From contig CAVYBU010000008.1 of the NCBI GenBank assembly GCA_963766735.1, positions 32,001 to 96,000 on the forward strand: a stretch of 64,000 nucleotides of DNA, in the 5' to 3' direction. Numbering within the stretch: the first letter of the stretch is position 1; every line of letters starts with the position of its first letter. The notes beneath the pieces are model-generated. The model did no database searches, was not told the origin of the DNA, and worked only from the letters and a program-made list of their open reading frames with translations. Shown one piece after another: positions 1 through 64,000 of this stretch. A program made the translations under genes and the position numbers. The DNA is from an uncultured Chloroflexia bacterium. Its GTDB lineage: Bacteria > Chloroflexota > Limnocylindria > Limnocylindrales > CSP1-4.

Positions 1-1
1 C

Positions 2-180
2 ACGGCGAAACCGACGGCAGAGCCGACGCCAGCGCCCACAGCGGAGCCCACGGCGAAACCGACGGCCAAGCCCACGGCGGAGCCGACGCCAGAGCCTACG
101 GCCGAGCCGACCGCCGAGCCCACCCTGGAGCCGACGCCAGAGCCCACAGCGGAGCCGACCGCCGAGCCGACCCCGACCGC
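2..180 (+). repeat. Degenerate 12-bp coding tandem repeat (xPT[AP] tetrapeptides)
   Basis: Repeated ccgacggcagag/cccacggcggag/ccgaccgccgag units. Confidence 0.85.
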
Positions 181-652
181 GAGTCCCGCGCCGGGCTCGG
201 GTGCGGGCGACACCGGCGACGACGGGCCCAGCCTCCTGCTGCTTGTCCTCCTCGCGGTGGTCGGCGGCGGACTCGCTGTCTACGCATGGATGCGCTCCCG
301 CGGAGGGACCCCGCCGACCGACCTCCCGCCGACCGACCTCCCGCCGACCGGTGCCCCGCCTGCCGGTCAGGCGCCGCCCCCGCCCCCACCGCCCGGCGCT
401 GGCCCCCTGGCGCCGCCGCCCCCGCCCGGTGCCGGGACGGAAACGCAGGCGATCACGCCGGTGCCCGCGACGTCAGCAGGGTTGCCGACAGCGGCCGGCG
501 TGGCCGCTGCAGCCGGGGCTCCCGGGACGGGCGCCGCGCCCGGTGAGTCAGCCGAGACCATCGACCGAGGCGATCCCGGGGATCCCGACGGGCTGGGTTC
601 GCTGATCCCGCCGGCAAACGATCCCGCTCCCACGGAGCCACCGCCCGCCTGA
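2..652 (+). CDS. C-terminal part of a membrane-anchored protein with PT-repeat (PTAE/PTPE) stalk, one TM helix and Pro-rich tail (5' truncated by the window)
   Basis: Frame 2 is open from the window edge: TAKPTAEPTPAPTAEPTAKP...GPSLLLLVLLAVVGGGLAVYAWMRSR..., continuing into ORF 257..652. Confidence 0.8.
   Translation, partial: TAKPTAEPTPAPTAEPTAKPTAKPTAEPTPEPTAEPTAEPTLEPTPEPTAEPTAEPTPTASPAPGSGAGDTGDDGPSLLLLVLLAVVGGGLAVYAWMRSRGGTPPTDLPPTDLPPTGAPPAGQAPPPPPPPGAGPLAPPPPPGAGTETQAITPVPATSAGLPTAAGVAAAAGAPGTGAAPGESAETIDRGDPGDPDGLGSLIPPANDPAPTEPPPA
311..350 (+). repeat. 15-bp tandem repeat (PPTDL x2.7)
   Basis: ccgccgaccgacctc twice plus a partial third copy. Confidence 0.85.
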
Positions 653-704
653 TTGTGGGGGCACGGACCGGACCGGCAGCGGGTCTCGGGCTCGTCCTGA
701 TGGT

Positions 705-1049
705 CTACTTCGGCGTCTTGGGCGGCAGGGCCGCGACGTGCGCCAGTGCTGCCGCAACCCAGCGCGTGCCGTCCGGCCCACCGATCAGATCGGGTGGCAA
801 GGTGACGTAGCCGCCCATCGGTCTCTCCGCGGGCCCAAACGGCCCGGAACCGTCGATCGCCCGCAGCGCCTCGGCATCCGCGGGAGCCAGCTTCACACCG
901 ATGTCGGCGCCGAACAGGCCCATGAACATGTTGCCCTGCACGAAGGCGCCGAGATTGCCGAACATCGGCTTGACCACGACCCGCGGGTCGCCGGGCACGA
1001 TCGACCGGAACCGAACCTTGTCGGCCTCGGTCGGCTTGGGGATCTGCAC
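705..1049 (-). CDS. TfoX/Sxy N-terminal domain protein
   Basis: KPMFGNLGAFVQGNMF motif, RPMGGYVTLP, W..AAL; AGGAGG RBS. Confidence 0.85.
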   Translation of the reverse strand: MQIPKPTEADKVRFRSIVPGDPRVVVKPMFGNLGAFVQGNMFMGLFGADIGVKLAPADAEALRAIDGSGPFGPAERPMGGYVTLPPDLIGGPDGTRWVAAALAHVAALPPKTPK

Positions 1050-1089
1050 GGGACGCCTCCTTGTGTCGCTGCTTCTCAGCGCCCGCAGC

Positions 1090-1518
1090 TCACCCCGCGG
1101 CCTCGGCGCCAGGGACGGCCTTCCGGGAGTGCTCTCGTGGGATGACGGTCGCTCCGATCGCGCGGCAGGTGACGATCGGCTCGGCCAGGACGTCTGCTGC
1201 CGACGGCCCCAGGTCGTAGCGGCTGGCGATCACCTTGCGCGCCTCGAACCTCACAGTCCGGCTGGTGTTGCCGATCCGGGTCACGGTGCCCGTCACCTCG
1301 AGGAAGTCGCCCGCGTAGACCGGGGCCAGGAACTCGATCTCCTGGTAGCCGACGAACAGGCCCTCGTCCCCGTCGGTGATGACCGCGATCTCGGTGATCA
1401 CGTCGCCGAACAGGGCGAGCGTGCGGGCTCCGGCAACGAGGTTGCCCCCGTAGTGGGCGTCCTCCTGGCCCATCCGGACCCTGAGGGTGCTGCTGATCGG
1501 CGCGTTCGACTCGCTCAC
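1090..1518 (-). CDS. kal: Hotdog-fold 3-aminobutyryl-CoA ammonia-lyase (Kal) / beta-alanyl-CoA ammonia-lyase family
   Basis: DAHYGGNLVAGAR..LFGDV.TE, DGDEGLF, EFLAPVYAGD, FEARKVI, SAADVLAEPIV as recalled for Kal proteins. Confidence 0.85.
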   Translation of the reverse strand: MSESNAPISSTLRVRMGQEDAHYGGNLVAGARTLALFGDVITEIAVITDGDEGLFVGYQEIEFLAPVYAGDFLEVTGTVTRIGNTSRTVRFEARKVIASRYDLGPSAADVLAEPIVTCRAIGATVIPREHSRKAVPGAEAAG

Positions 1519-3666
1519 AGGTTCAGAACCTCCCTGGTGGCCCGCGCGAGGGCCGGCTCGGTGGTCGGTCGGCCGCGTCCGAGGTCTGCGGGCGGGGCGT
1601 CGGCCCGGACGACCAGTGCGTCGACCGCCACCGTCCGCTCGCGACCGACCAGGATCGGGTTGAGGTCCGCTTCAGCGATCTCCGGGTGGTCGTCGCCGAG
1701 CGCCGCGAGCCCGACGATCGCGGCCACGATGCCATCGTCGGGGATCGACCCGCCGCGGGCAGTCCGGAGCATCCGTCCGACGATGGTGTCGTCGAGCATC
1801 CGGCGCGCCTCGTCGGGGCCGATCCGGCCGATCCGGACAGCGACCTGGTCGAAGTGCTCCGCCCAGATCCCGCCGAGGCCCACCAGGACCGCCACCCCGA
1901 ACTGGTCGTCACGCCGGAAGCCGGCGATCACCTCGAGCTCCGCCCGGACGTGCTCCGCGACGATGAACGTGACCGTGAGACCGGCCCGGGCAGCGTTCTC
2001 TGAAATCGCCGCGGCGGCCCGCCGGACCTCTTCGGGGGATCCCAGACCGACCCGTACCAGGCCCAGGTCTGTCTTGTGGCTGATGCCACTCGCCACGCCC
2101 TTGAGGACGACCGGATAGCCGATCCGGTCCGCCACCTCGACCGCCGCATCGGCGTCCGGCGCGACACCCAGGCGCGGCGTCGGGATGCCATACCGGTTGA
2201 CGATCGCAAGTGAGGCGAGCTCATCGAGGGTTCCGGCCGCGGCCAGCTCCGGGAGCGCGACCGGCGGGCCATCGGCGGCGACCCGCCCGTCGCCCGCCCA
2301 TTCGGTTCGCCTGCGCGACCTTGGCCAGCGCGTCCAGCGCCACCCATGCGCCACGCAGGAGAGGGATTCGCTCGGTCAGGCAGTAGTTGAGCAGTTCCGG
2401 ACTCGGATCCTGGCTCGAGGGTGAGAGGAAGACCGGTGTCTTCTTCGACCGCGCTGCCTCGCCCGCCAGGTACGACGCCAGGTCACGCCCGAGCTGGAGC
2501 TCGTACGAGCCGCATGTCGTCTGCTGGTCGAGGCTCACGACGAGCAGGTCACCCGGCTCATCGGCCAGCGTCCGGAGGGCTCGGGGGTAGATGGCCTTGT
2601 AGTCGTCCGTGCCCCACGGATCCATCGGGTTGCGGGGGTGGAAGTTCGGCCAGGTTGCCGTGAGCGCGGCGGCGCCCGCCTCGCTCAGCGGCGGCAGCTC
2701 GATCCCGACGTCCTCGGCCAGGTCGGAGAGCAGGTTCGCCTCACCCCCGGAGTTGGTGACGATGTGCGCCCGCCGGCCCATCTGCGTCCGACCCGCGCCG
2801 AAGATCTCGCCGATCGTGGTCAGCTCGTCGAGATCGGCGCACAGGATCGCTCCGGCCTGCCGCAGCGCGGCTGCCCCGACCCGGGCGTTGCCGGCCAGCT
2901 TCCCGGAGTGGGCGACGATCCCGGCCTGGGCCGCCGACGATCGGCCGACCTTGCACACCGCCAGCGGCTTGCCGGCCTCCGCCATGGCTCGGGCGGCGGC
3001 CAGGAACCCGGTCGCATCGCCGAACCCCTCGACGAAGGCCAGGACGGCGTCCGTCCGCTCGTCGTCGGCGAAGAAGGCCAGGTATTCGGCCAGCCCGGTT
3101 CCCGCCTCCGACCCGCACGAGACGATGGTCGACAGCGGGACGCGCCCGCCGTTGTTCACGAACGCCTCCACGATCGCGCCGCTCTGGGCGACCACCCCGA
3201 CCCGTCCCCGCCGGACCTGCATCGGGACGGTCCCGATGTACGGGGCCGCCCCGGTCACGAGATCGACGAAGCCCATGCAGTTGGTCCCGACCACCGCGAT
3301 GCCCCGCTCAGAGGCGAGCGTCCGCAGCTCGGCCGCCAGCTCCAGCGCCGCCTCGCCGGAATCCGTGTAGCCGGCACCCGGGATCACGAAGCTCCGGGCG
3401 CCAATCGCCACGCCCTCCCGGACAGCCTCCAGGATGCGATCGGTCCCCAGCTGGACGAGGACGACGTCGGGCGCCTCCGGAAGATCGGAGAGTGACGGCA
3501 CGGCAGGCAGGCCGCCGATCTCCTGGTACTTCGGATTGACCGGGTAGAGGTTGCCCTGGTAGCCCAGCGCGCGGCTGTTCTCAAGGGCGACCCGCCCCAC
3601 GAACGAGCGCGGGCTGGCGCCCACGATCGCGATCGAGCCGGGACGGAGAATCGGGGTGAGATCCAT
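1515..3666 (-). CDS. Acetate--CoA ligase (ADP-forming) family, fused alpha-beta; one frameshift near 2300
   Basis: CoA-binding IAIVGAS, YPVNP, GTNCMG, QSG, phospho-His in AHSGKLAG (ORF 2221..3666); ATP-grasp PVVLKG..HKTDLG, DLNP (ORF 1515..2354). Confidence 0.85.
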
Positions 3667-3806
3667 GATGATCGGAGCGTACGAGCCCGCGGCGCCGGAG
3701 GGAAGTGCGTTCCGTCGGGCGGGCGCAGGCGCGCCGGCCCGACATCAGGTGGTCGAGTCACGGATCCGATGTCGGTGTCTGCGGCCCCGATCTCCGAAGG
3801 CGCCTG

Positions 3807-4727
3807 CTACCCGGCCGCCTCGATCTGTGCCCGGAGCAGCACGCGTCCGGGCTCGACACGGTATCCGTGCCTGGTGTTCAGGCGGCGGATGGGCTCGTTT
3901 CGCTCCTCGTTCGCCGTGACGAGCCGCAGGTAGCCCTGCTCCTTCGCCCACCTGATCTGCGCCCGCTTCAGCGCCCCCCCGATCCCGCGCCTGCGCCAGG
4001 CCCGCTTGACCCCCGCCAGATCGTGGAATGCCTGCCCGGTCCACAGGGACGGCACCGACAGCTTCGCGTAACCGACAACCTCGCTCCCCGCCAGCGCCAC
4101 GAACACGGCCTCGGGTCGATCCGAGACGCCCCGCATGTCGTTCTCGAGCCACTGCTCGAACGGCGCGATCTCGTTGCCCTCTTCGCCGGGAATGTCCGGC
4201 TCGGCCTCGAGGTAGACCTCGTACAGGTCCCGCTCGATGCCCGGCCGCTCCGACCACATGACGATCTCGATCCCGTCGGGCGGCTCTGTCGCCGGAGCCT
4301 CGATCGAATCGAGCTCGAGCACGAGCCGCGAATCGCGCCCGACCTCGACGAAGCCTCGCCGACCGGCCCACCCGAGGCTGGCCTGGTCGTCCTCGGCCAC
4401 GGGCATCTCAACTGCGGTGCACCCGCGCTCGGTGCTCCAGCGGATGAGCTCTGCAAGGAGGGCAGAGCCGACGCCACGACCGCGGGCCTCGGGAAGGGTC
4501 CACTCCTCGACGAATGCCGTCTGCGGCCGCGCGTGCCAGCCGAGGACTCCGACTCCCGCTCCCGCGTCCTCGCCGTCGGCGACCGCGATCAGCCAGACCA
4601 TGTCCTCGGCCTGCCGCCTCCAGTCGAGGAACTCCTCGGCGGCGGCCGGGTCGTCCGCGCGAACCGCATTGTGGACGGCGAGCAGGCGCTCGAGCTCCGG
4701 GGCATCGACGACCACGATCTGGACCAC
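3807..4727 (-). CDS. Tandem-domain GNAT N-acetyltransferase
   Basis: Two acetyl-CoA motifs (PEARGRGVGSAL; WRRRGIGGALK), N.PIRRLN..HGY; GTG start 6 nt after TACACT. Confidence 0.85.
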   Translation of the reverse strand: MVQIVVVDAPELERLLAVHNAVRADDPAAAEEFLDWRRQAEDMVWLIAVADGEDAGAGVGVLGWHARPQTAFVEEWTLPEARGRGVGSALLAELIRWSTERGCTAVEMPVAEDDQASLGWAGRRGFVEVGRDSRLVLELDSIEAPATEPPDGIEIVMWSERPGIERDLYEVYLEAEPDIPGEEGNEIAPFEQWLENDMRGVSDRPEAVFVALAGSEVVGYAKLSVPSLWTGQAFHDLAGVKRAWRRRGIGGALKRAQIRWAKEQGYLRLVTANEERNEPIRRLNTRHGYRVEPGRVLLRAQIEAAG

Positions 4728-4881
4728 GGGACGAGTGTAGAGCGCGCCGGTGCAACCGGAGGATGCCGACGGGGTCGGGGCCATCATCATGGCCGAGGGG
4801 CTCGGCCACGTGTAGGCCCGCGGTCCGACGACGTCCAGCGGGACCACGCCGGCCACGCCGCGGCCCGGCTATGCTGCCGCG

Positions 4882-5151
4882 ATGAACGAGCAGACCCTGC
4901 CTCCCATCGTCGTCCTCGGGCGCGACACCTGTGCCGACACCGTCCGGTCTCGCGCCCTGCTCGCTCAGCGCCGGATCCCGTTCACCTACCTGAAGGTGGA
5001 CGAGGACGCGGCCGCCGATGCGTGGATCCGTCGCCTGAACGACGGCGCGTGGCGCACCCCGACGATCCTCATCGGCGACCCGGACCGGCCCGACCTGATC
5101 CTGCGCGAGCCGTCTGACGAGGAGCTCCTGGCGGCCCTTGGCCTCACCTGA
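4882..5151 (+). CDS. Glutaredoxin/mycoredoxin-like protein with CxxT active site
   Basis: 89 aa thioredoxin-fold pattern: GRDTCADT, cis-Pro motif RTPTI, EPS.EEL. Confidence 0.75.
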   Translation: MNEQTLPPIVVLGRDTCADTVRSRALLAQRRIPFTYLKVDEDAAADAWIRRLNDGAWRTPTILIGDPDRPDLILREPSDEELLAALGLT

Positions 5152-5196
5152 TCGAGGGCAGGACACGCCGCCCACCTTGGCACGGGCGCTCGTCGA

Positions 5197-5703
5197 TCAG
5201 GTTGCCGGCGCCTCGAGACCGAGCACCGTTGCCAGCTCCAGCAACGCGGCCCGTTCCGCGTCGTTGACCATCACGCCGCCGCGGCCGAGGAACCCCTGGT
5301 CCTCCTTGCCGGCCTTCGCCACCACCGTTGCGATCTCGAGCAACCAGGCCCTGTAGGCGGCCGCCTCGTCGGCGGTTGCCCCGGCGTCGGCCACCGCCAC
5401 GGCCGACCGCACGACGCCCAGGGCCCGGTCACGCGCACCGGGCGCCGTCACGACCTTGACGTAGTCCGGAAACGATCCGCCGGAGGCCGCCCTGTCGCTG
5501 AGCGCCGCCAGGATCGACATGATGAGCGGGTGGGAAATCTCGTCACGCGCGCTGTCAAGCACGTGGCTGGCCATCGCGAACCCCTCGCTCGCCGTCTCCT
5601 CCTTGCGGCCGGGGCTCGCCGTCGAGATCAGCACCGCGGCGGCCTCAAGGGCAACCACGAGCAGTCGCTGGTCGTCCGGATCGAAGTCGTCGAGCAGGGT
5701 CAT
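5197..5703 (-). CDS. Conserved hypothetical helical protein (possibly TerB-like)
   Basis: AYRAWLLEIA..VAKAGKE..GFLG.GG..V.DAE.AAL pattern; GGAGG RBS. Confidence 0.65.
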   Translation of the reverse strand: MTLLDDFDPDDQRLLVVALEAAAVLISTASPGRKEETASEGFAMASHVLDSARDEISHPLIMSILAALSDRAASGGSFPDYVKVVTAPGARDRALGVVRSAVAVADAGATADEAAAYRAWLLEIATVVAKAGKEDQGFLGRGGVMVNDAERAALLELATVLGLEAPAT

Positions 5704-5825
5704 GTCACCACCTCCATGCACCGGCGAGTGGAAGCGGTGCATGCAATCGACAATACCGTGCCTCGGCTCCTGGCCCGGGGGGCCAGCGACGAACTGGTGC
5801 CGGGCGTAGAATTCGACCGACGCCC

Positions 5826-6848
5826 GTGTCGATCTCCCCTCCCGCCGAGGAACCGCTCGGCACCCTCGCCCGTCGCAACGACCGCTTCATGGTGGCCGGC
5901 GTGCTCGCGTACGCCGTCCTCGTGGTCTTCCTGATGATCGTCGGCGGCGTTGCGCTCACGCCCGATGTGCTCGCGGTCTCCTTCGGCCTCGTCGCGCTGC
6001 TGCTCGGACGCGGTCGCCTCTTCTTCCGGGACTGGATCCCGTTCATCGTCCTGCTTCTCGCCTACGAGCTCATGCGCGGCATCGCCGACGACGCCGGCCT
6101 GCCGCTCCACGCCGGCGACCTGCTCGTGGCCGAGCGGCTCATCGCGTTCGGCACCGTGCCGACCCAGGTCCTCCAGGACGCGCTCCGCCCGGCGAGCGGC
6201 CCCGATCCGATCGCCCTGGGAGCGACCGTGGTCTACATGCTCCACTTCGTCCTGCCGCTGGCGACGGCCTTCGTCCTCTGGCTCTGGCGGCGCCCGCAGT
6301 TCTACGACTTCGTGGCGTCGCTGATCCTCCTGTCCGTCGCCGGCTTCATCACCTACCTGCTCTTCCCGGCGGCGCCGCCGTGGTACGTCGCCCGCGATGG
6401 CCTCTTGAACGGACCCGATGGGCAGCCCGTCATCGCCTACCTGAAACCGGGAGCCTTCGAGGAGCTGGCCGCGGCGCTGGGCTTCGACGGCCGATATCTC
6501 TATTCCCTGGCTTTCGGAAGCGTGAACCCGAACCCGGTCGCCGCCTTTCCCTCGCTGCACGTGGCCTACCCGGTCCTGACCTTCCTCGTGCTGCGGCGGG
6601 CGTTCGGGCGGATCGGGTGGCTCGCCCTGGGGTACGCGGGGATCGTCGCCTTCTCGGTCGTCTACACGGCCGACCACTGGGTGCTGGATGTCATCGCCGG
6701 CGCGGCCTACGCGTACGTGGCGTACTACGCGGTCCTGCACCTGCCGGACCGGAAGCGAGCGTGGGGTGCCATGGTGCCTCTCGGCCGCCGTCGGTCAGCG
6801 TGGGCGAGTCGCCCGGATCCCGCCCCCGACCAGGATGAGGGGAGCTGA
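5826..6848 (+). CDS. PAP2-family (AUR1/IPC synthase-like) membrane phosphatase/phosphotransferase
   Basis: P.APPWY, AAFPSLH and DHWVLD motifs; multiple TM helices. Confidence 0.85.
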   Translation: MSISPPAEEPLGTLARRNDRFMVAGVLAYAVLVVFLMIVGGVALTPDVLAVSFGLVALLLGRGRLFFRDWIPFIVLLLAYELMRGIADDAGLPLHAGDLLVAERLIAFGTVPTQVLQDALRPASGPDPIALGATVVYMLHFVLPLATAFVLWLWRRPQFYDFVASLILLSVAGFITYLLFPAAPPWYVARDGLLNGPDGQPVIAYLKPGAFEELAAALGFDGRYLYSLAFGSVNPNPVAAFPSLHVAYPVLTFLVLRRAFGRIGWLALGYAGIVAFSVVYTADHWVLDVIAGAAYAYVAYYAVLHLPDRKRAWGAMVPLGRRRSAWASRPDPAPDQDEGS

Positions 6849-6925
6849 CGCGCCGGAGATCCGACAGGATCACCGGGCGGTGAGGCCCTGTCTGCGAGCA
6901 CCCCCGCTCCCGTACGATTGCGGTG

Positions 6926-8390
6926 ATGGCCCTCCCGATTGCCCGCCGGGCGACACGCGTCTCACTCCCGCTCGTGGGTGCGTTCGTCGTGGGCGCGATC
7001 GCCTACGGCGGCCTCTACACGTTCCCTGCCCTGTCGGTTGCGTTCGCGGCGGAGTTCGGGATCAGCCGGACGCTGGCGGTTGCCCCGTGGACGATGTTCC
7101 TGGTGGTGACGGCCATCGCGAGCCCGCTCCTGGGCCGGGCCTACGACGAGTGGGCGGACCGGGACCTCCTGACGGCGTCGATGGTCCTGCTGGCGGCCGG
7201 CTGGCTCGCGGTCTACCTCGCCCAGGAGATCTCGCTCCTCATCCTCGCCTACGCGGTGTTCATGGCGCTGGGCCTCCAGCTCTCGTTCATCGGGACGTCC
7301 ACCGCGATTGCCCGCCGGTACGAGGGGGTGTCCGGGCTCGCCCTGGGGATCGCCTATGCGGGTCCGGGGATCGGGGTGGCGATCGCCCTCCCGGTCGCAG
7401 CCGGCCTGATCGCCACCGCCGGCTGGCGCTCGACATCCCTCGTCTTCCTTGCCACGTGCCTCGTCGGCGTGGTGTTCGTCTGGCTCATGACGAGCGGCCC
7501 GGCCATCGTCGTGCCGACGCGCAGGACGGACAGGCGGCGCACGACGGCCCCCTCCGACGTGATGGGTGCCGCACCACCGGCCGCCCCCACCGTCGCAGGC
7601 CCATCGCACTCGGCCCAGCCGCCCGTCGCTGGCGATCGGGGAGCCCATGAGCGCAGGCCAGCTCGACGTCCGGGAAACCGAGGCGGTGCAGGCCGCCCAC
7701 GCCTTGGGTCTCCACGAGACGTCGGCACCGGGGGCCGTGTCGGCCGCCCGCGAGGTCCTGCCCGTGGGCAGCGGCGAGCACCGCCACGGCATCCGGCGCG
7801 TCGTCCGGACCCGGCGCTTCTGGATCCTGTTCGCAGGCGCGGCCGCGATCGGGATCTTCGACGAGGGCGTCCTCCAGGCATTCATCCCGAGCGCCGTCCA
7901 GAGCGGACTCGGTGCCGGCTGGGCGGCCACCGCGCTCGGGCTCCAGTCGCTCGCCTACGTCGGCGGCCAGATCGTCGGCGGCTGGCTGTCCGACCACGTG
8001 GACCGGCGGATCGTCGGCGTCACCGCGGCGGCGGCCATCGGCGGCGGCGTCGTGGCGGCCCTCGGCGTCGTCGGGTCCGTGCCCACGCTCGCGGTCGCCG
8101 GGATCATCGTTCACGGGATCGGGACCGGGGCGACGATCGCCGTCCGGTCGGCTGCATTCGGGGACGTGTTCGGCGGCCCCAACTTCGGGACGATCTTCGG
8201 CCTGCTCAGCGTCGCCTACCCGATCGGCGGGACGTTCGCGGTCTACTTCGGCGCGATCGCGCTCGATGCGACCGGGTCGTACGCGCCGCTCATCCCGGTG
8301 GTCGTCGCCGCGCTCGTCGTGTGGTCGGTCGCCCTCTGGATCGCGGGTCCGCGGCGGGCCCGCGGGCCGGCACGCGGGTCGCCGGCCTGA
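6926..8390 (+). CDS. MFS transporter; frameshift in the central linker (~7550-7640)
   Basis: N-half 6 TM with GRAYDEWADR in ORF 6923..; C-half 6 TM with GWLSDHVDRR in ORF 7566..8390. Confidence 0.75.
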
Positions 8391-8432
8391 CGGCCCGGCC
8401 CCGATGGGGCTGCGAGCGCTGGGCGGAGCGCG

Positions 8433-11150
8433 TCATCCGGGAACGCGGGCGTCGGCCCGGTCTCTGGCGACACGCGAGGACCGACGGCGCAGGAACCACT
8501 TCTCGATCTCCACGCCGATGAACGCCGCCGGTGACGCCGCGAGCATCACGCCCAACTCGACCGGAGACAGCGCCTCCGTCTCGAAGATTGCCTGGAACGG
8601 CGGCACGTAGATGATCGCAAGCTGGACCACCACGATCGCTGCGACCGCCGCGAGAAGCGGCTTGTTCGTCCGCCAGCCGAGCCGGAAGGTGCTCTCCCGC
8701 TCTGAGCGTACCGCGAGCGCATGCCCGAGCTGGAGGAACGCGAGCGTTGTGAACACCATCGTCTGCCAGTGCCAGCCGACGCTGATCGAGAAGGCCTGGA
8801 TGGCCAGCGTGACCCCGCCCATGAGCAAGCCGACCCACAGCGCGTGCTGCCACAGCCCACGCGCGAAGATCGACTCCGACTGCGGGCGCGGAGGCCGCCG
8901 CATCGTGTCAGGTTCGACCGGCTCGACGCCGAGGGCAAGCGCAGGCGGGCCGTCGGTCACGAGGTTGATCCACAGGATGTGGATCGGCAGCAGCGGTATC
9001 GGGAGGCCGGCGAACGGGGCGAGGAACATCACCCAGATCTCGGCCGAATTGGTCGTCAGCAGGTAGCGGATGAAGCGCCGGATGTTGTCGTAGATTCGGC
9101 GACCTTCCTCGATGGCAGCCACGATCGTCGCGAAGTTGTCATCGGCGAGGACCATGTCGGCCGCTTCCTTGCTGACCTCGGTCCCGGTGATCCCCATTGC
9201 GATACCGATGTCGGCGAGCTTGAGAGCCGGCGCGTCATTGACGCCGTCGCCGGTCATGGCAACGACGGCTCCGCGCGACTTCCAGGCCTTGACGATCCGA
9301 AGCTTCTGCTCGGGGTTGGTCCGTGCGTAGACCGCGACCTCGTCCACGACGCGGTCGAACGCCGCATCGTCCATCTCCTCGAGCTCGGCGCCGGTCATGA
9401 CCTTCGCATCGCCCGCGAGGATGTCCAGCCGACGGGCGATCGCAACGGCGGTCAGGGCATGGTCACCGGTGATCATGATCGGCGTGATTCCCGCGCCACG
9501 AGCGGCCGCGACCGCATCCACGACCTCGGGCCGCGGCGGGTCGGCCATGGCCACGATGCCCAGCAGGGAGAGCCGCTCCTCTGCCAATTCGACCGTGCTC
9601 GGGATTGCGTCGAGGGTCCGCTCGGCGATCGCGAGCACGCGGTAGCCATTGGCCGCGTGCCGCTCGGCAACGTCGCGCGCGCTGGCCCAGATCCCCTCAG
9701 CCTCAGGGCCTGCCAGGGGCGCCAGCGCCTCGACGGCGCCCTTCACGGCAACCCAGATGTGGTCGCCGTCCCGGTGGAGCGTCGACATCCGTCGCCGGCT
9801 GCTGTCGAACGCGACCTCGGCCACGCGAGGGTGGTCCGATTCGAATTCGCCCCGGAACACGCCGAGCTTGCCGGCGAACGCGAGCAAGGCCCCCTCGGTC
9901 GGGTCGCCCGCGAGCGTCCACGGGTCGCCGTGGTGCGCCGGAGCGCGGAGGCTGGCGTCGTTGCAGGCTGCGGCAGCGCGCGCGAGCCGCGGCAGGTAGG
10001 GGTCGGTGGCGGGATCGGTATCGCCCACGATGTCGCCGGCCGGTTCGTAGCCGGAACCCGAGACCTGGTACTCCGCGGCGGGCGTCCAGACCCGCTCCAC
10101 GAGCATGCGGTTCTGGGTGAGGGTGCCCGTCTTGTCCGAGCAGATGACGTTGACCGAACCAAGCGTCTCGACCGCCGGCAGCTTGCGGGCAAGGGCGCGT
10201 CGCCGGGCCATGCGATGGGCGCCCAGGGCGAGGGAGATCGTCACGATAGCCGGGAGTCCCTCCGGGATCGCTGCCACGGCCAGGCTCACGGCCGTGAGGA
10301 ACATCAGCTCGACCAATTCGCCGCGCGCGACGCCGGCGGCGAACACGATGGCGCACACGATCAGGGCGGCCACGCCCAGCCGCTTGCCGAGCGTCGAGAG
10401 CCGGCGCTGGAGGGGCGTCGGGCCGGCGGAGTGTTCCTGGAGCAGATCGGCGATCCGTCCCAGCGCGGTCGCCATCCCGGTCCCGGTGACGATGCCCGTC
10501 CCCCGGCCGTAGGTGACCGCCGTGCCTTTGAAGGCCATGTTCCGCTGGTCGGCCAGCAGCGCGTCCGAGACGTTCGGCAGGGCGGCGACCGTCTTGGAGG
10601 CAGGCTCCGATTCGCCGGTGAGCGCCGCCTCGTTGATGCGCAGCGCGATCGCTTCGATCAACCGCAGATCCGCCGCCACGATGTCACCGGTCTCCAGCCG
10701 CACGACGTCACCGGGCACAAGGTCGCCTGCCGTGATCACGTCGATCTGGCCGTCGCGGAGGACTCGGGCACCGGGACTCGTCATCTGCTTGAGAGCGGCC
10801 ATGGCCCGCTCGGCACGGTACTCCTGGATGAACCCGATGATGCCGTTGAGGAAGACGATCGCCATGATGACGACGGTGTCCTTGAGGTCGCCGATGAGCG
10901 CGGTGACGAGCGCCGCGATCATGAGCACGACGATCATCGTGTTCGTGAACTGCTCCGCGAACAGGCGCCAGGTCGGCTTGCGGTCGCGTTCGATGAGCTC
11001 GTTCGGACCGAAGCGGGCAAGCCGGCTGGCCGCCTCGGCGGCGTCGAGTCCAGTGTCCAGGTTCGACCCCAGCGCCTCTGTCACGAGCGCGGGCTCCTCG
11101 GTCCACGGCCTGAACGGCGTCGCGGCTGCAATGCTCGTCGGAACGGTCAA
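8433..11150 (-). CDS. P-type ATPase, type IIA (Ca2+/Mn2+ exporting)
   Basis: TGES, PEGL, DKTGTLT, KGA, TGD, GDGVND; M5 NSAE, M6 [11 protein letters not shown]. Confidence 0.95.
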
Positions 11151-12178
11151 GTCGATGCCCTCCAGAGCGCGCCGAGCAGGAACACGTACGTCACGAGGAC
11201 GAGGATCGCGTCGGGCTCGAGTCGGCGGATCCGCGTGCGGGTGCCGTGAACCACGGCGGCAAGAGCGATGGCCATCAGCAGGATTGCGCCGACTCCGGCG
11301 ATGACCTGGGAAGGGTCAACCGCGGCCAGGATGGGACCCGGCACATAGGCCACGTCGGCGGCGAACAGGACCGTCACGTTGAAGGCATTGCTGCCGAACA
11401 GGTTGCCGACGGCCAGGTCGTAGGCGCCGATCCGAACGGCGGCGACGGAGGCCACGAGCTCGGGCAGCGACGTAGCCGCCGCGAGCAGGAGTGCGCCGAC
11501 GAAGGTCTGGCCCACGCCCGTCTGATCGGCGATCCCCTTGCCCGACACCGCGAGCAACGGGGCCGCGATCAGGATGATCAGGGCTGCAACGGCGAACCGT
11601 CCGACCTCGTAGCGCAGGCTGTGCCCGGCCTCCCCCTCACGCCCCCAGCCGGTGGGCGCCACAATTTCTGCGGTCGGTCGCGCAGCCGGCGCGCCCTCAC
11701 CGCGGGAGCGATGCATCCAGGTGGCCGCGGCGACATAGGCGACCACGATGAGAACCGTCTCGATCCCTACCCAGCCGATCGCCACGCCGGACGGACTGAG
11801 GATCGCGAGCACGGCGAACGACGTGAGACCGACTGCGATCGCCGCCAGTCGGGCGTGGCCGAGGCCGACGCCGGGCCACACGCGGCCGCGGTGCGCGAGG
11901 TCGATGATCGCGAGGATGGCCATGTTCGCCATGCTGCTCCCGAACAGGTCCCCGACCGCTAGGTCGGGCGCGTTCGCGAGCGCCGCGCTGATGTCCGTTG
12001 CGAGCTCGGGGAGTGAGGTGGCCCCGGCGAGCAACAGCATGCCCACCAGCAACCCGCCGAGACCCGTCCGGGTGGCGATCTCGTCGCCCGCGCGCGCGAG
12101 CAGCGTGCCTGCGCCGACGACGAACACGCCGGACAGCGCGAACAGCGCGACCCACTGCCAGAGAAGGAGAGGCCCCAC
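11147..12178 (-). CDS. Sodium:calcium antiporter (CaCA, YrbG-like)
   Basis: Two alpha repeats ATSLPEL...G(D/N)LFGS..N; about 10 TM helices. Confidence 0.9.
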   Translation of the reverse strand: MGPLLLWQWVALFALSGVFVVGAGTLLARAGDEIATRTGLGGLLVGMLLLAGATSLPELATDISAALANAPDLAVGDLFGSSMANMAILAIIDLAHRGRVWPGVGLGHARLAAIAVGLTSFAVLAILSPSGVAIGWVGIETVLIVVAYVAAATWMHRSRGEGAPAARPTAEIVAPTGWGREGEAGHSLRYEVGRFAVAALIILIAAPLLAVSGKGIADQTGVGQTFVGALLLAAATSLPELVASVAAVRIGAYDLAVGNLFGSNAFNVTVLFAADVAYVPGPILAAVDPSQVIAGVGAILLMAIALAAVVHGTRTRIRRLEPDAILVLVTYVFLLGALWRAST

Positions 12179-13114
12179 TCACTGGTCTCCGTGCGATATC
12201 AGTGGGTGCGGGACGATGAGGACCGAGGTCGGCGCGTACCGGGCGACCTTCTCGGCGAACGGGTCCTGGCCTCGCCGTCGGGGCGGTCGAGCAGCGACGA
12301 TCAGGTCGGGAGCGAGCCGCTCGGCTGCCTGAAGCGTGCCCTCCAGGGGATGACCGAGCTCCATCTCGGTCGTGACCGCGATGGCCTGGCCCCGGAGGCG
12401 CTCTGCGAGCCGATCGAGCGCCGCCATGACATCGGTCCGCAGGAGCCCGGTCACCTCCGTCGCGAGCTCGGGTCGGCCGGTCTCGACACCTGCCGCGACG
12501 CCGAACAGACCGAGAAGCGTCACCTTCGCCGTCCTGACCCAGCCGGCCGCAATCAACCAGTCGATCGCGGACTCCACCGCGAGCGACCCGTCGACGAGGA
12601 CGAGCAAGTGCCCCGGCAGTGATCCCTCGCCATCGGGGGGTCTTCGTGCGACGAGAACGGGTCCGGCCGCCTCGGCGATGATCTGCCGCGAGACGCTGCC
12701 CAGGAGGAGTTGTGCGAGTCCCGACCGGCCGCGGTGCCCCAGCACCAAGAGGTCCGGTCGCTCGGTGGTGACGGCGGCTTCGATCTCGTCGGCCGGATCG
12801 CCCTGGCGCGCCCAGACGTGAACGGTGAGACCGGGGCCCTGGAGACGTTCACCGACTTCGTTGGCGACCCGCTCAGCCGCGAGCAGCTCGCTCTGGCGCA
12901 TCTGTTGGACCGCCTGGCGGACGGCAGTCCGGTACGTCTGCATCCCCCAGCCGAGACGAGTGAGGCCTTCGCCGGCGACGCACAGAACGTCGACGACACA
13001 GGGCCGCGACCAGCGCAGCCGGGCCACCCAGGCCTCGGCACTCCGGGCGGAATCAGAATCGTCGGTCGCAAGCAGGACCCGATAGGCCGTGCTGATCGCC
13101 GTATCCATGGTCAA
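12179..13114 (-). CDS. Tandem universal stress protein
   Basis: VLLATD.S..A, GHRGRSGLAQLLLGSVS, PVLVAR; second domain degenerate. Confidence 0.85.
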   Translation of the reverse strand: MTMDTAISTAYRVLLATDDSDSARSAEAWVARLRWSRPCVVDVLCVAGEGLTRLGWGMQTYRTAVRQAVQQMRQSELLAAERVANEVGERLQGPGLTVHVWARQGDPADEIEAAVTTERPDLLVLGHRGRSGLAQLLLGSVSRQIIAEAAGPVLVARRPPDGEGSLPGHLLVLVDGSLAVESAIDWLIAAGWVRTAKVTLLGLFGVAAGVETGRPELATEVTGLLRTDVMAALDRLAERLRGQAIAVTTEMELGHPLEGTLQAAERLAPDLIVAARPPRRRGQDPFAEKVARYAPTSVLIVPHPLISHGDQ

Positions 13115-14019
13115 CCTCCGATTCTTCGTGCGACGAGGACGCTCGTCGGCGGCTGCGTCACGAGGGCGGCGCTCGTGCTGCCCAGGAAGAATCGCTGGAT
13201 CGCCGAGAGGCCCCGCGAGCCCACGACCAGGAGATCGGCGGACAGCTCGCTGGCGACGACGGCCAGCTGCTCATGTGCTGGGCCACACGCCGTCCGCTGC
13301 GTCGTTGCTGCGCCCCGCTCGCGGAGCCGCCCCGCGGCGACCACGGCCATCGCCTCCGCGGCCTCGCGCGCCCAGCGCAGGCTGTCGGTGTAGGCGGCGT
13401 GGACCTGGCCCACCATCGTCGGCGCCAGTCCGGAGCTCAGCGGCCGAACGACATCGTAGGTGGAGCACACGGTCAGCATCGTCTCCTCGCGGAAGGGCAA
13501 CCTGGCCACGAGCTCGAGTGCCTCGTCCGCGTCGGGGGACGCGTCGTAGCCGAGGAGGACCGAGCGGATCGGGCCTGCAGACCGCGCGACCAGGACCGGG
13601 GTCTGCGCGTACCTGGCGACCTTCCCGGAGACCGTGCCGACGACGTGCGCACGCAGCCCGCCGAGACCCCGGGTGCCGAGGACGATCAGGTCGGACTCAA
13701 CGGCGATGGCACGGGTCACGATCGTCTCGGCCGGGTGACCCTCGGAGATCGTCTCGAACGTCTCGAACCCGGCGGACCGCAGTTGCTCCGCCGCTCCATG
13801 AACGCGTCGCTCCGCCTCGTCCCCGCGGCGCCGCTCCAGCAGTGCGAGTGGAGCCCGTGCGGATCCGGCATCCGGCTCGCCGCCACCCCGGGGGGTCACC
13901 GAAATCACCTCCACGGTGGTCCCGGCAGGCTGGAAGCTCGATACAAGCATCTGCAGGGCCTGTCCCGCCCCGGTCGAGCCATCGGTCGCGAACAGGATGC
14001 GCAAGGCGGCCATCGTCAC
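13111..14019 (-). CDS. Tandem universal stress protein
   Basis: ILFATDGS, GTRGLGG...VGTVS, GSRGLS...LGSTS (G-x2-G-x9-G[ST] in both domains). Confidence 0.9.
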   Translation of the reverse strand: MTMAALRILFATDGSTGAGQALQMLVSSFQPAGTTVEVISVTPRGGGEPDAGSARAPLALLERRRGDEAERRVHGAAEQLRSAGFETFETISEGHPAETIVTRAIAVESDLIVLGTRGLGGLRAHVVGTVSGKVARYAQTPVLVARSAGPIRSVLLGYDASPDADEALELVARLPFREETMLTVCSTYDVVRPLSSGLAPTMVGQVHAAYTDSLRWAREAAEAMAVVAAGRLRERGAATTQRTACGPAHEQLAVVASELSADLLVVGSRGLSAIQRFFLGSTSAALVTQPPTSVLVARRIGG

Positions 14020-14190
14020 GAGCCTCGGAGCTCGTCGTTGCCGGCCCGGTCATCTCCCCGCGAACGAGGTCGAGACCGGACGAGGACAGACCGCGGGCAG
14101 ACAGGAACCCGATGGGATGCGTCGCCCGAGCGACAGGCGATGCCTTCGGGCGGAGTGGTCATGCGGATGTCTCCGACGCGACTCTTCCGT

Positions 14191-14282
14191 CCGAAAGTCT
14201 CCCCGGCTCGCCATCGCGGACCGGCGCCGGCGGGCCATGTGGCCGAGATGTCGCCGGGTGCCTGGCGGGTACTCCCCTTCGG
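14191..14282 (-). ncRNA. yybP-ykoY (Mn2+-sensing) riboswitch aptamer
   Basis: Minus strand reads CCGAAGGGGAGUA...GGCGACAUCUC...GAGACUUUCGG: P1 arms CCGAAGG/CUUUCGG, GGGGAGUA and GAGAC signature nucleotides, CGACAUC loop; upstream of a P2A ATPase/CaCA operon. Confidence 0.85.
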
Positions 14283-14290
14283 TACTGACC

Positions 14291-14319
14291 AGATTATCGG
14301 GACTCTTGTGTCATGTCAA
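14291..14319 (-). promoter_or_regulatory. Sigma70-type promoter TTGACA-N17-TAATCT for the riboswitch/USP operon, overlapped by inverted repeat TCTTGT-N9-ACAAGA (14304-14324)
   Basis: Consensus -35, 17-nt spacer, TAnnnT -10 ending about 8 nt before the aptamer. Confidence 0.7.
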
Positions 14320-14372
14320 CAAGATCTGTACGCTGGGTGGATCCACTGGATTCATGGCTGCGAGGTAGATAG

Positions 14373-14699
14373 ATGGAGGAATTGGAAGACCACGCGGACG
14401 GCTCGTGGACCTTCCTCACGAACCATGCTCACGTTCTGGTCTGTCTGAGCATCGATCCGACGCTCCGCGTGCGGGACCTGGCGGATCGAGTCGGCATCAC
14501 CGAGCGCGCCGCGCATCGGATCCTGACCGGGCTGGCCCGAGCCGGATACCTGGCGAAGGAGCGTCAGGGTCGACGCACTCGATATCGCCTGAACCTCGAC
14601 CACCCGATGCGCCACCCGCTCGAGCGGTCGAGGCCCGTGGGCGCGCTCCTCGAAGCGCTGGCTATTGTGGACAAGGCAGGGGAGGGTCCTCCGGGGTGA
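14373..14699 (+). CDS. Small winged-helix (ArsR/MarR-like) transcriptional regulator
   Basis: WTFLTNHAHVL, VRDLADRVGITERAAHRIL, R.GRR.RY, MRHPLE. Confidence 0.85.
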   Translation: MEELEDHADGSWTFLTNHAHVLVCLSIDPTLRVRDLADRVGITERAAHRILTGLARAGYLAKERQGRRTRYRLNLDHPMRHPLERSRPVGALLEALAIVDKAGEGPPG

Positions 14700-14848
14700 C
14701 CCCAAGAGGCGACCGATCGCCGCCGGTCCGAGAGCGCAGTTCCGACGGCCGAGACCGTGCCATCCAGCGACACATCCGGAGCGCGACGAGTGGGTATGCT
14801 GGGGATCCCAAGAGGCGATCGCCTCGACACACCGGACTGAGGCAGGAC

Positions 14849-16747
14849 ATGTCGAGCGAGTTCACCGGCCGAATCCTTCACGTGAACCTCACAACCGGGT
14901 CGATTGAGATCGAGACCCCGCCCGAGTCGTTCTATCGGACGTATCTCGGCGGCTCCGCGATGGGCCTGTATTACATCCTGCGTGACGTGCCCGCCGGGAC
15001 GGATGGCCTGGATCCGGCCAACGTCCTGACGATGATGGACAGCGTGCTTACCGGGGCGCCCATCGCCGGCCAGAGCCGGATGACGATCAGCGCCCGCTCC
15101 CCCCTCACGGACGGCATCGGCGACAGCCAGGGCGGTGGCTTCTTCCCGGCCGAGCTGCGGTTCGCGGGGTTCACGGGGATCGTGATCAAGGGGCGGTCTC
15201 CGGAGCCCGTGTACCTGTGGGTCCACGACGGCGAGGCCGAGCTGCGACCGGCCGGTCACCTGTGGGGAACGACGACGTCGCAGGTGACCGACTCCTCAAG
15301 GCAGAGCTCGACGACGCCAAGGATCGAGGTCGCCGCGATCGGTCCGGCCGGCGAGAAGGTCGTCCCGCCTGGCCGCGATCATGAGCATGGGCAACCGGGC
15401 CAACGGCCGGACGGGCATGGGTGCCGTGATGGGGTCCAAGAACCTCAAGGCGGTGGCCGTCCGCGGCCACGACACGCAAGGTCCCGATGGCGGACACCGC
15501 GGCGTTCGGCAGGCTCGCGAAGTGGGGCGCCAAGGAGATCCCGAACAACGGCGACGTGCTCGACCTCCGGATCAACGGGACCGAGGGTGTCCTCGAGGGG
15601 CAGCACGCCGCGGGCGGCCTGCCGACCTTCAACTACGGCGCCGGCCAGTTCGAGGGCAACGAGGCCATCGGTGGCGCGACGATGACGGCGACGATCCTCA
15701 AGAACCGGGAGACCTGCTACTCGTGTGCCGTGCGCTGCAAGCGGGCGGTCGAGACGGAGTGGGAGGGACGTCCGGTCGAGGAGCGGCACGGCGGCCCGGA
15801 GTACGAGACGGCCGCCGTCTTCGGTTCCTACTGCGGCGTCGACGACCTCCATGCCATCTCGCTGGCCAACAAGATCTGCAACGAGAACGGTCTCGACACC
15901 ATCGGGACGGGGGCGACCATCGCCTGGGTGATGGACTGCTTCACCCACGGGGTGCTGTCGGAGGCCGAGATCGGCTTTCCTGCGCCGTTCGGGGACGCGA
16001 AGGCCATGATCCGCCTTCTGGAGATGGTCGTGGACCGGGAGGGCATCGGCGACATCCTCGCCAATGGTTCCCGGCGCGCCGCGGGCCTGCTGGGCAAGGG
16101 TGATGACCTCCTGATCACGGTCAAGGGCGCCGAGGCGCCCGCCCACATGCCGCAGGCGAAGCGGTCCCTGGGCGTGATCTACGCCGTGAACCCGTTCGGT
16201 GCCGACCACCAGTCGTCCGAGCACGACGGCAGCATCGAGGAGGGTGCCTCTGACCTCGCGATGGAGCGGCAGGCACTGCTCGGCTTCACGGAGACGGTCC
16301 CGTACGACTCGCTGGGAGCGGAGAAGGTCCGCTACGCGCTCAAGACGCAGCAGCTCTACTCGTTCCTGGACACCGCCGACCTGTGCCAGTTCGTGTGGGG
16401 GCCCGCGTGGTCCCTGTTCGGGCCCCAGGATGCCATCGACACCGTGAAGGCCGTGACCGGCTGGACGGACTTCGACGTGGACGAGCTGATCGAGATCGGC
16501 GAGCGGCGGCTGAACATGCTCCGAGCGTTCAACGCCCGCGAGGGCATCGACCGCAAGGACGACCGGCTGTCCGGCCAAGTTCTTCAGGCCGCTGACCGGG
16601 ACCGGCCCCACCAGGGCGTGGCACTCGATCCCGGCGGTGATCGAGGGGGCCCTGGACGAGTACTACCGTCTCGCAGGCTGGGACGGCCAGACCGGCAACC
16701 CGACGCCCGAGACGCTGGCACGGCTGGGGCTCGACTGGGTCTCGTAG
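14849..16747 (+). CDS. aor: Tungsten-dependent aldehyde:ferredoxin oxidoreductase family, copy 1; multiple frameshifts (~15290-15480, ~16570-16650)
   Basis: GRILHVNL, YLGG, SPLT, GG.FPAELRFAG, GRTGMGAVMGSKNLKA, CYSCAVRC, GPEYET, GLDTI, FNAREG spread over adjacent frames. Confidence 0.85.
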
Positions 16748-16775
16748 CCCAGGACGGGCGGTCCACCCGGTGATC

Positions 16776-16808
16776 GTGGGCGGCTGCGACCCTGTCGCGG
16801 CCACCCAC
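16776..16808. terminator. GC-rich hairpin between aor1 and tupA
   Basis: gtgggcggctgcgac-cct-gtcgcggccacccac; no U-tract. Confidence 0.4.
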
Positions 16809-16828
16809 ATGCATGCCAGGAGCCGGGA

Positions 16829-17789
16829 ATGCAAGACGGGGATGGAGTACGCGCGCACCCCGCCAGGCGCGTTCGGCGCCTCGGCATCGTCATCGTCGCG
16901 GTGCTGCTCGCCGCCTGTGCCGGCACCGCCGCGTCACCGGCCTCGACCAGCGGCCCGCGGCCACCCCCGCGGCCCCCGCCACCACCGCGCCCACGAGCGC
17001 CCCGTCGCCGCGGCCTCGCGCGACATCATTCTCGCGACCACCACCTCGACCCAGGATTCCGGGTCTCCTCGACGTCCTCGTCCCGGCCTTCGAGCAGGCG
17101 ACCGGCTACAACGTGAAGACCGTCGCCGTCGGCAGCGGGGCGGCGCTCAAGCTGGGCGACGGAGGGCAACGCCGACGTGCTGCTGGTCCACTCGCCGGCA
17201 GCCGAGAAGACGTTCATGGAGGCCGGCTTCGGCATCAACCGCCAGCTCGTCATGCACAACACGTTCCTGATTGTCGGTGCACCGCACCGATCCCGCCGGG
17301 ATCATGGGCATGACCTCCGCCGCGGACGCGTTCACCAGGATCGCCGGACACGAAGTCCACCTTCGTCTCGCGCGGTGACGGCTCGGGACCGAGGCCAAGG
17401 AGCAAGGCCACTGGAAGGAAGCCGGCATCACGCCCGAGGGGACTGGTACGTCGCAGTCCGGCCAGGGGATGGGCGCGACGCTGCAGATCGCGTCCGAGAA
17501 GGAGGCTACACCCTGACCGACATGGCAACGTGGCTCGCCACGAGGACGAACCTGGACCTGCGAGGCGATGGTGGAGGCGGATCCCATCCTGCTCAACATC
17601 TACCACATGATCGGCGTGAACCCGGACAAGTGGCCGCAGGTCAACGCCGCCGGTGCCGCCGCGTTCCGCAGTTCGTCCTCTCCGCCGGAGGGACAGACGA
17701 TCATCGGCGAGTTCGGCGTGGACATGTACGGGGAGCAGCTCTTCGTCCCGGATGCCGGTAAGGACGAGGCCACCCTGACGACGTCCTGA
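16829..17789 (+). CDS. tupA: Tungstate ABC transporter substrate-binding lipoprotein; multiple frameshifts
   Basis: Lipobox LLAAC, TupA signature ATTTSTQDSG, VAVGSG.AL, DVLLVH.P.AE, FVSRGDGSGT, FG...YGEQLF. Confidence 0.85.
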
Positions 17790-17846
17790 TAGCGGCGGAC
17801 ACGCGCCCGCGTACCCCGACGCGAGCGACGTGACCTCGACCGTGCC

Positions 17847-18494
17847 ATGAGCAGTGACCTCGTCGAGATCACGCTGCTGTCCCTCGCCGTGTCGGGGGCC
17901 GCCACCCTGATCAGCCTGCTGATCGGGCTGCCCATCGGTACCTGGCTCGCGCTGTACCGGTTCCGGTCGCGTCACGTCGTGCTCAGCGTCGTCAACACCG
18001 GGATGGCCCTGCCGCCGGTGGTCGCCGGCCTGTTCATCGCGCTGCTCCTGTGGCGCAGCGGCATCCTCGGCGGGCTCGGCCTGATGTACACGCCCGGCGC
18101 GATGGTGATCGCCGAGGTCGTGATCGCCGCCCCGGTCGTGATGGGCCTGACCGTCGCGGGGCTGGGCCAGCTCGACCCGCGTCTCCATCTCCAGCTGCAG
18201 GGCCTTGGGGCGTCACGCTGGCAGACGGTCTGGTGGCTGTGGCGCGAGGCGCGCCTGCCGCTGCTCGCGGCCGTGATGGCGGCCTTCGGCAGCGTCATCT
18301 CCGAGGTTGGCGCCGCCATGATGGTCGGCGGCAACATCGCCCACGAGACCCGCGTGCTCACGACGGCGATCGTGCTCGAGACGGGGCGCGGCGAGTTCGG
18401 GAACGCCATCGTCCTGGGCCTCGTGCTGCTGGCCCTGGCATTCATGGTGAACGGCGTCCTCACCTGGGCCCAGCAGCGGGGCCCGCGGCGGTGA
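17847..18494 (+). CDS. tupB: Tungstate ABC transporter permease
   Basis: NTGMALPPVVAGL, ISEVGAAMMVGGNI...TRVLTTAIVLET. Confidence 0.9.
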   Translation: MSSDLVEITLLSLAVSGAATLISLLIGLPIGTWLALYRFRSRHVVLSVVNTGMALPPVVAGLFIALLLWRSGILGGLGLMYTPGAMVIAEVVIAAPVVMGLTVAGLGQLDPRLHLQLQGLGASRWQTVWWLWREARLPLLAAVMAAFGSVISEVGAAMMVGGNIAHETRVLTTAIVLETGRGEFGNAIVLGLVLLALAFMVNGVLTWAQQRGPRR

Positions 18495-19471
18495 CGGCGA
18501 CACCCGCCGGCGCCGGCGACCCCGCAGACGGCCGCGACCGTCCCGTGTCCAGAGGCCCCGGATCCACGTTGCTCGAGGTCCAGGACCTCGTCGTCACGCG
18601 CGCGAACCGCCGGATCCTCGAGATCGATGAGCTCAGGATCCGCAGGGGCGAGACGCTCGCGATCGTCGGCCCCAATGGTGCCGGCAAGAGCACCCTGCTC
18701 CTGGTGCTCGCGGGTCTGTTGCGCCCGGATTGGGGCTCGATCCTCATCGACGGCGTCCCGGCGGTCCCGGCCTCAGACCTGGCCTACCGGCGACGAATCG
18801 GCCTCGTGTTCCCGGCGCCGCTCCTGCTGTCCACCTCGGTCTTCGGGAACGTCGCCGCGGGCCTGCGCTTCCGCGGGGTCGGCGCGGACGAGATTCGCGA
18901 GCGTGTCGACCACTGGCTGGAGCGGCTGGCGATCGCCCACCTGCGAGATCGTCCGGCCAGCCAGCTCTCGAGCGGAGAGGCCCAGCGGACGAGCCTCGCC
19001 CGCGCCCTGGTGCTGAACCCGCAGCTGCTCATGCTGGACGAGCCGTTCGTGGCGCTCGACAGCACGACCCGCGCCCAGCTTCTCGATGACTTCGAGCGGC
19101 TCGGGGCAGAGGCCGCCACGACACGCGTGCTCGTGACGCACCACCTGCACGAGGCCGTCCGGCTGGGTGACCGCCTGGCCATCCTGCTCGACGGGCGCAT
19201 CCGCCAGTGCGACGTCCCGGAGCGGGTGATGGCGTCTCCGGTCGACGAGGACGTGGCCGCGCTCGTGCAGATCGAGGCGCGGGTCCGTGGGCACGTCGTG
19301 GCCGAGGACGACGGCCTGGTCGTCGTCGACACGGGAACCGGGTCGGGGAGGGATGTCGAGGGACGTGCCCGGCGCCTCCTGGACGCGACACGCGAGACGG
19401 GACGCGCCACGACCGACGACGGCACCGGGACCACGGGCGATGACGGCACCGGGACCACGGGCGAGGCATGA
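18491..19471 (+). CDS. tupC: Tungstate ABC transporter ATP-binding protein
   Basis: GPNGAGKST, LSSGEAQR, LMLDEP, VTH; overlaps the tupB stop; C-terminal 24-bp duplication 19415-19462. Confidence 0.9.
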   Translation: MTATPAGAGDPADGRDRPVSRGPGSTLLEVQDLVVTRANRRILEIDELRIRRGETLAIVGPNGAGKSTLLLVLAGLLRPDWGSILIDGVPAVPASDLAYRRRIGLVFPAPLLLSTSVFGNVAAGLRFRGVGADEIRERVDHWLERLAIAHLRDRPASQLSSGEAQRTSLARALVLNPQLLMLDEPFVALDSTTRAQLLDDFERLGAEAATTRVLVTHHLHEAVRLGDRLAILLDGRIRQCDVPERVMASPVDEDVAALVQIEARVRGHVVAEDDGLVVVDTGTGSGRDVEGRARRLLDATRETGRATTDDGTGTTGDDGTGTTGEA

Positions 19472-19524
19472 TGTAGGCGGAGCCACTCGCCGCGTGTCGG
19501 CGAGGGCAGGCGCGGAGGGCTTCG

Positions 19525-21435
19525 ATGGCATTCGGCAGCAACGGGGCGATCCTCCGCGTCGATCTCACCCGCGGGACGACCACCGTCGAGACGTTCGACG
19601 AGGCCTTCTTCCGCCTCTACCCCGGTGGCAAGGGCCTGGCCGCGTACCACCTGCTCCGCGAGATGCCCGCCGGCGCGGACCCGTTGGGTCCCGACAACGT
19701 GCTGGTGCTCGCCGCGGGCCTCCTTGCCGGGGCGCCCCTCTCGACCGCGACGCGCTTCAACGCGATCGCCCGGTCGCCGCTCACCGGGGGATTCGGGGAG
19801 TCCGAGGCCGGCGGCTACTGGGGGCCCGAGCTCAAGATGGCGGGGTTCGACGCGATCATCCTCACGGGACGGTCGCCGGAGCCCGTCTGGCTGTGGGTCA
19901 AGGACGGCGCTGCCGAGATCCGCGACGGGCGCGCGCTCTGGGGCCAGGATCCGCCCTTCGTGCAGGCCGCCATCCGGGAGGACACCGGCGAGAAGCTTGC
20001 CCGGGTGCTCCAGATCGGACGGGCAGGGGAGAACCTCGTCCCCTACGCGATGATCATGAACGAGCTGCGCCACTACAACGGCCGCACCGGGATGGGTGCC
20101 GTGATGGGCTCCAAGAACGTGCGCGCCATCGGCGTCAAGGGATCCCGGCGCTACGCGGAGCTGGCCCACGACCCGCAGGTGCTGGGCGAGATCGGCAAGC
20201 GGATGGCGAAGACCGTCACCGAACACCCGCAGAGCTGGGACCTGCGCACCAAGGGAACGCCCGGGCTCACGGACGGCTTGAACGCGGCCGGGATCCTGCC
20301 CACGCGGAACTTCCGTCTGGGTTCGTTCGAGCAGGTCGAGGGGATCGGCTGGCAGGCATACGAGGCCATCCGGAGCGGCACCCGCTCCTGCTACGCGTGC
20401 GCCGTTCGCTGCAAGCCCGAGACCGCGTTCGAAGGTCGCTACCGCGTCACCGACACGTACGACGGCCCGGAGTACGAGGCGATCGCCGGGTTCGGGTCGA
20501 ACTGCGCGATCTTCGACATGGAGCTCGTCGCGCGCGCCAACGAGCTGTGCAACGAGCTCGGCCTCGACGTGATCTCCGCCGCGGGAACGGTGGCGTTCGT
20601 CATGGAGTGCGTTGAGCACGGCCTTCTCGGACCGGAGGATCTCGGCGGCGTGGACCTGCGCTTCGGCAACGGCGAGGCGCTGCTGGAGGTGATCCCGCTC
20701 ATCGCCGATCGGCAGGGGGCGGGCGAGCTGCTGGCGCTGGGTTCACGGAAGATCGCCGAGCGTGTCGGCGGCGGTTCCACGGCCTTTGCCATGCAGGTCA
20801 AGGGCCTGGAGCTGGCGATGCACGAGCCGCGCGGCAAGGTTGGCGTCGGGCTCGGCTATGCCACGAACGAGGCGGGTGCGGACCACCTGGTCGCCTTCCA
20901 CGACCCGATCTTCGTGAACCCGGAGTCCGTGGCGTTCAAGGGCGCGGTGCCCCTGGGCATCACGGAACCGACCGGAGTTCTGGACCTGGGCGAGAAGAAG
21001 GTGGGCCTCTGGTACACGGGCGAGCGCTGGAACAGCGCCGAGAAGGTCCTGGGACTCTGCTTCTTCGGCCCGGCGCCCCGGTCGTTCATGCAGGTCGAGG
21101 ATGTCCTGGCCGCCGTGCGCGCCGCGACCGGCTGGGACGTCACCGTGGACGAGCTGCTCGAGATCGGGGAGCGGGCCGTGAACCTCGCCCGGGTGTTCAA
21201 CGTCCGGGAGGGCTTCAACCGGACCGACGACCGGCTGCCTGACCGCCTCCACACCCCCCTCGAGGGCGGGCCGCTGATCGGGAACTCGATCGACCGGGAC
21301 GCGCTCGAGGAGGCGATCTCCGCGTTGTACACGCTCAAGGGCTGGGACCCGGCGACCGGTGCCCCGACGGCGGAGCGGCTTGACCGGCTCGGCCTCGAGT
21401 GGACCGCGGTGGGGTCGGGCAAGAGCGGCGGGTGA
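19525..21435 (+). CDS. aor: Tungsten-dependent aldehyde:ferredoxin oxidoreductase family, copy 2 (intact)
   Basis: SPLTG, GGYWGPELKMAG, GRTGMGAVMGSKN, CYACAVRC, GPEYE, GLD.IS, EPRG, GLC, FNVREG. Confidence 0.93.
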   Translation: MAFGSNGAILRVDLTRGTTTVETFDEAFFRLYPGGKGLAAYHLLREMPAGADPLGPDNVLVLAAGLLAGAPLSTATRFNAIARSPLTGGFGESEAGGYWGPELKMAGFDAIILTGRSPEPVWLWVKDGAAEIRDGRALWGQDPPFVQAAIREDTGEKLARVLQIGRAGENLVPYAMIMNELRHYNGRTGMGAVMGSKNVRAIGVKGSRRYAELAHDPQVLGEIGKRMAKTVTEHPQSWDLRTKGTPGLTDGLNAAGILPTRNFRLGSFEQVEGIGWQAYEAIRSGTRSCYACAVRCKPETAFEGRYRVTDTYDGPEYEAIAGFGSNCAIFDMELVARANELCNELGLDVISAAGTVAFVMECVEHGLLGPEDLGGVDLRFGNGEALLEVIPLIADRQGAGELLALGSRKIAERVGGGSTAFAMQVKGLELAMHEPRGKVGVGLGYATNEAGADHLVAFHDPIFVNPESVAFKGAVPLGITEPTGVLDLGEKKVGLWYTGERWNSAEKVLGLCFFGPAPRSFMQVEDVLAAVRAATGWDVTVDELLEIGERAVNLARVFNVREGFNRTDDRLPDRLHTPLEGGPLIGNSIDRDALEEAISALYTLKGWDPATGAPTAERLDRLGLEWTAVGSGKSGG

Positions 21436-21668
21436 GGGTCCACCTCTGGGGCGAGCTCGGCTTCTACGGACCGGGGAAGCAGAGCCGGTTCGAGTTCCCG
21501 ATCCGCGATGAGATGCCCGTCTCCGACGCCCTCCGCCTGATCGGGGTCCCGGAGGCGGACATCGCTGTGTTCGGTCTCAACGGCGTGGTGGTCCGGATCG
21601 GCGACCCGACGGTCACCGTGGCCGACCAGGACAGGATCGACTGCTTCCCGGCGACGAGCGGGGGCTGA
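21432..21668 (+). CDS. moaD: MoaD/ThiS family sulfur carrier
   Basis: Ubiquitin-like size, C-terminal GG (FPATSGG), coupled to the aor2 stop. Confidence 0.8.
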   Translation: MRVHLWGELGFYGPGKQSRFEFPIRDEMPVSDALRLIGVPEADIAVFGLNGVVVRIGDPTVTVADQDRIDCFPATSGG

Positions 21669-21763
21669 GCCGGTCGGGACCCAGGCTGGGAACCCGTCCG
21701 GAAGCAGGTCGGGTCCGGCGAGACGCTGCCGGAGCCGATCCGGACGGCGGCCGGCGACCTGCC

Positions 21764-23038
21764 TCAGTCGTCGCGGCTGCGAAGCTCCCAGGCGACGACC
21801 TCTGCCCCCACGGGGAGGTCCGTGTCCGGAGGGATGAGGATCATTCCGTTCGCCGCCGCGAGCGAAGCGAGCATGTAGGAGTCCTGGCCGCCCGACGACC
21901 GGGCCAGCAGCCCGTCGGGGCGGTCCGGGTCCGGGACGAGGACGACACGGGTGATGTTCTGGCGGCCCGAGGCGCCCCGCATCGGCTGGGCGACGCGGAC
22001 GATCCGCTCGGGCCTGTCAAACGCCCGGACGTGTCCCGCGAGCCGGCGCAGCACGGGACGCACGAACAGCTCGAACGTCACGAACACGCTGACGGGGTTG
22101 CCGGGCAGCCCGAACAGGCGGACGTCGCGGTCGCCGACGATCGCGCGCGCGAATGCGAATGGACGCCCGGGCTTGATCGCGACCCGCCACAGGGCGAGGT
22201 CGCCCAGGGTCTCGAAGGCGGCCTTCACGTGATCGTGGGCGCCGACCGAGACGCCACCGCTCAGCACGACGACGTCTGCCCAGGCGACCGCCTCGCGGAG
22301 CAGGTCGAGCAGGTCGGCCAGGGTGTCCCGGGCGATGCCGAAGCGGCGAACCTCGGCCCCCGCCTCGGCCGCCTGAGCAGCGAGCGTGAGCGAGTTGGAG
22401 TCGTGGATCTGGCCCGGTCCGAGCGGCAGCCCCGGCGGGACCAGCTCGTCCCCCGTCGAGATCACCGCGACCCTCGGCCGGCGATGGACCGACACGGACG
22501 CGTGGCCGGTCGCGGCGAGGAGCGCGATAGCGGCCGCGTCACAGGCGCGGCCGGCGCCCAGGAGGTGCGCGCCCTCCTCCACGTCGCTCCCGGGGTGGCG
22601 GACGTGGTCGCCCGGCCGGACCGGGGCGAGGACCGCCACGGTCGCGGGGATGTCGGATGCACCGGCGGGTGCGTCCGTGTCCTCGACCGGGACGACGGTG
22701 TCGGCCCCGTCCGGCAGCATCGCACCGGTCATGATCCGGATCGCCGTGCCCGCAACAACCTCGCCTTCGGGTGGGCGGCCCGCGGCCACCTCGCCCAGGA
22801 CCCGGAGCACGACGGGGCTGCCGGCGGACGCGGCGGCGATGTCGGCCCCGCGGACGGCAAAGCCGTCCATCGCGCTGTTGATCCATGACGGCACCGTCAG
22901 GGCCGAGTGGACCGGCGCTGCGAGGACGAGTCCGGAGGCGTCGGCGATGTCCACGACCTCGGCAGGGAGTGCCGTGACGTCCTCGAGGACGCGGGCCTGT
23001 GCCTGATCGAGCGGGACGAGATCCGGAAGGTCAGCCAT
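21764..23038 (-). CDS. moeA: Molybdopterin molybdo/tungsto-transferase MoeA
   Basis: SAMDGFA, IMTGA, STGDEL, SGGVSVG, KPGRP, GLPGNPVS. Confidence 0.93.
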   Translation of the reverse strand: MADLPDLVPLDQAQARVLEDVTALPAEVVDIADASGLVLAAPVHSALTVPSWINSAMDGFAVRGADIAAASAGSPVVLRVLGEVAAGRPPEGEVVAGTAIRIMTGAMLPDGADTVVPVEDTDAPAGASDIPATVAVLAPVRPGDHVRHPGSDVEEGAHLLGAGRACDAAAIALLAATGHASVSVHRRPRVAVISTGDELVPPGLPLGPGQIHDSNSLTLAAQAAEAGAEVRRFGIARDTLADLLDLLREAVAWADVVVLSGGVSVGAHDHVKAAFETLGDLALWRVAIKPGRPFAFARAIVGDRDVRLFGLPGNPVSVFVTFELFVRPVLRRLAGHVRAFDRPERIVRVAQPMRGASGRQNITRVVLVPDPDRPDGLLARSSGGQDSYMLASLAAANGMILIPPDTDLPVGAEVVAWELRSRDD

Positions 23039-23300
23039 GGGATGCTCCTGCCAGGTGGGGCGGCGGTGTGACGGAACGCCAGCATAGCGGCGGTCCAGCG
23101 GGATCGGCCGGCAACGCAACTCGCCCCGCTCCGCCTGCCCCGGTCGCGCGACGGGAGGCGTCCCACGTCGGCACCCGGGTGTATAACGAGATCAAGTCCC
23201 ATCGACCCGGTTCGGGCGAGGGCCGTCTCCGCGACAGGGCGGTACCCGGGATGACGGGAACGCCGTCGTTGTGCAGGCGGCTGGAGAGGAGGCACCGATC

Positions 23301-24245
23301 GTGACGTACTCCATCGTTGCGCGGGACAGCGCGACCGGCGACCTGGCCGTGGCGGTCCAGTCCAAGTTCCTGTCCGTCGGATCCGTGGTCCCGTGGGCAC
23401 GCGCGGGCGTCGGCGCGATCGCCACCCAGTCCTACGCCAACGTTGCCTACGGCCTCGACGGCCTGGCGCTCCTCGCCGGCGGGGCGGATGCGGTGGACAC
23501 GCTCGCGGCTCTCGTCGAGGCGGATCAACTCCGGACGCAGCGCCAGGTGGGAGCGGTGGACGCGCACGGTGGGTCGGCCACCTACACCGGACGCTCGTGC
23601 TTCGCGTGGGCCGGCGGACGGACCGGCCCCGGCTACGCGGCCCAGGGCAACATCCTGGCTGGCGCGGCGGTTGTCGATGGGCTGGCGGACACCTTCGAGG
23701 CGGGGGGCCTGCCGTTCCCGGAGCTGCTGGTCGCCTGTCTCGCGGCTGCGGATGCCGCCGGTGGTGATCGGCGCGGCCGGCAGTCGGCGGCGCTCCTGAT
23801 CGTCCGGGAGCGCGGCGGATACGGCGGTGGCAACGACCGCTGGATCGACCTCCGCGTGGACGACCACCCGGACCCGGTCACGGAGCTTGCGCGATTGCTC
23901 GAGCTCACGCATCTGTACCTGCAACGGCCGACGCCGGCCGAGCTCATCGCCCTGGATGATCAGCTGGCCCGTGAGGTCCGCGGGCATCTTCAAGACCTGG
24001 GCTGGGACCCCGCGACCGCGGGCAGCCCGCTCTACGTCCCGATGTGGCCCGACGAGGCCGAACCCGAGGACGAGCGGCCCCGCGTGGGCGATCCGCGGCC
24101 CCTTCCGGACGGCTGGGATCTCGCCTGGCAGGATCGTCTGCTGGCGTGGATGTCCGTCGAGAACCTGGAGGAGCGAACCGCTGCCCCGGGGTGGATCGAT
24201 CCGAAGGTGCTTGCCTACCTCCGCAACGCGGGCGGCAAGTCCTAG
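23301..24245 (+). CDS. DUF1028 (Ntn-hydrolase-like) protein
   Basis: TYSIVARD, AVQSKF, GAIATQS, AQGNIL, GGDRRGRQSAAL, DLRVDDH. Confidence 0.9.
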   Translation: MTYSIVARDSATGDLAVAVQSKFLSVGSVVPWARAGVGAIATQSYANVAYGLDGLALLAGGADAVDTLAALVEADQLRTQRQVGAVDAHGGSATYTGRSCFAWAGGRTGPGYAAQGNILAGAAVVDGLADTFEAGGLPFPELLVACLAAADAAGGDRRGRQSAALLIVRERGGYGGGNDRWIDLRVDDHPDPVTELARLLELTHLYLQRPTPAELIALDDQLAREVRGHLQDLGWDPATAGSPLYVPMWPDEAEPEDERPRVGDPRPLPDGWDLAWQDRLLAWMSVENLEERTAAPGWIDPKVLAYLRNAGGKS

Positions 24246-24805
24246 GCCACCGCGACCTGTTCCGCATCGTCGGTGACGGACTCCTCGGCCGGCTGCTCCT
24301 TGCCGGGGAACGCGCGCATGAGACGGCGCAGGAGGCTGTGGAGCTCCTCGCGCTCGGAGAGTTCGAGGACTGCCGCGATCTTCGCCTCGCGGCGCGCCTG
24401 CGTGCCGCTGGTCCTGTCCCACGTGGCGTTGCCCATCTCGGTCGGCTCGATGAGGGTTCCGCGCCGGTCGTTCGGGTCCGGGAGCCGGCGGATCAGGCCG
24501 GCGGCCTCCATGCGATCGAGACGGTTGGTCATCGCGCCGCTGGACAGGCGCATGTCCGTCGCAAGCTGGCCCGGGGAGCGGCGGTACGGCGGACCGTAGC
24601 TGCGCAGACGCCCGAGGAGGTGGTAGGACCGGTGATCCAGGCCAAACTCCGTCAACGTCTCCTCCAGCGACCGATCAAACGACTTCGCCAGGATCTGAAT
24701 GCGCTCGACGATCCCCTCGGTGAGCGAGTTGAGATCCGGGATCTCGCGCGCCCAGGCTCGGAGAGACTCGTCCAGGCAGTCGTGGGCCTCTTTGTCTTCG
24801 TTCAT
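24242..24805 (-). CDS. MarR-family regulator, PecS/TamR (UrtR)-like
   Basis: W.REIPDL, LR..GPPY...PGQLA, SSGAMTNRLDRME, DRRG; probable leaderless ATG at 24805. Confidence 0.9.
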   Translation of the reverse strand: MNEDKEAHDCLDESLRAWAREIPDLNSLTEGIVERIQILAKSFDRSLEETLTEFGLDHRSYHLLGRLRSYGPPYRRSPGQLATDMRLSSGAMTNRLDRMEAAGLIRRLPDPNDRRGTLIEPTEMGNATWDRTSGTQARREAKIAAVLELSEREELHSLLRRLMRAFPGKEQPAEESVTDDAEQVAVA

Positions 24806-24827
24806 ATCTCGAGTATCCACCAATTGG

Positions 24828-24928
24828 ACACGATGTCAAGATTCTTTTGGTAATACCTCTTGACATCGAAGGAATATGCCGCTAGTCTGTCCCCAGATCG
24901 TTTGAGATCAAGAGTCTTGAGGTCAAGA
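24828..24928. promoter_or_regulatory. Four TCTTGA-N2-TCAAGA-type operators over divergent promoters
   Basis: Sites 24828-24841, 24858-24871, 24900-24913 and perfect 24915-24928; + strand promoter TTGACA(24860)-N17-TAGTCT(24883); - strand TTGACA at 24839-24834. Confidence 0.8.
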
Positions 24929-24960
24929 GCCGTTCGAACGGAACGGCGGAGGGACGACAG

Positions 24961-25185
24961 ATGGTCGGGGCGAAGGCAGCAACGGGGAACGGGCTGATCG
25001 CGGACCTGCGCCGCGGTCGTATCGGATGGTCGATCCGTCGGCTTCGGGAGCAGGACGCGCGGACGCGCGCCGAGCATCTCGCCCGCATGACTCTGACGGA
25101 GGAGACGCGTCACGAGCGTGCCGAGCTGGGCGCTCCCTCCCGCGACAGCGGGGCGACTCCCCTCCGGTGGAACCGGCTCACCTGA
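24961..25185 (+). CDS. Small hypothetical protein (74 aa), divergent from MarR
   Basis: GGAGG RBS, upstream promoter, downstream hairpin; no recognisable family. Confidence 0.55.
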   Translation: MVGAKAATGNGLIADLRRGRIGWSIRRLREQDARTRAEHLARMTLTEETRHERAELGAPSRDSGATPLRWNRLT

Positions 25186-25195
25186 GGTCACACGG

Positions 25196-25226
25196 GGCGG
25201 GCGGAGGCATCGAGCCTCCGCCCGCC
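25196..25226 (+). terminator. 13-bp stem hairpin after the small ORF
   Basis: ggcgggcggaggc-atcga-gcctccgcccgcc followed by tt. Confidence 0.7.
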
Positions 25227-25251
25227 TTCGACGTTGGGGGACAATGGGCGG

Positions 25252-25800
25252 ATGACGAGGTCGGCGCCCTGGGTACTACGACGGGCCACCGGCGCCGACG
25301 CCGTGGCGGTGGCCGCGATGCACGTCAGGGCGTGGCAGACGGCCTACCGGGGGATCGTCCCCGACCCCTTCCTCGACAGCCTCGACGTGGCGGCCCGCGC
25401 CGGCCGCTACTCCTTCGATCGCACGGCCCCAGGGGATCCGGAGACGTGGATCGCGGTCGACGGCGAGGACTTCGTGGGGATGGTGAGCATCAGCCCGAGC
25501 CGGGACGAGGACCTGCCCGGGCTCGGCGAGGTTCGCGCCCTGTACGTCGCGCCCGACCGGTGGCGGTCAGGCGCCGGTTCGGCGCTCCTGGCCACGGCGG
25601 AGCGACTGCTCGCGGACGCCGGGTACGCCGAGGCATTCCTATGGGTGCTCGAGGACAACGCACGGGGCCGCGGCTTCTACGAGGCCGCCAGATGGGATCC
25701 TGACGGCCACACCAAGACGGCGGAGATCGGGGGGCGCGAGCTCGTCGAGGTCCGGTACCGCAAGACGCTGACCGCCCCCACCCAGGACGTGCGGGACTGA
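25252..25800 (+). CDS. GNAT N-acetyltransferase
   Basis: AWQTAYRG, LYVAP..WRSGAGSALL, LWVLEDN.RGRGFYE. Confidence 0.88.
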   Translation: MTRSAPWVLRRATGADAVAVAAMHVRAWQTAYRGIVPDPFLDSLDVAARAGRYSFDRTAPGDPETWIAVDGEDFVGMVSISPSRDEDLPGLGEVRALYVAPDRWRSGAGSALLATAERLLADAGYAEAFLWVLEDNARGRGFYEAARWDPDGHTKTAEIGGRELVEVRYRKTLTAPTQDVRD

Positions 25801-25817
25801 ACGGTATCCTCGCCGCG

Positions 25818-26393
25818 ATGCAGGACCACTCACCGTCCGTCGCCGCGATCCGCACCGAGCGGGTGGAGCTCGTCTCGATGTCGCTCCCGTTCATGCGGGC
25901 GCTCAAGGCCGGCCACCAGGACGCGGCGGCCCGCGAGTTGGGCGCCGCCCTGCCACCGGGCATGCGCGAGGACCTCTCCAACTTCCTGAGGTACCGGATC
26001 CCGGCCCTCGAGGCGGACCCCGCGAGCCAGCCGTGGCTGGGCCGCGCCATCGTCGCGACCCACCCCGATGGGCGGCGGGAGGTGATCGGCACGATCGGCT
26101 TCCACGCGCCCCCGGACGAGACCGGACGGGTCGAGATCGGCTACCGCGTGGAGGCAGCCTTCCGGCGCCGTGGGTTTGCGACGGAGTGCATCCGGGCGCT
26201 GCTTGCCTGGGCGCAGGCCCGGGGGACGTACCGCTTCCGCGCCTCGGTTGCACCGGACAACGTCGCCTCGCTGGCGATCATCCACGCCTTCGGCTTCGAG
26301 CAGGTGGGCGTCCAGATGGACGAGGTCGATGGCGAGGAGCTCGTGTTCCACCTGGACCGGCCGCCCGCCGAGGGGACCAGCCAGGCCGGCTGA
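25818..26393 (+). CDS. GNAT, RimJ/RimL family
   Basis: IG.IGFH..P, EIGY, FRRRGFATE, DN.ASL..I...GF. Confidence 0.85.
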   Translation: MQDHSPSVAAIRTERVELVSMSLPFMRALKAGHQDAAARELGAALPPGMREDLSNFLRYRIPALEADPASQPWLGRAIVATHPDGRREVIGTIGFHAPPDETGRVEIGYRVEAAFRRRGFATECIRALLAWAQARGTYRFRASVAPDNVASLAIIHAFGFEQVGVQMDEVDGEELVFHLDRPPAEGTSQAG

Positions 26394-26453
26394 CGGCCAC
26401 GGGCGATGTGGCCGCGCCCAAGCGGCCCGCGCCCAAGCGGCTGCGCTCTTGAC

Positions 26454-27248
26454 TCAGGGGTGTTCGTCGGTCACACGCCGGAGGCGCCAGATCATCTCGG
26501 CCGGCCAGCGCCGTGCCCAGGCCAGCGTCTCGGCCGAGCGATACGTGCTGGTTGCCTGGGGCTCGGGGCGCGGCTCGAGGCAGTCCTCGATCACGAAGCC
26601 GTTGGCGCGAAACAGCCGGATCCACTCGCCGAACGGCAACTGGAAGCTGGTGTTCTCGCCGTCATCGATGGCGTGCATCCCGAAGTAATCGACCACCAGG
26701 CGGTCGCCGACCTCGTCGGCGTCGAGCGGCCAGCAGATCGTCGCGATCGGGGACTCCTGGCTGAACGCGAACAGCCCGCCGGGCCGCAGCAGGCGGGCGG
26801 CCTCTGGGACGGTCCGGTAGGGGTCGGCGAAGGTCATCGCACCGAAGTCGCAGAAGACGATGTCGAACGACGCATCAGGGAGCGGCACTGCCTCCGCGCT
26901 CGCGTGGACGAGCGGGAAGTCGACGCCTGCCTCCGCCATCAGGCGCCGGGCGTGCTCCAGCTGGCGCTCGGACAGGTCGAGCCCCACCGGGCGAGCGCCG
27001 CGCAGCGCCAGCGCGATCGACCATTGGGCCGCGCCGCACCCAAACTCGAGGATGTCCCGGCCGGCGACCTCACCCAGGACATGCAGCTCCGCCTCGGGGA
27101 TCTGTGTGGTCCCCCATGCGAGCCCGCCGCTGTCCGCGAGCTGGCCACCGTGGAGTTCCTGGTATTCGTCGCTGGACGCGTTCCACGCAGCCCGGTTTCG
27201 GGCGGCGTGTGCGGTCAGGTCCGAGGGTATTGCGCGTTCATCGGTCAT
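26454..27248 (-). CDS. Class I SAM-dependent methyltransferase
   Basis: ILEFGCGAAQW, GLDLS, PLPDASFD, RLLRPGG. Confidence 0.9.
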   Translation of the reverse strand: MTDERAIPSDLTAHAARNRAAWNASSDEYQELHGGQLADSGGLAWGTTQIPEAELHVLGEVAGRDILEFGCGAAQWSIALALRGARPVGLDLSERQLEHARRLMAEAGVDFPLVHASAEAVPLPDASFDIVFCDFGAMTFADPYRTVPEAARLLRPGGLFAFSQESPIATICWPLDADEVGDRLVVDYFGMHAIDDGENTSFQLPFGEWIRLFRANGFVIEDCLEPRPEPQATSTYRSAETLAWARRWPAEMIWRLRRVTDEHP

Positions 27249-27295
27249 CCTCGCAGTGTATGGAGTCCGCTCCACACCTGCCCTACCAGGGCATC

Positions 27296-28171
27296 TCAGC
27301 CGGCCGCGCCGAACCGGTACAGGTCGACGTCCGAGACGGGCTCGTACCCGATCCGCTGGTAGACCGAGTTCGACGTCGGGTTCGCGAGGTTGGTGAGCAG
27401 GAAGCAGAAGCGCGCCCCGCGATCGAGCTGATCCTGACTTGCGGCCGCCGTCAGCGCACTTGCATACCCACGACCGCGCTCGTCCGGCGGTGTGTAGACG
27501 GGGCCGAACCGCCGCCCGTTCGGCGTCCGCGCGCCGGCGGCGGCCAGCGACACGACCCGCCCGTCGACTTCCCACAGGTACGCGAATCGATCGTCCCGCC
27601 GGACCCACCGCTCGACCATCTCATCGATCTCGCCACGTGCCGATCCTGGCGGCAGGGCCTCCTCGTGGAATGCGATCAACCAGTCGCGCAGGAGCGCTCG
27701 GTCGCGCTGGTCGGCAAGCCGCCAGGAACCGGATGTCGGCCGCGGCGCGATGACGCGCGACAGCCGGTAGATCCGCTCGGCAATCTCCAGGCGAGCGGGA
27801 CGCCCGGTCACCTTTGACCACGCCCGGGCAAACGGCACGACGGTCGATTGCGGCCCGAGGACGGTCGGCAGGTCGGGCGAGACTGCGTGGAGGTCGGCGA
27901 CCAGGGCCTCGACCGCGAGGGGCACCCGGTCGTCCGGAACGCCGGGCTCCGAGAGCACGGGGCCGAATGGCGGTGTGCGGATCGCGACGAGCGCGATGCG
28001 GCCGGCGTCCCATACCGTCGCCAGGTACGGCGGTTCGAGGTAGGTCCCGGGCTGGTCCCGGAGCGTGGAGAGGATGCCAAGCGGGAGGTTGTTCTGGGCC
28101 TCACGCGCGACGAGGTAGTCACCGGCTGTTTCGAGCAGCGCGACGGCGGTCTCGTGACGAGTCACATCCAT
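27296..28171 (-). CDS. GNAT acetyltransferase (FR47-like C-terminal domain)
   Basis: GPVYTPP.ERGRGYA, L.T.LANPTSN..YQRIGY. Confidence 0.88.
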   Translation of the reverse strand: MDVTRHETAVALLETAGDYLVAREAQNNLPLGILSTLRDQPGTYLEPPYLATVWDAGRIALVAIRTPPFGPVLSEPGVPDDRVPLAVEALVADLHAVSPDLPTVLGPQSTVVPFARAWSKVTGRPARLEIAERIYRLSRVIAPRPTSGSWRLADQRDRALLRDWLIAFHEEALPPGSARGEIDEMVERWVRRDDRFAYLWEVDGRVVSLAAAGARTPNGRRFGPVYTPPDERGRGYASALTAAASQDQLDRGARFCFLLTNLANPTSNSVYQRIGYEPVSDVDLYRFGAAG

Positions 28172-28451
28172 CCTGAGACTGTAGCCCTCGTGTCATCGGT
28201 ACGCGCGCGAGGCGGCGCCTTGACGCCGGCCGCAGCGTATCGCCGGTACCGGCGGTGCCGGATGTCAACACTCTTCTCCAAGTTGGGACTATCGGCTCTA
28301 CAGGCCGCCATTAGAAGAGCCCACGCTCCGGCAATGCATGCCACCCGGGCGTGCTCGATGCGCGTCGGACACCCCCCCTGATCGCCCGCCGAGTGACTCT
28401 GTCCGCGCACGTCCACGCCACCAGTCCGGGGATCATTGAGGAGGGACATCG

Positions 28452-30703
28452 ATGATGACCGCCAGGGCAGCACGCCGACTGATGCTGCCCCTTGCGATAG
28501 CCACCCTGGTCACGGCAGCAGCCGCGCCCGCGGTGGGCGCATCGCCGCCGCGAGACGGGATCGCGCCGAACGGCCAGGCCGTGCAAGCCAAGACCGACAA
28601 CAGGCCGGACCCGCTCAGCGCCAAGCAGGCCGAGCTCAAGAAGATGGCCATCGAGGCCAAGATGAACGGCAAGGCGCCGGACAAGGTCAAGGAAGTTGCC
28701 AAGGGCCAGTACGTCGAGCTCGAACGGGAGGGTGAGGGCGCGCTGTGGACCGTCCTCGGCGAGTTCGCCGATCTGCAGCACAACACGATGCCGGAGCCGG
28801 ACCGGACCGTGGACAACACCAACATCTGGGTCCCGGACTTCAGCCGCGACTACTTCATGGACCTGCTGTTCGACGAGACCCCCGGCGCCAACTCGATGCG
28901 GAACTTCTACATCGAGCAGTCCTCGAACCGCTACACGGTCCACGGTGACGTGACGGACTGGATCCCTGTCCCGGGCGACGCGGCGTCGTACGACGACGAC
29001 TTCGCCAGCCCGCTGGGCGGGAACCAGGTCTGGTACTTCCTCAAGGATTCCGTCAACGGCTGGTACGACGCGCAGATCGCGGCCGGCAAGACACCGGCGG
29101 AGATCAACGACTACCTCGCGCCAGTTCGACGTCTGGGATCGCTACGACTACGACGCCGACGGCAACTTCGACGAGCCGGACGGCTACATCGACACCTTCC
29201 AGTCTGTCCACGCCGGGATGGGCAACGAATCCTGCTCCCCGACCTGCGACGACTGGGCCATCTGGAGCCACAGCTGGTACGCGTTCTCAAGCCTGATCGG
29301 CATCGCCGGCCCGGACTTCAACATGCTCGGCGGCATCCAGATCGGCGACAGCGACTTCTGGGTCGGCAAGTACACCATCCAGCCGGAGAACGGCGGCGTG
29401 GGCGTCTTCGTTCACGAGTATGGCCACGACCTGGGCCTGCCCGACCTGTACGACACGTCGGGCGGTGAGAACGGGACCGCCTTCTGGACGTTGATGTCCT
29501 CCGGATCCTGGCTCGACGACGGCAAGGACACGATCGGCAACAAGTCCAGCCACATGGGGGCCTGGGAGAAGTTCCAGCTCGGCTGGCTGAACTACGAGGT
29601 CGCGCGTGCCGGCGTGAAGTCCGTGCACAAGCTTGGCCCGATGGAGTTCAACACGAAGCAGGCCCAGGGCCTGTTCGTGGTCCTGCCGCAGAAGGAAGTC
29701 GTCTCGAACATCGGCGACCCGTACGCCGGCGACTACTACTACTACAGCGGCGCAGGCGACTACCTGGACAACTTCATGACCAAGTCGTTCAACCTGCGCC
29801 GCGGCGCCAACGCTGACGGCCAAGGTCAAGTACAACATCGAGCTCGACTGGGACTACGCGTACGTCGTCTACTCGACGGACGGCGGGTCGACGTGGATCC
29901 CGATCGAGACCAACCTCTCGACCACGACGGATCCGAACGGCCAGAACTTCGGCTACGGGATCACCGGTGTGCTCCGGCGGCGCTGGGTCGACCTGACCGC
30001 GGACCTGCCGGACGGGGAACGTCCTGCTCGGCTTCCGCTACTGGACCGACGCCGAACACCGGCGGCTTCGGCTTCATGGTGGACGACATCGACGATCACC
30101 GGCTCCGCGCTCGACGGCGCAGAGGCTGATGCCGGCTGGACCTTCGATGGCTTCAAGGTGACGAGCGGGACCGAGTCGGCGCTGTTCAGCCACTACTACG
30201 TGGCCGAGTACCGCACGTACAAGGGCTACGACTCCACCCTCAAGGTCGGACCGTACAACTTCGGCTTCCTGGACAACCCGTTGCTCGGCGACTGGGTGGA
30301 GCATTTCCCCTACCAGGACGGCCTGTTGATCAACTACTGGGACACGTCGCAGAAGAACAACAACGTCCGGCGGCACCCGGGCCAGGGCCTGCTCCTGCCC
30401 ATCGACGCTCACCCGACGGCGATGATCCGCGCGGACGGTGGCGTCTGGCGCAACCGGATTCAGACCTACGACTCCACGTTCACGCTGGCTCCCACGGACG
30501 CACTCACGCTCCACTGGCGGAGCCAGCCGTCGTACCACCCCAGCCTGCCGGCTGCGAAGGTGTTCGACGATCGCAACAGCTACTACGACCCGGTCAACCC
30601 GTGGGGCAGCGTGATCGTGCCGAACACGGGGACGCAGATCGGGATCAAGAGCATCAGCGCCCAAGGCAGCTTCATGCAGGTCGAGGTGCGCCCCGCCAAG
30701 TAG
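28452..30703 (+). CDS. Immune inhibitor A (peptidase M6) family secreted metalloprotease; several frameshifts (~29120, ~29795, ~29970-30095)
   Basis: Signal peptide, EQSSNRY, HAG, IWSH, HEYGHDLGLPD zinc motif, WTLMSSGSW, YYVAEYR, GLLI.YWD. Confidence 0.88.
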
Positions 30704-30727
30704 ACGGACGCACCCTCGCAATTACCA

Positions 30728-30753
30728 GAGGCCCCCGGCTCGCCGGGGGCCTC
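30728..30753 (+). terminator. 11-bp stem hairpin after the M6 protease
   Basis: gaggcccccgg-ctcg-ccgggggcctc. Confidence 0.7.
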
Positions 30754-30864
30754 ACAGCGCCCGGACCGAACGTGGGTCGGCCCATGGCGACAGCCGCGTG
30801 CCGTAGTCTGTGCCAGCAACGGGCCTCAGCACACTCGGGGGCTCTTGGGGTCGGAGGGCCGCAA

Positions 30865-31785
30865 ATGACAGACGCGCCGTATCGGCGGGTGCACGTGGTG
30901 ATCAACCCGGCATCCGGCAAGGACGAGCCGATCCTCAACACCCTCAACGAGGTCTTCGGGACCCATGGCGTGGCCTGGGACGTGAGCGTGACCCACAAGT
31001 ACGGTGACGCGACCGAGCAGGCGATGGCCGCCATCGCTGACGGCGTGGACCTGGTCGTGGGTTATGGCGGGGACGGCACCCAGCACGAGATCGCCAACGC
31101 GGTCCTGCGTGCCGCAGGGGTGAGCGGGAAGCAGACGACGATGGGCATCCTGCCCGGCGGCACGGGCAACGGCTTCGCCCGCGAGATGGGCGTGCCCGGC
31201 AAGCTCCGCCCGGCCGTCGAGGTGCTGTGCACCAGCACGAAGACCCGTTCGATCGACGTCGGCCGCCTGGTCAGCGTCGCGCAGCCCCAGGCCCACGACC
31301 GCTACTTCATCCAGCGGATGTACGTGGGGATCGAGCCCGAGGAGCAGACGAGCCGCGCGATGAAGGACAAGTACGGCGTCTTCGCGTATGCCGTGAACAG
31401 GGCCAGCCGCGCGAAGAATGGCAAGTACTTCCAGTACCGGGCCGACGTCGATGGCGAGCTCCTCGAGTTCGGAGGCACCAAGATCTACGTCGTGAACTCC
31501 GGGATGATGGGCACAGGCCTCCGGATCACCCACGCCTATGCCATCGACGACGGGCTGCTGGACTGCTTCGTGATCGACCCGCACCACCGGAGCACCTTCA
31601 CCGCGGCCGCGGAGCGGTTCCTCAACGTCGGGGGCGCGAAGGCGATGCGGTACTACCGGCAGGCGCGCGCGGTGACGCTGGCGGCCGAGCCGGACCAGCC
31701 GGTGTGGACGGACGGCGAGTACGTCGGTCGGACGCCGGTCACGGTCGATGTCGTGCCCCGGGCATTGACCATTGTCGTCCCCTGA
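30865..31785 (+). CDS. Diacylglycerol/lipid kinase family (YegS/Rv2252/BmrU)
   Basis: NPASG, GGDGT, LPGGTGN.FAR, DVG, DDGLLD, DGE. Confidence 0.92.
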   Translation: MTDAPYRRVHVVINPASGKDEPILNTLNEVFGTHGVAWDVSVTHKYGDATEQAMAAIADGVDLVVGYGGDGTQHEIANAVLRAAGVSGKQTTMGILPGGTGNGFAREMGVPGKLRPAVEVLCTSTKTRSIDVGRLVSVAQPQAHDRYFIQRMYVGIEPEEQTSRAMKDKYGVFAYAVNRASRAKNGKYFQYRADVDGELLEFGGTKIYVVNSGMMGTGLRITHAYAIDDGLLDCFVIDPHHRSTFTAAAERFLNVGGAKAMRYYRQARAVTLAAEPDQPVWTDGEYVGRTPVTVDVVPRALTIVVP

Positions 31786-32338
31786 ACCGCCCCAGCAGCT
31801 CAGCCTGTTCCATCGCGGTTTCGACAGGCTGTACCCCGCGATCCGGTTCACCTACGAGAGGCTCATGGGGCACGTCTGGTTCAGCCAGATCACGCCCACG
31901 CTATGGCTGGGGGGCGCACCGACGTATGAGCGGGACTTCGACGCCGTCCTGACGCTGGGGATCACGGCGGTGGTCGACATGCGTGCCGAGCGAACGTCGG
32001 CGCCGGCCTGGTTCGAGGAGCACGGTGTCGCGCTCCGGCAGTACCGGGTGCCGGACGTGACCGTTCCCGACGAGGCTGTCCTCGACGATGCCGTGCCCTG
32101 GATCACGGACAGGCTGGCGGAGGGCAGAACCGTGCTCATCCACTGTGCGAAGGGGCGGGGCCGCTCGGCGACGGTGCTCGCCGCCTACCTGATGCAGGCG
32201 AAGGGGATGAGCTTCGACGAGGTGGAGGATCTCCTGGTGTCGAAGCGCAAGCTGGTCAAGCTTGAGGACCGGCACCGTCGGGTCCTCGAGCCGTGGATCG
32301 CGAAGCAGCAGGCAGCGCCCGCCCCAACGCCGGGCTGA
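31772..32338 (+). CDS. Dual-specificity (CX5R) phosphatase
   Basis: ITPTLWLG, VPD, VLIHCAKGRGRSAT...AYL. Confidence 0.9.
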   Translation: MSSPEPPQQLSLFHRGFDRLYPAIRFTYERLMGHVWFSQITPTLWLGGAPTYERDFDAVLTLGITAVVDMRAERTSAPAWFEEHGVALRQYRVPDVTVPDEAVLDDAVPWITDRLAEGRTVLIHCAKGRGRSATVLAAYLMQAKGMSFDEVEDLLVSKRKLVKLEDRHRRVLEPWIAKQQAAPAPTPG

Positions 32339-32437
32339 GAGGCCGGGGCAGGCGGCACGCCCCGGTGCCCCGGGGTCACCGCGCTGATGGAATGGTTCAA
32401 GCGGAGCCGCCCCAGCGCCGCAGCGTCCCGACCGTCG

Positions 32438-33664
32438 TCAGCGGTGCCCGTTCGCCATGCGGATCGCCTCCGGACGGCGGCGGAGCCGCCACATGGCGAT
32501 GATCCCGACCAGCGGGCCGACGGCCAGCAGGGCGAACACGATTCGCCAGCCGAGCGCGTTGTCCGCGCTCAGAAGCCCGATGAGGGTGATGGTGACCCCG
32601 GTCAGCAGGAACCCGAGCGCCGTCTGGAGCGCGAGCGCCGAACCGGCCGTGCCGGGCGGCCCGAGCTCCGTCACCGCCGCCGAGAATTGGGCGGAGTCGG
32701 CGACGACGCTGACGCCCCAGATCAGCCCCACGATCAGGGTCAGCGCGGGCGGTGCCCCGAACAGGAACCCGATGGCTATCGCGGTCGAGCCGCTCACGGC
32801 CATCGCCCCGATGGTGAGGGTCGTGCGTCCGATCCGATCGGCAACGAGACCCGCGACGGCGCACCCGATCCCGCCGGCGGCCACCACCAGGAACGCCGCG
32901 AAGCTGGCCACGGCCGGGTCCGCCAGGCCGGCCGCCGTGAAGCTCGCCGCGAAGAACAGCGGGATCCACGTCCACATCGCGTAGAGCTCCCACATGTGAC
33001 CGAGGTACCCGAGGTTGGCCAGCCGGACCGAGGGCTCCGCGAATGCGCGCCGCGCGACCGCGATGCTGAACCGCGGTGCGGCGACGTCGAACGGGCCGCG
33101 GCCCACCCAGCCGCCGACGAGCAGGCCGCCCAGGACCCCGGCGACGCTCGCGCTCCCGACGATCGCGCGCCAGTCCAGGCCCGAGAGGGCGCCGAGGGCC
33201 CGGAAGAGGTAGGGGAGCGACGCGCCGACCGTCAGGGCGCCGACCAGGATCCCGATGGCCAGGCCGCGCTCCTGGCGGAACCAGCCGGTGACGATCTTCA
33301 TGCCGACGGGGTACACGCCCGCCAGCGCGAACCCCGTGATGAAGCGGAAGACGGTGGCCCCGGCGAGGCCGTCGGCGAGATATGCGAAGCCCAGGTTCGC
33401 CACCGCTGCTCCGAGGGCGCCGGCGAGGAACAGGGCACGAGCGGGAAGGACGTCGGCGGCCCCGGTCACCGCGATCAGGAGCGCCCCGACGACGAAGCCG
33501 AGCTGGACCGCGATGGTCAGCATCGGCAGGTCCATGCCGGACAGGGACAGTTCCGCGGTGATCAGCGGCGCCACCGCCGAGGCGCTGAACCACGGCGACA
33601 TCGCCAGCAGCTCGCCCAGCCCGAGCAGGGCCAGCAGGCGCCAGCGCCCCGGGGCCCTCTCCAT
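32438..33664 (-). CDS. MFS transporter
   Basis: About 12 TM helices; GVYPVGMK, GYLGHMWELYAMW, ADRIGR, ADSAQFS. Confidence 0.9.
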   Translation of the reverse strand: MERAPGRWRLLALLGLGELLAMSPWFSASAVAPLITAELSLSGMDLPMLTIAVQLGFVVGALLIAVTGAADVLPARALFLAGALGAAVANLGFAYLADGLAGATVFRFITGFALAGVYPVGMKIVTGWFRQERGLAIGILVGALTVGASLPYLFRALGALSGLDWRAIVGSASVAGVLGGLLVGGWVGRGPFDVAAPRFSIAVARRAFAEPSVRLANLGYLGHMWELYAMWTWIPLFFAASFTAAGLADPAVASFAAFLVVAAGGIGCAVAGLVADRIGRTTLTIGAMAVSGSTAIAIGFLFGAPPALTLIVGLIWGVSVVADSAQFSAAVTELGPPGTAGSALALQTALGFLLTGVTITLIGLLSADNALGWRIVFALLAVGPLVGIIAMWRLRRRPEAIRMANGHR

Positions 33665-34019
33665 CGTCGTGGCGATCCTCCTCGAACCCGTGCCTGAGCC
33701 GCGAGCTCGCGAGAGCCGCTACCGGACCACGATGGTCGCTGTCGGAGCTGCCCCAAGCTCCCGCCACCTCGATGATCGCGGCATCCTGCGCGCACCGGGC
33801 GCAGGATGCAAGACCCGGATACCCTCGAGGAGGTCCGCGGCTACTCGGCCCTGCTGGACCGGGGCATCTCCAGGCTGGCGGCCGCCGGCAAGTGCCCCAG
33901 CACGGGCCCCCGCCCGACCGTCCCCGGCCCGCCGGGCAGGAACTGCACATGAGTCACGTCACGTCGGCTGTCGCCGCCGGCCACGCGGCGCACCGCGGCG
34001 AATCGAGGAGCACCAGGCA

Positions 34020-35534
34020 ATGAACAAGCGAGCAGTCGCCATCGGCGGCGCCGTGGTCGTCGGCGTCGGGCTCGTCGGCCTCGTCGTCGCCGGCCCCCTG
34101 CTGGGCAGCAGGACGCCCGAGGTCACCTACCTGACCGACACCGCCTCCATCATGGACGTGCGCACGACCGTCTCGATCAGCGGGTCGATCGAGCCGGTTG
34201 ACTCCTACGGCCTCGCGTTCGGCGAGGCACCGGTCCGGTCGCCGCAGGCAGCGGTGACGGCCGCCCGCTCGGCCACGGCGGTTCAATGGACCGCGGCCAC
34301 GGTGAACGTCGAGACCGGGGACATGGTCAAGGCCGGCGACGTGTTGGCTGTCGCCGAAACCGAGGATGCCGAGCTGGCCCTGACGATTGCCCAGGCGAAC
34401 CTCGCGGCGGCGGAGGCGAGGCTGAAGGCCGACGAGCTGCCGGTCTCGAAGACCACCAAGGCGAAGGCCAAGCTTGGGGTCACGCAGGCCAACAGCCAGC
34501 TCTCCCAGGCCAAGAAGGCGCTGTCCCAGACGCAGGCGGCCGGCCGGCTCGCCATCTCCCAGGCAACGGCGGCGAACAAGGACGCGAAGGCGCAGCTGGC
34601 GAAGGATCGCGCGGCCAAGGCGCCGGCCGCCGTCATCACGGCGGACAAGGCGGCCGTCAAGCAGACTTCGCGGGCGCTCGCCACCGCGAAGCTGCAGGCC
34701 ACCTCTGCGAACACGCAGGCGTCAAACCAGGTCGCGGCGGCCAAGCTGGGCGTCACCTCCGCCAACCTCGCCTACGATGGAGCGACCGACGTCGACACGT
34801 CTGCGGCCGTCGCCGCGGACCGCGCCGCCGTGGTGCAGGCAGAGTCGGTCGTCGCCGACGCCGAGCGGACGCTCGAGCGGGCCACCCTGACCGCGCCGAT
34901 CGACGGCATCGTCTCGTCCGTCACCATCGTGCCCGGTGACTCGGCTTCGGGCATCGTGATCCTCCTCCGTGGGACGGAAGTCCAGGTGGCCGCGTCCATC
35001 ACCGAGAGCGACCTGCCATCCGTGCAGGTCGGCCAGGCGGCCGAGGTGACGATCCCCGCGCTGGATGCTTCGGTGGGCGGCAAGGTGGACGCGGTCGACG
35101 TGGCCGGCGCCACGAAGAGCGCCTCGGGCGTCGTCTCCTACGAAGTCGTGATCTCGCTCGACTCCGCCCCCGAGCTCGTGGCGCCGGGCATGACCGCCGA
35201 TGTGGACATCACCACCGACCTCGCGCCCGCGGTGCTCGCGGTGCCGGTGACTGCGGTGGGCGGCGCACCCGGTGCCTACACGGTGCAGGTGCTGGACGGC
35301 CCTGACCGCGTACAGACGATCCCGGTCGAGGTCGGCCTGATGACGCCGTCGCTTGCGGAGATCCGGTCGGGCCTCACCGAGGGCATGGTGGTGGTCACCG
35401 GCACGGCGTCCGCCAAGGACCTCGTGACGACGTTCCCCACCGGTCCGGGCGGCGGGGGTGGAGGCACATCCGGTGGGTCCGGTGGCTCCGGCGGTTCCGG
35501 CGCCGGGTCAACCCCGCCCGACGCACAGCCGTGA
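34020..35534 (+). CDS. Efflux periplasmic adaptor / HlyD-MacA-like membrane fusion protein
   Basis: N-terminal TM, V..GD.VKAGDVL, long Ala/Lys coiled coil, LTAPIDG.V, PGMTA, V.VGL...AEI.SGL. Confidence 0.85.
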   Translation: MNKRAVAIGGAVVVGVGLVGLVVAGPLLGSRTPEVTYLTDTASIMDVRTTVSISGSIEPVDSYGLAFGEAPVRSPQAAVTAARSATAVQWTAATVNVETGDMVKAGDVLAVAETEDAELALTIAQANLAAAEARLKADELPVSKTTKAKAKLGVTQANSQLSQAKKALSQTQAAGRLAISQATAANKDAKAQLAKDRAAKAPAAVITADKAAVKQTSRALATAKLQATSANTQASNQVAAAKLGVTSANLAYDGATDVDTSAAVAADRAAVVQAESVVADAERTLERATLTAPIDGIVSSVTIVPGDSASGIVILLRGTEVQVAASITESDLPSVQVGQAAEVTIPALDASVGGKVDAVDVAGATKSASGVVSYEVVISLDSAPELVAPGMTADVDITTDLAPAVLAVPVTAVGGAPGAYTVQVLDGPDRVQTIPVEVGLMTPSLAEIRSGLTEGMVVVTGTASAKDLVTTFPTGPGGGGGGTSGGSGGSGGSGAGSTPPDAQP

Positions 35535-36238
35535 CGACCGTGAACCCGTTCCCGGACCCGGCCGCCGGGACGCCGGTGATCGAGATGCGCGGTATCGGCA
35601 AGACGTACCGGTCCGGCCGCCTGGAGGTCGAGGCTCTGCAGGGCGTGGATCTCGACGTGAGCTCGGGCGACTTCCTGGCGATCGTCGGCCCATCGGGATC
35701 CGGCAAGTCAACGCTCATGAACCTGCTCGGCTGCCTGGATCGCCCGACCACCGGCACCTACAGGCTCGCCGGGACCGATGTGGCGGGCCTGTCGGACGAC
35801 GAGCTCGCCCGGGTTCGCAACCGGACGATCGGGTTCGTGTTCCAGTCGTTCAACCTGTTGCCGAGGACGACGGCGCTCGAGAACGTGGCCATGCCGCTCC
35901 TGTATGCGGGCGTGGGCCGGGCGGAGCGGCTGCAGCGGGCCCGGGACGCCCTGGCCCGTCTGGGACTCGAGGACCGGATGACGCATGAGCCGTCGGAGCT
36001 GTCCGGGGGTCAGCAGCAGCGGGTGGCGATCGCGCGGGCGCTCGTGAGCCGGCCGACGATCATCCTCGCGGACGAGCCCACCGGAAACCTGGACTCAGCC
36101 TCGGGCGCGGACGTGCTCGCACTGCTCCACGAGCTGAACGATGCCGGGACGACGATCGTGCTCATCACCCATGACAGCGACGTGGCCGTCGCGGCCACGC
36201 GCCGCGTCAGGGTGCGCGACGGGAGGCTCGCCGCGTGA
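35531..36238 (+). CDS. ABC transporter ATP-binding protein (MacB/LolD-like)
   Basis: GPSGSGKST, FQSFNL, LSGGQQQR, ADEPTGNLD. Confidence 0.95.
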   Translation: MTTVNPFPDPAAGTPVIEMRGIGKTYRSGRLEVEALQGVDLDVSSGDFLAIVGPSGSGKSTLMNLLGCLDRPTTGTYRLAGTDVAGLSDDELARVRNRTIGFVFQSFNLLPRTTALENVAMPLLYAGVGRAERLQRARDALARLGLEDRMTHEPSELSGGQQQRVAIARALVSRPTIILADEPTGNLDSASGADVLALLHELNDAGTTIVLITHDSDVAVAATRRVRVRDGRLAA

Positions 36239-37431
36239 ACTGGGCGGAGCTCGTCCCCCTCGCGATCTCGCGACTCGCGGCCGCCCGGCTCCGGGCGCTG
36301 CTGACGATGCTGGGGGTGATCATCGGAGTCGGGTCCATCGTGGCGCTCGTCTCGGTGGCGCAGGGCGCGACATCCGGGATCACCAACCTCATCGAGGGCC
36401 TCGGGACAAACCTGCTCAGCGTCAGTCCCGGTGCCAGCACGTTCGGCTTCGTGCGCGGGGCAGGCGGGTCGGCCGACACGCTGACGGTCGACGACGCGGA
36501 GGCCATCGCGCAGGTCGAGGGTGTCGCCCAGGTCGCTCCGCAGGTGTCGACGATGGCGGTCGTCGTGGCCGGCTCCTCGAACACCACCACCACCGTCTCC
36601 GGGATCACGCCGGCCTTCATGCCGGTGCGCGCCTACGAGATCTGGCGCGGGTCGTTCGTGTCCGAGGCGGAATACGCGGCCGGGCTGCGGGTCGCCGTGC
36701 TCGGTTCCACCACGGCCGATGCCCTCCGCCTGGGTGCGGCCGCCGTGGGCTCTGACATCAACGTTGGCGGCGTCCCGTTCCGCGTGATCGGCATCCTCCA
36801 GCCCAAGGGCATCCTCGACGACCAGGTCTATGTCCCGCTGTCGGCGCTGCGCGACTACTTCGTTGCGGGGCACTCCCTGCAGTCGCTCTCCGTGTCGACC
36901 GAGCGCGCGGACCAGATCCCGCTCACCAAGTTCCGGATCACGGAGCTGCTGAGGGCGCGCCACGGGATCGTGGACGGGGCCGAGAACGACTTCACGATCA
37001 TCGACCAGGCGCAGCTGCTGTCCGCCTTCGGGACGATCACCGGGCTCCTGTCCCTGCTCCTTGCCGGCATCGCGTCGATCAGCCTGCTTGTGGGCGGCAT
37101 CGGGATCATGAACATCATGCTGGTCTCGGTCAGGGAGCGGACACGGGAGATCGGCATCCGCAAGGCCATCGGGGCGCGCGGCCGGGACATCCTGGCCCAG
37201 TTCCTCGTCGAGGCCCTGGTGCTCTCCCTTGCCGGCGGCGTGCTCGGGATCGTTTTCGGCGTCGCCGCCTCCGCCGCGATCGGCGCCCTCGCCGGCTGGG
37301 GGCTCAACATCAGCCCGGTCACGATCCTGCTGGCGGCCGGGTTCTCGCTTGCCGTCGGGGTGATCTTCGGCGTCTGGCCTGCCCGGCAGGCCGCCCGGCT
37401 CGATCCCATCGCCGCGCTCAGGTACGAGTAG
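36235..37431 (+). CDS. ABC transporter permease (MacB/FtsX family)
   Basis: LLTMLGVIIGV, GGIGIMNIMLVSV.ERTREIGIRKAIGA, PI.ALRYE. Confidence 0.95.
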   Translation: MNWAELVPLAISRLAAARLRALLTMLGVIIGVGSIVALVSVAQGATSGITNLIEGLGTNLLSVSPGASTFGFVRGAGGSADTLTVDDAEAIAQVEGVAQVAPQVSTMAVVVAGSSNTTTTVSGITPAFMPVRAYEIWRGSFVSEAEYAAGLRVAVLGSTTADALRLGAAAVGSDINVGGVPFRVIGILQPKGILDDQVYVPLSALRDYFVAGHSLQSLSVSTERADQIPLTKFRITELLRARHGIVDGAENDFTIIDQAQLLSAFGTITGLLSLLLAGIASISLLVGGIGIMNIMLVSVRERTREIGIRKAIGARGRDILAQFLVEALVLSLAGGVLGIVFGVAASAAIGALAGWGLNISPVTILLAAGFSLAVGVIFGVWPARQAARLDPIAALRYE

Positions 37432-37517
37432 CCGGCCGCTCCCGGATCAGGCTGCGAACGCTCACTACTCGGGCCCGGCCGGGAATGCACCGCCCGTATC
37501 GGCGCCCCGCGCCGGGA

Positions 37518-37853
37518 TCAGCGCACGAGTGCCCGACCGCTCCTTGCCCAGGCGCCGGTCCCTCCGCGCACGGAGACGGCTCCCTCGAAACCCTGGTCGA
37601 CGAGGTAGGCGGTGGCGCTCCGGCTTCTGCTCCCCGACTGGCAGATGACCGCGTAGGGCTTGTCGTGCTTGAGCTTGGCGACGCGGTCCGGCAGCCGCTT
37701 CACGGGGATGTGGATCGCTCCTCGGAGGTGTCCGCTCCTGAACTCGGAGTCCTCGCGAACGTCAAGGACGCGGACGGCGCCCTGCACCATCAGCGCATCG
37801 AGCTCCTCGATGTCGATCTGGGGCCCGCCGAGGCGGCGCAGGAACGAGAACAC
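37518..37853 (-). CDS. Rhodanese-like protein
   Basis: LDVRE..EF..GH..GA.HIP, CQSGSRS, GGT.AW. Confidence 0.9.
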   Translation of the reverse strand: MFSFLRRLGGPQIDIEELDALMVQGAVRVLDVREDSEFRSGHLRGAIHIPVKRLPDRVAKLKHDKPYAVICQSGSRSRSATAYLVDQGFEGAVSVRGGTGAWARSGRALVR

Positions 37854-37947
37854 GTGTCCCTCCGGTGACGGTGTCAGGCGGGTTCGGCCCGCGACATCCA
37901 GCGAGCAAGGATAGCCGGGGATCGCAGGAGCGCCGGCGGGGACCGCT

Positions 37948-38220
37948 CTACGCGCGAACCGGCACCGCGCCCGACGCCGCGGCCGGCGCCGGCCCATGGG
38001 GATCAGCGGCCGGGATCGTGATCACGCGCCTGCGATCGTGCATCAGCTCCCGCACGAACTTGGCGAGCGGGTCGGGCAGACGGGCGGGTGCCGCAAAGCG
38101 GACGCACTCGAGCCACACGACGTCATCGCGGACGGTGATGGTGAGGTCGCTCCCGCATGAGCAGAAGGAAGGGGAACGGAGGGCCGCGTCGACCGCGACC
38201 AGGACGGAGTCGTCGTGCAT
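37948..38220 (-). CDS. Small hypothetical Cys-containing protein (90 aa)
   Basis: GAGG RBS; FCSCG...WLEC...H; codon usage typical of the region. Confidence 0.55.
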   Translation of the reverse strand: MHDDSVLVAVDAALRSPSFCSCGSDLTITVRDDVVWLECVRFAAPARLPDPLAKFVRELMHDRRRVITIPAADPHGPAPAAASGAVPVRA

Positions 38221-38456
38221 GGCACGCACCTCGGCTCCCGGCCGTCCGATCGCCGGTGCCCACACAGGTTGCGGGCGAGGTCGATCAGCCAGGAGCAAGA
38301 CCGCCGTGGCCCAACTTGATGCGCAGCGGCGCAGGATCCACGGCCCGGACTGCTGCCACCCCTTGGCGGACGAAGCGATCCGTATGTCGATTGTCCGCCC
38401 GGGGGGCCGTCGGATCAAGGCTGGACGGGGTAGCGAGATGGTTGCGCTTGGGTTAG

Positions 38457-38468
38457 TGGACTAGTCCA
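38457..38468. promoter_or_regulatory. Perfect palindrome TGGACTAGTCCA (GntR-family operator-like)
   Basis: 12-bp palindrome in the divergent intergenic region. Confidence 0.45.
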
Positions 38469-38643
38469 AGTGGCAGGGTCAATGGGAGCCGAATGCGACC
38501 CGGATGCTGCGATACGGATAAGAAATCACAAGAAGCCGCGGTCTATCACCGAACTCTCAGACAACTGGGCCAGCGTGGTTGCCAGACAGCCCGTGCTCAT
38601 TCGCGCCGACAGGAGTCGGCGTCCCCGGGCGGAGGTATCCCGC

Positions 38644-40185
38644 ATGCACGATCCCCAGTCAGCGCCCCCCGAGGCGCCGCGATGGCAGACGGACGGCCAG
38701 GTGCCCGTCCCGCCTCCCGCACCCGCGAACGTCGGCGAATCGCCGACGGAGCCGTTCATCCCGACCTTCGCCGCCCCGCCGCCCCCCGACCCCGGCGCCT
38801 GGGGCCGGCCCACGTTTGCCCCGCCGGAGCCGGCCGCGCCCGCGCCGAAGGCTCCCGCTCGCCGTTCGGCCGGGGTCGGCATGGTGGTGGCCGCGGTCCT
38901 CGCGACTGCGGTGCTGACCTCCGGTGGAACCTACCTCGCGATGAGTGCCGCCGGTACCGGTGGCACCGCCGCCACCCAGCCGCCCGTGTTCACGCCGACG
39001 GCCGCGGGTCCGGGCACCCAGCCGTCGCCGGCTCCCACAGCCGCGGACCCGGGCGCGCCGGCCACGGCAGCGCCGGCCGCCCCCGTCGCCCCCGCGGGCG
39101 GGTCGGCCTCCATCGTGGACATCGTCAAGGCCGTCAGCCCGGCCGTCGTCACCATCGTGGCGGATGGCGTCACCGAGACAGACCCCATCACGGGCATGTC
39201 CGGCACCGGGACGGCGACCGGCTCCGGCGTCATCTTCGACGCGAGCGGCCTGATCCTCACCAACCGCCACGTCGTCGAGGGCAGTCCGTCCAGGCTGACC
39301 GTCAACCTCAAGGACGGCCGTTCGTTCGACGCGACCATCTACGGGGTTGACACCCTCACGGACCTCGCCATCGTCAAGGTCGACGCGACGGGCCTGCCCA
39401 CCGCTCCGATCGGCGACTCGTCGACGATCCAGGTGGGGCAGCAGGCGATCGCGATCGGCAGCCCCCTGGGCGAGTTCACGGACTCCGTCACGAGCGGGAT
39501 CATCTCGGCCATCGGCCGCAGCATCCCCGTCGCGACCGGGACCCTCTCCAACCTGCTGCAGACCGACACCGCGATCAACCCCGGCAACAGCGGCGGTCCG
39601 CTTCTCGACCCGGCCGGTTCCGTCATCGGCATCAACACCGCCATCGCCAGCTCAGGCCAGGGCATCGGCTTCGCGATCCCGATCAACATCGCCCGCCCGC
39701 TGCTCGCGCAGGCTTCGGCGGGGGAGGCGCTGTCTCGACCGTGGATGGGCATCAGGTTCCAGACGATCACGCCGGCGATCAAGCAGGAGGCCAGCCTCCC
39801 GGTCAACAACGGCGCCTGGATCCCGACTGCCTCGGCGCTCACGGGCCAGGGCTCAACTGGGCAGGATCCGAATGCACCGGTCGATCCGTTCGGCCAGGGC
39901 CAGGACCCGTTCGGCCAGGGCCAGGACCCGTTCGGCCAGGGCCAGATTGGCGGTTCGAGGGCGGCCCAGCCGGCGATCGTCGCGGGTAGCCCCGCCGAGC
40001 AGGCAGGGCTCCAGGCCGGCGACATCATCACGGCCGTCAACGGCACGTCGCTCGACGTGACTCATCCGCTCGACCTCGTCCTGAGCCAGAGCGCGCCCGG
40101 CCAGACCATCACTCTGGACGTGCTCCGGAACGGCCAGACGATCCAGATCCCCCTGACGCTGGGAACACGCCCGGCCACCCTGTAG
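38644..40185 (+). CDS. htrA: Membrane-anchored HtrA/DegP serine protease with PDZ domain
   Basis: GSG, TNRHV, DLA, QTDTAINPGNSGGPL, GIGFAIP; PDZ with GSPA..AGL..GDII. Confidence 0.93.
   Translation: MHDPQSAPPEAPRWQTDGQVPVPPPAPANVGESPTEPFIPTFAAPPPPDPGAWGRPTFAPPEPAAPAPKAPARRSAGVGMVVAAVLATAVLTSGGTYLAMSAAGTGGTAATQPPVFTPTAAGPGTQPSPAPTAADPGAPATAAPAAPVAPAGGSASIVDIVKAVSPAVVTIVADGVTETDPITGMSGTGTATGSGVIFDASGLILTNRHVVEGSPSRLTVNLKDGRSFDATIYGVDTLTDLAIVKVDATGLPTAPIGDSSTIQVGQQAIAIGSPLGEFTDSVTSGIISAIGRSIPVATGTLSNLLQTDTAINPGNSGGPLLDPAGSVIGINTAIASSGQGIGFAIPINIARPLLAQASAGEALSRPWMGIRFQTITPAIKQEASLPVNNGAWIPTASALTGQGSTGQDPNAPVDPFGQGQDPFGQGQDPFGQGQIGGSRAAQPAIVAGSPAEQAGLQAGDIITAVNGTSLDVTHPLDLVLSQSAPGQTITLDVLRNGQTIQIPLTLGTRPATL
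39883..39945 (+). repeat. 21-bp tandem repeat x3 (DPFGQGQ) inside the PDZ domain
   Basis: ga(t/c)ccgttcggccagggccag x3. Confidence 0.9.
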
Positions 40186-40244
40186 GCACGGCCAGCGTGT
40201 CGCCGTCGGCCATCGTGTAGCCGCCGGCCGACCACGCGAACCAG

Positions 40245-40273
40245 AGGCGGGACCGACCACGTCGGTCCCGCCT
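40245..40273. terminator. Hairpin between convergent htrA and SPFH genes
   Basis: aggcgggaccgac-cac-gtcggtcccgcct. Confidence 0.7.
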
Positions 40274-40352
40274 TCGTATGCGCGGTCCTGAGCGACAGCT
40301 ACTCCCCGCGTCGCCCCGCCGGACCATTGATCGGCGGCTGTCGCTGCGCGCG

Positions 40353-41492
40353 TCATCCGGGCGCGTCGGGTCCGGATGCCCGATGCCCAGCGCCCTGGGT
40401 CGCCTGCTGGACCGACCGGGTCAGCAACTCGAAGATCGGGGCGATCTGGTTCAGGAGATGGCCATCCTCGCCGTAGATGGACAGGTTCGTGCCGCGCAGC
40501 ACCCTGGAAGCCGCCTCCACCATCCGGGGCGCCTGTTCGACGGGCAGCAACTCCAGGCGCAGTGCCTGCCGGGCTCGCTCGAGCAGGAGGTCAGCCTCGA
40601 CATCGAACGCCTTGACCTGGTTCTGCAGCTTGCGCAGCTCCAGCTCCTCGCGCAGGATGCCGCTCTCCGTCGTGATCCTGAGCAGGCGGACCGGCGCTTC
40701 CGCGTTCACCCGATCCTGCTCCGCGGCCAGCTGGCTGTGCAGGCGCTCCTGCTCCAGCCCCAGGGCCTGCTGATCGGTGGCCAGGTTCTCTGTCTGCATC
40801 CGACGCTGGCGGGCCAGTTGCGCCAGCTCCATCTCCTCCTGGCGCCGCAGGCTGTCGCGATCGGTGGCCAGCTTCTTCTCCTGGACCCGGCCTTCCGATG
40901 CCAGCTCTGCGAGGCGGATCTCCTCCTGCGACCGGATGCTGGACTGGTCGCTCTTGAGCTTGATCTCGTTGCGGACCTCGGCCTCCAGCTGCTGGCGCAG
41001 CTCGGGGTCAACGATGAAGACCTGCGCGACCCGCGCGACCTCGACCTCGATGCCCCAATCGTTGGTCTGCGCATCCTCGCCGTGGACCGTTGCGTGCAGC
41101 GCGGTCTCCACGACCCCGCTCAGGGTCGTCTTGCGCTGTTCGATGCACTCGGCCATGGTCATGTGGGAGACCGCATGACGCAGCTCCCCCAGGCAGATGT
41201 GGGTGAGCAGCGTGCTGATCCGCTCCGCGCCGCCACGGGAGCTGAAGTCGAACATGCGGGCTGCCGCGACGGGGTCGGTGATCCGGTAGATGACGATCCC
41301 CTTGAACCGCAGGGGAATGCCGTCCTTGGTCTCCTGGGTGAACTCGAAGGCTGCTTCCTGCTTGGTGCTGGGCACGAGCACGAAGATGGTTCCCGGGCGC
41401 AGGAAGGCCGAGACTGCCGAGCCCCGGTTCTCCAGCGTCCCCTTGCGGCCAACCAGCAGGTACTGGTTCGGACCTGCCTTGACAGACGGCAT
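40353..41492 (-). CDS. SPFH/Band-7 (flotillin-like) protein with coiled-coil tail
   Basis: ETKDGIPL...IYRITDP..AA..FDF, WGIEV, E/R/Q-rich heptads. Confidence 0.8.
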   Translation of the reverse strand: MPSVKAGPNQYLLVGRKGTLENRGSAVSAFLRPGTIFVLVPSTKQEAAFEFTQETKDGIPLRFKGIVIYRITDPVAAARMFDFSSRGGAERISTLLTHICLGELRHAVSHMTMAECIEQRKTTLSGVVETALHATVHGEDAQTNDWGIEVEVARVAQVFIVDPELRQQLEAEVRNEIKLKSDQSSIRSQEEIRLAELASEGRVQEKKLATDRDSLRRQEEMELAQLARQRRMQTENLATDQQALGLEQERLHSQLAAEQDRVNAEAPVRLLRITTESGILREELELRKLQNQVKAFDVEADLLLERARQALRLELLPVEQAPRMVEAASRVLRGTNLSIYGEDGHLLNQIAPIFELLTRSVQQATQGAGHRASGPDAPG

Positions 41493-42108
41493 GAGTGGCA
41501 CTCCCCACTAGGTCTGGTGGACGCCGACGTGGCTGCTCCGCGGGTGGCCCAGGTCACCGGGCCGCTGGCGGAGATCCCCCGGTGCGGTCGGGGAGAGGTG
41601 ATCGAGCGGGCCGTCACCCCGGGCTCGGCCATGCAGAGTGCCCTTGCGGGTCCCGGGGCTGCCTGGTCGTCGCACGGTGGAAGCGAACCACCAGACGTCA
41701 TGTCCGCCTATAGAACGAAAGTCCTGCCCGCCCCTCGGTGGCGCCCGGGGCCCGATGGAGGCCTTCTGGGCCGTCCCGGCACGCGTCGATCCGCGCCAAG
41801 TCCATCGAGCGGCTGGGGGCGTGAGCGCGACCGACGTGAGCAGGCGCTACAACAGGCGCGGCAACGGGCGCAGGCGCCGCTGTGGGCCTGACACGCCTCA
41901 TCGGGACCTCTGCACGCCCACTCCGGCCCGTCTCCGGTGCGACCTCCGCGCAGGGGGACCTCCTGCTGCGCGCCTCGCGGCTTCCGATCCTCATGCAACT
42001 CTCATGTTCGTCACCGAAGATCTGATCTTCCGACCGCGTCCACTGTGAGGGTGTCGACCGCTCGGAGAACCCCCAGCACAGCCCGGGCCCACGGGCGCAG
42101 GAGGTCTG

Positions 42109-43146
42109 ATGACCGACTCCACCCGTGGTTCGCACGCGCCCCTCGCGCCTCTTGCGACCCCCGATCCGATCGATCCCCGCGCCACCGCGGAGGCGGTGCT
42201 GTTCGAGATTCGCCGCGTCATCGTCGGGCAGGACGAGATGCTCGAGCGGGTCCTCGTCGCGCTTCTGGCCGGCGGTCACCTGCTCCTTGAGGGCGTGCCC
42301 GGTCTCGCCAAGACGTTGACCATCCGCACGCTGGCGGATGCCCTGGACGCCTCCTTCCGGCGGATCCAGTTCACGCCGGACCTCGTGCCCGGCGACCTGG
42401 TCGGCACCCGCATCTACCGGCCCGACTCCGGCACGTTCGACACCGAGCTGGGCCCAGTGTTCTGCAACTTCCTCCTCGCCGACGAGATCAACCGCGCCCC
42501 GGCCAAGGTCCAGTCGGCGCTGCTCGAGGTGATGCAGGAGCGCCAGGTGACGATCGGCTCGGAGAGCCACGCCGTCCCGCGCCCGTTCCTCGTCATGGCG
42601 ACCCAGAACCCCATCGAGTCCGAGGGCACCTACCCGCTCCCCGAGGCGCAGGTCGACCGATTCCTGATGAAGGTCGTCGTCGGGTATCCCACGCCAACCG
42701 AGGAGGCCACGGTCGTGGAGCGCTCGCTGCGCCCGGCCGCGGAGATCCGTCCCGTGCTGACCGCCGACGGGCTGGCCCAGCTCCAGGCCGCGACCCCGGG
42801 GGTGTACGTCGATCCGGCGCTCGTCGCCTACGCGGTGGCGATCGTGACGGCGACCCGTGAGCCCGAGCGGTTCGGCCTGCCGGAGCTCAAGCCGTATATC
42901 AGCTTCGGTGCCAGCCCTCGCGGCTCCATAAGCCTGGTCCACGCGGCACGGGCCCTCGCGCTGATCCGGGGTCGCCGGTACGTGGTCCCCGCGGACATCG
43001 CCGACCTCGCGCGCGACGTCCTGCGTCATCGCATCGTGCCGAGCTTCACCGCCCTCGCCGAGGAGGTCACGCCCGACCGCCTGCTCGACGCGATCATCCC
43101 CGCCGTCCCCGCGCCACGCTTGGTCACGGAGGCACGCTCGGCGTGA
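42109..43146 (+). CDS. moxR: MoxR-family AAA+ ATPase
   Basis: HLLLEGVPGLAKT, RIQFTPDL, DEINRA, ATQNPIE.EGTYPLPEAQ.DRF. Confidence 0.95.
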   Translation: MTDSTRGSHAPLAPLATPDPIDPRATAEAVLFEIRRVIVGQDEMLERVLVALLAGGHLLLEGVPGLAKTLTIRTLADALDASFRRIQFTPDLVPGDLVGTRIYRPDSGTFDTELGPVFCNFLLADEINRAPAKVQSALLEVMQERQVTIGSESHAVPRPFLVMATQNPIESEGTYPLPEAQVDRFLMKVVVGYPTPTEEATVVERSLRPAAEIRPVLTADGLAQLQAATPGVYVDPALVAYAVAIVTATREPERFGLPELKPYISFGASPRGSISLVHAARALALIRGRRYVVPADIADLARDVLRHRIVPSFTALAEEVTPDRLLDAIIPAVPAPRLVTEARSA

Positions 43147-44112
43147 GCGCCATCTCCCTTTCGACGGCCCTGCGAACCCCCGCCCGGCCGGGACCGGGCC
43201 CAACGCCAGAGGCACTGCTCCGGGCGCTCGACGTCACGATCGGGCGCCGGATCCGCGGGCTCGTCCCGGGCGAGTTCCGGGCAAACGAGCTGGGTGGTGG
43301 CACTGAGCTCGCGCAGGTGCGGCCGTACGAGCCCGGCGACGACGTCCGCCGCATCGACTGGAACGTGACCGCCCGGATGCTGGCGCCCCATGTCCGCGTC
43401 CACGTCCCGGAGCGCTCGCTGACGACCTGGCTGGTGCTGGACGAGTCGCCGTCGATGACCTTCGGGACCGCTGACCGCCGCAAGGCCGACGTGGCGGAGG
43501 GTGTGGCGCTCGCGCTCGGACATCTCTCCACGCAGCGCGGCAATCGGCTGGGCGTGCTCACGTTCGGGGGCCCGGACGACGCGCCGCGTCCCGCCCCGGG
43601 GCGGACGGGCGGGCCTGATGGCGGTGCTGGGCACGCGCCCGGCCGACGACGGAGGCGAGGCCGCCGTGCCTTCGCCAGCCTCCGTCGCGTCACCGGACGC
43701 GGACCCGCGATCGCCGGCGGCGGCGCTGCGGTTCCTGGGCGGCGGCTCGACGCGGGGCGGCCTCGTCGCCGTTGTGTCGGACTTCCGCGGCCCGCGGGGC
43801 TGGCTGCCGCTGCTCGCGGCTGTCGCGGCCCGGCACCAGCTGCTCGCGGTCGAGATTCGCGATCCCCGCGAGGACGACCTCCCCGACGTCGGCGACCTGA
43901 CGCTGGTCGATGCGGAGACCGGTCGCGAGGTGCGGGTCGACACGTCGTCCCGGCGCCTGCGGCAGCGGTTCGCGGAGGCAGCCGCGGAGGAGCGCGCCGC
44001 CCTGGCCCTCGAGCTCCGACGCCTCGGCGCCCGGCACATCGTCCTGTCCACATCCGGTGAATGGCTCCGGTCGCTCGCCGTCCAGCTCAAGAACCAGGGA
44101 ACCGTGGCATGA
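43143..44112 (+). CDS. DUF58 protein; frameshift near 43580
   Basis: R.YEPGDDVRRIDWNVTAR, D.S.SM.FG; C-terminal SDF, DPRE..LP.VG, DAETG in ORF 43501..44112. Confidence 0.85.
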
Positions 44113-45146
44113 CCTTCTCGTCCCCCGAGCTCCTGCTCGCCCTCCTGCTCGTCCCGGCCGCCCTCGTCGTCTACCTGCTGATCCAGCGCCGCCGCACGCG
44201 CTACGTCGTCCGGTTCACCAACGTCGCCCTGCTGGAGAACCTCGTCCCGCGGCGGCCGGCGTGGCGGCGCCACGTGCCCACCGCCCTGTACCTGGTCGCG
44301 ATCGCGGCCCTGGGAGTCGCCCTTGCCCGCCCGTCCGTGACGCTCGCCGTTCCACGCGAGGAGGCGACGGTCATGCTCGCGATGGACACGTCGCGCTCGA
44401 TGCTCGCCACCGACGTCGCGCCCGACCGCCTGATCGCCGCCAAGGCGTCAGCGTCGTCGTTCATCGACGGCCTGCCGGCCACCTTCCGGGTGGGGCTCGT
44501 GGCCTTCTCGACCGATGCCCGGCTCGTCGTCGCGCCGACCACCGACCGGGACCAGCTCCTGGCCGCGCTGAACGGCCTCCGCGCCGACGGCGGGACGGCG
44601 CTGGGCGATGCGATCGTCCTGTCGGTCGATGCGGCCGACCTGGCCAACGGGACGACGAGTCGCCCGGCCGCTGCGCCGCTCGCGCCGGCCCCGTCGCCCG
44701 ACGCGTCCACGTCCCCGGACGACGGCAGTGATGGCGGCGCGCCGCTCGTCGCCACGGTCCTGCTCAGCGACGGCAAGAGCTCGACCGGGCTGCTCGAACC
44801 GCTCGACGCGGCCACGGAGGCGGCGGCCCGGGGCGTCCCCGTCTACACGATTGCGCTGGGGACGGCTTCAGGGACCGTGGAGGTCCAGGACAACCTTGGC
44901 CGCACCGAGACGATCAAGGTCCCGCCCGACACGGCGACCCTCCGGTCGATCGCCGAGACCACCGGGGCGCGGTTCTTCGAGGCGCCGACATCGGAGGATC
45001 TCGCGGCGATCTACCAGGGCCTTGGGTCGCGCGTCGGCTTCACGACGGAGGAGCAGGAGGTGACGCAGTGGTTCGCCGCCGGCGCGCTCCTCATGGTGAT
45101 GGCCGGCGCGGGGCTTGCCGCCTTCTGGTTCAACCGGATCCCCTGA
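44109..45146 (+). CDS. vWA-domain (BatA-like) membrane protein
   Basis: N-terminal TMs, DTSRSM MIDAS, GTALGDAI, LLSDG, VYTI.LG. Confidence 0.9.
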   Translation: MTFSSPELLLALLLVPAALVVYLLIQRRRTRYVVRFTNVALLENLVPRRPAWRRHVPTALYLVAIAALGVALARPSVTLAVPREEATVMLAMDTSRSMLATDVAPDRLIAAKASASSFIDGLPATFRVGLVAFSTDARLVVAPTTDRDQLLAALNGLRADGGTALGDAIVLSVDAADLANGTTSRPAAAPLAPAPSPDASTSPDDGSDGGAPLVATVLLSDGKSSTGLLEPLDAATEAAARGVPVYTIALGTASGTVEVQDNLGRTETIKVPPDTATLRSIAETTGARFFEAPTSEDLAAIYQGLGSRVGFTTEEQEVTQWFAAGALLMVMAGAGLAAFWFNRIP

Positions 45147-45328
45147 CCGGGCCCAACGGATCGCGCGAGGCATCGGTGGCGGCTCGCACGGCACTCCGCC
45201 CGCACCCCTGCCCGGGCCTCGCCCACCCGCGCCCTGCGGCCGTGCCGGTCGCCCCGACCCGGACTCTCGGCGCGCTGCCTCAACGCGCCGACCCGGCCGG
45301 CCAGGGTCTCCCACCCTAGACTCACCTC

Positions 45329-46093
45329 GTGGACATCACCCCGATCGAGATCCTGGCCCTGGTGGCGGCCGGGTTCGTCGGCGGGATCGTCAGCGTGCTG
45401 GTCAGCCTGGCGTCTCTGGTGACCTATCCGGCGCTGCTCGCGGTCGGCCTGCCGCCGGTGGCGGCGAACGTCACCAACACCGTGGCCCTGACCTTCAACA
45501 GCATCGGGGCGACGCTCGGCGCGCGACCGGAGCTGGAGGGACAGCGGCCCACCCTGCGCAAGCTCGCCATCCTGGCGGCGGCGGGCGGGGCTACCGGCGC
45601 CGCGCTGCTCCTGATCCTGCCAGACCGGTGGTTCGAGCTGGTGGCGCCGATCCTCATCGCCGGGGCCTCGCTCATGGTCATGGTGCAGCCGCAGCTCCAG
45701 CGACGTGAGAGGTTCCAGCCCCGGGGCATCACTCCTGTCACGGCGGCTGCCTATTTCAGTACGGCGATCTACATCGGGTATTTCGGTGCGGCTGGCGGGA
45801 TCCTGGCGATCGTTGCCCTCAGCAGCATCATTGCCCGACCGCTGATCGACGTGAACGCGGCCAAGGCCGTGCTGTCGGGGGTCGCGAACGGCGCAGCGGC
45901 GATCGGGTTCGCGCTGTTCGGGCCCGTGGAATGGGCCTTCGTGGTGCCGCTGGCCGTCGGCCTGTTCTTCGGCGGGCTCGCGGGTCCGTGGCTCGCGAGG
46001 CGGCTCCCGCCACGGCTTTTCCGAGCGCTGATCGGCGTGTGCGGCCTGGGCGTCGCGACCGCCCTCGCGTGGCAGACATATGGGAGTGTCTGA
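45329..46093 (+). CDS. Sulfite exporter TauE/SafE family
   Basis: [24 protein letters not shown]. Confidence 0.85.
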
Positions 46094-46096
46094 GCG

Positions 46097-47005
46097 ATGA
46101 CGTCAACCCGGCCCGGGACGGGGATCGTGTCGGCGGCGTGGGCGGTCGTCCTCGCCGTGTCCCTCCTGCCGATCGTCATCGTCCAGGAGGTGTTCGGCAG
46201 GCAGGTGTCCGCGGACATGCGGGCCGTCGTCTCGGTCATCGTGATCGCGATCGGCCTCCTGGCGACCGTTGCCTGGCGACCATCGCGGGCGCTCCGCCCG
46301 CTCCTGTGGCTCTTCCTCGTGCTGGTCGTCGCCCAGTGGGTCGTCTTCACGCAGGTGGACCGCCTGCCGGTCTTCTCGACCCGCCTCGACGACCCCTCGT
46401 TCGGGGTCTACATGCTCGCCGAACAGACCCTGAACCTCATCGTGACGCTGGCGATGATCGCCGTCCTGTTCGGGGTGCACCGGGATCGCCGGGCCTTCTA
46501 CCTCGCGAAGGGCGACACATCCGCGCCGGCAGAGCCCGTTCGCTGGCTGGGCGTGAAGCCGGGCGCCAGGTGGAAGACCGTCGGTCGCGATCTCAGCGTG
46601 TTCATCACCCTGGGCACGCTGGCCTTCCTGGTCATCTCCGGGCAACTCACGGTCGACCTGATGATGCGCGCGGTGCCCCTGCTGCCGGTGGTCTTCCTCG
46701 CCGCCGCCCTCAACGCCTTCAACGAGGAGGTGACGTACAAGGCCTCATTCCTGTCGGTGCTGGTGGGGCCCGTGGGCTCGAGACACGCTCTGCGGATGGT
46801 CGCGGCCTACTTCGGGCTCGCCCACTTCTACGGGATCCCGTACGGCATCGTGGGCGTGGTGCTGGCCTGGTTCCTGGGCTGGATCCTGGCGAGGTCGATG
46901 CTGGAGACGCGCGGCATCGCGTGGGCGTGGTTCATCCACTTCGTGCAGGACGTGGTCATCTTCACGTTCCTTGCGGTCGGCGCGATCAACCCCGGCGGCG
47001 CCTGA
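46097..47005 (+). CDS. CPBP (Abi/CAAX) intramembrane protease
   Basis: EEVTYK, FGLAH, IHF..D; multiple TM helices. Confidence 0.8.
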
Positions 47006-47045
47006 GCGGGCCGGCCGAGCTGGCCCCTCAGTCCGGGAACCCCGG

Positions 47046-47237
47046 TCAGCTCTCCGTCGGCCGCCGTCGCTCGATCACCAGGATGAGCACCGCCACGACG
47101 AGCAGGACGACGCCGACCACGGCCCAGAACGCGCTGCCGGTCATGACACTGCCGCCGATGATGCCCAGCCCCTGTCCGATCCAGACCAGGCCGACGAGCG
47201 CGAACAGGGCGGCGAGCACGAGGCGGGACGGGCGCAT
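47046..47237 (-). CDS. Small two-TM membrane protein
   Basis: AAGGAGG RBS; G.VW..QG.G...GS.MTG...W pattern. Confidence 0.75.
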
Positions 47238-47364
47238 GGCGGCCTCCTTGGCGGCGATCAGGGCCGTGGCGAGCTTCGCGAGACCGTACACCCGCCATTG
47301 CTGGCCTGCCGGGGCGCCGCCGCCGGCCTGCCGGGGCGCCGGGGCTGTGGCACGATCGGTTCTG

Positions 47365-47679
47365 ATGTCCGGAGCACGCACCGCCGCCAACCCCACCACC
47401 ACCCTCGAGGACGTGACCCGCGAGCGCGCGGTCGTGGCGCCACGCTGGATCGTGATCGTCTGGAACGACCCGATCAACCTGATGACCTACGTCACGTACG
47501 TCTTCCGCAAGCTCTTCGGCTACAGCCAGGCGCATGCCCATGAGCTGATGCTCAAGGTTCACCACGACGGTCGTGCGGTGGTCTCCGGCGGTACCCAGGA
47601 GAGGTGCGAGCATGACGTCGCCCGCCTCCACGCCCACGGCCTGTGGGCGACCATGCAGCCCGACGGAGCTGGCTCGTGA
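47365..47679 (+). CDS. clpS: ATP-dependent Clp protease adaptor ClpS (actinobacterial type)
   Basis: [29 protein letters not shown]. Confidence 0.92.
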
Positions 47680-48296
47680 CCGAGCCTCGCCCGCGGGTGG
47701 TCCGCACGGACGATGGACGGATCCTGCTGCGCCTGGGCGCGCAGGAGCGGGCGATCGTCACCGGGCTGGTTGGGGAGCTGCGCGGGTCGGTCGCGGCGCC
47801 CATCGAGGACGGCGGAGCGGCCGTTGCGGACGGCGGAGCGCCCGTTGCGGACCCCGGGGCACCGGCGCTGCCCGCAGCGCCCCCCACGGACCCGACAGCC
47901 CCGAGACCGGTCTTCGACCGCCTCTATCCGCCCGCGTTCCCCGACGATCCCGCCGCGGAGGCCGCATTCCGTGACCTCGTCCGTGCCGATCTCGAGGACG
48001 GGCGACGGGACCGCCTGGCGCTGGTGGAAGCGACGCTCGATGCGAGGTCACTCGACGATGCCCAGGCGGCGGCGTGGACCGGCGTGCTCAACGACCTCCG
48101 CCTCGTGCTCGGCACGCAGCTCGGCGTGACCGACGATACCGAGGCAATGCCCATCGACGAGGATGATCCGGACGCCGAACGGCGGATCATCTTCGCCTAC
48201 CTCGGCTGGCTGCTGGGGCAGTTCGTGGACGTCCTTGAGACGGCCCTGCCGGATACCATCGAGCCGGGTGAGACACAGGGAGGTCAGCGTCGATGA
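47676..48296 (+). CDS. DUF2017 (AosR/Rv1332-like) protein
   Basis: RLYP.A..DD, AW...[14 protein letters not shown]; coupled to clpS; 21-bp duplication 47808-47849. Confidence 0.85.
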
Positions 48297-49330
48297 GCAT
48301 GCGGAGCGAGCTCGGCGAGAGCCCCGACGTCGTCGCGCGTCTGCTGGACCGCGCCGCGGGCTCGATCGCGGACGTGGCCCGAGTGGTCCGGGAGCGGGAC
48401 GTCGACCTCGTCCTGATCGCCGCCCGTGGGACGTCCGACCACGCCGCGCTCTACGCGCAGTACGTCCTGGGCGCCGTCAACGGTCTCCCGGTGGCGCTGG
48501 CCATTCCCTCGCTCACGTCGGTGTACGGCCGCCCGCCCCGTGTGAGGAACGCGCTCGTCATCGGCATCTCGCAGTCCGGGCGCTCACCGGACGTCGTGGC
48601 CGTGCTCGGTGACGCGCGCCGGCAGGGTGCGGTGACCGTTGCCCTGACGAACGACCCGTCATCGGAGCTCGCCGGCGCGGCCGAGCACGTGGTGGAGCTG
48701 GGTGCCGGACCGGAGCGGGCCGTGGCCGCAACGAAGACCTACGTGGCGGAGGTTGCGCTGCTGGCGATGCTCTCGGCCGCGATCTCGGGCGACGATGCCT
48801 TGACCTCCGAGATCCGGGCGCTGCCGACCGTCATGCGTGCCGCACTGGCGGCCGAGGTCGAGGACGCCGTCGAGACCATCGCGGACCACTGGGCGAGCGA
48901 GGACCGGTGCGCGGTCGTCGCCCGCGGTTTCCAGTACGCGACGGCCCGCGAGTGGGCGCTCAAGCTGAAGGAATTGGCCTACGTCCTGGCGGATCCGTAC
49001 TCCGGCGCGGACTTCGAGCACGGTCCGATCGCCCTGGTCGAGCCCGGCTTTCCCGTGATCTCGGTTGCCACTGCGGGGCCGCTCCTCGCGGACATGCATG
49101 CGCTGCTCGGGCGACTGGGTGCAGCGGGAGCCCGCCTACTCGTCCTGTCCGACGACGCCTCGCTTCGTGCGCTGGGCGACGGGATCCCGGTGCCGGCGGG
49201 GGTCCCGGAGTGGCTCTCTCCGATCGTGTCGATCCTGCCCGCGCAGCTGTTCGCCTATCACCTGGCGCGGGCTCGCGGGCTGGACACCGAGGCGCCGCGG
49301 ACGATCTCCAAGGTCACGCTCACGCGCTGA
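48293..49330 (+). CDS. Double-SIS domain protein (GlmS C-terminal-like; isomerising glucosamine-6-P deaminase type)
   Basis: ARGTS, ISQSG.S, VAATKTY, E.ALKLKE, HGP, PR.ISKVT.T; no glutaminase domain. Confidence 0.88.
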   Translation: MSMRSELGESPDVVARLLDRAAGSIADVARVVRERDVDLVLIAARGTSDHAALYAQYVLGAVNGLPVALAIPSLTSVYGRPPRVRNALVIGISQSGRSPDVVAVLGDARRQGAVTVALTNDPSSELAGAAEHVVELGAGPERAVAATKTYVAEVALLAMLSAAISGDDALTSEIRALPTVMRAALAAEVEDAVETIADHWASEDRCAVVARGFQYATAREWALKLKELAYVLADPYSGADFEHGPIALVEPGFPVISVATAGPLLADMHALLGRLGAAGARLLVLSDDASLRALGDGIPVPAGVPEWLSPIVSILPAQLFAYHLARARGLDTEAPRTISKVTLTR

Positions 49331-49430
49331 TCGGCCCGGCGCCGCGACGGCGTCACGCTTGCGGGTCTACGATCGATGTCGCACGCAGGGGCTGCCGGCG
49401 GGCCCGGGGCGCGATGATCGGAGAGCACGG

Positions 49431-50288
49431 ATGGACATCACGGTTCGAGAGGCGGTGGACGCCGACTGGGTGGAGGCGGGCCGGATCTGCTACGAGGCGT
49501 TCGCGACGCTCGCGGATCGCCACGGCTTCCCGCACGACTTCCCGACGGTCGAGGCCGCGTCCGGGCCGATCAGGTGGCTCATCAACCACCCGCAGGTGTA
49601 CGGCGTCGTCGCCGAGGGAGACGGCCGCGTCCTGGGCAGCAGCTTCCTGGACGAGCGCTCGACCATCTTCGCGATCGGGCCGGTCAGCGTCGATCCGACC
49701 GCCCAGAACCACAACGTCGGGCGCGCGCTGATGGCCGCGATGCTGGAGCGGGCGGCCGAGCGTCGTGCTCCAGGCGTCCGCCTGGTGCAGATCTCGTATC
49801 ACAATCGGTCGCTGAGCCTGTACGCGAAGCTTGGCTTCGACGTCCGCGAGGCGTTCGCCGCGATGCACGGGCCAGCTTTGGGAATCACCTTCCCGGGCTA
49901 CGACGTTCGCCCGGCAACCATTGACGACGAGGCCGCCTGCAACGCCCTGTGCGTCCGCGTCCACGGCCATGACCGCCACGGCGAGGTCCGCGAGGCGATC
50001 GAGGCGGGCGACGCCCGCGTGGTGGTGCGCCTCGGGCGGATCACGGGCTACACGGCCGGCATCCAGTACTTCGCCCACTCCGTGGCGGAGACGAACGACG
50101 ACCTCAAGGCCCTGATCGGCGCCGCGAGCGACTTCGGGACGCCGGGCTTCCTCGTCCCCCTGCGCAACACCGAGCTGTTTCGCTGGTGCCTGGCCCACGG
50201 GCTGCGCGTCTTCTTCGTCACCAACATGATGACGATGGGGATCTACCAGGATCCTGCCGGCGCCTGGATGCCGTCCGTGGGGTATTGA
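49431..50288 (+). CDS. GNAT acetyltransferase
   Basis: GPVSVDP..Q...[16 protein letters not shown]. Confidence 0.85.
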
Positions 50289-50409
50289 CGGCGCCGGCGA
50301 CGACGTCCGGGACCGGCGCTGTCCCTACAATCTCGGCCGGGTGATGTTCGATCATCCGGATCCGCTTGAGACCGAGGGACCAACGCCGCAGACGAGGGAG
50401 TCGACGCCC

Positions 50410-51606
50410 ATGAATGCCCACGCGATCACGATGCTCGGCACAGGCCTGATTGGCGACTTCTACACGATGACGCTGCACGGGCAGCGCGGCCGTGACCGGG
50501 TCCGGGTCGTGTACTCGCGCAGCGTGGCGCGCGGGCAGGCGTTCAGCGAGCGCTGGAGCATCCCGGAATCCACGACCGACATGGAGGCGGCGATCCGCCA
50601 TCCGGAGACGGACGTCGTCGTGGTCGCGCTTCCGAACCACCTCCACGAGGAGGCGGTCAAGGCAGTCGCGGCGGCCGGCAAGGCGGTGCTCGTCACCAAG
50701 CCGCTCGGCCGGAACGCCGCCGAGGCGAAGCGGATGCTGGAGGCCGTCGAGGCCGCGGGCGTCTTCGGCGGCTACCTCGAGGATCTCTGCTACACGCCCA
50801 AGACCCTGAAGGCAATCAGGTCTGTCGAGGAGGGCGCCCTGGGCGACGTGACCTGGGTCCGCTCGCGCGAGACGCACCCGGGCCCGCACAGCGCCTGGTT
50901 CTGGGACGGCCGGCTGACCGGCGGCGGCGCGATCATCGACCTCGGCTGCCACTGCATCGAGATCATCCGCAACTTCGTCGGCAAGGGGAACCGGCCGGTC
51001 TCGGTGATGTGCACCACCGACACCCTGGTCCACCCGATCGATGACGAGGACAACGCGATCGCCCTGATCAAGTTCGAGTCCGGAGCGATCGGGCAGTTCG
51101 AGGTCAGCTGGACGTTCCGTGGCGGCATGGACCTGCGGGACGAGGTGGCCGGCACCCACGGCACCATCTGGCTCAACCACTTCCTGCGGACCGGGTACGA
51201 GATGTTCACCGCGGGGGGGAGCGGCGGCTACGTGGCCGAGAAGGCCGAGACGGCGGCCGGCTGGCTCTTCCCGGTGGGCGACGAGGTCTCCGAGCTGGGC
51301 TACGTGGACATGTTCACGGACATGTTCGACGCGATCGACAACGGCCGGGCGCCCCGCGAGACACTGTACGACGGGTACGTCGTCAACTCCGTCATGGACG
51401 CCGCGTACCGCTCCGCACAGAGCGGCGCCTGGGAGCCGGTGGACCTCGAATGGCGTGGCGGCACCACGCCACGCATCGGCGCCAAGCCGGAGATGCTGGG
51501 CGACGACGTCGTGATCAAGCGGGAGATCCTGCCCGATGGTCGCCAGAAGCTGATCCTCAAGGAGGCCGCGACCGGCGACTACGTCGACCGGGTCATCGCC
51601 GGCTAG
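50410..51606 (+). CDS. Gfo/Idh/MocA oxidoreductase
   Basis: [27 protein letters not shown]. Confidence 0.92.
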
Positions 51607-51608
51607 CG

Positions 51609-52331
51609 GTGGATCTCCGGGTCTCGCCCTCGGGAGCCTGGGCGGGCCAGGTCACCTCGGAGCTGGCCGCCCGCCTGGCCGAGCGGCCGTCGATGCGGCT
51701 CTGCCTGCCGACCGGGGACACGCCGTCCCCCGTGTTCGCCGCGCTCCTCGCCGCGGAGACGCGGGACGAGGTGTCCTTCGGCACCGCGACACTCGTCATG
51801 CTCGACGAGTGGGTCGGCCTGCCGCCCGGTGATCCTGCGCGGTGCGACGAGCGGCTGCGCGCGGAGCTGGTGGACCGGCTGCGGACGCCGCCGGCGGCCT
51901 TCGTCGCGATCGACGTGGACGGGCCGGACCCGGAGGCTGCAGCGGCCCGGCACGATGCCGTGTCGGTCGGTCTCGACCTCGCCGTGCTCGGCCTGGGCAT
52001 GAACGGTCACGTCGGGTTCAACGAGCCAGGCACCCGCCCCGACGAGCCGACGAGGCTCGTCCGCCTCGCCGTCTCCAGCCGAGAGGCGGCCGTGGGCCGA
52101 TACGGCGCGACACGCGTGCCGACTGCGGGGATCACGGTCGGCCTTGCACGACTGCTGGAAGCGGCGGAGTGCTGGCTGCTGGTCACGGGGGAGCGGAAGG
52201 CGGCAATCCTGCGGCGTGCTCTCGAGGAGCCGGAGGGGCCCGATTGCCCCGCCTCGTATCTCCGGCGCCACGCACGGCTGACGGTCTTCGCGGACGAGGC
52301 GGCGGCCGGTCTTCTGCGGAGGCGAGGCTGA
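51609..52331 (+). CDS. nagB: Glucosamine-6-phosphate deaminase/6-phosphogluconolactonase family
   Basis: LPTGDTP, LDEWVG, LGLGMNGHVGFNEPG, PAS.LR.H. Confidence 0.8.
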   Translation: MDLRVSPSGAWAGQVTSELAARLAERPSMRLCLPTGDTPSPVFAALLAAETRDEVSFGTATLVMLDEWVGLPPGDPARCDERLRAELVDRLRTPPAAFVAIDVDGPDPEAAAARHDAVSVGLDLAVLGLGMNGHVGFNEPGTRPDEPTRLVRLAVSSREAAVGRYGATRVPTAGITVGLARLLEAAECWLLVTGERKAAILRRALEEPEGPDCPASYLRRHARLTVFADEAAAGLLRRRG

Positions 52332-52550
52332 CGGCTGCACTCGCCGCATCTCCCAACTGGCGTACAGCGGTGCCGCACTCCGGACCGCCGGCTTGCGCTG
52401 CGCGATTCAGGAGCGACAATCTCGGCATGACCGGGACGAGGCGACAGGGCGTGCGGGCACGACGGGTCCCGTCCTACGCGGGCTGCGACGGTGAGGCATG
52501 CAGGCGACCGGGTTTCTGACCACCCGTTCCCAGAACGCCGGAGTCTCTCC

Positions 52551-53501
52551 ATGTCCTGGTCTCCCCTCGCGCGCAGGCACTCGCTCGCGCTGATCCTCGC
52601 CGCCGCCTGCTGGGGGATCGGCACGGCCGTCAGCAAGCAGGCTGTCGCCGAAATCCCACCGCTCACCCTGCTCCCGGTCCAGCTCGCCGCCAGCGTCGGC
52701 CTCCTCTCCTTGGTCGCCCGTCGCCGTGGCGAGCACCTCGTCCGCGGCCGAGACGGCCGGCGGCTTGCCCGTCTCGGCCTCCTCAACCCAGGACTGGCCT
52801 ACGCGCTGAGCCTGCTCGGCCTGGCCCAGATCAGCGCCAGTCTCTCGGTCTTGGTGTGGGCCCTCGAGCCCGTGCTCATCCTCGTCCTGGCCGTACTGCT
52901 GCTCCGAGAGCGGCCTGGACTCGCGGTCGTCGCGCTGTCCGCGGTCGCGGTCGGCGGACTCATGCTCGTGCTCTACGACCCAGCGGCATCGGGGGCGATC
53001 CAGGGGATCCTCCTGACGATGGCCGGCGTCGGGTGCTGCGCCATCTACACGGTTGCTACGCGCCGCTGGCTGCCGGGGGTGGATTCGACCCTCGGAGTCG
53101 TCGTCGCCCAGCAGGCGCACGCGCTCGGCTTCGCCGTCGGGCTCCTGGTCGTCGCTGCCATCGCAGGTGTCCCGGTCCTGCCGGTGGCGCTTACGCCGCT
53201 CGGCGTCGCAAGCACCGTCGTCTCGGGGCTCGTCTACTACGGCCTCGCCTATGCGTTCTACCTCTCGGGCCTGCGCTGGGTCCCGGCTTCGATCGCCGCC
53301 ATGTCCTTCTACCTGATCCCTGTGTTCGGGATCGCAGCCGCGAGCCTGTTCGGCGACCGGCTTTCGCCACTCCAGTGGGCAGGCTCGATCGTTGTCGTCG
53401 TCGCGGTGGGGTTCGTCACCGTGCGGAGCGCGGTCATGGAAGCACCGCGTGTGGTTCCCTCGATCCGCCCAACGGAGACGGACCGGCACACGGGCGAGTA
53501 G
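52551..53501 (+). CDS. EamA/DMT family transporter
   Basis: Two EamA repeats (CWG...SK; LLRE; L.PVFG...GD). Confidence 0.88.
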   Translation: MSWSPLARRHSLALILAAACWGIGTAVSKQAVAEIPPLTLLPVQLAASVGLLSLVARRRGEHLVRGRDGRRLARLGLLNPGLAYALSLLGLAQISASLSVLVWALEPVLILVLAVLLLRERPGLAVVALSAVAVGGLMLVLYDPAASGAIQGILLTMAGVGCCAIYTVATRRWLPGVDSTLGVVVAQQAHALGFAVGLLVVAAIAGVPVLPVALTPLGVASTVVSGLVYYGLAYAFYLSGLRWVPASIAAMSFYLIPVFGIAAASLFGDRLSPLQWAGSIVVVVAVGFVTVRSAVMEAPRVVPSIRPTETDRHTGE

Positions 53502-53571
53502 CCAATATGGTGACCAGAAGCGTTGCAGCACTCACCCCGGCGCGGCTGCGGGAACGATTCGGCCGCCCGCG

Positions 53572-54918
53572 CTACCCGGCGTCCGCGAGGACCACCTCGG
53601 GCATGCCGGCGGGCTCGCCGGCCTCCACCCAGAGTGCCAGCGACTCCCGGCTGAACAGCTGATCAACGACCATCGCGGATCCGCCGATGACACCGGCCAG
53701 GCTCCCAAGCGAGGAGCGCTGGACCAGGAGATCACGGGTCGCAAGCGGCAGCCCGCGGCTGTAGACCACCTCCCGGATCGACGCGAGGAGGACGTCGCCG
53801 CTCTGCGCCACGCCCCCGCCGATGACGACCAGCGACGGGTTGAAGAAGTTCACGACGCTCGCGAGCATCAACCCCACCCTGCGTCCGGCGGCCTGCAGCA
53901 GGTCCACCGCGACGGCGTCGCCGAACGAGGCCGCCAGCGCGACGTCCTCGGCGGTCACCACACCGTGCGCATCCAGGATCGCCAGCAGCCGGGGGCTGCG
54001 GCCGTCGCGCGCCGCCGCCTCCCCGTCCCGCCCGATGGCCTCACCCCCAGCCAGTGCCTCGAGGCAACCCTCATTGCCGCAGCGGCACACCACCGAACGG
54101 TCGTCCGAGACGTGGATGTGACCGACATCCCCGGCCGAGCCCTGGGCGCCACGATGGAGACGCCCGTCGGAGATGACCCCGGCTCCGATGCCCGTCCCGA
54201 TCTTGACCACGATCACGTTCCTGTGACCGGCCGCCACGCCCGCCCGCAACTCGCCGAGGGCCATGGCGTTGACGTCGTTGTCCACCCAGACGGGCGCCCC
54301 GTATCGGGCCGCGAGCCGCTCGCGAACCGGGTAGTTGTCCCAGCCGGGCATGATCGAGGGGAAGATGGGCCGGCCCGTGCGGAACTCCACGGGCCCCGGG
54401 ACGCCCACGCCGATGCCCCACAGGCGCCCTGGCAGCCTCCTCCGGGCGGCGCTCAGATCATCGAACAGCTCCTCCACACGTGCGAGCGCGACCTCCGGAC
54501 CCGCTGCGATGCTGGCCGGCTCGTCCACGTGTGCGAGGATCCTGCCGTCCAGCGTGGTGGCGGCCACGTCAATGCTCGTCGCACCCAGGTCAGCCACCAG
54601 CACATGGCCGGCGTCGCCGCGGAACGTGAGCTGGCGCGGCGGCCGCCCGCCGGTGCTCGGTCCGCGCTCCCCCTCGAGCACCAGGCCACGCTCGAGGAGC
54701 TCGCCGACGCGTTGGGCGACGACGCCCCGCGATAGCCCGGTGCGACCGACGAGATCGCCGCGTGACCGGGCGCGCCCCAGCCGGACTGCATCCAGGACGG
54801 TGACGAGGGCGTCCAGCGTCTCCTCCGGGAGCGGGCCAGGATCTCCGGCAGGCAGCGACCCGAGCGAATCGGCCTGGGGCCGGCCGGGGTTGGGTCGGGG
54901 AGTCGAATGGTCGCCCAC
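53572..54918 (-). CDS. ROK-family transcriptional repressor
   Basis: N-terminal HTH, STGGRP, DLGAT, DNDVN, GTGIGAG, GDVGH, CRCG..GCLE. Confidence 0.93.
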   Translation of the reverse strand: MGDHSTPRPNPGRPQADSLGSLPAGDPGPLPEETLDALVTVLDAVRLGRARSRGDLVGRTGLSRGVVAQRVGELLERGLVLEGERGPSTGGRPPRQLTFRGDAGHVLVADLGATSIDVAATTLDGRILAHVDEPASIAAGPEVALARVEELFDDLSAARRRLPGRLWGIGVGVPGPVEFRTGRPIFPSIMPGWDNYPVRERLAARYGAPVWVDNDVNAMALGELRAGVAAGHRNVIVVKIGTGIGAGVISDGRLHRGAQGSAGDVGHIHVSDDRSVVCRCGNEGCLEALAGGEAIGRDGEAAARDGRSPRLLAILDAHGVVTAEDVALAASFGDAVAVDLLQAAGRRVGLMLASVVNFFNPSLVVIGGGVAQSGDVLLASIREVVYSRGLPLATRDLLVQRSSLGSLAGVIGGSAMVVDQLFSRESLALWVEAGEPAGMPEVVLADAG

Positions 54919-54958
54919 GGCGCAGATCCTACACGCGGGCGGACGCGTCCGGGATTCG

Positions 54959-54981
54959 CTTTTGCACTTGACGGGCAGAAG
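54959..54981. promoter_or_regulatory. Putative ROK operator CTTTTGC-N9-GCAGAAG over the + strand promoter
   Basis: Imperfect palindrome between the ROK gene and the divergent operon; overlaps TTGCAC-N17-CATGAT. Confidence 0.6.
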
Positions 54982-55076
54982 TAGCATGATGGGCGGACGA
55001 ACGCGGAGGGCCCCGGGAACGGGGAGGAGGCGGCGGCCCGGCGGTCATCCGCAGCTCTCGCCTTCCTCGACCCTCT

Positions 55077-55092
55077 AGTTGTATAGACTGGT
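55077..55092. promoter_or_regulatory. dre-like (DasR/NagR GntR) site AGTTGTATAGACTGGT
   Basis: Core GTATAGAC resembles known dre boxes; could instead be only a TAGACT -10. Confidence 0.45.
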
Positions 55093-55133
55093 TGCCGCCG
55101 GGTACCGGAGGCGCAGGAGGTCAGCCACCCGCC

Positions 55134-56294
55134 ATGTCGCGTCGCAGCGAGGTCGCCACCGCCGTCATCGGGAGCGGCTTCATCGGCACCGTTCACATCG
55201 AGGCGCTCCGCCGCATTGGCGTCCGGGTCGCCGGCCTGCTGGAATCGTCGCCGGAGCTGGGTGCCACCCGCGCCGCGGAGTTGGGCCTGCCGCGCGCCTA
55301 CGGGAGCCTGGATGAGCTTCTCGCTGACGATGCGGTCCGGGTCGTGCACGTCACGTCGCCCAACGAGCTGCACCACCCGCAGGTCAAGGCGATCCTGGCG
55401 GCCGGGAAGCACGTCATCTGCGAGAAGCCTCTGGCGATGACGTCAGCCGAGTCCGCGGAGCTGGTGCGGCTTGCCGGGGCGAGCGGCCTCGTCAACGCCG
55501 TCAACTTCAACATCCGCTTCTACCCGCTCAACCAGCACGTCGCGTCGCTGGTGGCCGACGGCGGCGTTGGCGACGTTCGTTTCGTCACCGGGCGCTACTT
55601 CCAGGACTGGCTCCTCTACGACACGGACTGGAACTGGCGCCTGGAGAAGGACCAGGGCGGAGTCCTGCGTGCCGTCGGCGACATCGGCTCGCACTGGCTG
55701 GACCTGACGAGCTTCCTCACGGGCCTCCGGGTCGAGGCCGTCATGGCCGACCTCACGACGTTCATCCCGGTCCGCCAGAAGCCCGCGGGCCCGGTGCTCA
55801 CGTATTCCACGGAGCGGGCCGCGGAGACGGTCCCCGTCGAGATCCACACGGAGGACGTGGCGACGATCCTCCTGCGCTTCGAGGGCGGCGCCCGCGGCAG
55901 CGTCGCGATCTCGCAGCTCAGCCCGGGGCGCAAGAACAGCCTCGCCTACCAGATCGACGGCGCCTCCTCCGCCGTTGCCTGGGATTCGGAGCAGCCGGAC
56001 TCGCTGTGGATTGGTCACCGCGACCGTCCCAACGAGCTGCTGCTCCGGAACCCGGCGTTGATGAACGGCGCGGGCGCAGCGGCGGCCCGGCTGCCGGGCG
56101 GCCACGTGGAGGGCTTCGCCGACACGTTCGGCGCCGTGTTCAGCGCGGTCTACGACGACGTGATCGCCGGACGGCCATCGTCCGCACCGCGCTACGCGAC
56201 GTTCGCCGACGGCCACGAGGAGATGCTCGTGGGGGACGCGGTTCTCGAGAGCTCGAGCAGCGGCCGCTGGGTTGCGATCGCCAGGACCGCATGA
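55134..56294 (+). CDS. Gfo/Idh/MocA oxidoreductase
   Basis: GSGFIG..H, CEKPL, YFQDW, DIGSH. Confidence 0.92.
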   Translation: MSRRSEVATAVIGSGFIGTVHIEALRRIGVRVAGLLESSPELGATRAAELGLPRAYGSLDELLADDAVRVVHVTSPNELHHPQVKAILAAGKHVICEKPLAMTSAESAELVRLAGASGLVNAVNFNIRFYPLNQHVASLVADGGVGDVRFVTGRYFQDWLLYDTDWNWRLEKDQGGVLRAVGDIGSHWLDLTSFLTGLRVEAVMADLTTFIPVRQKPAGPVLTYSTERAAETVPVEIHTEDVATILLRFEGGARGSVAISQLSPGRKNSLAYQIDGASSAVAWDSEQPDSLWIGHRDRPNELLLRNPALMNGAGAAAARLPGGHVEGFADTFGAVFSAVYDDVIAGRPSSAPRYATFADGHEEMLVGDAVLESSSSGRWVAIARTA

Positions 56295-56337
56295 GAGACG
56301 CAACCCGCACCCAGTCACGCCTGGAGGTTCAGCAGCG

Positions 56338-57252
56338 ATGAAGCTCGGCTTCCTCACCGCCCCCTTCCCCGAGACGCCGCTGATGGAGGTTGCCGACTGG
56401 GCCGCCGCCAGCGGCTTCGAGGTTCTCGAGGTCGCCTGCTGGCCCCGGTCCTCGGGCCCCACCCGCCGGTATGCGGGCACCAGCCACATCGACGTCGCGA
56501 ACCTGTCCGCCTCGCAGGCGACCGAGATCCGCGACGAGGTCGCGTCCAAGGGCCTCGACATCTCCGGGCTCGGCTTCTACCCCAACCCGCTCCACCCGGA
56601 CCCGGCCCATCGCGAGCAGGTCATCGGCCACCTGAAGCACGTCATCACGGCGGCCGAGAAGATGGACATCCCGCTCGTGAACACGTTCATGGGCGGCGAC
56701 GGGGCGAAGAACCAGGACCAGAACTGGGAAGCCGCCCTCGAGGTCTGGCCGGACATCGTGAAGTTCGCCCAGGACCACGGCCGGAAGATCACGCTCGAGA
56801 ACTGCCCGATGCTGTTCTCGTATGACGAGTGGCCGGGCGGTCACAACATCGCCACCACGCCCCGCATGTGGCGCCGGATCCTGGAGCAGTGGGGCGGCAC
56901 GATCGGGCTCAACTTCGATCCGAGCCATCTCATCCTGCAGATGATCGACATGCGCCGATTCCTCAAGGAGTTCGGGCCGCACGTCCTCCACTTCCAGGCC
57001 AAGGACCTGATGATCGACGTCGACGGGCTCTACGAGCGCGGCGTGTTCTCGATGGGCATCGGCTGGCAGATCCCGCGGATCCCCGGCCTCGGCGAGGTGG
57101 ACTGGAGCGTCGTGTTCAGCGAGCTCTATCGCCAGGGCTTCGAAGGCGACTGCATCATCGAGCACGAAGACCGGCGGTTCGAGGGCTCGGACGAGAAGGT
57201 CAAGCAGGGCTTCCTCATCGCTCGCGACATCCTCCGCCCGTACTGCCGCTGA
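56338..57252 (+). CDS. Sugar phosphate isomerase/epimerase (xylose isomerase-like TIM barrel)
   Basis: LEN, NFDPSH, AKD, PGLG.VDW, IEHED metal ligands. Confidence 0.9.
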   Translation: MKLGFLTAPFPETPLMEVADWAAASGFEVLEVACWPRSSGPTRRYAGTSHIDVANLSASQATEIRDEVASKGLDISGLGFYPNPLHPDPAHREQVIGHLKHVITAAEKMDIPLVNTFMGGDGAKNQDQNWEAALEVWPDIVKFAQDHGRKITLENCPMLFSYDEWPGGHNIATTPRMWRRILEQWGGTIGLNFDPSHLILQMIDMRRFLKEFGPHVLHFQAKDLMIDVDGLYERGVFSMGIGWQIPRIPGLGEVDWSVVFSELYRQGFEGDCIIEHEDRRFEGSDEKVKQGFLIARDILRPYCR

Positions 57253-57272
57253 TAACCCGGACCAGGAGCTCC

Positions 57273-58016
57273 ATGACCCTCTCCATCGACAACCTCACCG
57301 AGCGCGACATCGCGAAGACCATCGACCACAGCCTGCTCCGGCCGGAGCTGGACGACGCGTTCGTCGCCGATGGCTGCCGGCTGGCGGCGAAGTACGACGT
57401 CGCCTCGGTCTGCGTCCGGCCCGCGGACGTCTGCCGGGCGAAGGCGATCCTCGACGGCACCGATGTCGCCGTCGGGACCACGATCGGCTTCCCGCACGGC
57501 AACCACACGACCGAAATCAAGGTCGCGGAGGCGAGGCGCGCTCTCGACGACGGCGCCACCGAGCTGGACATGGTCCTCCAGATCGGAGCGCTCAAGTCCG
57601 GGCGGGACGCCGAGGTGGAGGCCGACATCCGGGCCGTCGTGGAGGTCGCCCACGCTGCCGGGGCGATCGTCAAGGTGATCTTCGAGAACGCCTACCTGAC
57701 CGACGATGAGAAGGTCCGCGCCTGCCGCCTGACGGAGGCCGCCGGCGGCGACTTCGTCAAGACCAGCACAGGCTTCGCACCCTCCGGGGCCACGCACGAC
57801 GACCTCCGCCTGATGCGAGCGAACACCTCGCCGCACGTCCAGGTGAAGGCGGCGGGCGGCGTCCGGACCCTGGACGCGCTCCTTGATGTGATGGAGCTGG
57901 GCGTGACCCGCATCGGGGCCACGGCCACCGAGGCCATGATCCTGGACTTCCGGGCACGCAAGGCCGGTTCCGCCACGCCGGCCGGAGCCGCGACCGGAGA
58001 GAGGGGCGGCTACTGA
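57273..58016 (+). CDS. deoC: Deoxyribose-phosphate aldolase family
   Basis: IDHSLL.P, IGFPHG, ELDMV, KVIFE, FVKTSTGF, KAAGGVR, RIG. Confidence 0.92.
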   Translation: MTLSIDNLTERDIAKTIDHSLLRPELDDAFVADGCRLAAKYDVASVCVRPADVCRAKAILDGTDVAVGTTIGFPHGNHTTEIKVAEARRALDDGATELDMVLQIGALKSGRDAEVEADIRAVVEVAHAAGAIVKVIFENAYLTDDEKVRACRLTEAAGGDFVKTSTGFAPSGATHDDLRLMRANTSPHVQVKAAGGVRTLDALLDVMELGVTRIGATATEAMILDFRARKAGSATPAGAATGERGGY

Positions 58017-59107
58017 TGCAGGCTGTTGGCGTCGGGATGCTCGGGTCAGGGTTCATCGGCGAGTTCCATGCGCTCGGCCTCCGCTACATCGAGGGCGCGC
58101 GGGTCGTGGTCAACTGCGACGCCAACCCCGACCGGCGGGAGGCGTTCGCCGCGCGGTTCGGGAGCCGGCCCTGCGCGTCGATCGAGGAGATGTGCGGGGA
58201 TCCGGACGTCGACCTGGTGATCGTGTCGCTTCCGAACCACCTGCATCGCGAGGCGGTGCTCGCCGCGGCCTCGGCCGGCAAGGCCGTCGCCTGCACGAAG
58301 CCGCTGGGCCGGAACGCGGACGAGGCGGCGGACATGCTCCGCGCCGTGACGGATGCTGGCGTCTTCAACGCCTACCTCGAGAACGTGATCTTCAACCCGG
58401 ACCTGCTTCGGATGCGGGACATGGTGGTGGCGGGCTCCATCGGCCGGCTCACGACCGTCCGCGCCCGCGAGGGCCACTCCGGTCCGCATGCCCAGCACTT
58501 CTGGGACGCGGAGCTCGCCGGTGGCGGCGCGCTGCTGGACATGGCGTCCCACGGCGCCGAGTACGCGCGCTTCCTGTTCGGCAAGGACCTGGCGGTGACC
58601 GAGGTGTTCGCGTGGGGCGCCACCCTGGTCCACGGCGACCGGACCACCGGCGAGGACAACGCGATGATGGTGATGCGCTTTGCTGACGGGCGGGCGGCCA
58701 CCATCGACGTGTCGTGGTCGTCACGGGGCGGTCTCGAGGGCCGCTTCGAGGCGTACGGCGACGCCGGCCGGCTGATCACCGACATCAGCGTGGGTTCCCT
58801 GAAGGCCTTCGTGGAGCGGCCAGCGGGCTATCTCGTCGAGAAGGCCGACGCCGAGACGGGCTGGGTCTTCCCGGTCCCGGACGAGGTGCGCGTTCACGGC
58901 CACGACCTCATGATGGCGGACGTGATCGATGCCTTCCGCACCGGCCGCGCGCCGCGCGAGACGTTCCGCGACGGCTACGTCGTGAACGGGATCCTGGACG
59001 CCGCCTACCGCTCGATGCGGAGCGGCCGGTGGGAGCCCGTGACCACGGACGACGCCCTGCTGGCGACCACCGCGACCGCCCCGCCAGCCTCCGGGGCAAC
59101 CGCGTGA
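58016..59107 (+). CDS. Gfo/Idh/MocA oxidoreductase (paralog of 50410)
   Basis: [24 protein letters not shown]...FWD, GGGALLD..SH. Confidence 0.92.
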   Translation: MQAVGVGMLGSGFIGEFHALGLRYIEGARVVVNCDANPDRREAFAARFGSRPCASIEEMCGDPDVDLVIVSLPNHLHREAVLAAASAGKAVACTKPLGRNADEAADMLRAVTDAGVFNAYLENVIFNPDLLRMRDMVVAGSIGRLTTVRAREGHSGPHAQHFWDAELAGGGALLDMASHGAEYARFLFGKDLAVTEVFAWGATLVHGDRTTGEDNAMMVMRFADGRAATIDVSWSSRGGLEGRFEAYGDAGRLITDISVGSLKAFVERPAGYLVEKADAETGWVFPVPDEVRVHGHDLMMADVIDAFRTGRAPRETFRDGYVVNGILDAAYRSMRSGRWEPVTTDDALLATTATAPPASGATA

Positions 59108-59382
59108 CGGCCGCTGCGGCCTGGCCGCACGGGGACGCATTGGTGACCATCGGCGGCCTGGACAGTCCGGTTGGACCGGGGTCCACCAGGGGCGCAGTCG
59201 CCATCGTCAACGCCATCAAGGTCCAGACCACCGAGCCCCTCGCGGGGCGCGGGGCGATGCCACCGGTCATCACGTGCGCAAACGCCGTGGGCGCCGGGCG
59301 GTCGAGGACCCTGTTCGATGAACCCAATCGAGAGCATGCGCGGCGGCTCGCCCGTGCGATCGGCCAGCAAGGAGGTGGGTGA
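59104..59382 (+). pseudogene. Internally deleted SIS_2/UPF0309-type sugar isomerase remnant
   Basis: GTG overlapping the upstream stop, short MTAAAAW start, then directly the typical C-terminal GDALV....GP.ST...NAIK...PPV segment; the SIS core is missing. Confidence 0.65.
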
Positions 59383-59475
59383 CGGACCAACCAGGTCGAT
59401 GCAGCGCATGATGTCCATGGCGGACCTTGCTCCACTGATGGAGCGCCCGGCCGCCGCAAGGAGGAGAACCAGTCT

Positions 59476-60648
59476 ATGAAGCACTTGGGAAAGACCCGCG
59501 GCCTCGTCGCCCTGGCGGCGATCGCGGTCATTGCGGGGGCGTGCGGTAGCTCTGCTGCCACGACGGCCCCGGCGACGGCGGCCCCGGCCACCGCGGCTCC
59601 GGAGAGCATGGCTCCGGCCACCGAGGCCCCGTCGGCCGAGGCCATGACCTACAAGATCGGCTACTCGAACGGCGGCGGCGTCGGCAACGGCTTCCGCGAG
59701 GAGCAGGTCTGCACCGCCAAGGCGCAGGCGCTGGCCTCCGGCCAGGTCTCCGAGCTGATCACGATCCACCGCAACACGGACGCCGCCGGCCAGCTCCAGG
59801 ACATCCGCGACCTGATCGCAGCGGGCGTGGACGCGATCGTCTTCAACCCGAACGACCCCGACGCTCTCAACCCGGCGCTCGAGGAGGCCAAGGCGGCCGG
59901 CATCATCACCGTCGCGGTTGATGCCTATACCACCAACCCGGACACCTACAACCTCTACAACAACCAGATCGACTACGCCTACCTCGGCGCCAAGTGGCTG
60001 TTCGAGCAGATGGGCGGCAGCGGCAACGTCTACTACATGCGCGGCTTCGCCGGCCATCCCGCGGACAACGACCGCGACATCGGCTTCAAGAAGGCGCTCG
60101 CCGAGTACCCGGGCATCAAGATCCTCCCGAACGACGACGGCGTCCACACCGGCTGGGATCCGGCGACCACCACCCAGCTGATCAACGACTGGATCGCCAG
60201 CGGCTCCTACGACGACACCCAGGGCATCTGGACGTCGGGCATGGACTCGCAGGTCGTTGACGCCATCAAGGCCGCCAACAAGGACTTCGTGCCGATCGTC
60301 GGTGCCGACCTCGGCGCCTTCGTGGCCCAGCTCCTCAACCCCACCGACTACCCGAACCTCGAGGGCGTCGCCGTGACCAACACCGCCGCCGTCGGCGGCG
60401 CCGGCATCGGGCTCGCGCTCAAGCTCCTCAACAGCGAGTCGGTCACGACCGATTCGTCCGCCACCCAGCCGAACACCGTCCTCCTGACCCCCGTCGCGGC
60501 CGACAACGTGACCGACGCCGGCAAGGCGCTTCTCGCGTCCTGGCAGGTCGACGGCCTCGATCCCAACTGGCCGCTCGGCCTCCAGATCGAAGGTTTCACC
60601 ACGTACACCCCCGAGCAGGCCGTCGCCTGCAAGGGCCCGGGCGAGTAA
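59476..60648 (+). CDS. Sugar ABC transporter substrate-binding lipoprotein (RbsB-like)
   Basis: AGGAGG RBS, lipobox IAGAC, IGYSN, Q..DI.DLIA.GVDAIV, VAVD. Confidence 0.92.
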   Translation: MKHLGKTRGLVALAAIAVIAGACGSSAATTAPATAAPATAAPESMAPATEAPSAEAMTYKIGYSNGGGVGNGFREEQVCTAKAQALASGQVSELITIHRNTDAAGQLQDIRDLIAAGVDAIVFNPNDPDALNPALEEAKAAGIITVAVDAYTTNPDTYNLYNNQIDYAYLGAKWLFEQMGGSGNVYYMRGFAGHPADNDRDIGFKKALAEYPGIKILPNDDGVHTGWDPATTTQLINDWIASGSYDDTQGIWTSGMDSQVVDAIKAANKDFVPIVGADLGAFVAQLLNPTDYPNLEGVAVTNTAAVGGAGIGLALKLLNSESVTTDSSATQPNTVLLTPVAADNVTDAGKALLASWQVDGLDPNWPLGLQIEGFTTYTPEQAVACKGPGE

Positions 60649-60674
60649 CCTCCCCGAGTCATCTCGGAACACCT

Positions 60675-60703
60675 GGGAGATGCCGGCTCGTCCGGCATCT
60701 CCC
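60675..60703 (+). other. 12-bp stem-loop after the SBP gene (mRNA stabiliser/attenuator)
   Basis: gggagatgccgg-ctcgt-ccggcatctccc. Confidence 0.65.
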
Positions 60704-60720
60704 GTTTCTGCAGGGGACGC

Positions 60721-62277
60721 ATGACCCTCACTGCCACTGACCTGCTGCTCGAGGCCACGGGCATCTCCAAGACCTACGGCGCGGTCGTCGCGCTCAAGGC
60801 CGCGTCCCTTGCCGTCCGCCCGGGCGAGGTCCATGCGCTGATGGGCGCCAACGGCGCCGGCAAGAGCACCTTCGTCAAGATCCTGACGGGCGCCGTTCAT
60901 CCCGACAGCGGCCGGATCGTCGTGCGTGGCCGGCAGCGCGTCGTCCACTCACCGGGCGAGGCGCGCCGCGGCGGTCTCGTGCCCGTCTACCAGGAGCCGG
61001 CGCTGATCCCGGACCTGGACATCCGGGACAACCTCCGCCTCACCGATACGCCCCTGGAGCCATTCCTCTACTGGCTCGGCGAGCTGGGCCTGCAGGACCT
61101 CGATCTGTCGAGCATGGCGCGGCGTGTGCCGCTGGCCTCGCTCCGGATCATCGACCTCGCCCGTGCCCTCGCGATCGAGCCCGACGTGCTGATGCTCGAC
61201 GAGATGACCGCCGCGTTGCCGGCGAACCTCACGGAGCGGGTCCTCGAGGTGGTGGGTCGCCAGCGGGGCGGCGACCGGTGCGTGATCTTCATCTCCCACC
61301 GCATGATCGAGATCGCTGCCGTCTGCGACCGGGCAACCGTGCTGCGCGAGGGCGAGACGGTTGGTGTCGTGGACCTGGCTGATGGCGCCGAGGACGAGAT
61401 CGTGGCGCTCATGCTGGGCGAGTCGTCCGACGATCTGCCCGGTGTTGCCCTGCGCACGGCCGCGGCCACCCGGTCACCCGGCGCCAGGCCGCGCATCGCG
61501 GCCCGCGACCTCAGTGCACGCAAGAAGCTTCACGACGTCTCGTTCGATCTCTACCCGGGCGAGGTGCTGGGCGTCGTCGCCCTCGAGGGCCAGGGCCAGG
61601 ACGAGCTGTTCGAGATCCTGTCGGGCTCGGAGCGTCCCCGCAGTGGTCGCCTGCTCGTCGACGACGCGCCGGTGTCGTTCCGCCACCCGGCCGACGCCAT
61701 CCGGGCCGGTCTCGTCTACGTGCCGGCAGACCGGGCCGAGGCCCTGCTGATGCAGCGGTCGGTCCGCGAGAACATCGCGCTCCCGTTCACCACGGCCATG
61801 CGTCGCTGGGGCCTGATCGGGACCACGGAGGAGAAGAGGAAGGTGGAGGGCGGCATCGAGACCCTCCAGATCGACACGCGAGCCCAGGGCGAGGTCCGGC
61901 GCCTCTCCGGAGGCAACCAGCAGAAGGTCACGATCGCCCGGTGGGTCGCGGGTGGCGTGCGGACGCTGCTGTGCTTCGATCCCACCCGCGGAATCGACAT
62001 CCGGACCAAGAACCAGATCTACCGGCTGCTGCGCGATCTCGCGGACGCCGGGGCGGCAGTGCTGTTCTACACGTCCGAGCTCAAGGAGGTCCAGCTGGTC
62101 TGCGACCGCGCGATCGTGATCTTCGGTGGCCAGGTGGTCGCGGAGATCCCCGTCGCCGATGCTGACGAGCCGGCGTTGCTGCGGGCCGCCTACAACCTTG
62201 CGGCCGATTCGGTGATCCCGCAACTGGCCCGGCTCGCGCCGGCCGGGAGCCACGGCGACCCGGAGGACGTGCGATGA
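60721..62277 (+). CDS. Sugar ABC transporter ATP-binding protein (RbsA-like, two NBDs)
   Basis: GANGAGKST, LDE.T, ISHR, LSGGNQQKV, DPTRGID. Confidence 0.95.
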   Translation: MTLTATDLLLEATGISKTYGAVVALKAASLAVRPGEVHALMGANGAGKSTFVKILTGAVHPDSGRIVVRGRQRVVHSPGEARRGGLVPVYQEPALIPDLDIRDNLRLTDTPLEPFLYWLGELGLQDLDLSSMARRVPLASLRIIDLARALAIEPDVLMLDEMTAALPANLTERVLEVVGRQRGGDRCVIFISHRMIEIAAVCDRATVLREGETVGVVDLADGAEDEIVALMLGESSDDLPGVALRTAAATRSPGARPRIAARDLSARKKLHDVSFDLYPGEVLGVVALEGQGQDELFEILSGSERPRSGRLLVDDAPVSFRHPADAIRAGLVYVPADRAEALLMQRSVRENIALPFTTAMRRWGLIGTTEEKRKVEGGIETLQIDTRAQGEVRRLSGGNQQKVTIARWVAGGVRTLLCFDPTRGIDIRTKNQIYRLLRDLADAGAAVLFYTSELKEVQLVCDRAIVIFGGQVVAEIPVADADEPALLRAAYNLAADSVIPQLARLAPAGSHGDPEDVR

Positions 62278-63263
62278 CAGCGACGATCGCCCCCGTCCCC
62301 CGCACCGTCCCGATCGTGTCGGCCCTGCAGCGCAACGCCTGGACCATTGGTCTGATCGCGTTCCTGGGGCTGCTCCTGGTCTTCACCAAGTTCATCCAGC
62401 CGAGCTACGGGGTCACGGGGGTCCAGGGGCTCGCGATCTCGGTCCTGCCACTGGCGCTGGCGGCCGTGGCGCAGGCCATCGTCGTCATCTCGGGCGGGAT
62501 CGACCTCTCGGTCGGGGCGATGATGGCGCTGACGAGCGTCGTCTCGGCCTCCCAGATGAAGGGCCAGCCCGAGGAGTTCGGCGTCGTCGTCGTGATCGGC
62601 GTCCTCCTCCTGGGTCTGGCGCTGGGCGCCATCAACGGTGGTGTCGTCGTTGTGACCCGGGTGCCGGACATCGTGGTCACCCTGGCGATGTCCTTCGTCT
62701 GGGCCGGCTTCGCCCTGCTGGTGCTCAAGACGCCGGGCGGCGGCTCCGTCGCCTGGCTCAAGGATCTCGTCCTGGGCTCGCTCGGCAACGAGTGGATCCC
62801 CAAGGCCGCCGTCGTCCTCATCCTGGTTGTCGCCGTGGTCTGGATCCCCTTGCGGCGTTCGCGTCTCGGTCTCTCGATCTACGCCATCGGCAGCAACCGC
62901 CTCGCAGCCTTCCGCAGTGGCGTGGCCGTCGGCCGGACGAAGATCATGGCCTATGCCTTCACGGGCCTGTTCGCGGCGCTGGGTGGCCTGTCGCTCACCG
63001 CCAGCACCGGGATCGGGACGCCCGTGCCGGGGCCCTACACGCTCATGAGCGTGGCGGCCGTGGTGCTCGGTGGTGTCAGCCTCGCCGGTGGCCGGGGAGG
63101 CGTGTTCGGACCGATCGTGGCGGTCATGATCCTCCAGCTCATCCGGACCGACATCACGTTCCTCAGGATCAACCCGAACCTTGCAGTCGTGGTCCAGGGG
63201 GTCATCCTCATCGGAGTGGTCATGATCGGCAGCCTGGTCCAGATCCGGCGGGCACGCGCATGA
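62274..63263 (+). CDS. Sugar ABC transporter permease
   Basis: GGIDLSVG, VTLAM, YAIGSN..AA..SGV, AAVVLGGVSL.GGRG. Confidence 0.93.
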   Translation: MTATIAPVPRTVPIVSALQRNAWTIGLIAFLGLLLVFTKFIQPSYGVTGVQGLAISVLPLALAAVAQAIVVISGGIDLSVGAMMALTSVVSASQMKGQPEEFGVVVVIGVLLLGLALGAINGGVVVVTRVPDIVVTLAMSFVWAGFALLVLKTPGGGSVAWLKDLVLGSLGNEWIPKAAVVLILVVAVVWIPLRRSRLGLSIYAIGSNRLAAFRSGVAVGRTKIMAYAFTGLFAALGGLSLTASTGIGTPVPGPYTLMSVAAVVLGGVSLAGGRGGVFGPIVAVMILQLIRTDITFLRINPNLAVVVQGVILIGVVMIGSLVQIRRARA

Positions 63264-64000
63264 GCGGCGTTGCCAGCGCCCCCGACACCCGCAGTCCCTG
63301 GCTCACGGCCACCGCGTGGCAGGGCCTGTTCCGGGACCGTCCACTCATCCCGCTGCTCGTCCTGCTCGCGCTGCTCGTCGCCGTCCTGGGGCTGGTCAAG
63401 CCGGACATCATCCAGCCCGGCTGGGTGGGTGTGACGCTGCGAGCCGCCATCCCGCTCGCGATCCTCGGTGCATGCCAGACCCTCACCTTCCTCACCGGTG
63501 GCATCGACCTCTCCGTCGGAGCCGTCGCCTCCATGTCCGGGTTCGTGGTCGCGACGCTCGCCGGCGACCAGGGGCTGGGCGTGGCTCTCATCGTCGCGCT
63601 CGCGATCGCAGCCTTCGTCGGCTTCCTGACGGGTATCGGCGTGGGAGTGTTCAGGGTCCACCCGCTGATCATGACCCTGGGCATGGGCCTGGTCGTCCTC
63701 GGCCTGGCGAACGTCTGGCAGCTGATCATGGTCAAGACCGGCTCGGGTGTGCCCGACGTCGAGCGGTGGCTGGGGTCGGGCCTGACCTTCGACATGCTGC
63801 CCAACAGCCTGTTCGTCTTCGTGCCGCTGGCAGCCCTGATCCTGCTCCTGCTGCGGCGCACCGGCTACGGCCGGCTGCTGTACGCGGTCGGCGACAACCC
63901 CGTCGCCTCACGCCTGTCCGGCGCCCGTTCCTGGCAGGTCCTGATCGTGCTGTACATGCTCTCGGCCGCCATCGCGGCCGTCGCCGGCTTCCTCATCTCC
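63260..64000 (+). CDS. Second sugar ABC permease (3' truncated by the window)
   Basis: ATG overlapping the upstream stop; MSGVASAP..., TGGIDLSVG, IMTLG, LYAVGDN..ASRLSG read manually. Confidence 0.9.
   Translation, partial: MSGVASAPDTRSPWLTATAWQGLFRDRPLIPLLVLLALLVAVLGLVKPDIIQPGWVGVTLRAAIPLAILGACQTLTFLTGGIDLSVGAVASMSGFVVATLAGDQGLGVALIVALAIAAFVGFLTGIGVGVFRVHPLIMTLGMGLVVLGLANVWQLIMVKTGSGVPDVERWLGSGLTFDMLPNSLFVFVPLAALILLLLRRTGYGRLLYAVGDNPVASRLSGARSWQVLIVLYMLSAAIAAVAGFLIS

Follow-up and report, generated by a model that had tools for sequence, protein, structure and literature searches.

A P2-less yybP-ykoY-type aptamer and a leader ORF precede a USP-USP-CaCA-ATPase operon in an uncultured Chloroflexia bacterium

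On the minus strand of a 64,000-nucleotide stretch of DNA from an uncultured Chloroflexia bacterium (the window), genes for two universal stress proteins (USPs), a CaCA-family antiporter and a P-type cation ATPase follow each other closely, which raises the question of how their expression would be controlled and in response to which ion. A first-pass annotation of the sequence had placed a yybP-ykoY Mn2+ riboswitch behind a sigma70 promoter at the head of this operon and proposed the ensemble as its best candidate for an undescribed system. The observation itself, comprising the promoter hexamer, the RNA motifs and four coupled genes, reads as described, and its interpretation is partly supported by the analysis presented here.

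A shortened yybP-ykoY aptamer in the leader

Read on the minus strand, the leader contains CCGAAGGGGAGUA from position 14282, GCGACAUCUC at 14254-14245 and GGGGAGACUUUCGG up to 14191. The region 14189-14283 belongs to the yybP-ykoY (Mn2+) aptamer class in its P2-less three-way-junction form, a known switch type in shortened shape, and is composed of the following parts:

14189..14283, minus strand: P2-less (three-way-junction) yybP-ykoY-type aptamer, from the match to model R1 (below) and covariation
14282-14276 paired with 14197-14191, minus strand: P1.1
14275-14270, minus strand: L1 (GGAGUA)
14269-14267 (CCC) paired with about 14203-14201 (GGG), minus strand: P1.2
14257-14227, minus strand: P3, which carries the loop ACAUCUC and contains an inner hairpin
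14226-14202, minus strand: P4 hairpin

The check suggested in the first-pass annotation, an Infernal search with the Rfam model RF00080 in which a missing match was to count against a riboswitch, returned zero matches in the leader (E<=10, 501 bases searched) and zero across the whole genome. Yet the validated E. coli alx riboswitch likewise escapes this model, and mntP stays under its cut-off; the result at the leader is thus a false negative, as RF00080 yields for P2-less aptamers. A separate covariance model, termed R1, was constructed from 22 TerC-linked copies of the aptamer, with the copy in the window left out. In the underlying alignment, 93.4% of cells are paired compared to at most 47.6% with partners slid, and compensatory changes are found at 13 of 26 pairs, values that were reached by none of 500 shuffles. 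R1 matches 14189-14283 on the minus strand of the window with 63.7 bits (E 4.3e-12; next best 15.6 bits), and across the whole genome it finds this site and a single other, located 5' of a GDT1 gene. It also aligns to the E. coli alx leader over its full length (31.0 bits), where it superimposes the same CGUCAU motif in L3, and to the mntP leader (23.8 bits). Covariation of the helices is equally supported in 10 ATPase-linked relatives. The aptamer assigned to the head of the operon in the first-pass annotation is thereby supported.

Certain features of the window copy are less regular. Whereas a single-sequence fold recovers P1, P3 and P4, latter contains several non-standard pairs in the R1 alignment and forms a hairpin only in a shifted register. 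L3 reads GACAU, compared to GUCAU in most relatives, and the stability of the fold by itself is unremarkable (z = -0.69 for the aptamer, z = -0.86 for the whole leader). These z-scores and the silence of RF00080 are what would be expected if the motifs were a chance resemblance in an ordinary long 5' UTR, an explanation that we consider exceedingly improbable in light of the score of the independent model R1, its recognition of alx and mntP, the covariation of the helices and the consistent exporter context. The combination of motifs is also far beyond chance, with 39 sites for the pattern AGGGGAGTA-N55-95-AGACYTTC in 34 of 401 genomes of the class as opposed to 2 for the reversed pattern, and 49 matches as opposed to 0 in the control of a further count.

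Upstream of the aptamer, the following elements were read in the sequence:

14314..14319, minus strand: -35-like hexamer TTGACA
14298-14293, minus strand: -10 candidate GATAAT (15-nt spacer)
14296-14291, minus strand: -10 candidate TAATCT (17-nt spacer)

Of the sigma70 promoter claimed in the first-pass annotation, the -35-like TTGACA is present and recurrent, being invariant in three close relatives and found as TTGAC(A/G) at similar distance 5' of 9 of the 11 ATPase-type and 8 of the 12 TerC-type aptamers examined. Its proposed -10 element fares less well, as TAATCT agrees with TATAAT at only three of six positions and a promoter scan of the region reported zero sites. With either -10 candidate, the transcript would start within few bases of the first helix of the aptamer.

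The operon and its relatives

The genes are arranged in the order USP1, USP2, CaCA and ATPase with overlapping or abutting junctions:

13111..14013, minus strand: USP1, tandem universal stress protein of 300 amino acids (Pfam Usp twice, E 4e-41)
12179..13108, minus strand: USP2, tandem universal stress protein (Pfam Usp twice, E 6e-32)
11147..12178, minus strand: CaCA-family (Na_Ca_ex) antiporter of 343 amino acids (Pfam Na_Ca_ex twice, E 1.6e-34)
8433..11150, minus strand: P2A-type PMR1/SPCA-like cation ATPase of 905 amino acids (Pfam, TIGR01522)

The ATG of USP2 at 13108 is preceded by GGAGG; a TTG at 13114, which overlaps the stop of USP1, is an alternative start. The GTG of the CaCA gene is located directly 3' of the USP2 stop and the TTG of the ATPase overlaps the stop of the antiporter (TTGA). 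The motif G-2x-G-9x-G(S/T), the nucleotide-binding motif of Usp domains, is found in both domains of USP1 and in the first domain only of USP2. Orthologues of USP1 with 51-89% identity are encoded in 9 related loci. The antiporter scores 109 bits against TIGR00367, under the cut-off of 180.

The ATPase comprises the Pfam domains Cation_ATPase_N, E1-E2_ATPase, Hydrolase and Cation_ATPase_C and contains the motifs DKTGT and PEGL. Its description as PMR1/SPCA-like in the first-pass annotation is supported by sequence comparison, with human SPCA1 as nearest relative of known structure (2.6e-189) followed by Listeria LMCA1, and with 760 bits against the PMR1-type model TIGR01522, whose cut-off is 798. 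Two details of that description do not hold: DGPPA, taken as a mark of PMR1/SPCA-like pumps, occurs in 8 of 31 aligned pumps and is no feature of the clade, and the histidine in M6, thought to replace a glutamine, aligns with position 733 of SPCA1, the equivalent of the selectivity residue Q747 being a leucine.

Among 69 related loci, 10 contain the aptamer 5' of a PMR1/SPCA-like ATPase, and 8 of these include USP genes, bearing out the proposed recurrence of USPs with the pump, and 6 a CaCA gene. The CaCA gene directly precedes the ATPase in 25 of the 69 loci, and a USP2-like match, where there is one, lies directly 5' of CaCA (10 of 10 loci), an arrangement of genes by which the operon is modular. 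The 31 other aptamer sites of type C precede TerC in 22 cases, CaCA in 3 and a USP gene in 2, one of latter (L050) running on into a P-type ATPase, and other subtypes are found ahead of GDT1, CaCA and a P-type ATPase. TerC and GDT1 are classic Mn2+ exporter families, and the TerC, CaCA, GDT1 and P-type ATPase genes found under these aptamers all belong to families of Mn2+/Ca2+ exporters.

A leader ORF between the aptamer and USP1

The first-pass annotation had regarded the USPs as first cistrons under the switch, but the interval of about 170 nt between aptamer and USP1 contains a Shine-Dalgarno (SD) sequence, an AUG and an ORF of 48 codons, and it appears to be this leader ORF, rather than USP1 directly, that is gated:

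14171..14174, minus strand: Shine-Dalgarno sequence GGAG, 8 nt 5' of the leader ORF AUG
14016..14162, minus strand: leader ORF, 48 codons and a stop codon (AUG at 14162-14160, UGA at 14018-14016)
14135..14204, minus strand: predicted OFF-state sequestor hairpin, from folding

The stop of the leader ORF is separated by 2 nt from the AUG of USP1 (UGAcgAUG). In the relatives, a GGAGG is followed by a start codon located +21 to +28 nt past the aptamer, and the leader ORFs in window and relatives span 48, 48, 58, 96, 149, 62, 51, 64 and 40 codons. In each locus the leader ORF ends at the next start codon, either overlapping it (AUGA) or abutting it (UGAcgAUG); what follows is a USP gene, the CaCA gene, the ATPase gene itself or a small ORF, and frame and stop context are kept despite indels and diverged sequence. 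With the probability of an open frame set at 0.05-0.53 per locus and that of the right frame at 1/3, the joint chance for seven distinct leader ORFs would be about 1e-7 if the loci were independent, which as kin they are not. Frames also stay open by chance in high-GC DNA, and the sources are MAG assemblies in which two neighbouring genes appear frame-split.

In the sequestor hairpin, the 3' strand of P1.1 (CUUUCGG) pairs with a second CCGAAGG within the leader ORF, forming a stem predicted to enclose both SD and AUG. Its energy of -33.9 kcal/mol (z = -3.65) was equalled by none of 200 shuffles, and its sequence is near-invariant in three close relatives. In the relatives, the sequence at the start codon, GCCGGAGG, is a complement of the P1 3' strand CCUUCGGC.

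We thus consider a model probable in which a P2-less Mn-type riboswitch acts via a leader-ORF relay on the USP, CaCA and ATPase genes. Without metal, the 3' strand of P1.1 would pair with the second copy of its 5' strand, nine codons into the leader ORF, and the resulting long hairpin would bury SD and AUG in an OFF state. A metal ion held between L1 and L3 would stabilize P1.1 and open the hairpin, allowing ribosomes to initiate on the 48-codon ORF (ON). Those ending at its UGA would reinitiate at the AUG of USP1, 2 nt on, and translation would be handed on from USP1 to USP2, CaCA and ATPase via their overlapping or abutting junctions. Reinitiation of this kind has a precedent in the B12 riboswitch of M. 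tuberculosis ppe2. This riboswitch hides the SD sequence of a uORF, and downstream expression requires translation of this uORF and a tight stop/start overlap (AUGA), working by termination-reinitiation (PMC11260477). ppe2 differs in riboswitch class, ligand and phylum and is an OFF switch, and its stop and start overlap, whereas they are 2 nt apart in the window, with AUGA overlaps found in the relatives of latter.

Alternatively, a genuine riboswitch might operate with a leader ORF that is no relay, either by Rho-dependent termination or mRNA decay in the spacer of about 170 nt whenever the leader goes untranslated, or with an independent start at USP1. Rho acts with the E. coli mntP riboswitch (PMC11647493, in whose text a term search found no uORF), and in bacteria with few terminators Rho is commonly thought to back translational riboswitches (PMC11260477); a scan 3' of the aptamer found no terminator-like site. 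However, the leader ORF RNA (28-36% G, 33-41% C) lacks a marked excess of C over G, no obvious SD was found 5' of the USP1 AUG in the sequence inspected, and the stop/start geometry is kept across differing leaders, which Rho control alone would not need. We regard this alternative as unlikely, although Rho control and a leader-ORF relay are compatible rather than exclusive.

The ligand and the closest known systems

E. coli alx constitutes an aptamer ahead of the Mn2+ exporter Alx, which we take to be a TerC-family protein, and relatives of the window aptamer mostly precede TerC. As described in PMC12153347, alx shares with the window the absence of P2, the L1 sequence GGGGAGUA, the CGUCAU-type L3, the 3' strand GAGACCUU and, as predicted for the window, translational control and P1.1 as switch helix. 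The same source states alx-like switches to be exclusive to Enterobacteriales, whereas the window aptamer is found in Chloroflexota MAGs, and the copy in the window precedes a leader ORF followed by USP, CaCA and ATPase genes instead of TerC. alx is also pH-dependent and has an internal termination site in P4.

S. pneumoniae mgtA resembles the window by its three-way-junction Mn-type aptamer, which is an ON switch and activates an SPCA-like P-type ATPase on Mn2+ (PMC6649816). The mgtA protein is a PII-type Mn2+/Ca2+ ATPase, and the pump of the window is likewise closest to SPCA1 and LMCA1. Control of mgtA proceeds by read-through at a terminator as opposed to the predicted sequestration of SD and AUG, and its operon contains a glutathione S-transferase but neither USPs nor CaCA. 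In vitro, the mgtA aptamer binds Ca2+ about 50-fold tighter than Mn2+ (PMC6649816), and the assignment of the ligand in the window is for that reason not secure. Ca2+, alone or jointly with Mn2+, might be the physiological signal for the same aptamer, in an operon mainly serving calcium efflux. Such preference would conform with the naming of both transporter families for calcium (PMR1-type Ca2+ ATPase, Ca2+/Na+ antiporter), with LMCA1 as close solved relative of the ATPase and with the deviation of L3 from the GUCAU majority. In cells, however, read-through and induction of mgtA are driven by Mn2+ and not by Ca2+ (PMC6649816), the aptamer family mostly controls TerC and GDT1 genes, and R1 recognizes two validated Mn2+ switches, which together make such a role of Ca2+ appear rather improbable, somewhat more so than an operon without a relay. 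In the favoured model, the riboswitch with its relay would provide efflux of Mn2+, and possibly Ca2+, along with two nucleotide-binding stress proteins, which in the proposal of the first-pass annotation might regulate or accompany the pumps.

The pairing of a USP with a cation pump is found in M. tuberculosis for Rv1996, presumably a tandem USP, and ctpF (Rv1997), presumably a P2-type pump. Both genes are adjacent and part of the DevR regulon (PMC3177182), although under a protein regulator and with separate promoters, compared to a riboswitch and one operon in the window, and there, too, it is not established that the two proteins are linked in function. All components of the system have thus been described before: an SPCA-like ATPase under a three-way-junction Mn aptamer in PMC6649816, an aptamer without P2 for alx in PMC12153347, the coupling of a riboswitch to a uORF in PMC11260477, and a USP gene next to the gene of a P-type cation ATPase, with which it is co-regulated, in PMC3177182. 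To call the whole an undescribed system therefore overstates the case, and it is the combination of these components that is new.

The leader RNA and its recognition

Behind a riboswitch, the operon brings together two universal stress proteins (USPs), a CaCA antiporter and a PMR1/SPCA-like pump. The layout described in the first-pass annotation, comprising a -35 hexamer, the RNA signatures and four tightly joined genes whose junctions all overlap or abut, can be read in the window, and the features located on its minus strand are as follows:

14319-14314, minus strand: -35 hexamer TTGACA (read from the sequence)
14282-14191, minus strand: aptamer RNA, which starts with CCGAAGGGGAGUA at 14282, contains GCGACAUCUC and ends with GGGGAGACUUUCGG at 14191 (read from the sequence)
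14174-14171, minus strand: Shine-Dalgarno sequence (SD) GGAG, in the equivalent place to that of TerC-linked copies
14162-14016, minus strand: leader ORF of 48 codons, with its AUG at 14162 and its UGA at 14018-14016, the stop ending 2 nt before the AUG of USP1 (UGAcgAUG)
14013-13111, minus strand: USP1, a tandem-domain universal stress protein (two Usp stretches, Pfam)
13108-12179, minus strand: USP2, a tandem-domain universal stress protein (two Usp stretches, Pfam)
12178-11147, minus strand: CaCA antiporter (PF01699, two Na_Ca_ex stretches, E 1.6e-34, Pfam)
11150-8433, minus strand: P-type ATPase (Cation_ATPase_N, E1-E2_ATPase and Cation_ATPase_C, Pfam)

The promoter assigned in the same annotation stands in part: the hexamer TTGACA is present, whereas the -10 element named with it matches the consensus at only three of six positions and a promoter scan returned no site. 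The sequence GATAAT at a spacing of 15 nt provides an alternative -10 element. An inverted repeat (TCTTGT-N9-ACAAGA, window 14304-14324, minus strand) extends over the -35 hexamer, and in two related pump loci, L079 and L086, the -35 element is located within near-perfect palindromes (TTGACATGTGTCAA and CTTGACGGCTGTCAAG). A divergent ORF of 108 residues (window 14373-14699, plus strand), which begins 54 nt upstream of the hexamer, encodes a winged-helix protein matching MarR_2 with 27.6 bits, barely at the cut-off. As judged from these sequence features, the palindromes and the winged-helix ORF may together represent an operator at which a protein regulator acts in addition to the riboswitch.

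The leader contains the conserved strands of the yybP-ykoY aptamer. The 5' strand of loop L1, GGGGAGUA(G), is found beside the switch helix P1.1 as part of CCGAAGG-GGAGUA at 14282-14270, which aligns with the invariant columns of its relatives, and on the opposite side the (G)AGAC strand followed by the 3' strand of P1.1 is present as GGGGAGAC-UUUCGG at 14204-14191. Loop L3, the internal loop of the P3 leg in which this aptamer class carries a conserved adenosine contacting the metal, reads GCGACAUCUC, compared to CGUCAU or GUCAACAU in relatives, in the validated E. coli riboswitch alx and in the Rfam consensus, with the CA being retained and the preceding U replaced by A. The helix P2 is absent, the stretch from GGGGAGUA to AGAC spanning 71 nt in the window compared to about 87 nt in copies of the same class with a four-way junction (4WJ), a difference that equals the size of one P2 hairpin. 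This helix does not define the family, as the available text of two reports describes the aptamers of alx and mgtA without P2 (PMC12153347, PMC6649816).

The covariance model R1, which was built from 22 TerC-linked aptamer copies without the window sequence and which itself lacks P2, fits the leader over its full length (14189-14283, minus strand) with 63.7 bits and an E-value of 4.3e-12, this value being rough due to a shortened calibration; the runner-up in the window scores 15.6 bits. The same model recovers both validated E. coli Mn2+ riboswitches, alx with 31.0 bits (next best 7.8), which shares the loop CGUCAU, and mntP with 23.8 bits (next best 7.3). The earlier assignment of the leader as a yybP-ykoY-type RNA is thus borne out by an independent model.

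The Infernal search with the Rfam model RF00080 (Rfam release 15), proposed as a check of this assignment, gave the opposite outcome, with no match in the window at the gathering score of 45 bits and, at E<=10, nothing on the 501-base leader or in the entire 3.6-Mb genome. We do not regard this negative as decisive since, in E. coli K-12, the same model assigns to the mntP riboswitch a score of 41.6 bits, which is below its own cut-off of 45 bits (L146:2462-2575), and leaves alx unreported at E<=10 (L145:2374-2502). The structure line of RF00080 contains no pairs for the P1 helix; it marks the 5' stretch as unpaired, and alignments stop at the P4 hairpin. In a sample of the class, full-length RF00080 matches were obtained in four of 151 genomes with 21-42 bits, none of them above the cut-off. 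Three of these (L010, L011 and L012) are complete 4WJ aptamers that precede CaCA and TerC genes and agree with the window at their 5' and 3' ends; L013, with 21 bits, was doubtful and left out. The leader of the window is a genuine yybP-ykoY-type riboswitch in the known P2-less form, which was missed by Rfam and which resides in an uncultured Chloroflexota lineage; its aptamer architecture is hence an already known one, encountered here in a lineage new for it.

Distribution and structure of related aptamers

For a wider view of the class, a two-motif pattern (AGGGGAGTA-N55-95-AGACYTTC) identified 39 sites in 34 of 401 class genomes, compared to two for the reversed pattern, with one of the 39 being a second site in the genome of the window. 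The pattern of the window's own subtype, type C (GGGGAGTAYCC...GAGACYTTC), was found at 49 sites in 46 of 401 family genomes, two of which were left out of further analysis, compared to none for the control. A set of 31 distinct type C sites, in addition to the window and its closest relative, was taken further. Genes located behind these encode TerC in 22 cases, CaCA in three, tandem USPs in two, of which one (L050) runs on into a P-type ATPase, and a zinc-ribbon ORF in one, with three sites being unclassified or spurious. L064, at a contig end, and L070, where the single ORF checked has no Pfam match, were left unclassified, and L056 is a false positive that shows no P1 pairing and belongs to no family. 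A search with the leader DNA against 60 relatives found two true homologues only, six further matches, short and GC-rich, being dropped.

The structure derived from the 22 TerC-linked copies comprises P1.1, P1.2 and P4 as well as a P3 leg that bears an inner hairpin and the loop GUCAU, again without P2. Across these independent relatives, 93.4% of cells are paired, compared to at most 47.6% if the partners are slid, and compensatory changes are found at 13 of 26 pairs, above all of 500 shuffles. The helices are also evident in ten ATPase-linked relatives (92.0% of cells paired, in an alignment fitted to the model); the clade of the window itself contributes three close copies only, which add little covariation.

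Searched against the whole genome of the window, R1 detected only the leader and a site on contig 9 with 52.9 bits. This second aptamer (G000:C9:22522-22618, corresponding to L075:1501-1597, minus strand) is of a subtype termed type A, GGGGAGUAGUCCUCCUCCGG..AUCGACAUGCUGGCGC, and has no RF00080 match. It precedes a GDT1/UPF0016 gene (L075:854-1483, minus strand), as do type A copies in relatives. R1 also reaches other families of the Chloroflexota, with matches in seven of 151 sampled genomes. The genes behind those aptamers encode TerC, CaCA and a response regulator of the OmpR type and, weakly, also a CitMHS transporter. The response regulator, an unusual target for the class, is encoded at +79 behind an aptamer of 52.1 bits in genome G825 (L151:1501-1593, plus strand). 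Small ORFs are located behind the aptamer in L089 (5501-6000, plus strand) and L031 (1713-2081, plus strand), the former cysteine-rich and the latter a Zn_ribbon_TFIIB protein (Pfam); the same zinc-ribbon domain is also present in L012, fused to the C-terminus of the TerC protein that follows its 4WJ aptamer.

Expression platform, leader ORF and ligand

In TerC-linked copies, the complement GCCGGAGG of the P1 3' strand (CCUUCGGC) occurs no more than about 10 nt behind it, and the TerC start codon comes next at about +17 to +35, so that by its sequence this platform is predicted to be an ON switch of the standard type, with a sequestered SD. In the window, GGAG-N8-AUG is positioned 26 nt past the aptamer and opens the leader ORF, with about 170 nt separating the RNA element from USP1. 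The first-pass annotation had placed a USP as first cistron under the switch, a view that has to be abandoned as the 48-codon ORF stands in between. Codons 4-9 of the leader ORF include CUCCG as well as another exact copy of CCGAAGG, and a hairpin predicted at 14204-14135 (-33.9 kcal/mol, z = -3.65; none of 200 shuffles was as stable) would pair the 3' strand of P1 with this second copy and enclose SD and AUG. In the three close relatives, the first approximately 45 nt of the ORF are near-invariant and the remainder is divergent with indels, which we attribute to the hairpin with the P1 strand.

The arrangement was surveyed in 12 distinct aptamer-linked sequences, consisting of the window and 11 loci (L050 and L051 duplicate L110 and L086, respectively, in their aptamer and downstream region). 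It is found in nine of them, with ORFs of 48, 48, 58, 96, 149, 62, 51, 64 and 40 codons that start +21 to +28 nt past the aptamer after GGAGG and whose stop lies at the start of the next gene as AUGA or UGAcgAUG. This next gene encodes a USP, CaCA (L085), a small ORF (L089) or the ATPase itself (L076). In L082 the equivalent start codon directly opens a USP, and L110/L050 could not be assigned. The leader peptides are not conserved; the geometry alone is. By shuffling, the chance of an open frame is 0.05-0.53 per locus; with a factor of 1/3 for the frame, seven distinct leaders amount to about 1e-7 if independent, an independence that is only partial. Individual frames have to be treated with care since the sequences are MAG assemblies and two genes near the operon appear frame-split; the pattern as such is supported across several genomes.

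The first of these genes encodes an aldehyde:ferredoxin oxidoreductase (window approximately 14867-16773, plus strand) that apparently extends across two frames, with AFOR_N in the frame of an ORF at 14405-15685 and AFOR_C in one at 15487-16773, reflecting either a frameshift or an assembly indel. The second, an MFS transporter gene that runs convergently to that of the ATPase (window 6923-8521, plus strand), contains the halves of MFS_1 in different frames (ORFs 6923-8521 and 7566-8390), possibly due to another indel. Similarly, in the otherwise complete aptamer-USP-USP-CaCA-ATPase operon of L081, the CaCA gene (4974-6001, plus strand) was detected by tblastn as two adjoining pieces (4974-5384 and 5384-6001), pointing to either a frameshift or an error in the assembly.

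The closest precedent for the arrangement is the B12 switch of M. tuberculosis ppe2, where, according to the available text of the report, translation of a uORF and an AUGA overlap drive termination-reinitiation (PMC11260477); the likeness concerns an SD and AUG under control of the aptamer, together with a uORF that terminates where the next gene begins. The base composition of the leader offers no specific support for a Rho loading site. Within the literature searched, with subscription journals mostly outside its reach, we found no Mn2+ riboswitch that acts via a leader ORF or controls USP genes. Most likely, the leader RNA would be a Mn2+-responsive translational ON switch working through the leader ORF, where we infer the ligand, the direction of switching and reinitiation.

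With respect to the ligand, Ca2+ has to be considered as a serious alternative or as co-ligand. The published aptamer with a three-way junction (3WJ), which precedes the SPCA-like ATPase MgtA in S. pneumoniae, binds Ca2+ more tightly in vitro, whereas Mn2+ is its effective inducer, as far as described in the available text (PMC6649816). As in the window, a 3WJ aptamer is thus located before an SPCA-like ATPase. The P2-less architecture is also shared with alx, with relatives of the window sequence again mostly preceding TerC genes, here in a distant phylum; in the available text of its report, alx-like switches are described as lacking P2 and as exclusive to Enterobacteriales (PMC12153347).

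The pump, the accompanying genes and their association

The ATPase contains the core motifs DKTGT and PEGL, and its M6 segment was read as given in the first-pass annotation. Its classification as PMR1/SPCA-like holds: among NCBIfam models, the PMR1-type model TIGR01522 scores best with 760.3 bits, albeit under its equivalog cut-off of 798.3 bits, compared to 640 bits for the SERCA type, and its best relatives of known structure are human SPCA1 (2.6e-189), the closest, and Listeria LMCA1. The motif DGPPA, previously read as a marker of this type, does not serve as such, being carried by only eight of 31 aligned pumps. The first position of M6 is His in 19 of these 31, including the window and all ten aptamer-bearing loci, and Gln in the 12 most distant. 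We also considered His724 as counterpart of the selectivity glutamine of SPCA1/PMR1, and rejected it as the residue falls on index 733 of SPCA1 (chain 8iwp_A) in the alignment and not on Q747, whose position is occupied by a Leu in the ATPase of the window. Substitutions of Q747 in SPCA1 alter Mn2+ transport, according to the available text of PMC9984183. The ions transported by the pumps of the operon would presumably be Mn2+ and possibly also Ca2+.

The CaCA antiporter reaches 109 bits with the YrbG-type model TIGR00367, below the cut-off of 180. Both domains of USP1 and only the first domain of USP2 carry the motif G-2x-G-9x-G(S/T), which we take to be the nucleotide-binding glycine motif of USPs.

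Relatives of the ATPase (54-94% identity) were collected at 69 loci of Chloroflexota MAGs, several labelled Candidatus Limnocylindrales; seven of these loci, whose upstream sequence falls short of about 1 kb, were not assessable. An R1 aptamer is found upstream on the same strand in ten of the 69 (64.8-77.1 bits). The genes between aptamer and pump vary. L078-L081 have USP-USP-CaCA, L082 has CaCA together with three USPs, L086 and L110 have two USPs and one USP, respectively, and L085 has CaCA alone; in L076 and L089 tblastn found no gene in between, and in L076 a USP gene begins 4 nt past the stop of the pump. Altogether, USPs are part of eight and CaCA of six of the ten aptamer-bearing operons, so that the recurrence of USPs with the transporters in related genomes, which the earlier annotation had required, is confirmed. 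Of the full set of 69 loci, 25 have CaCA immediately before the pump, and 14 have a USP upstream on the same strand.

USP2-like genes directly precede CaCA in all ten loci that have one, and USP1-like genes the ATPase where CaCA is absent (L077, L086 and L110), a pairing that would fit USPs as partners of the transporters. No Usp domain was found in any of five long ATPase ORFs inspected for fusions; an apparent ORF of 1127 residues in L109 is a frame artefact. A search of longer proteins with USP1 gave four matches (multi-USP, CBS+USP, TauE+USP) and no pump fusion, which constitutes weak evidence. Gene order and motifs leave room for a more far-reaching proposal, which we consider rather unlikely, namely that the tandem USPs would be metal-induced nucleotide-sensing partners, USP1 of the pump and USP2 of CaCA, and that aptamer and leader ORF would together form a portable cassette for Mn2+ control. 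If so, efflux capacity would be tied to the ATP or cyclic-nucleotide state of the cell, and new operons would come under Mn2+ control by translational relay.

The operon had initially been put forward as an undescribed system. Each of its elements has a precedent; what is new, as variants, is the way in which they are combined, the proposed relay through a leader ORF in this class of riboswitch and the USPs as a recurrent cargo. An entire clade of P2-less aptamers from uncultured Chloroflexota escapes the Mn2+ model of Rfam, as does alx, so that metal-homeostasis regulons are under-annotated in such lineages, and our alignment and R1 could seed a better family. The pairing of an alx-like 3WJ aptamer with TerC in a phylum distant from Enterobacteriales bears on the age of this pairing. 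A non-conserved leader ORF, with the position of its stop as sole kept property, suggests a simple route for moving a translational riboswitch before any operon, and the repeated inclusion of USPs in putatively metal-induced pump operons provides a concrete and testable setting for a protein family of largely unknown function.
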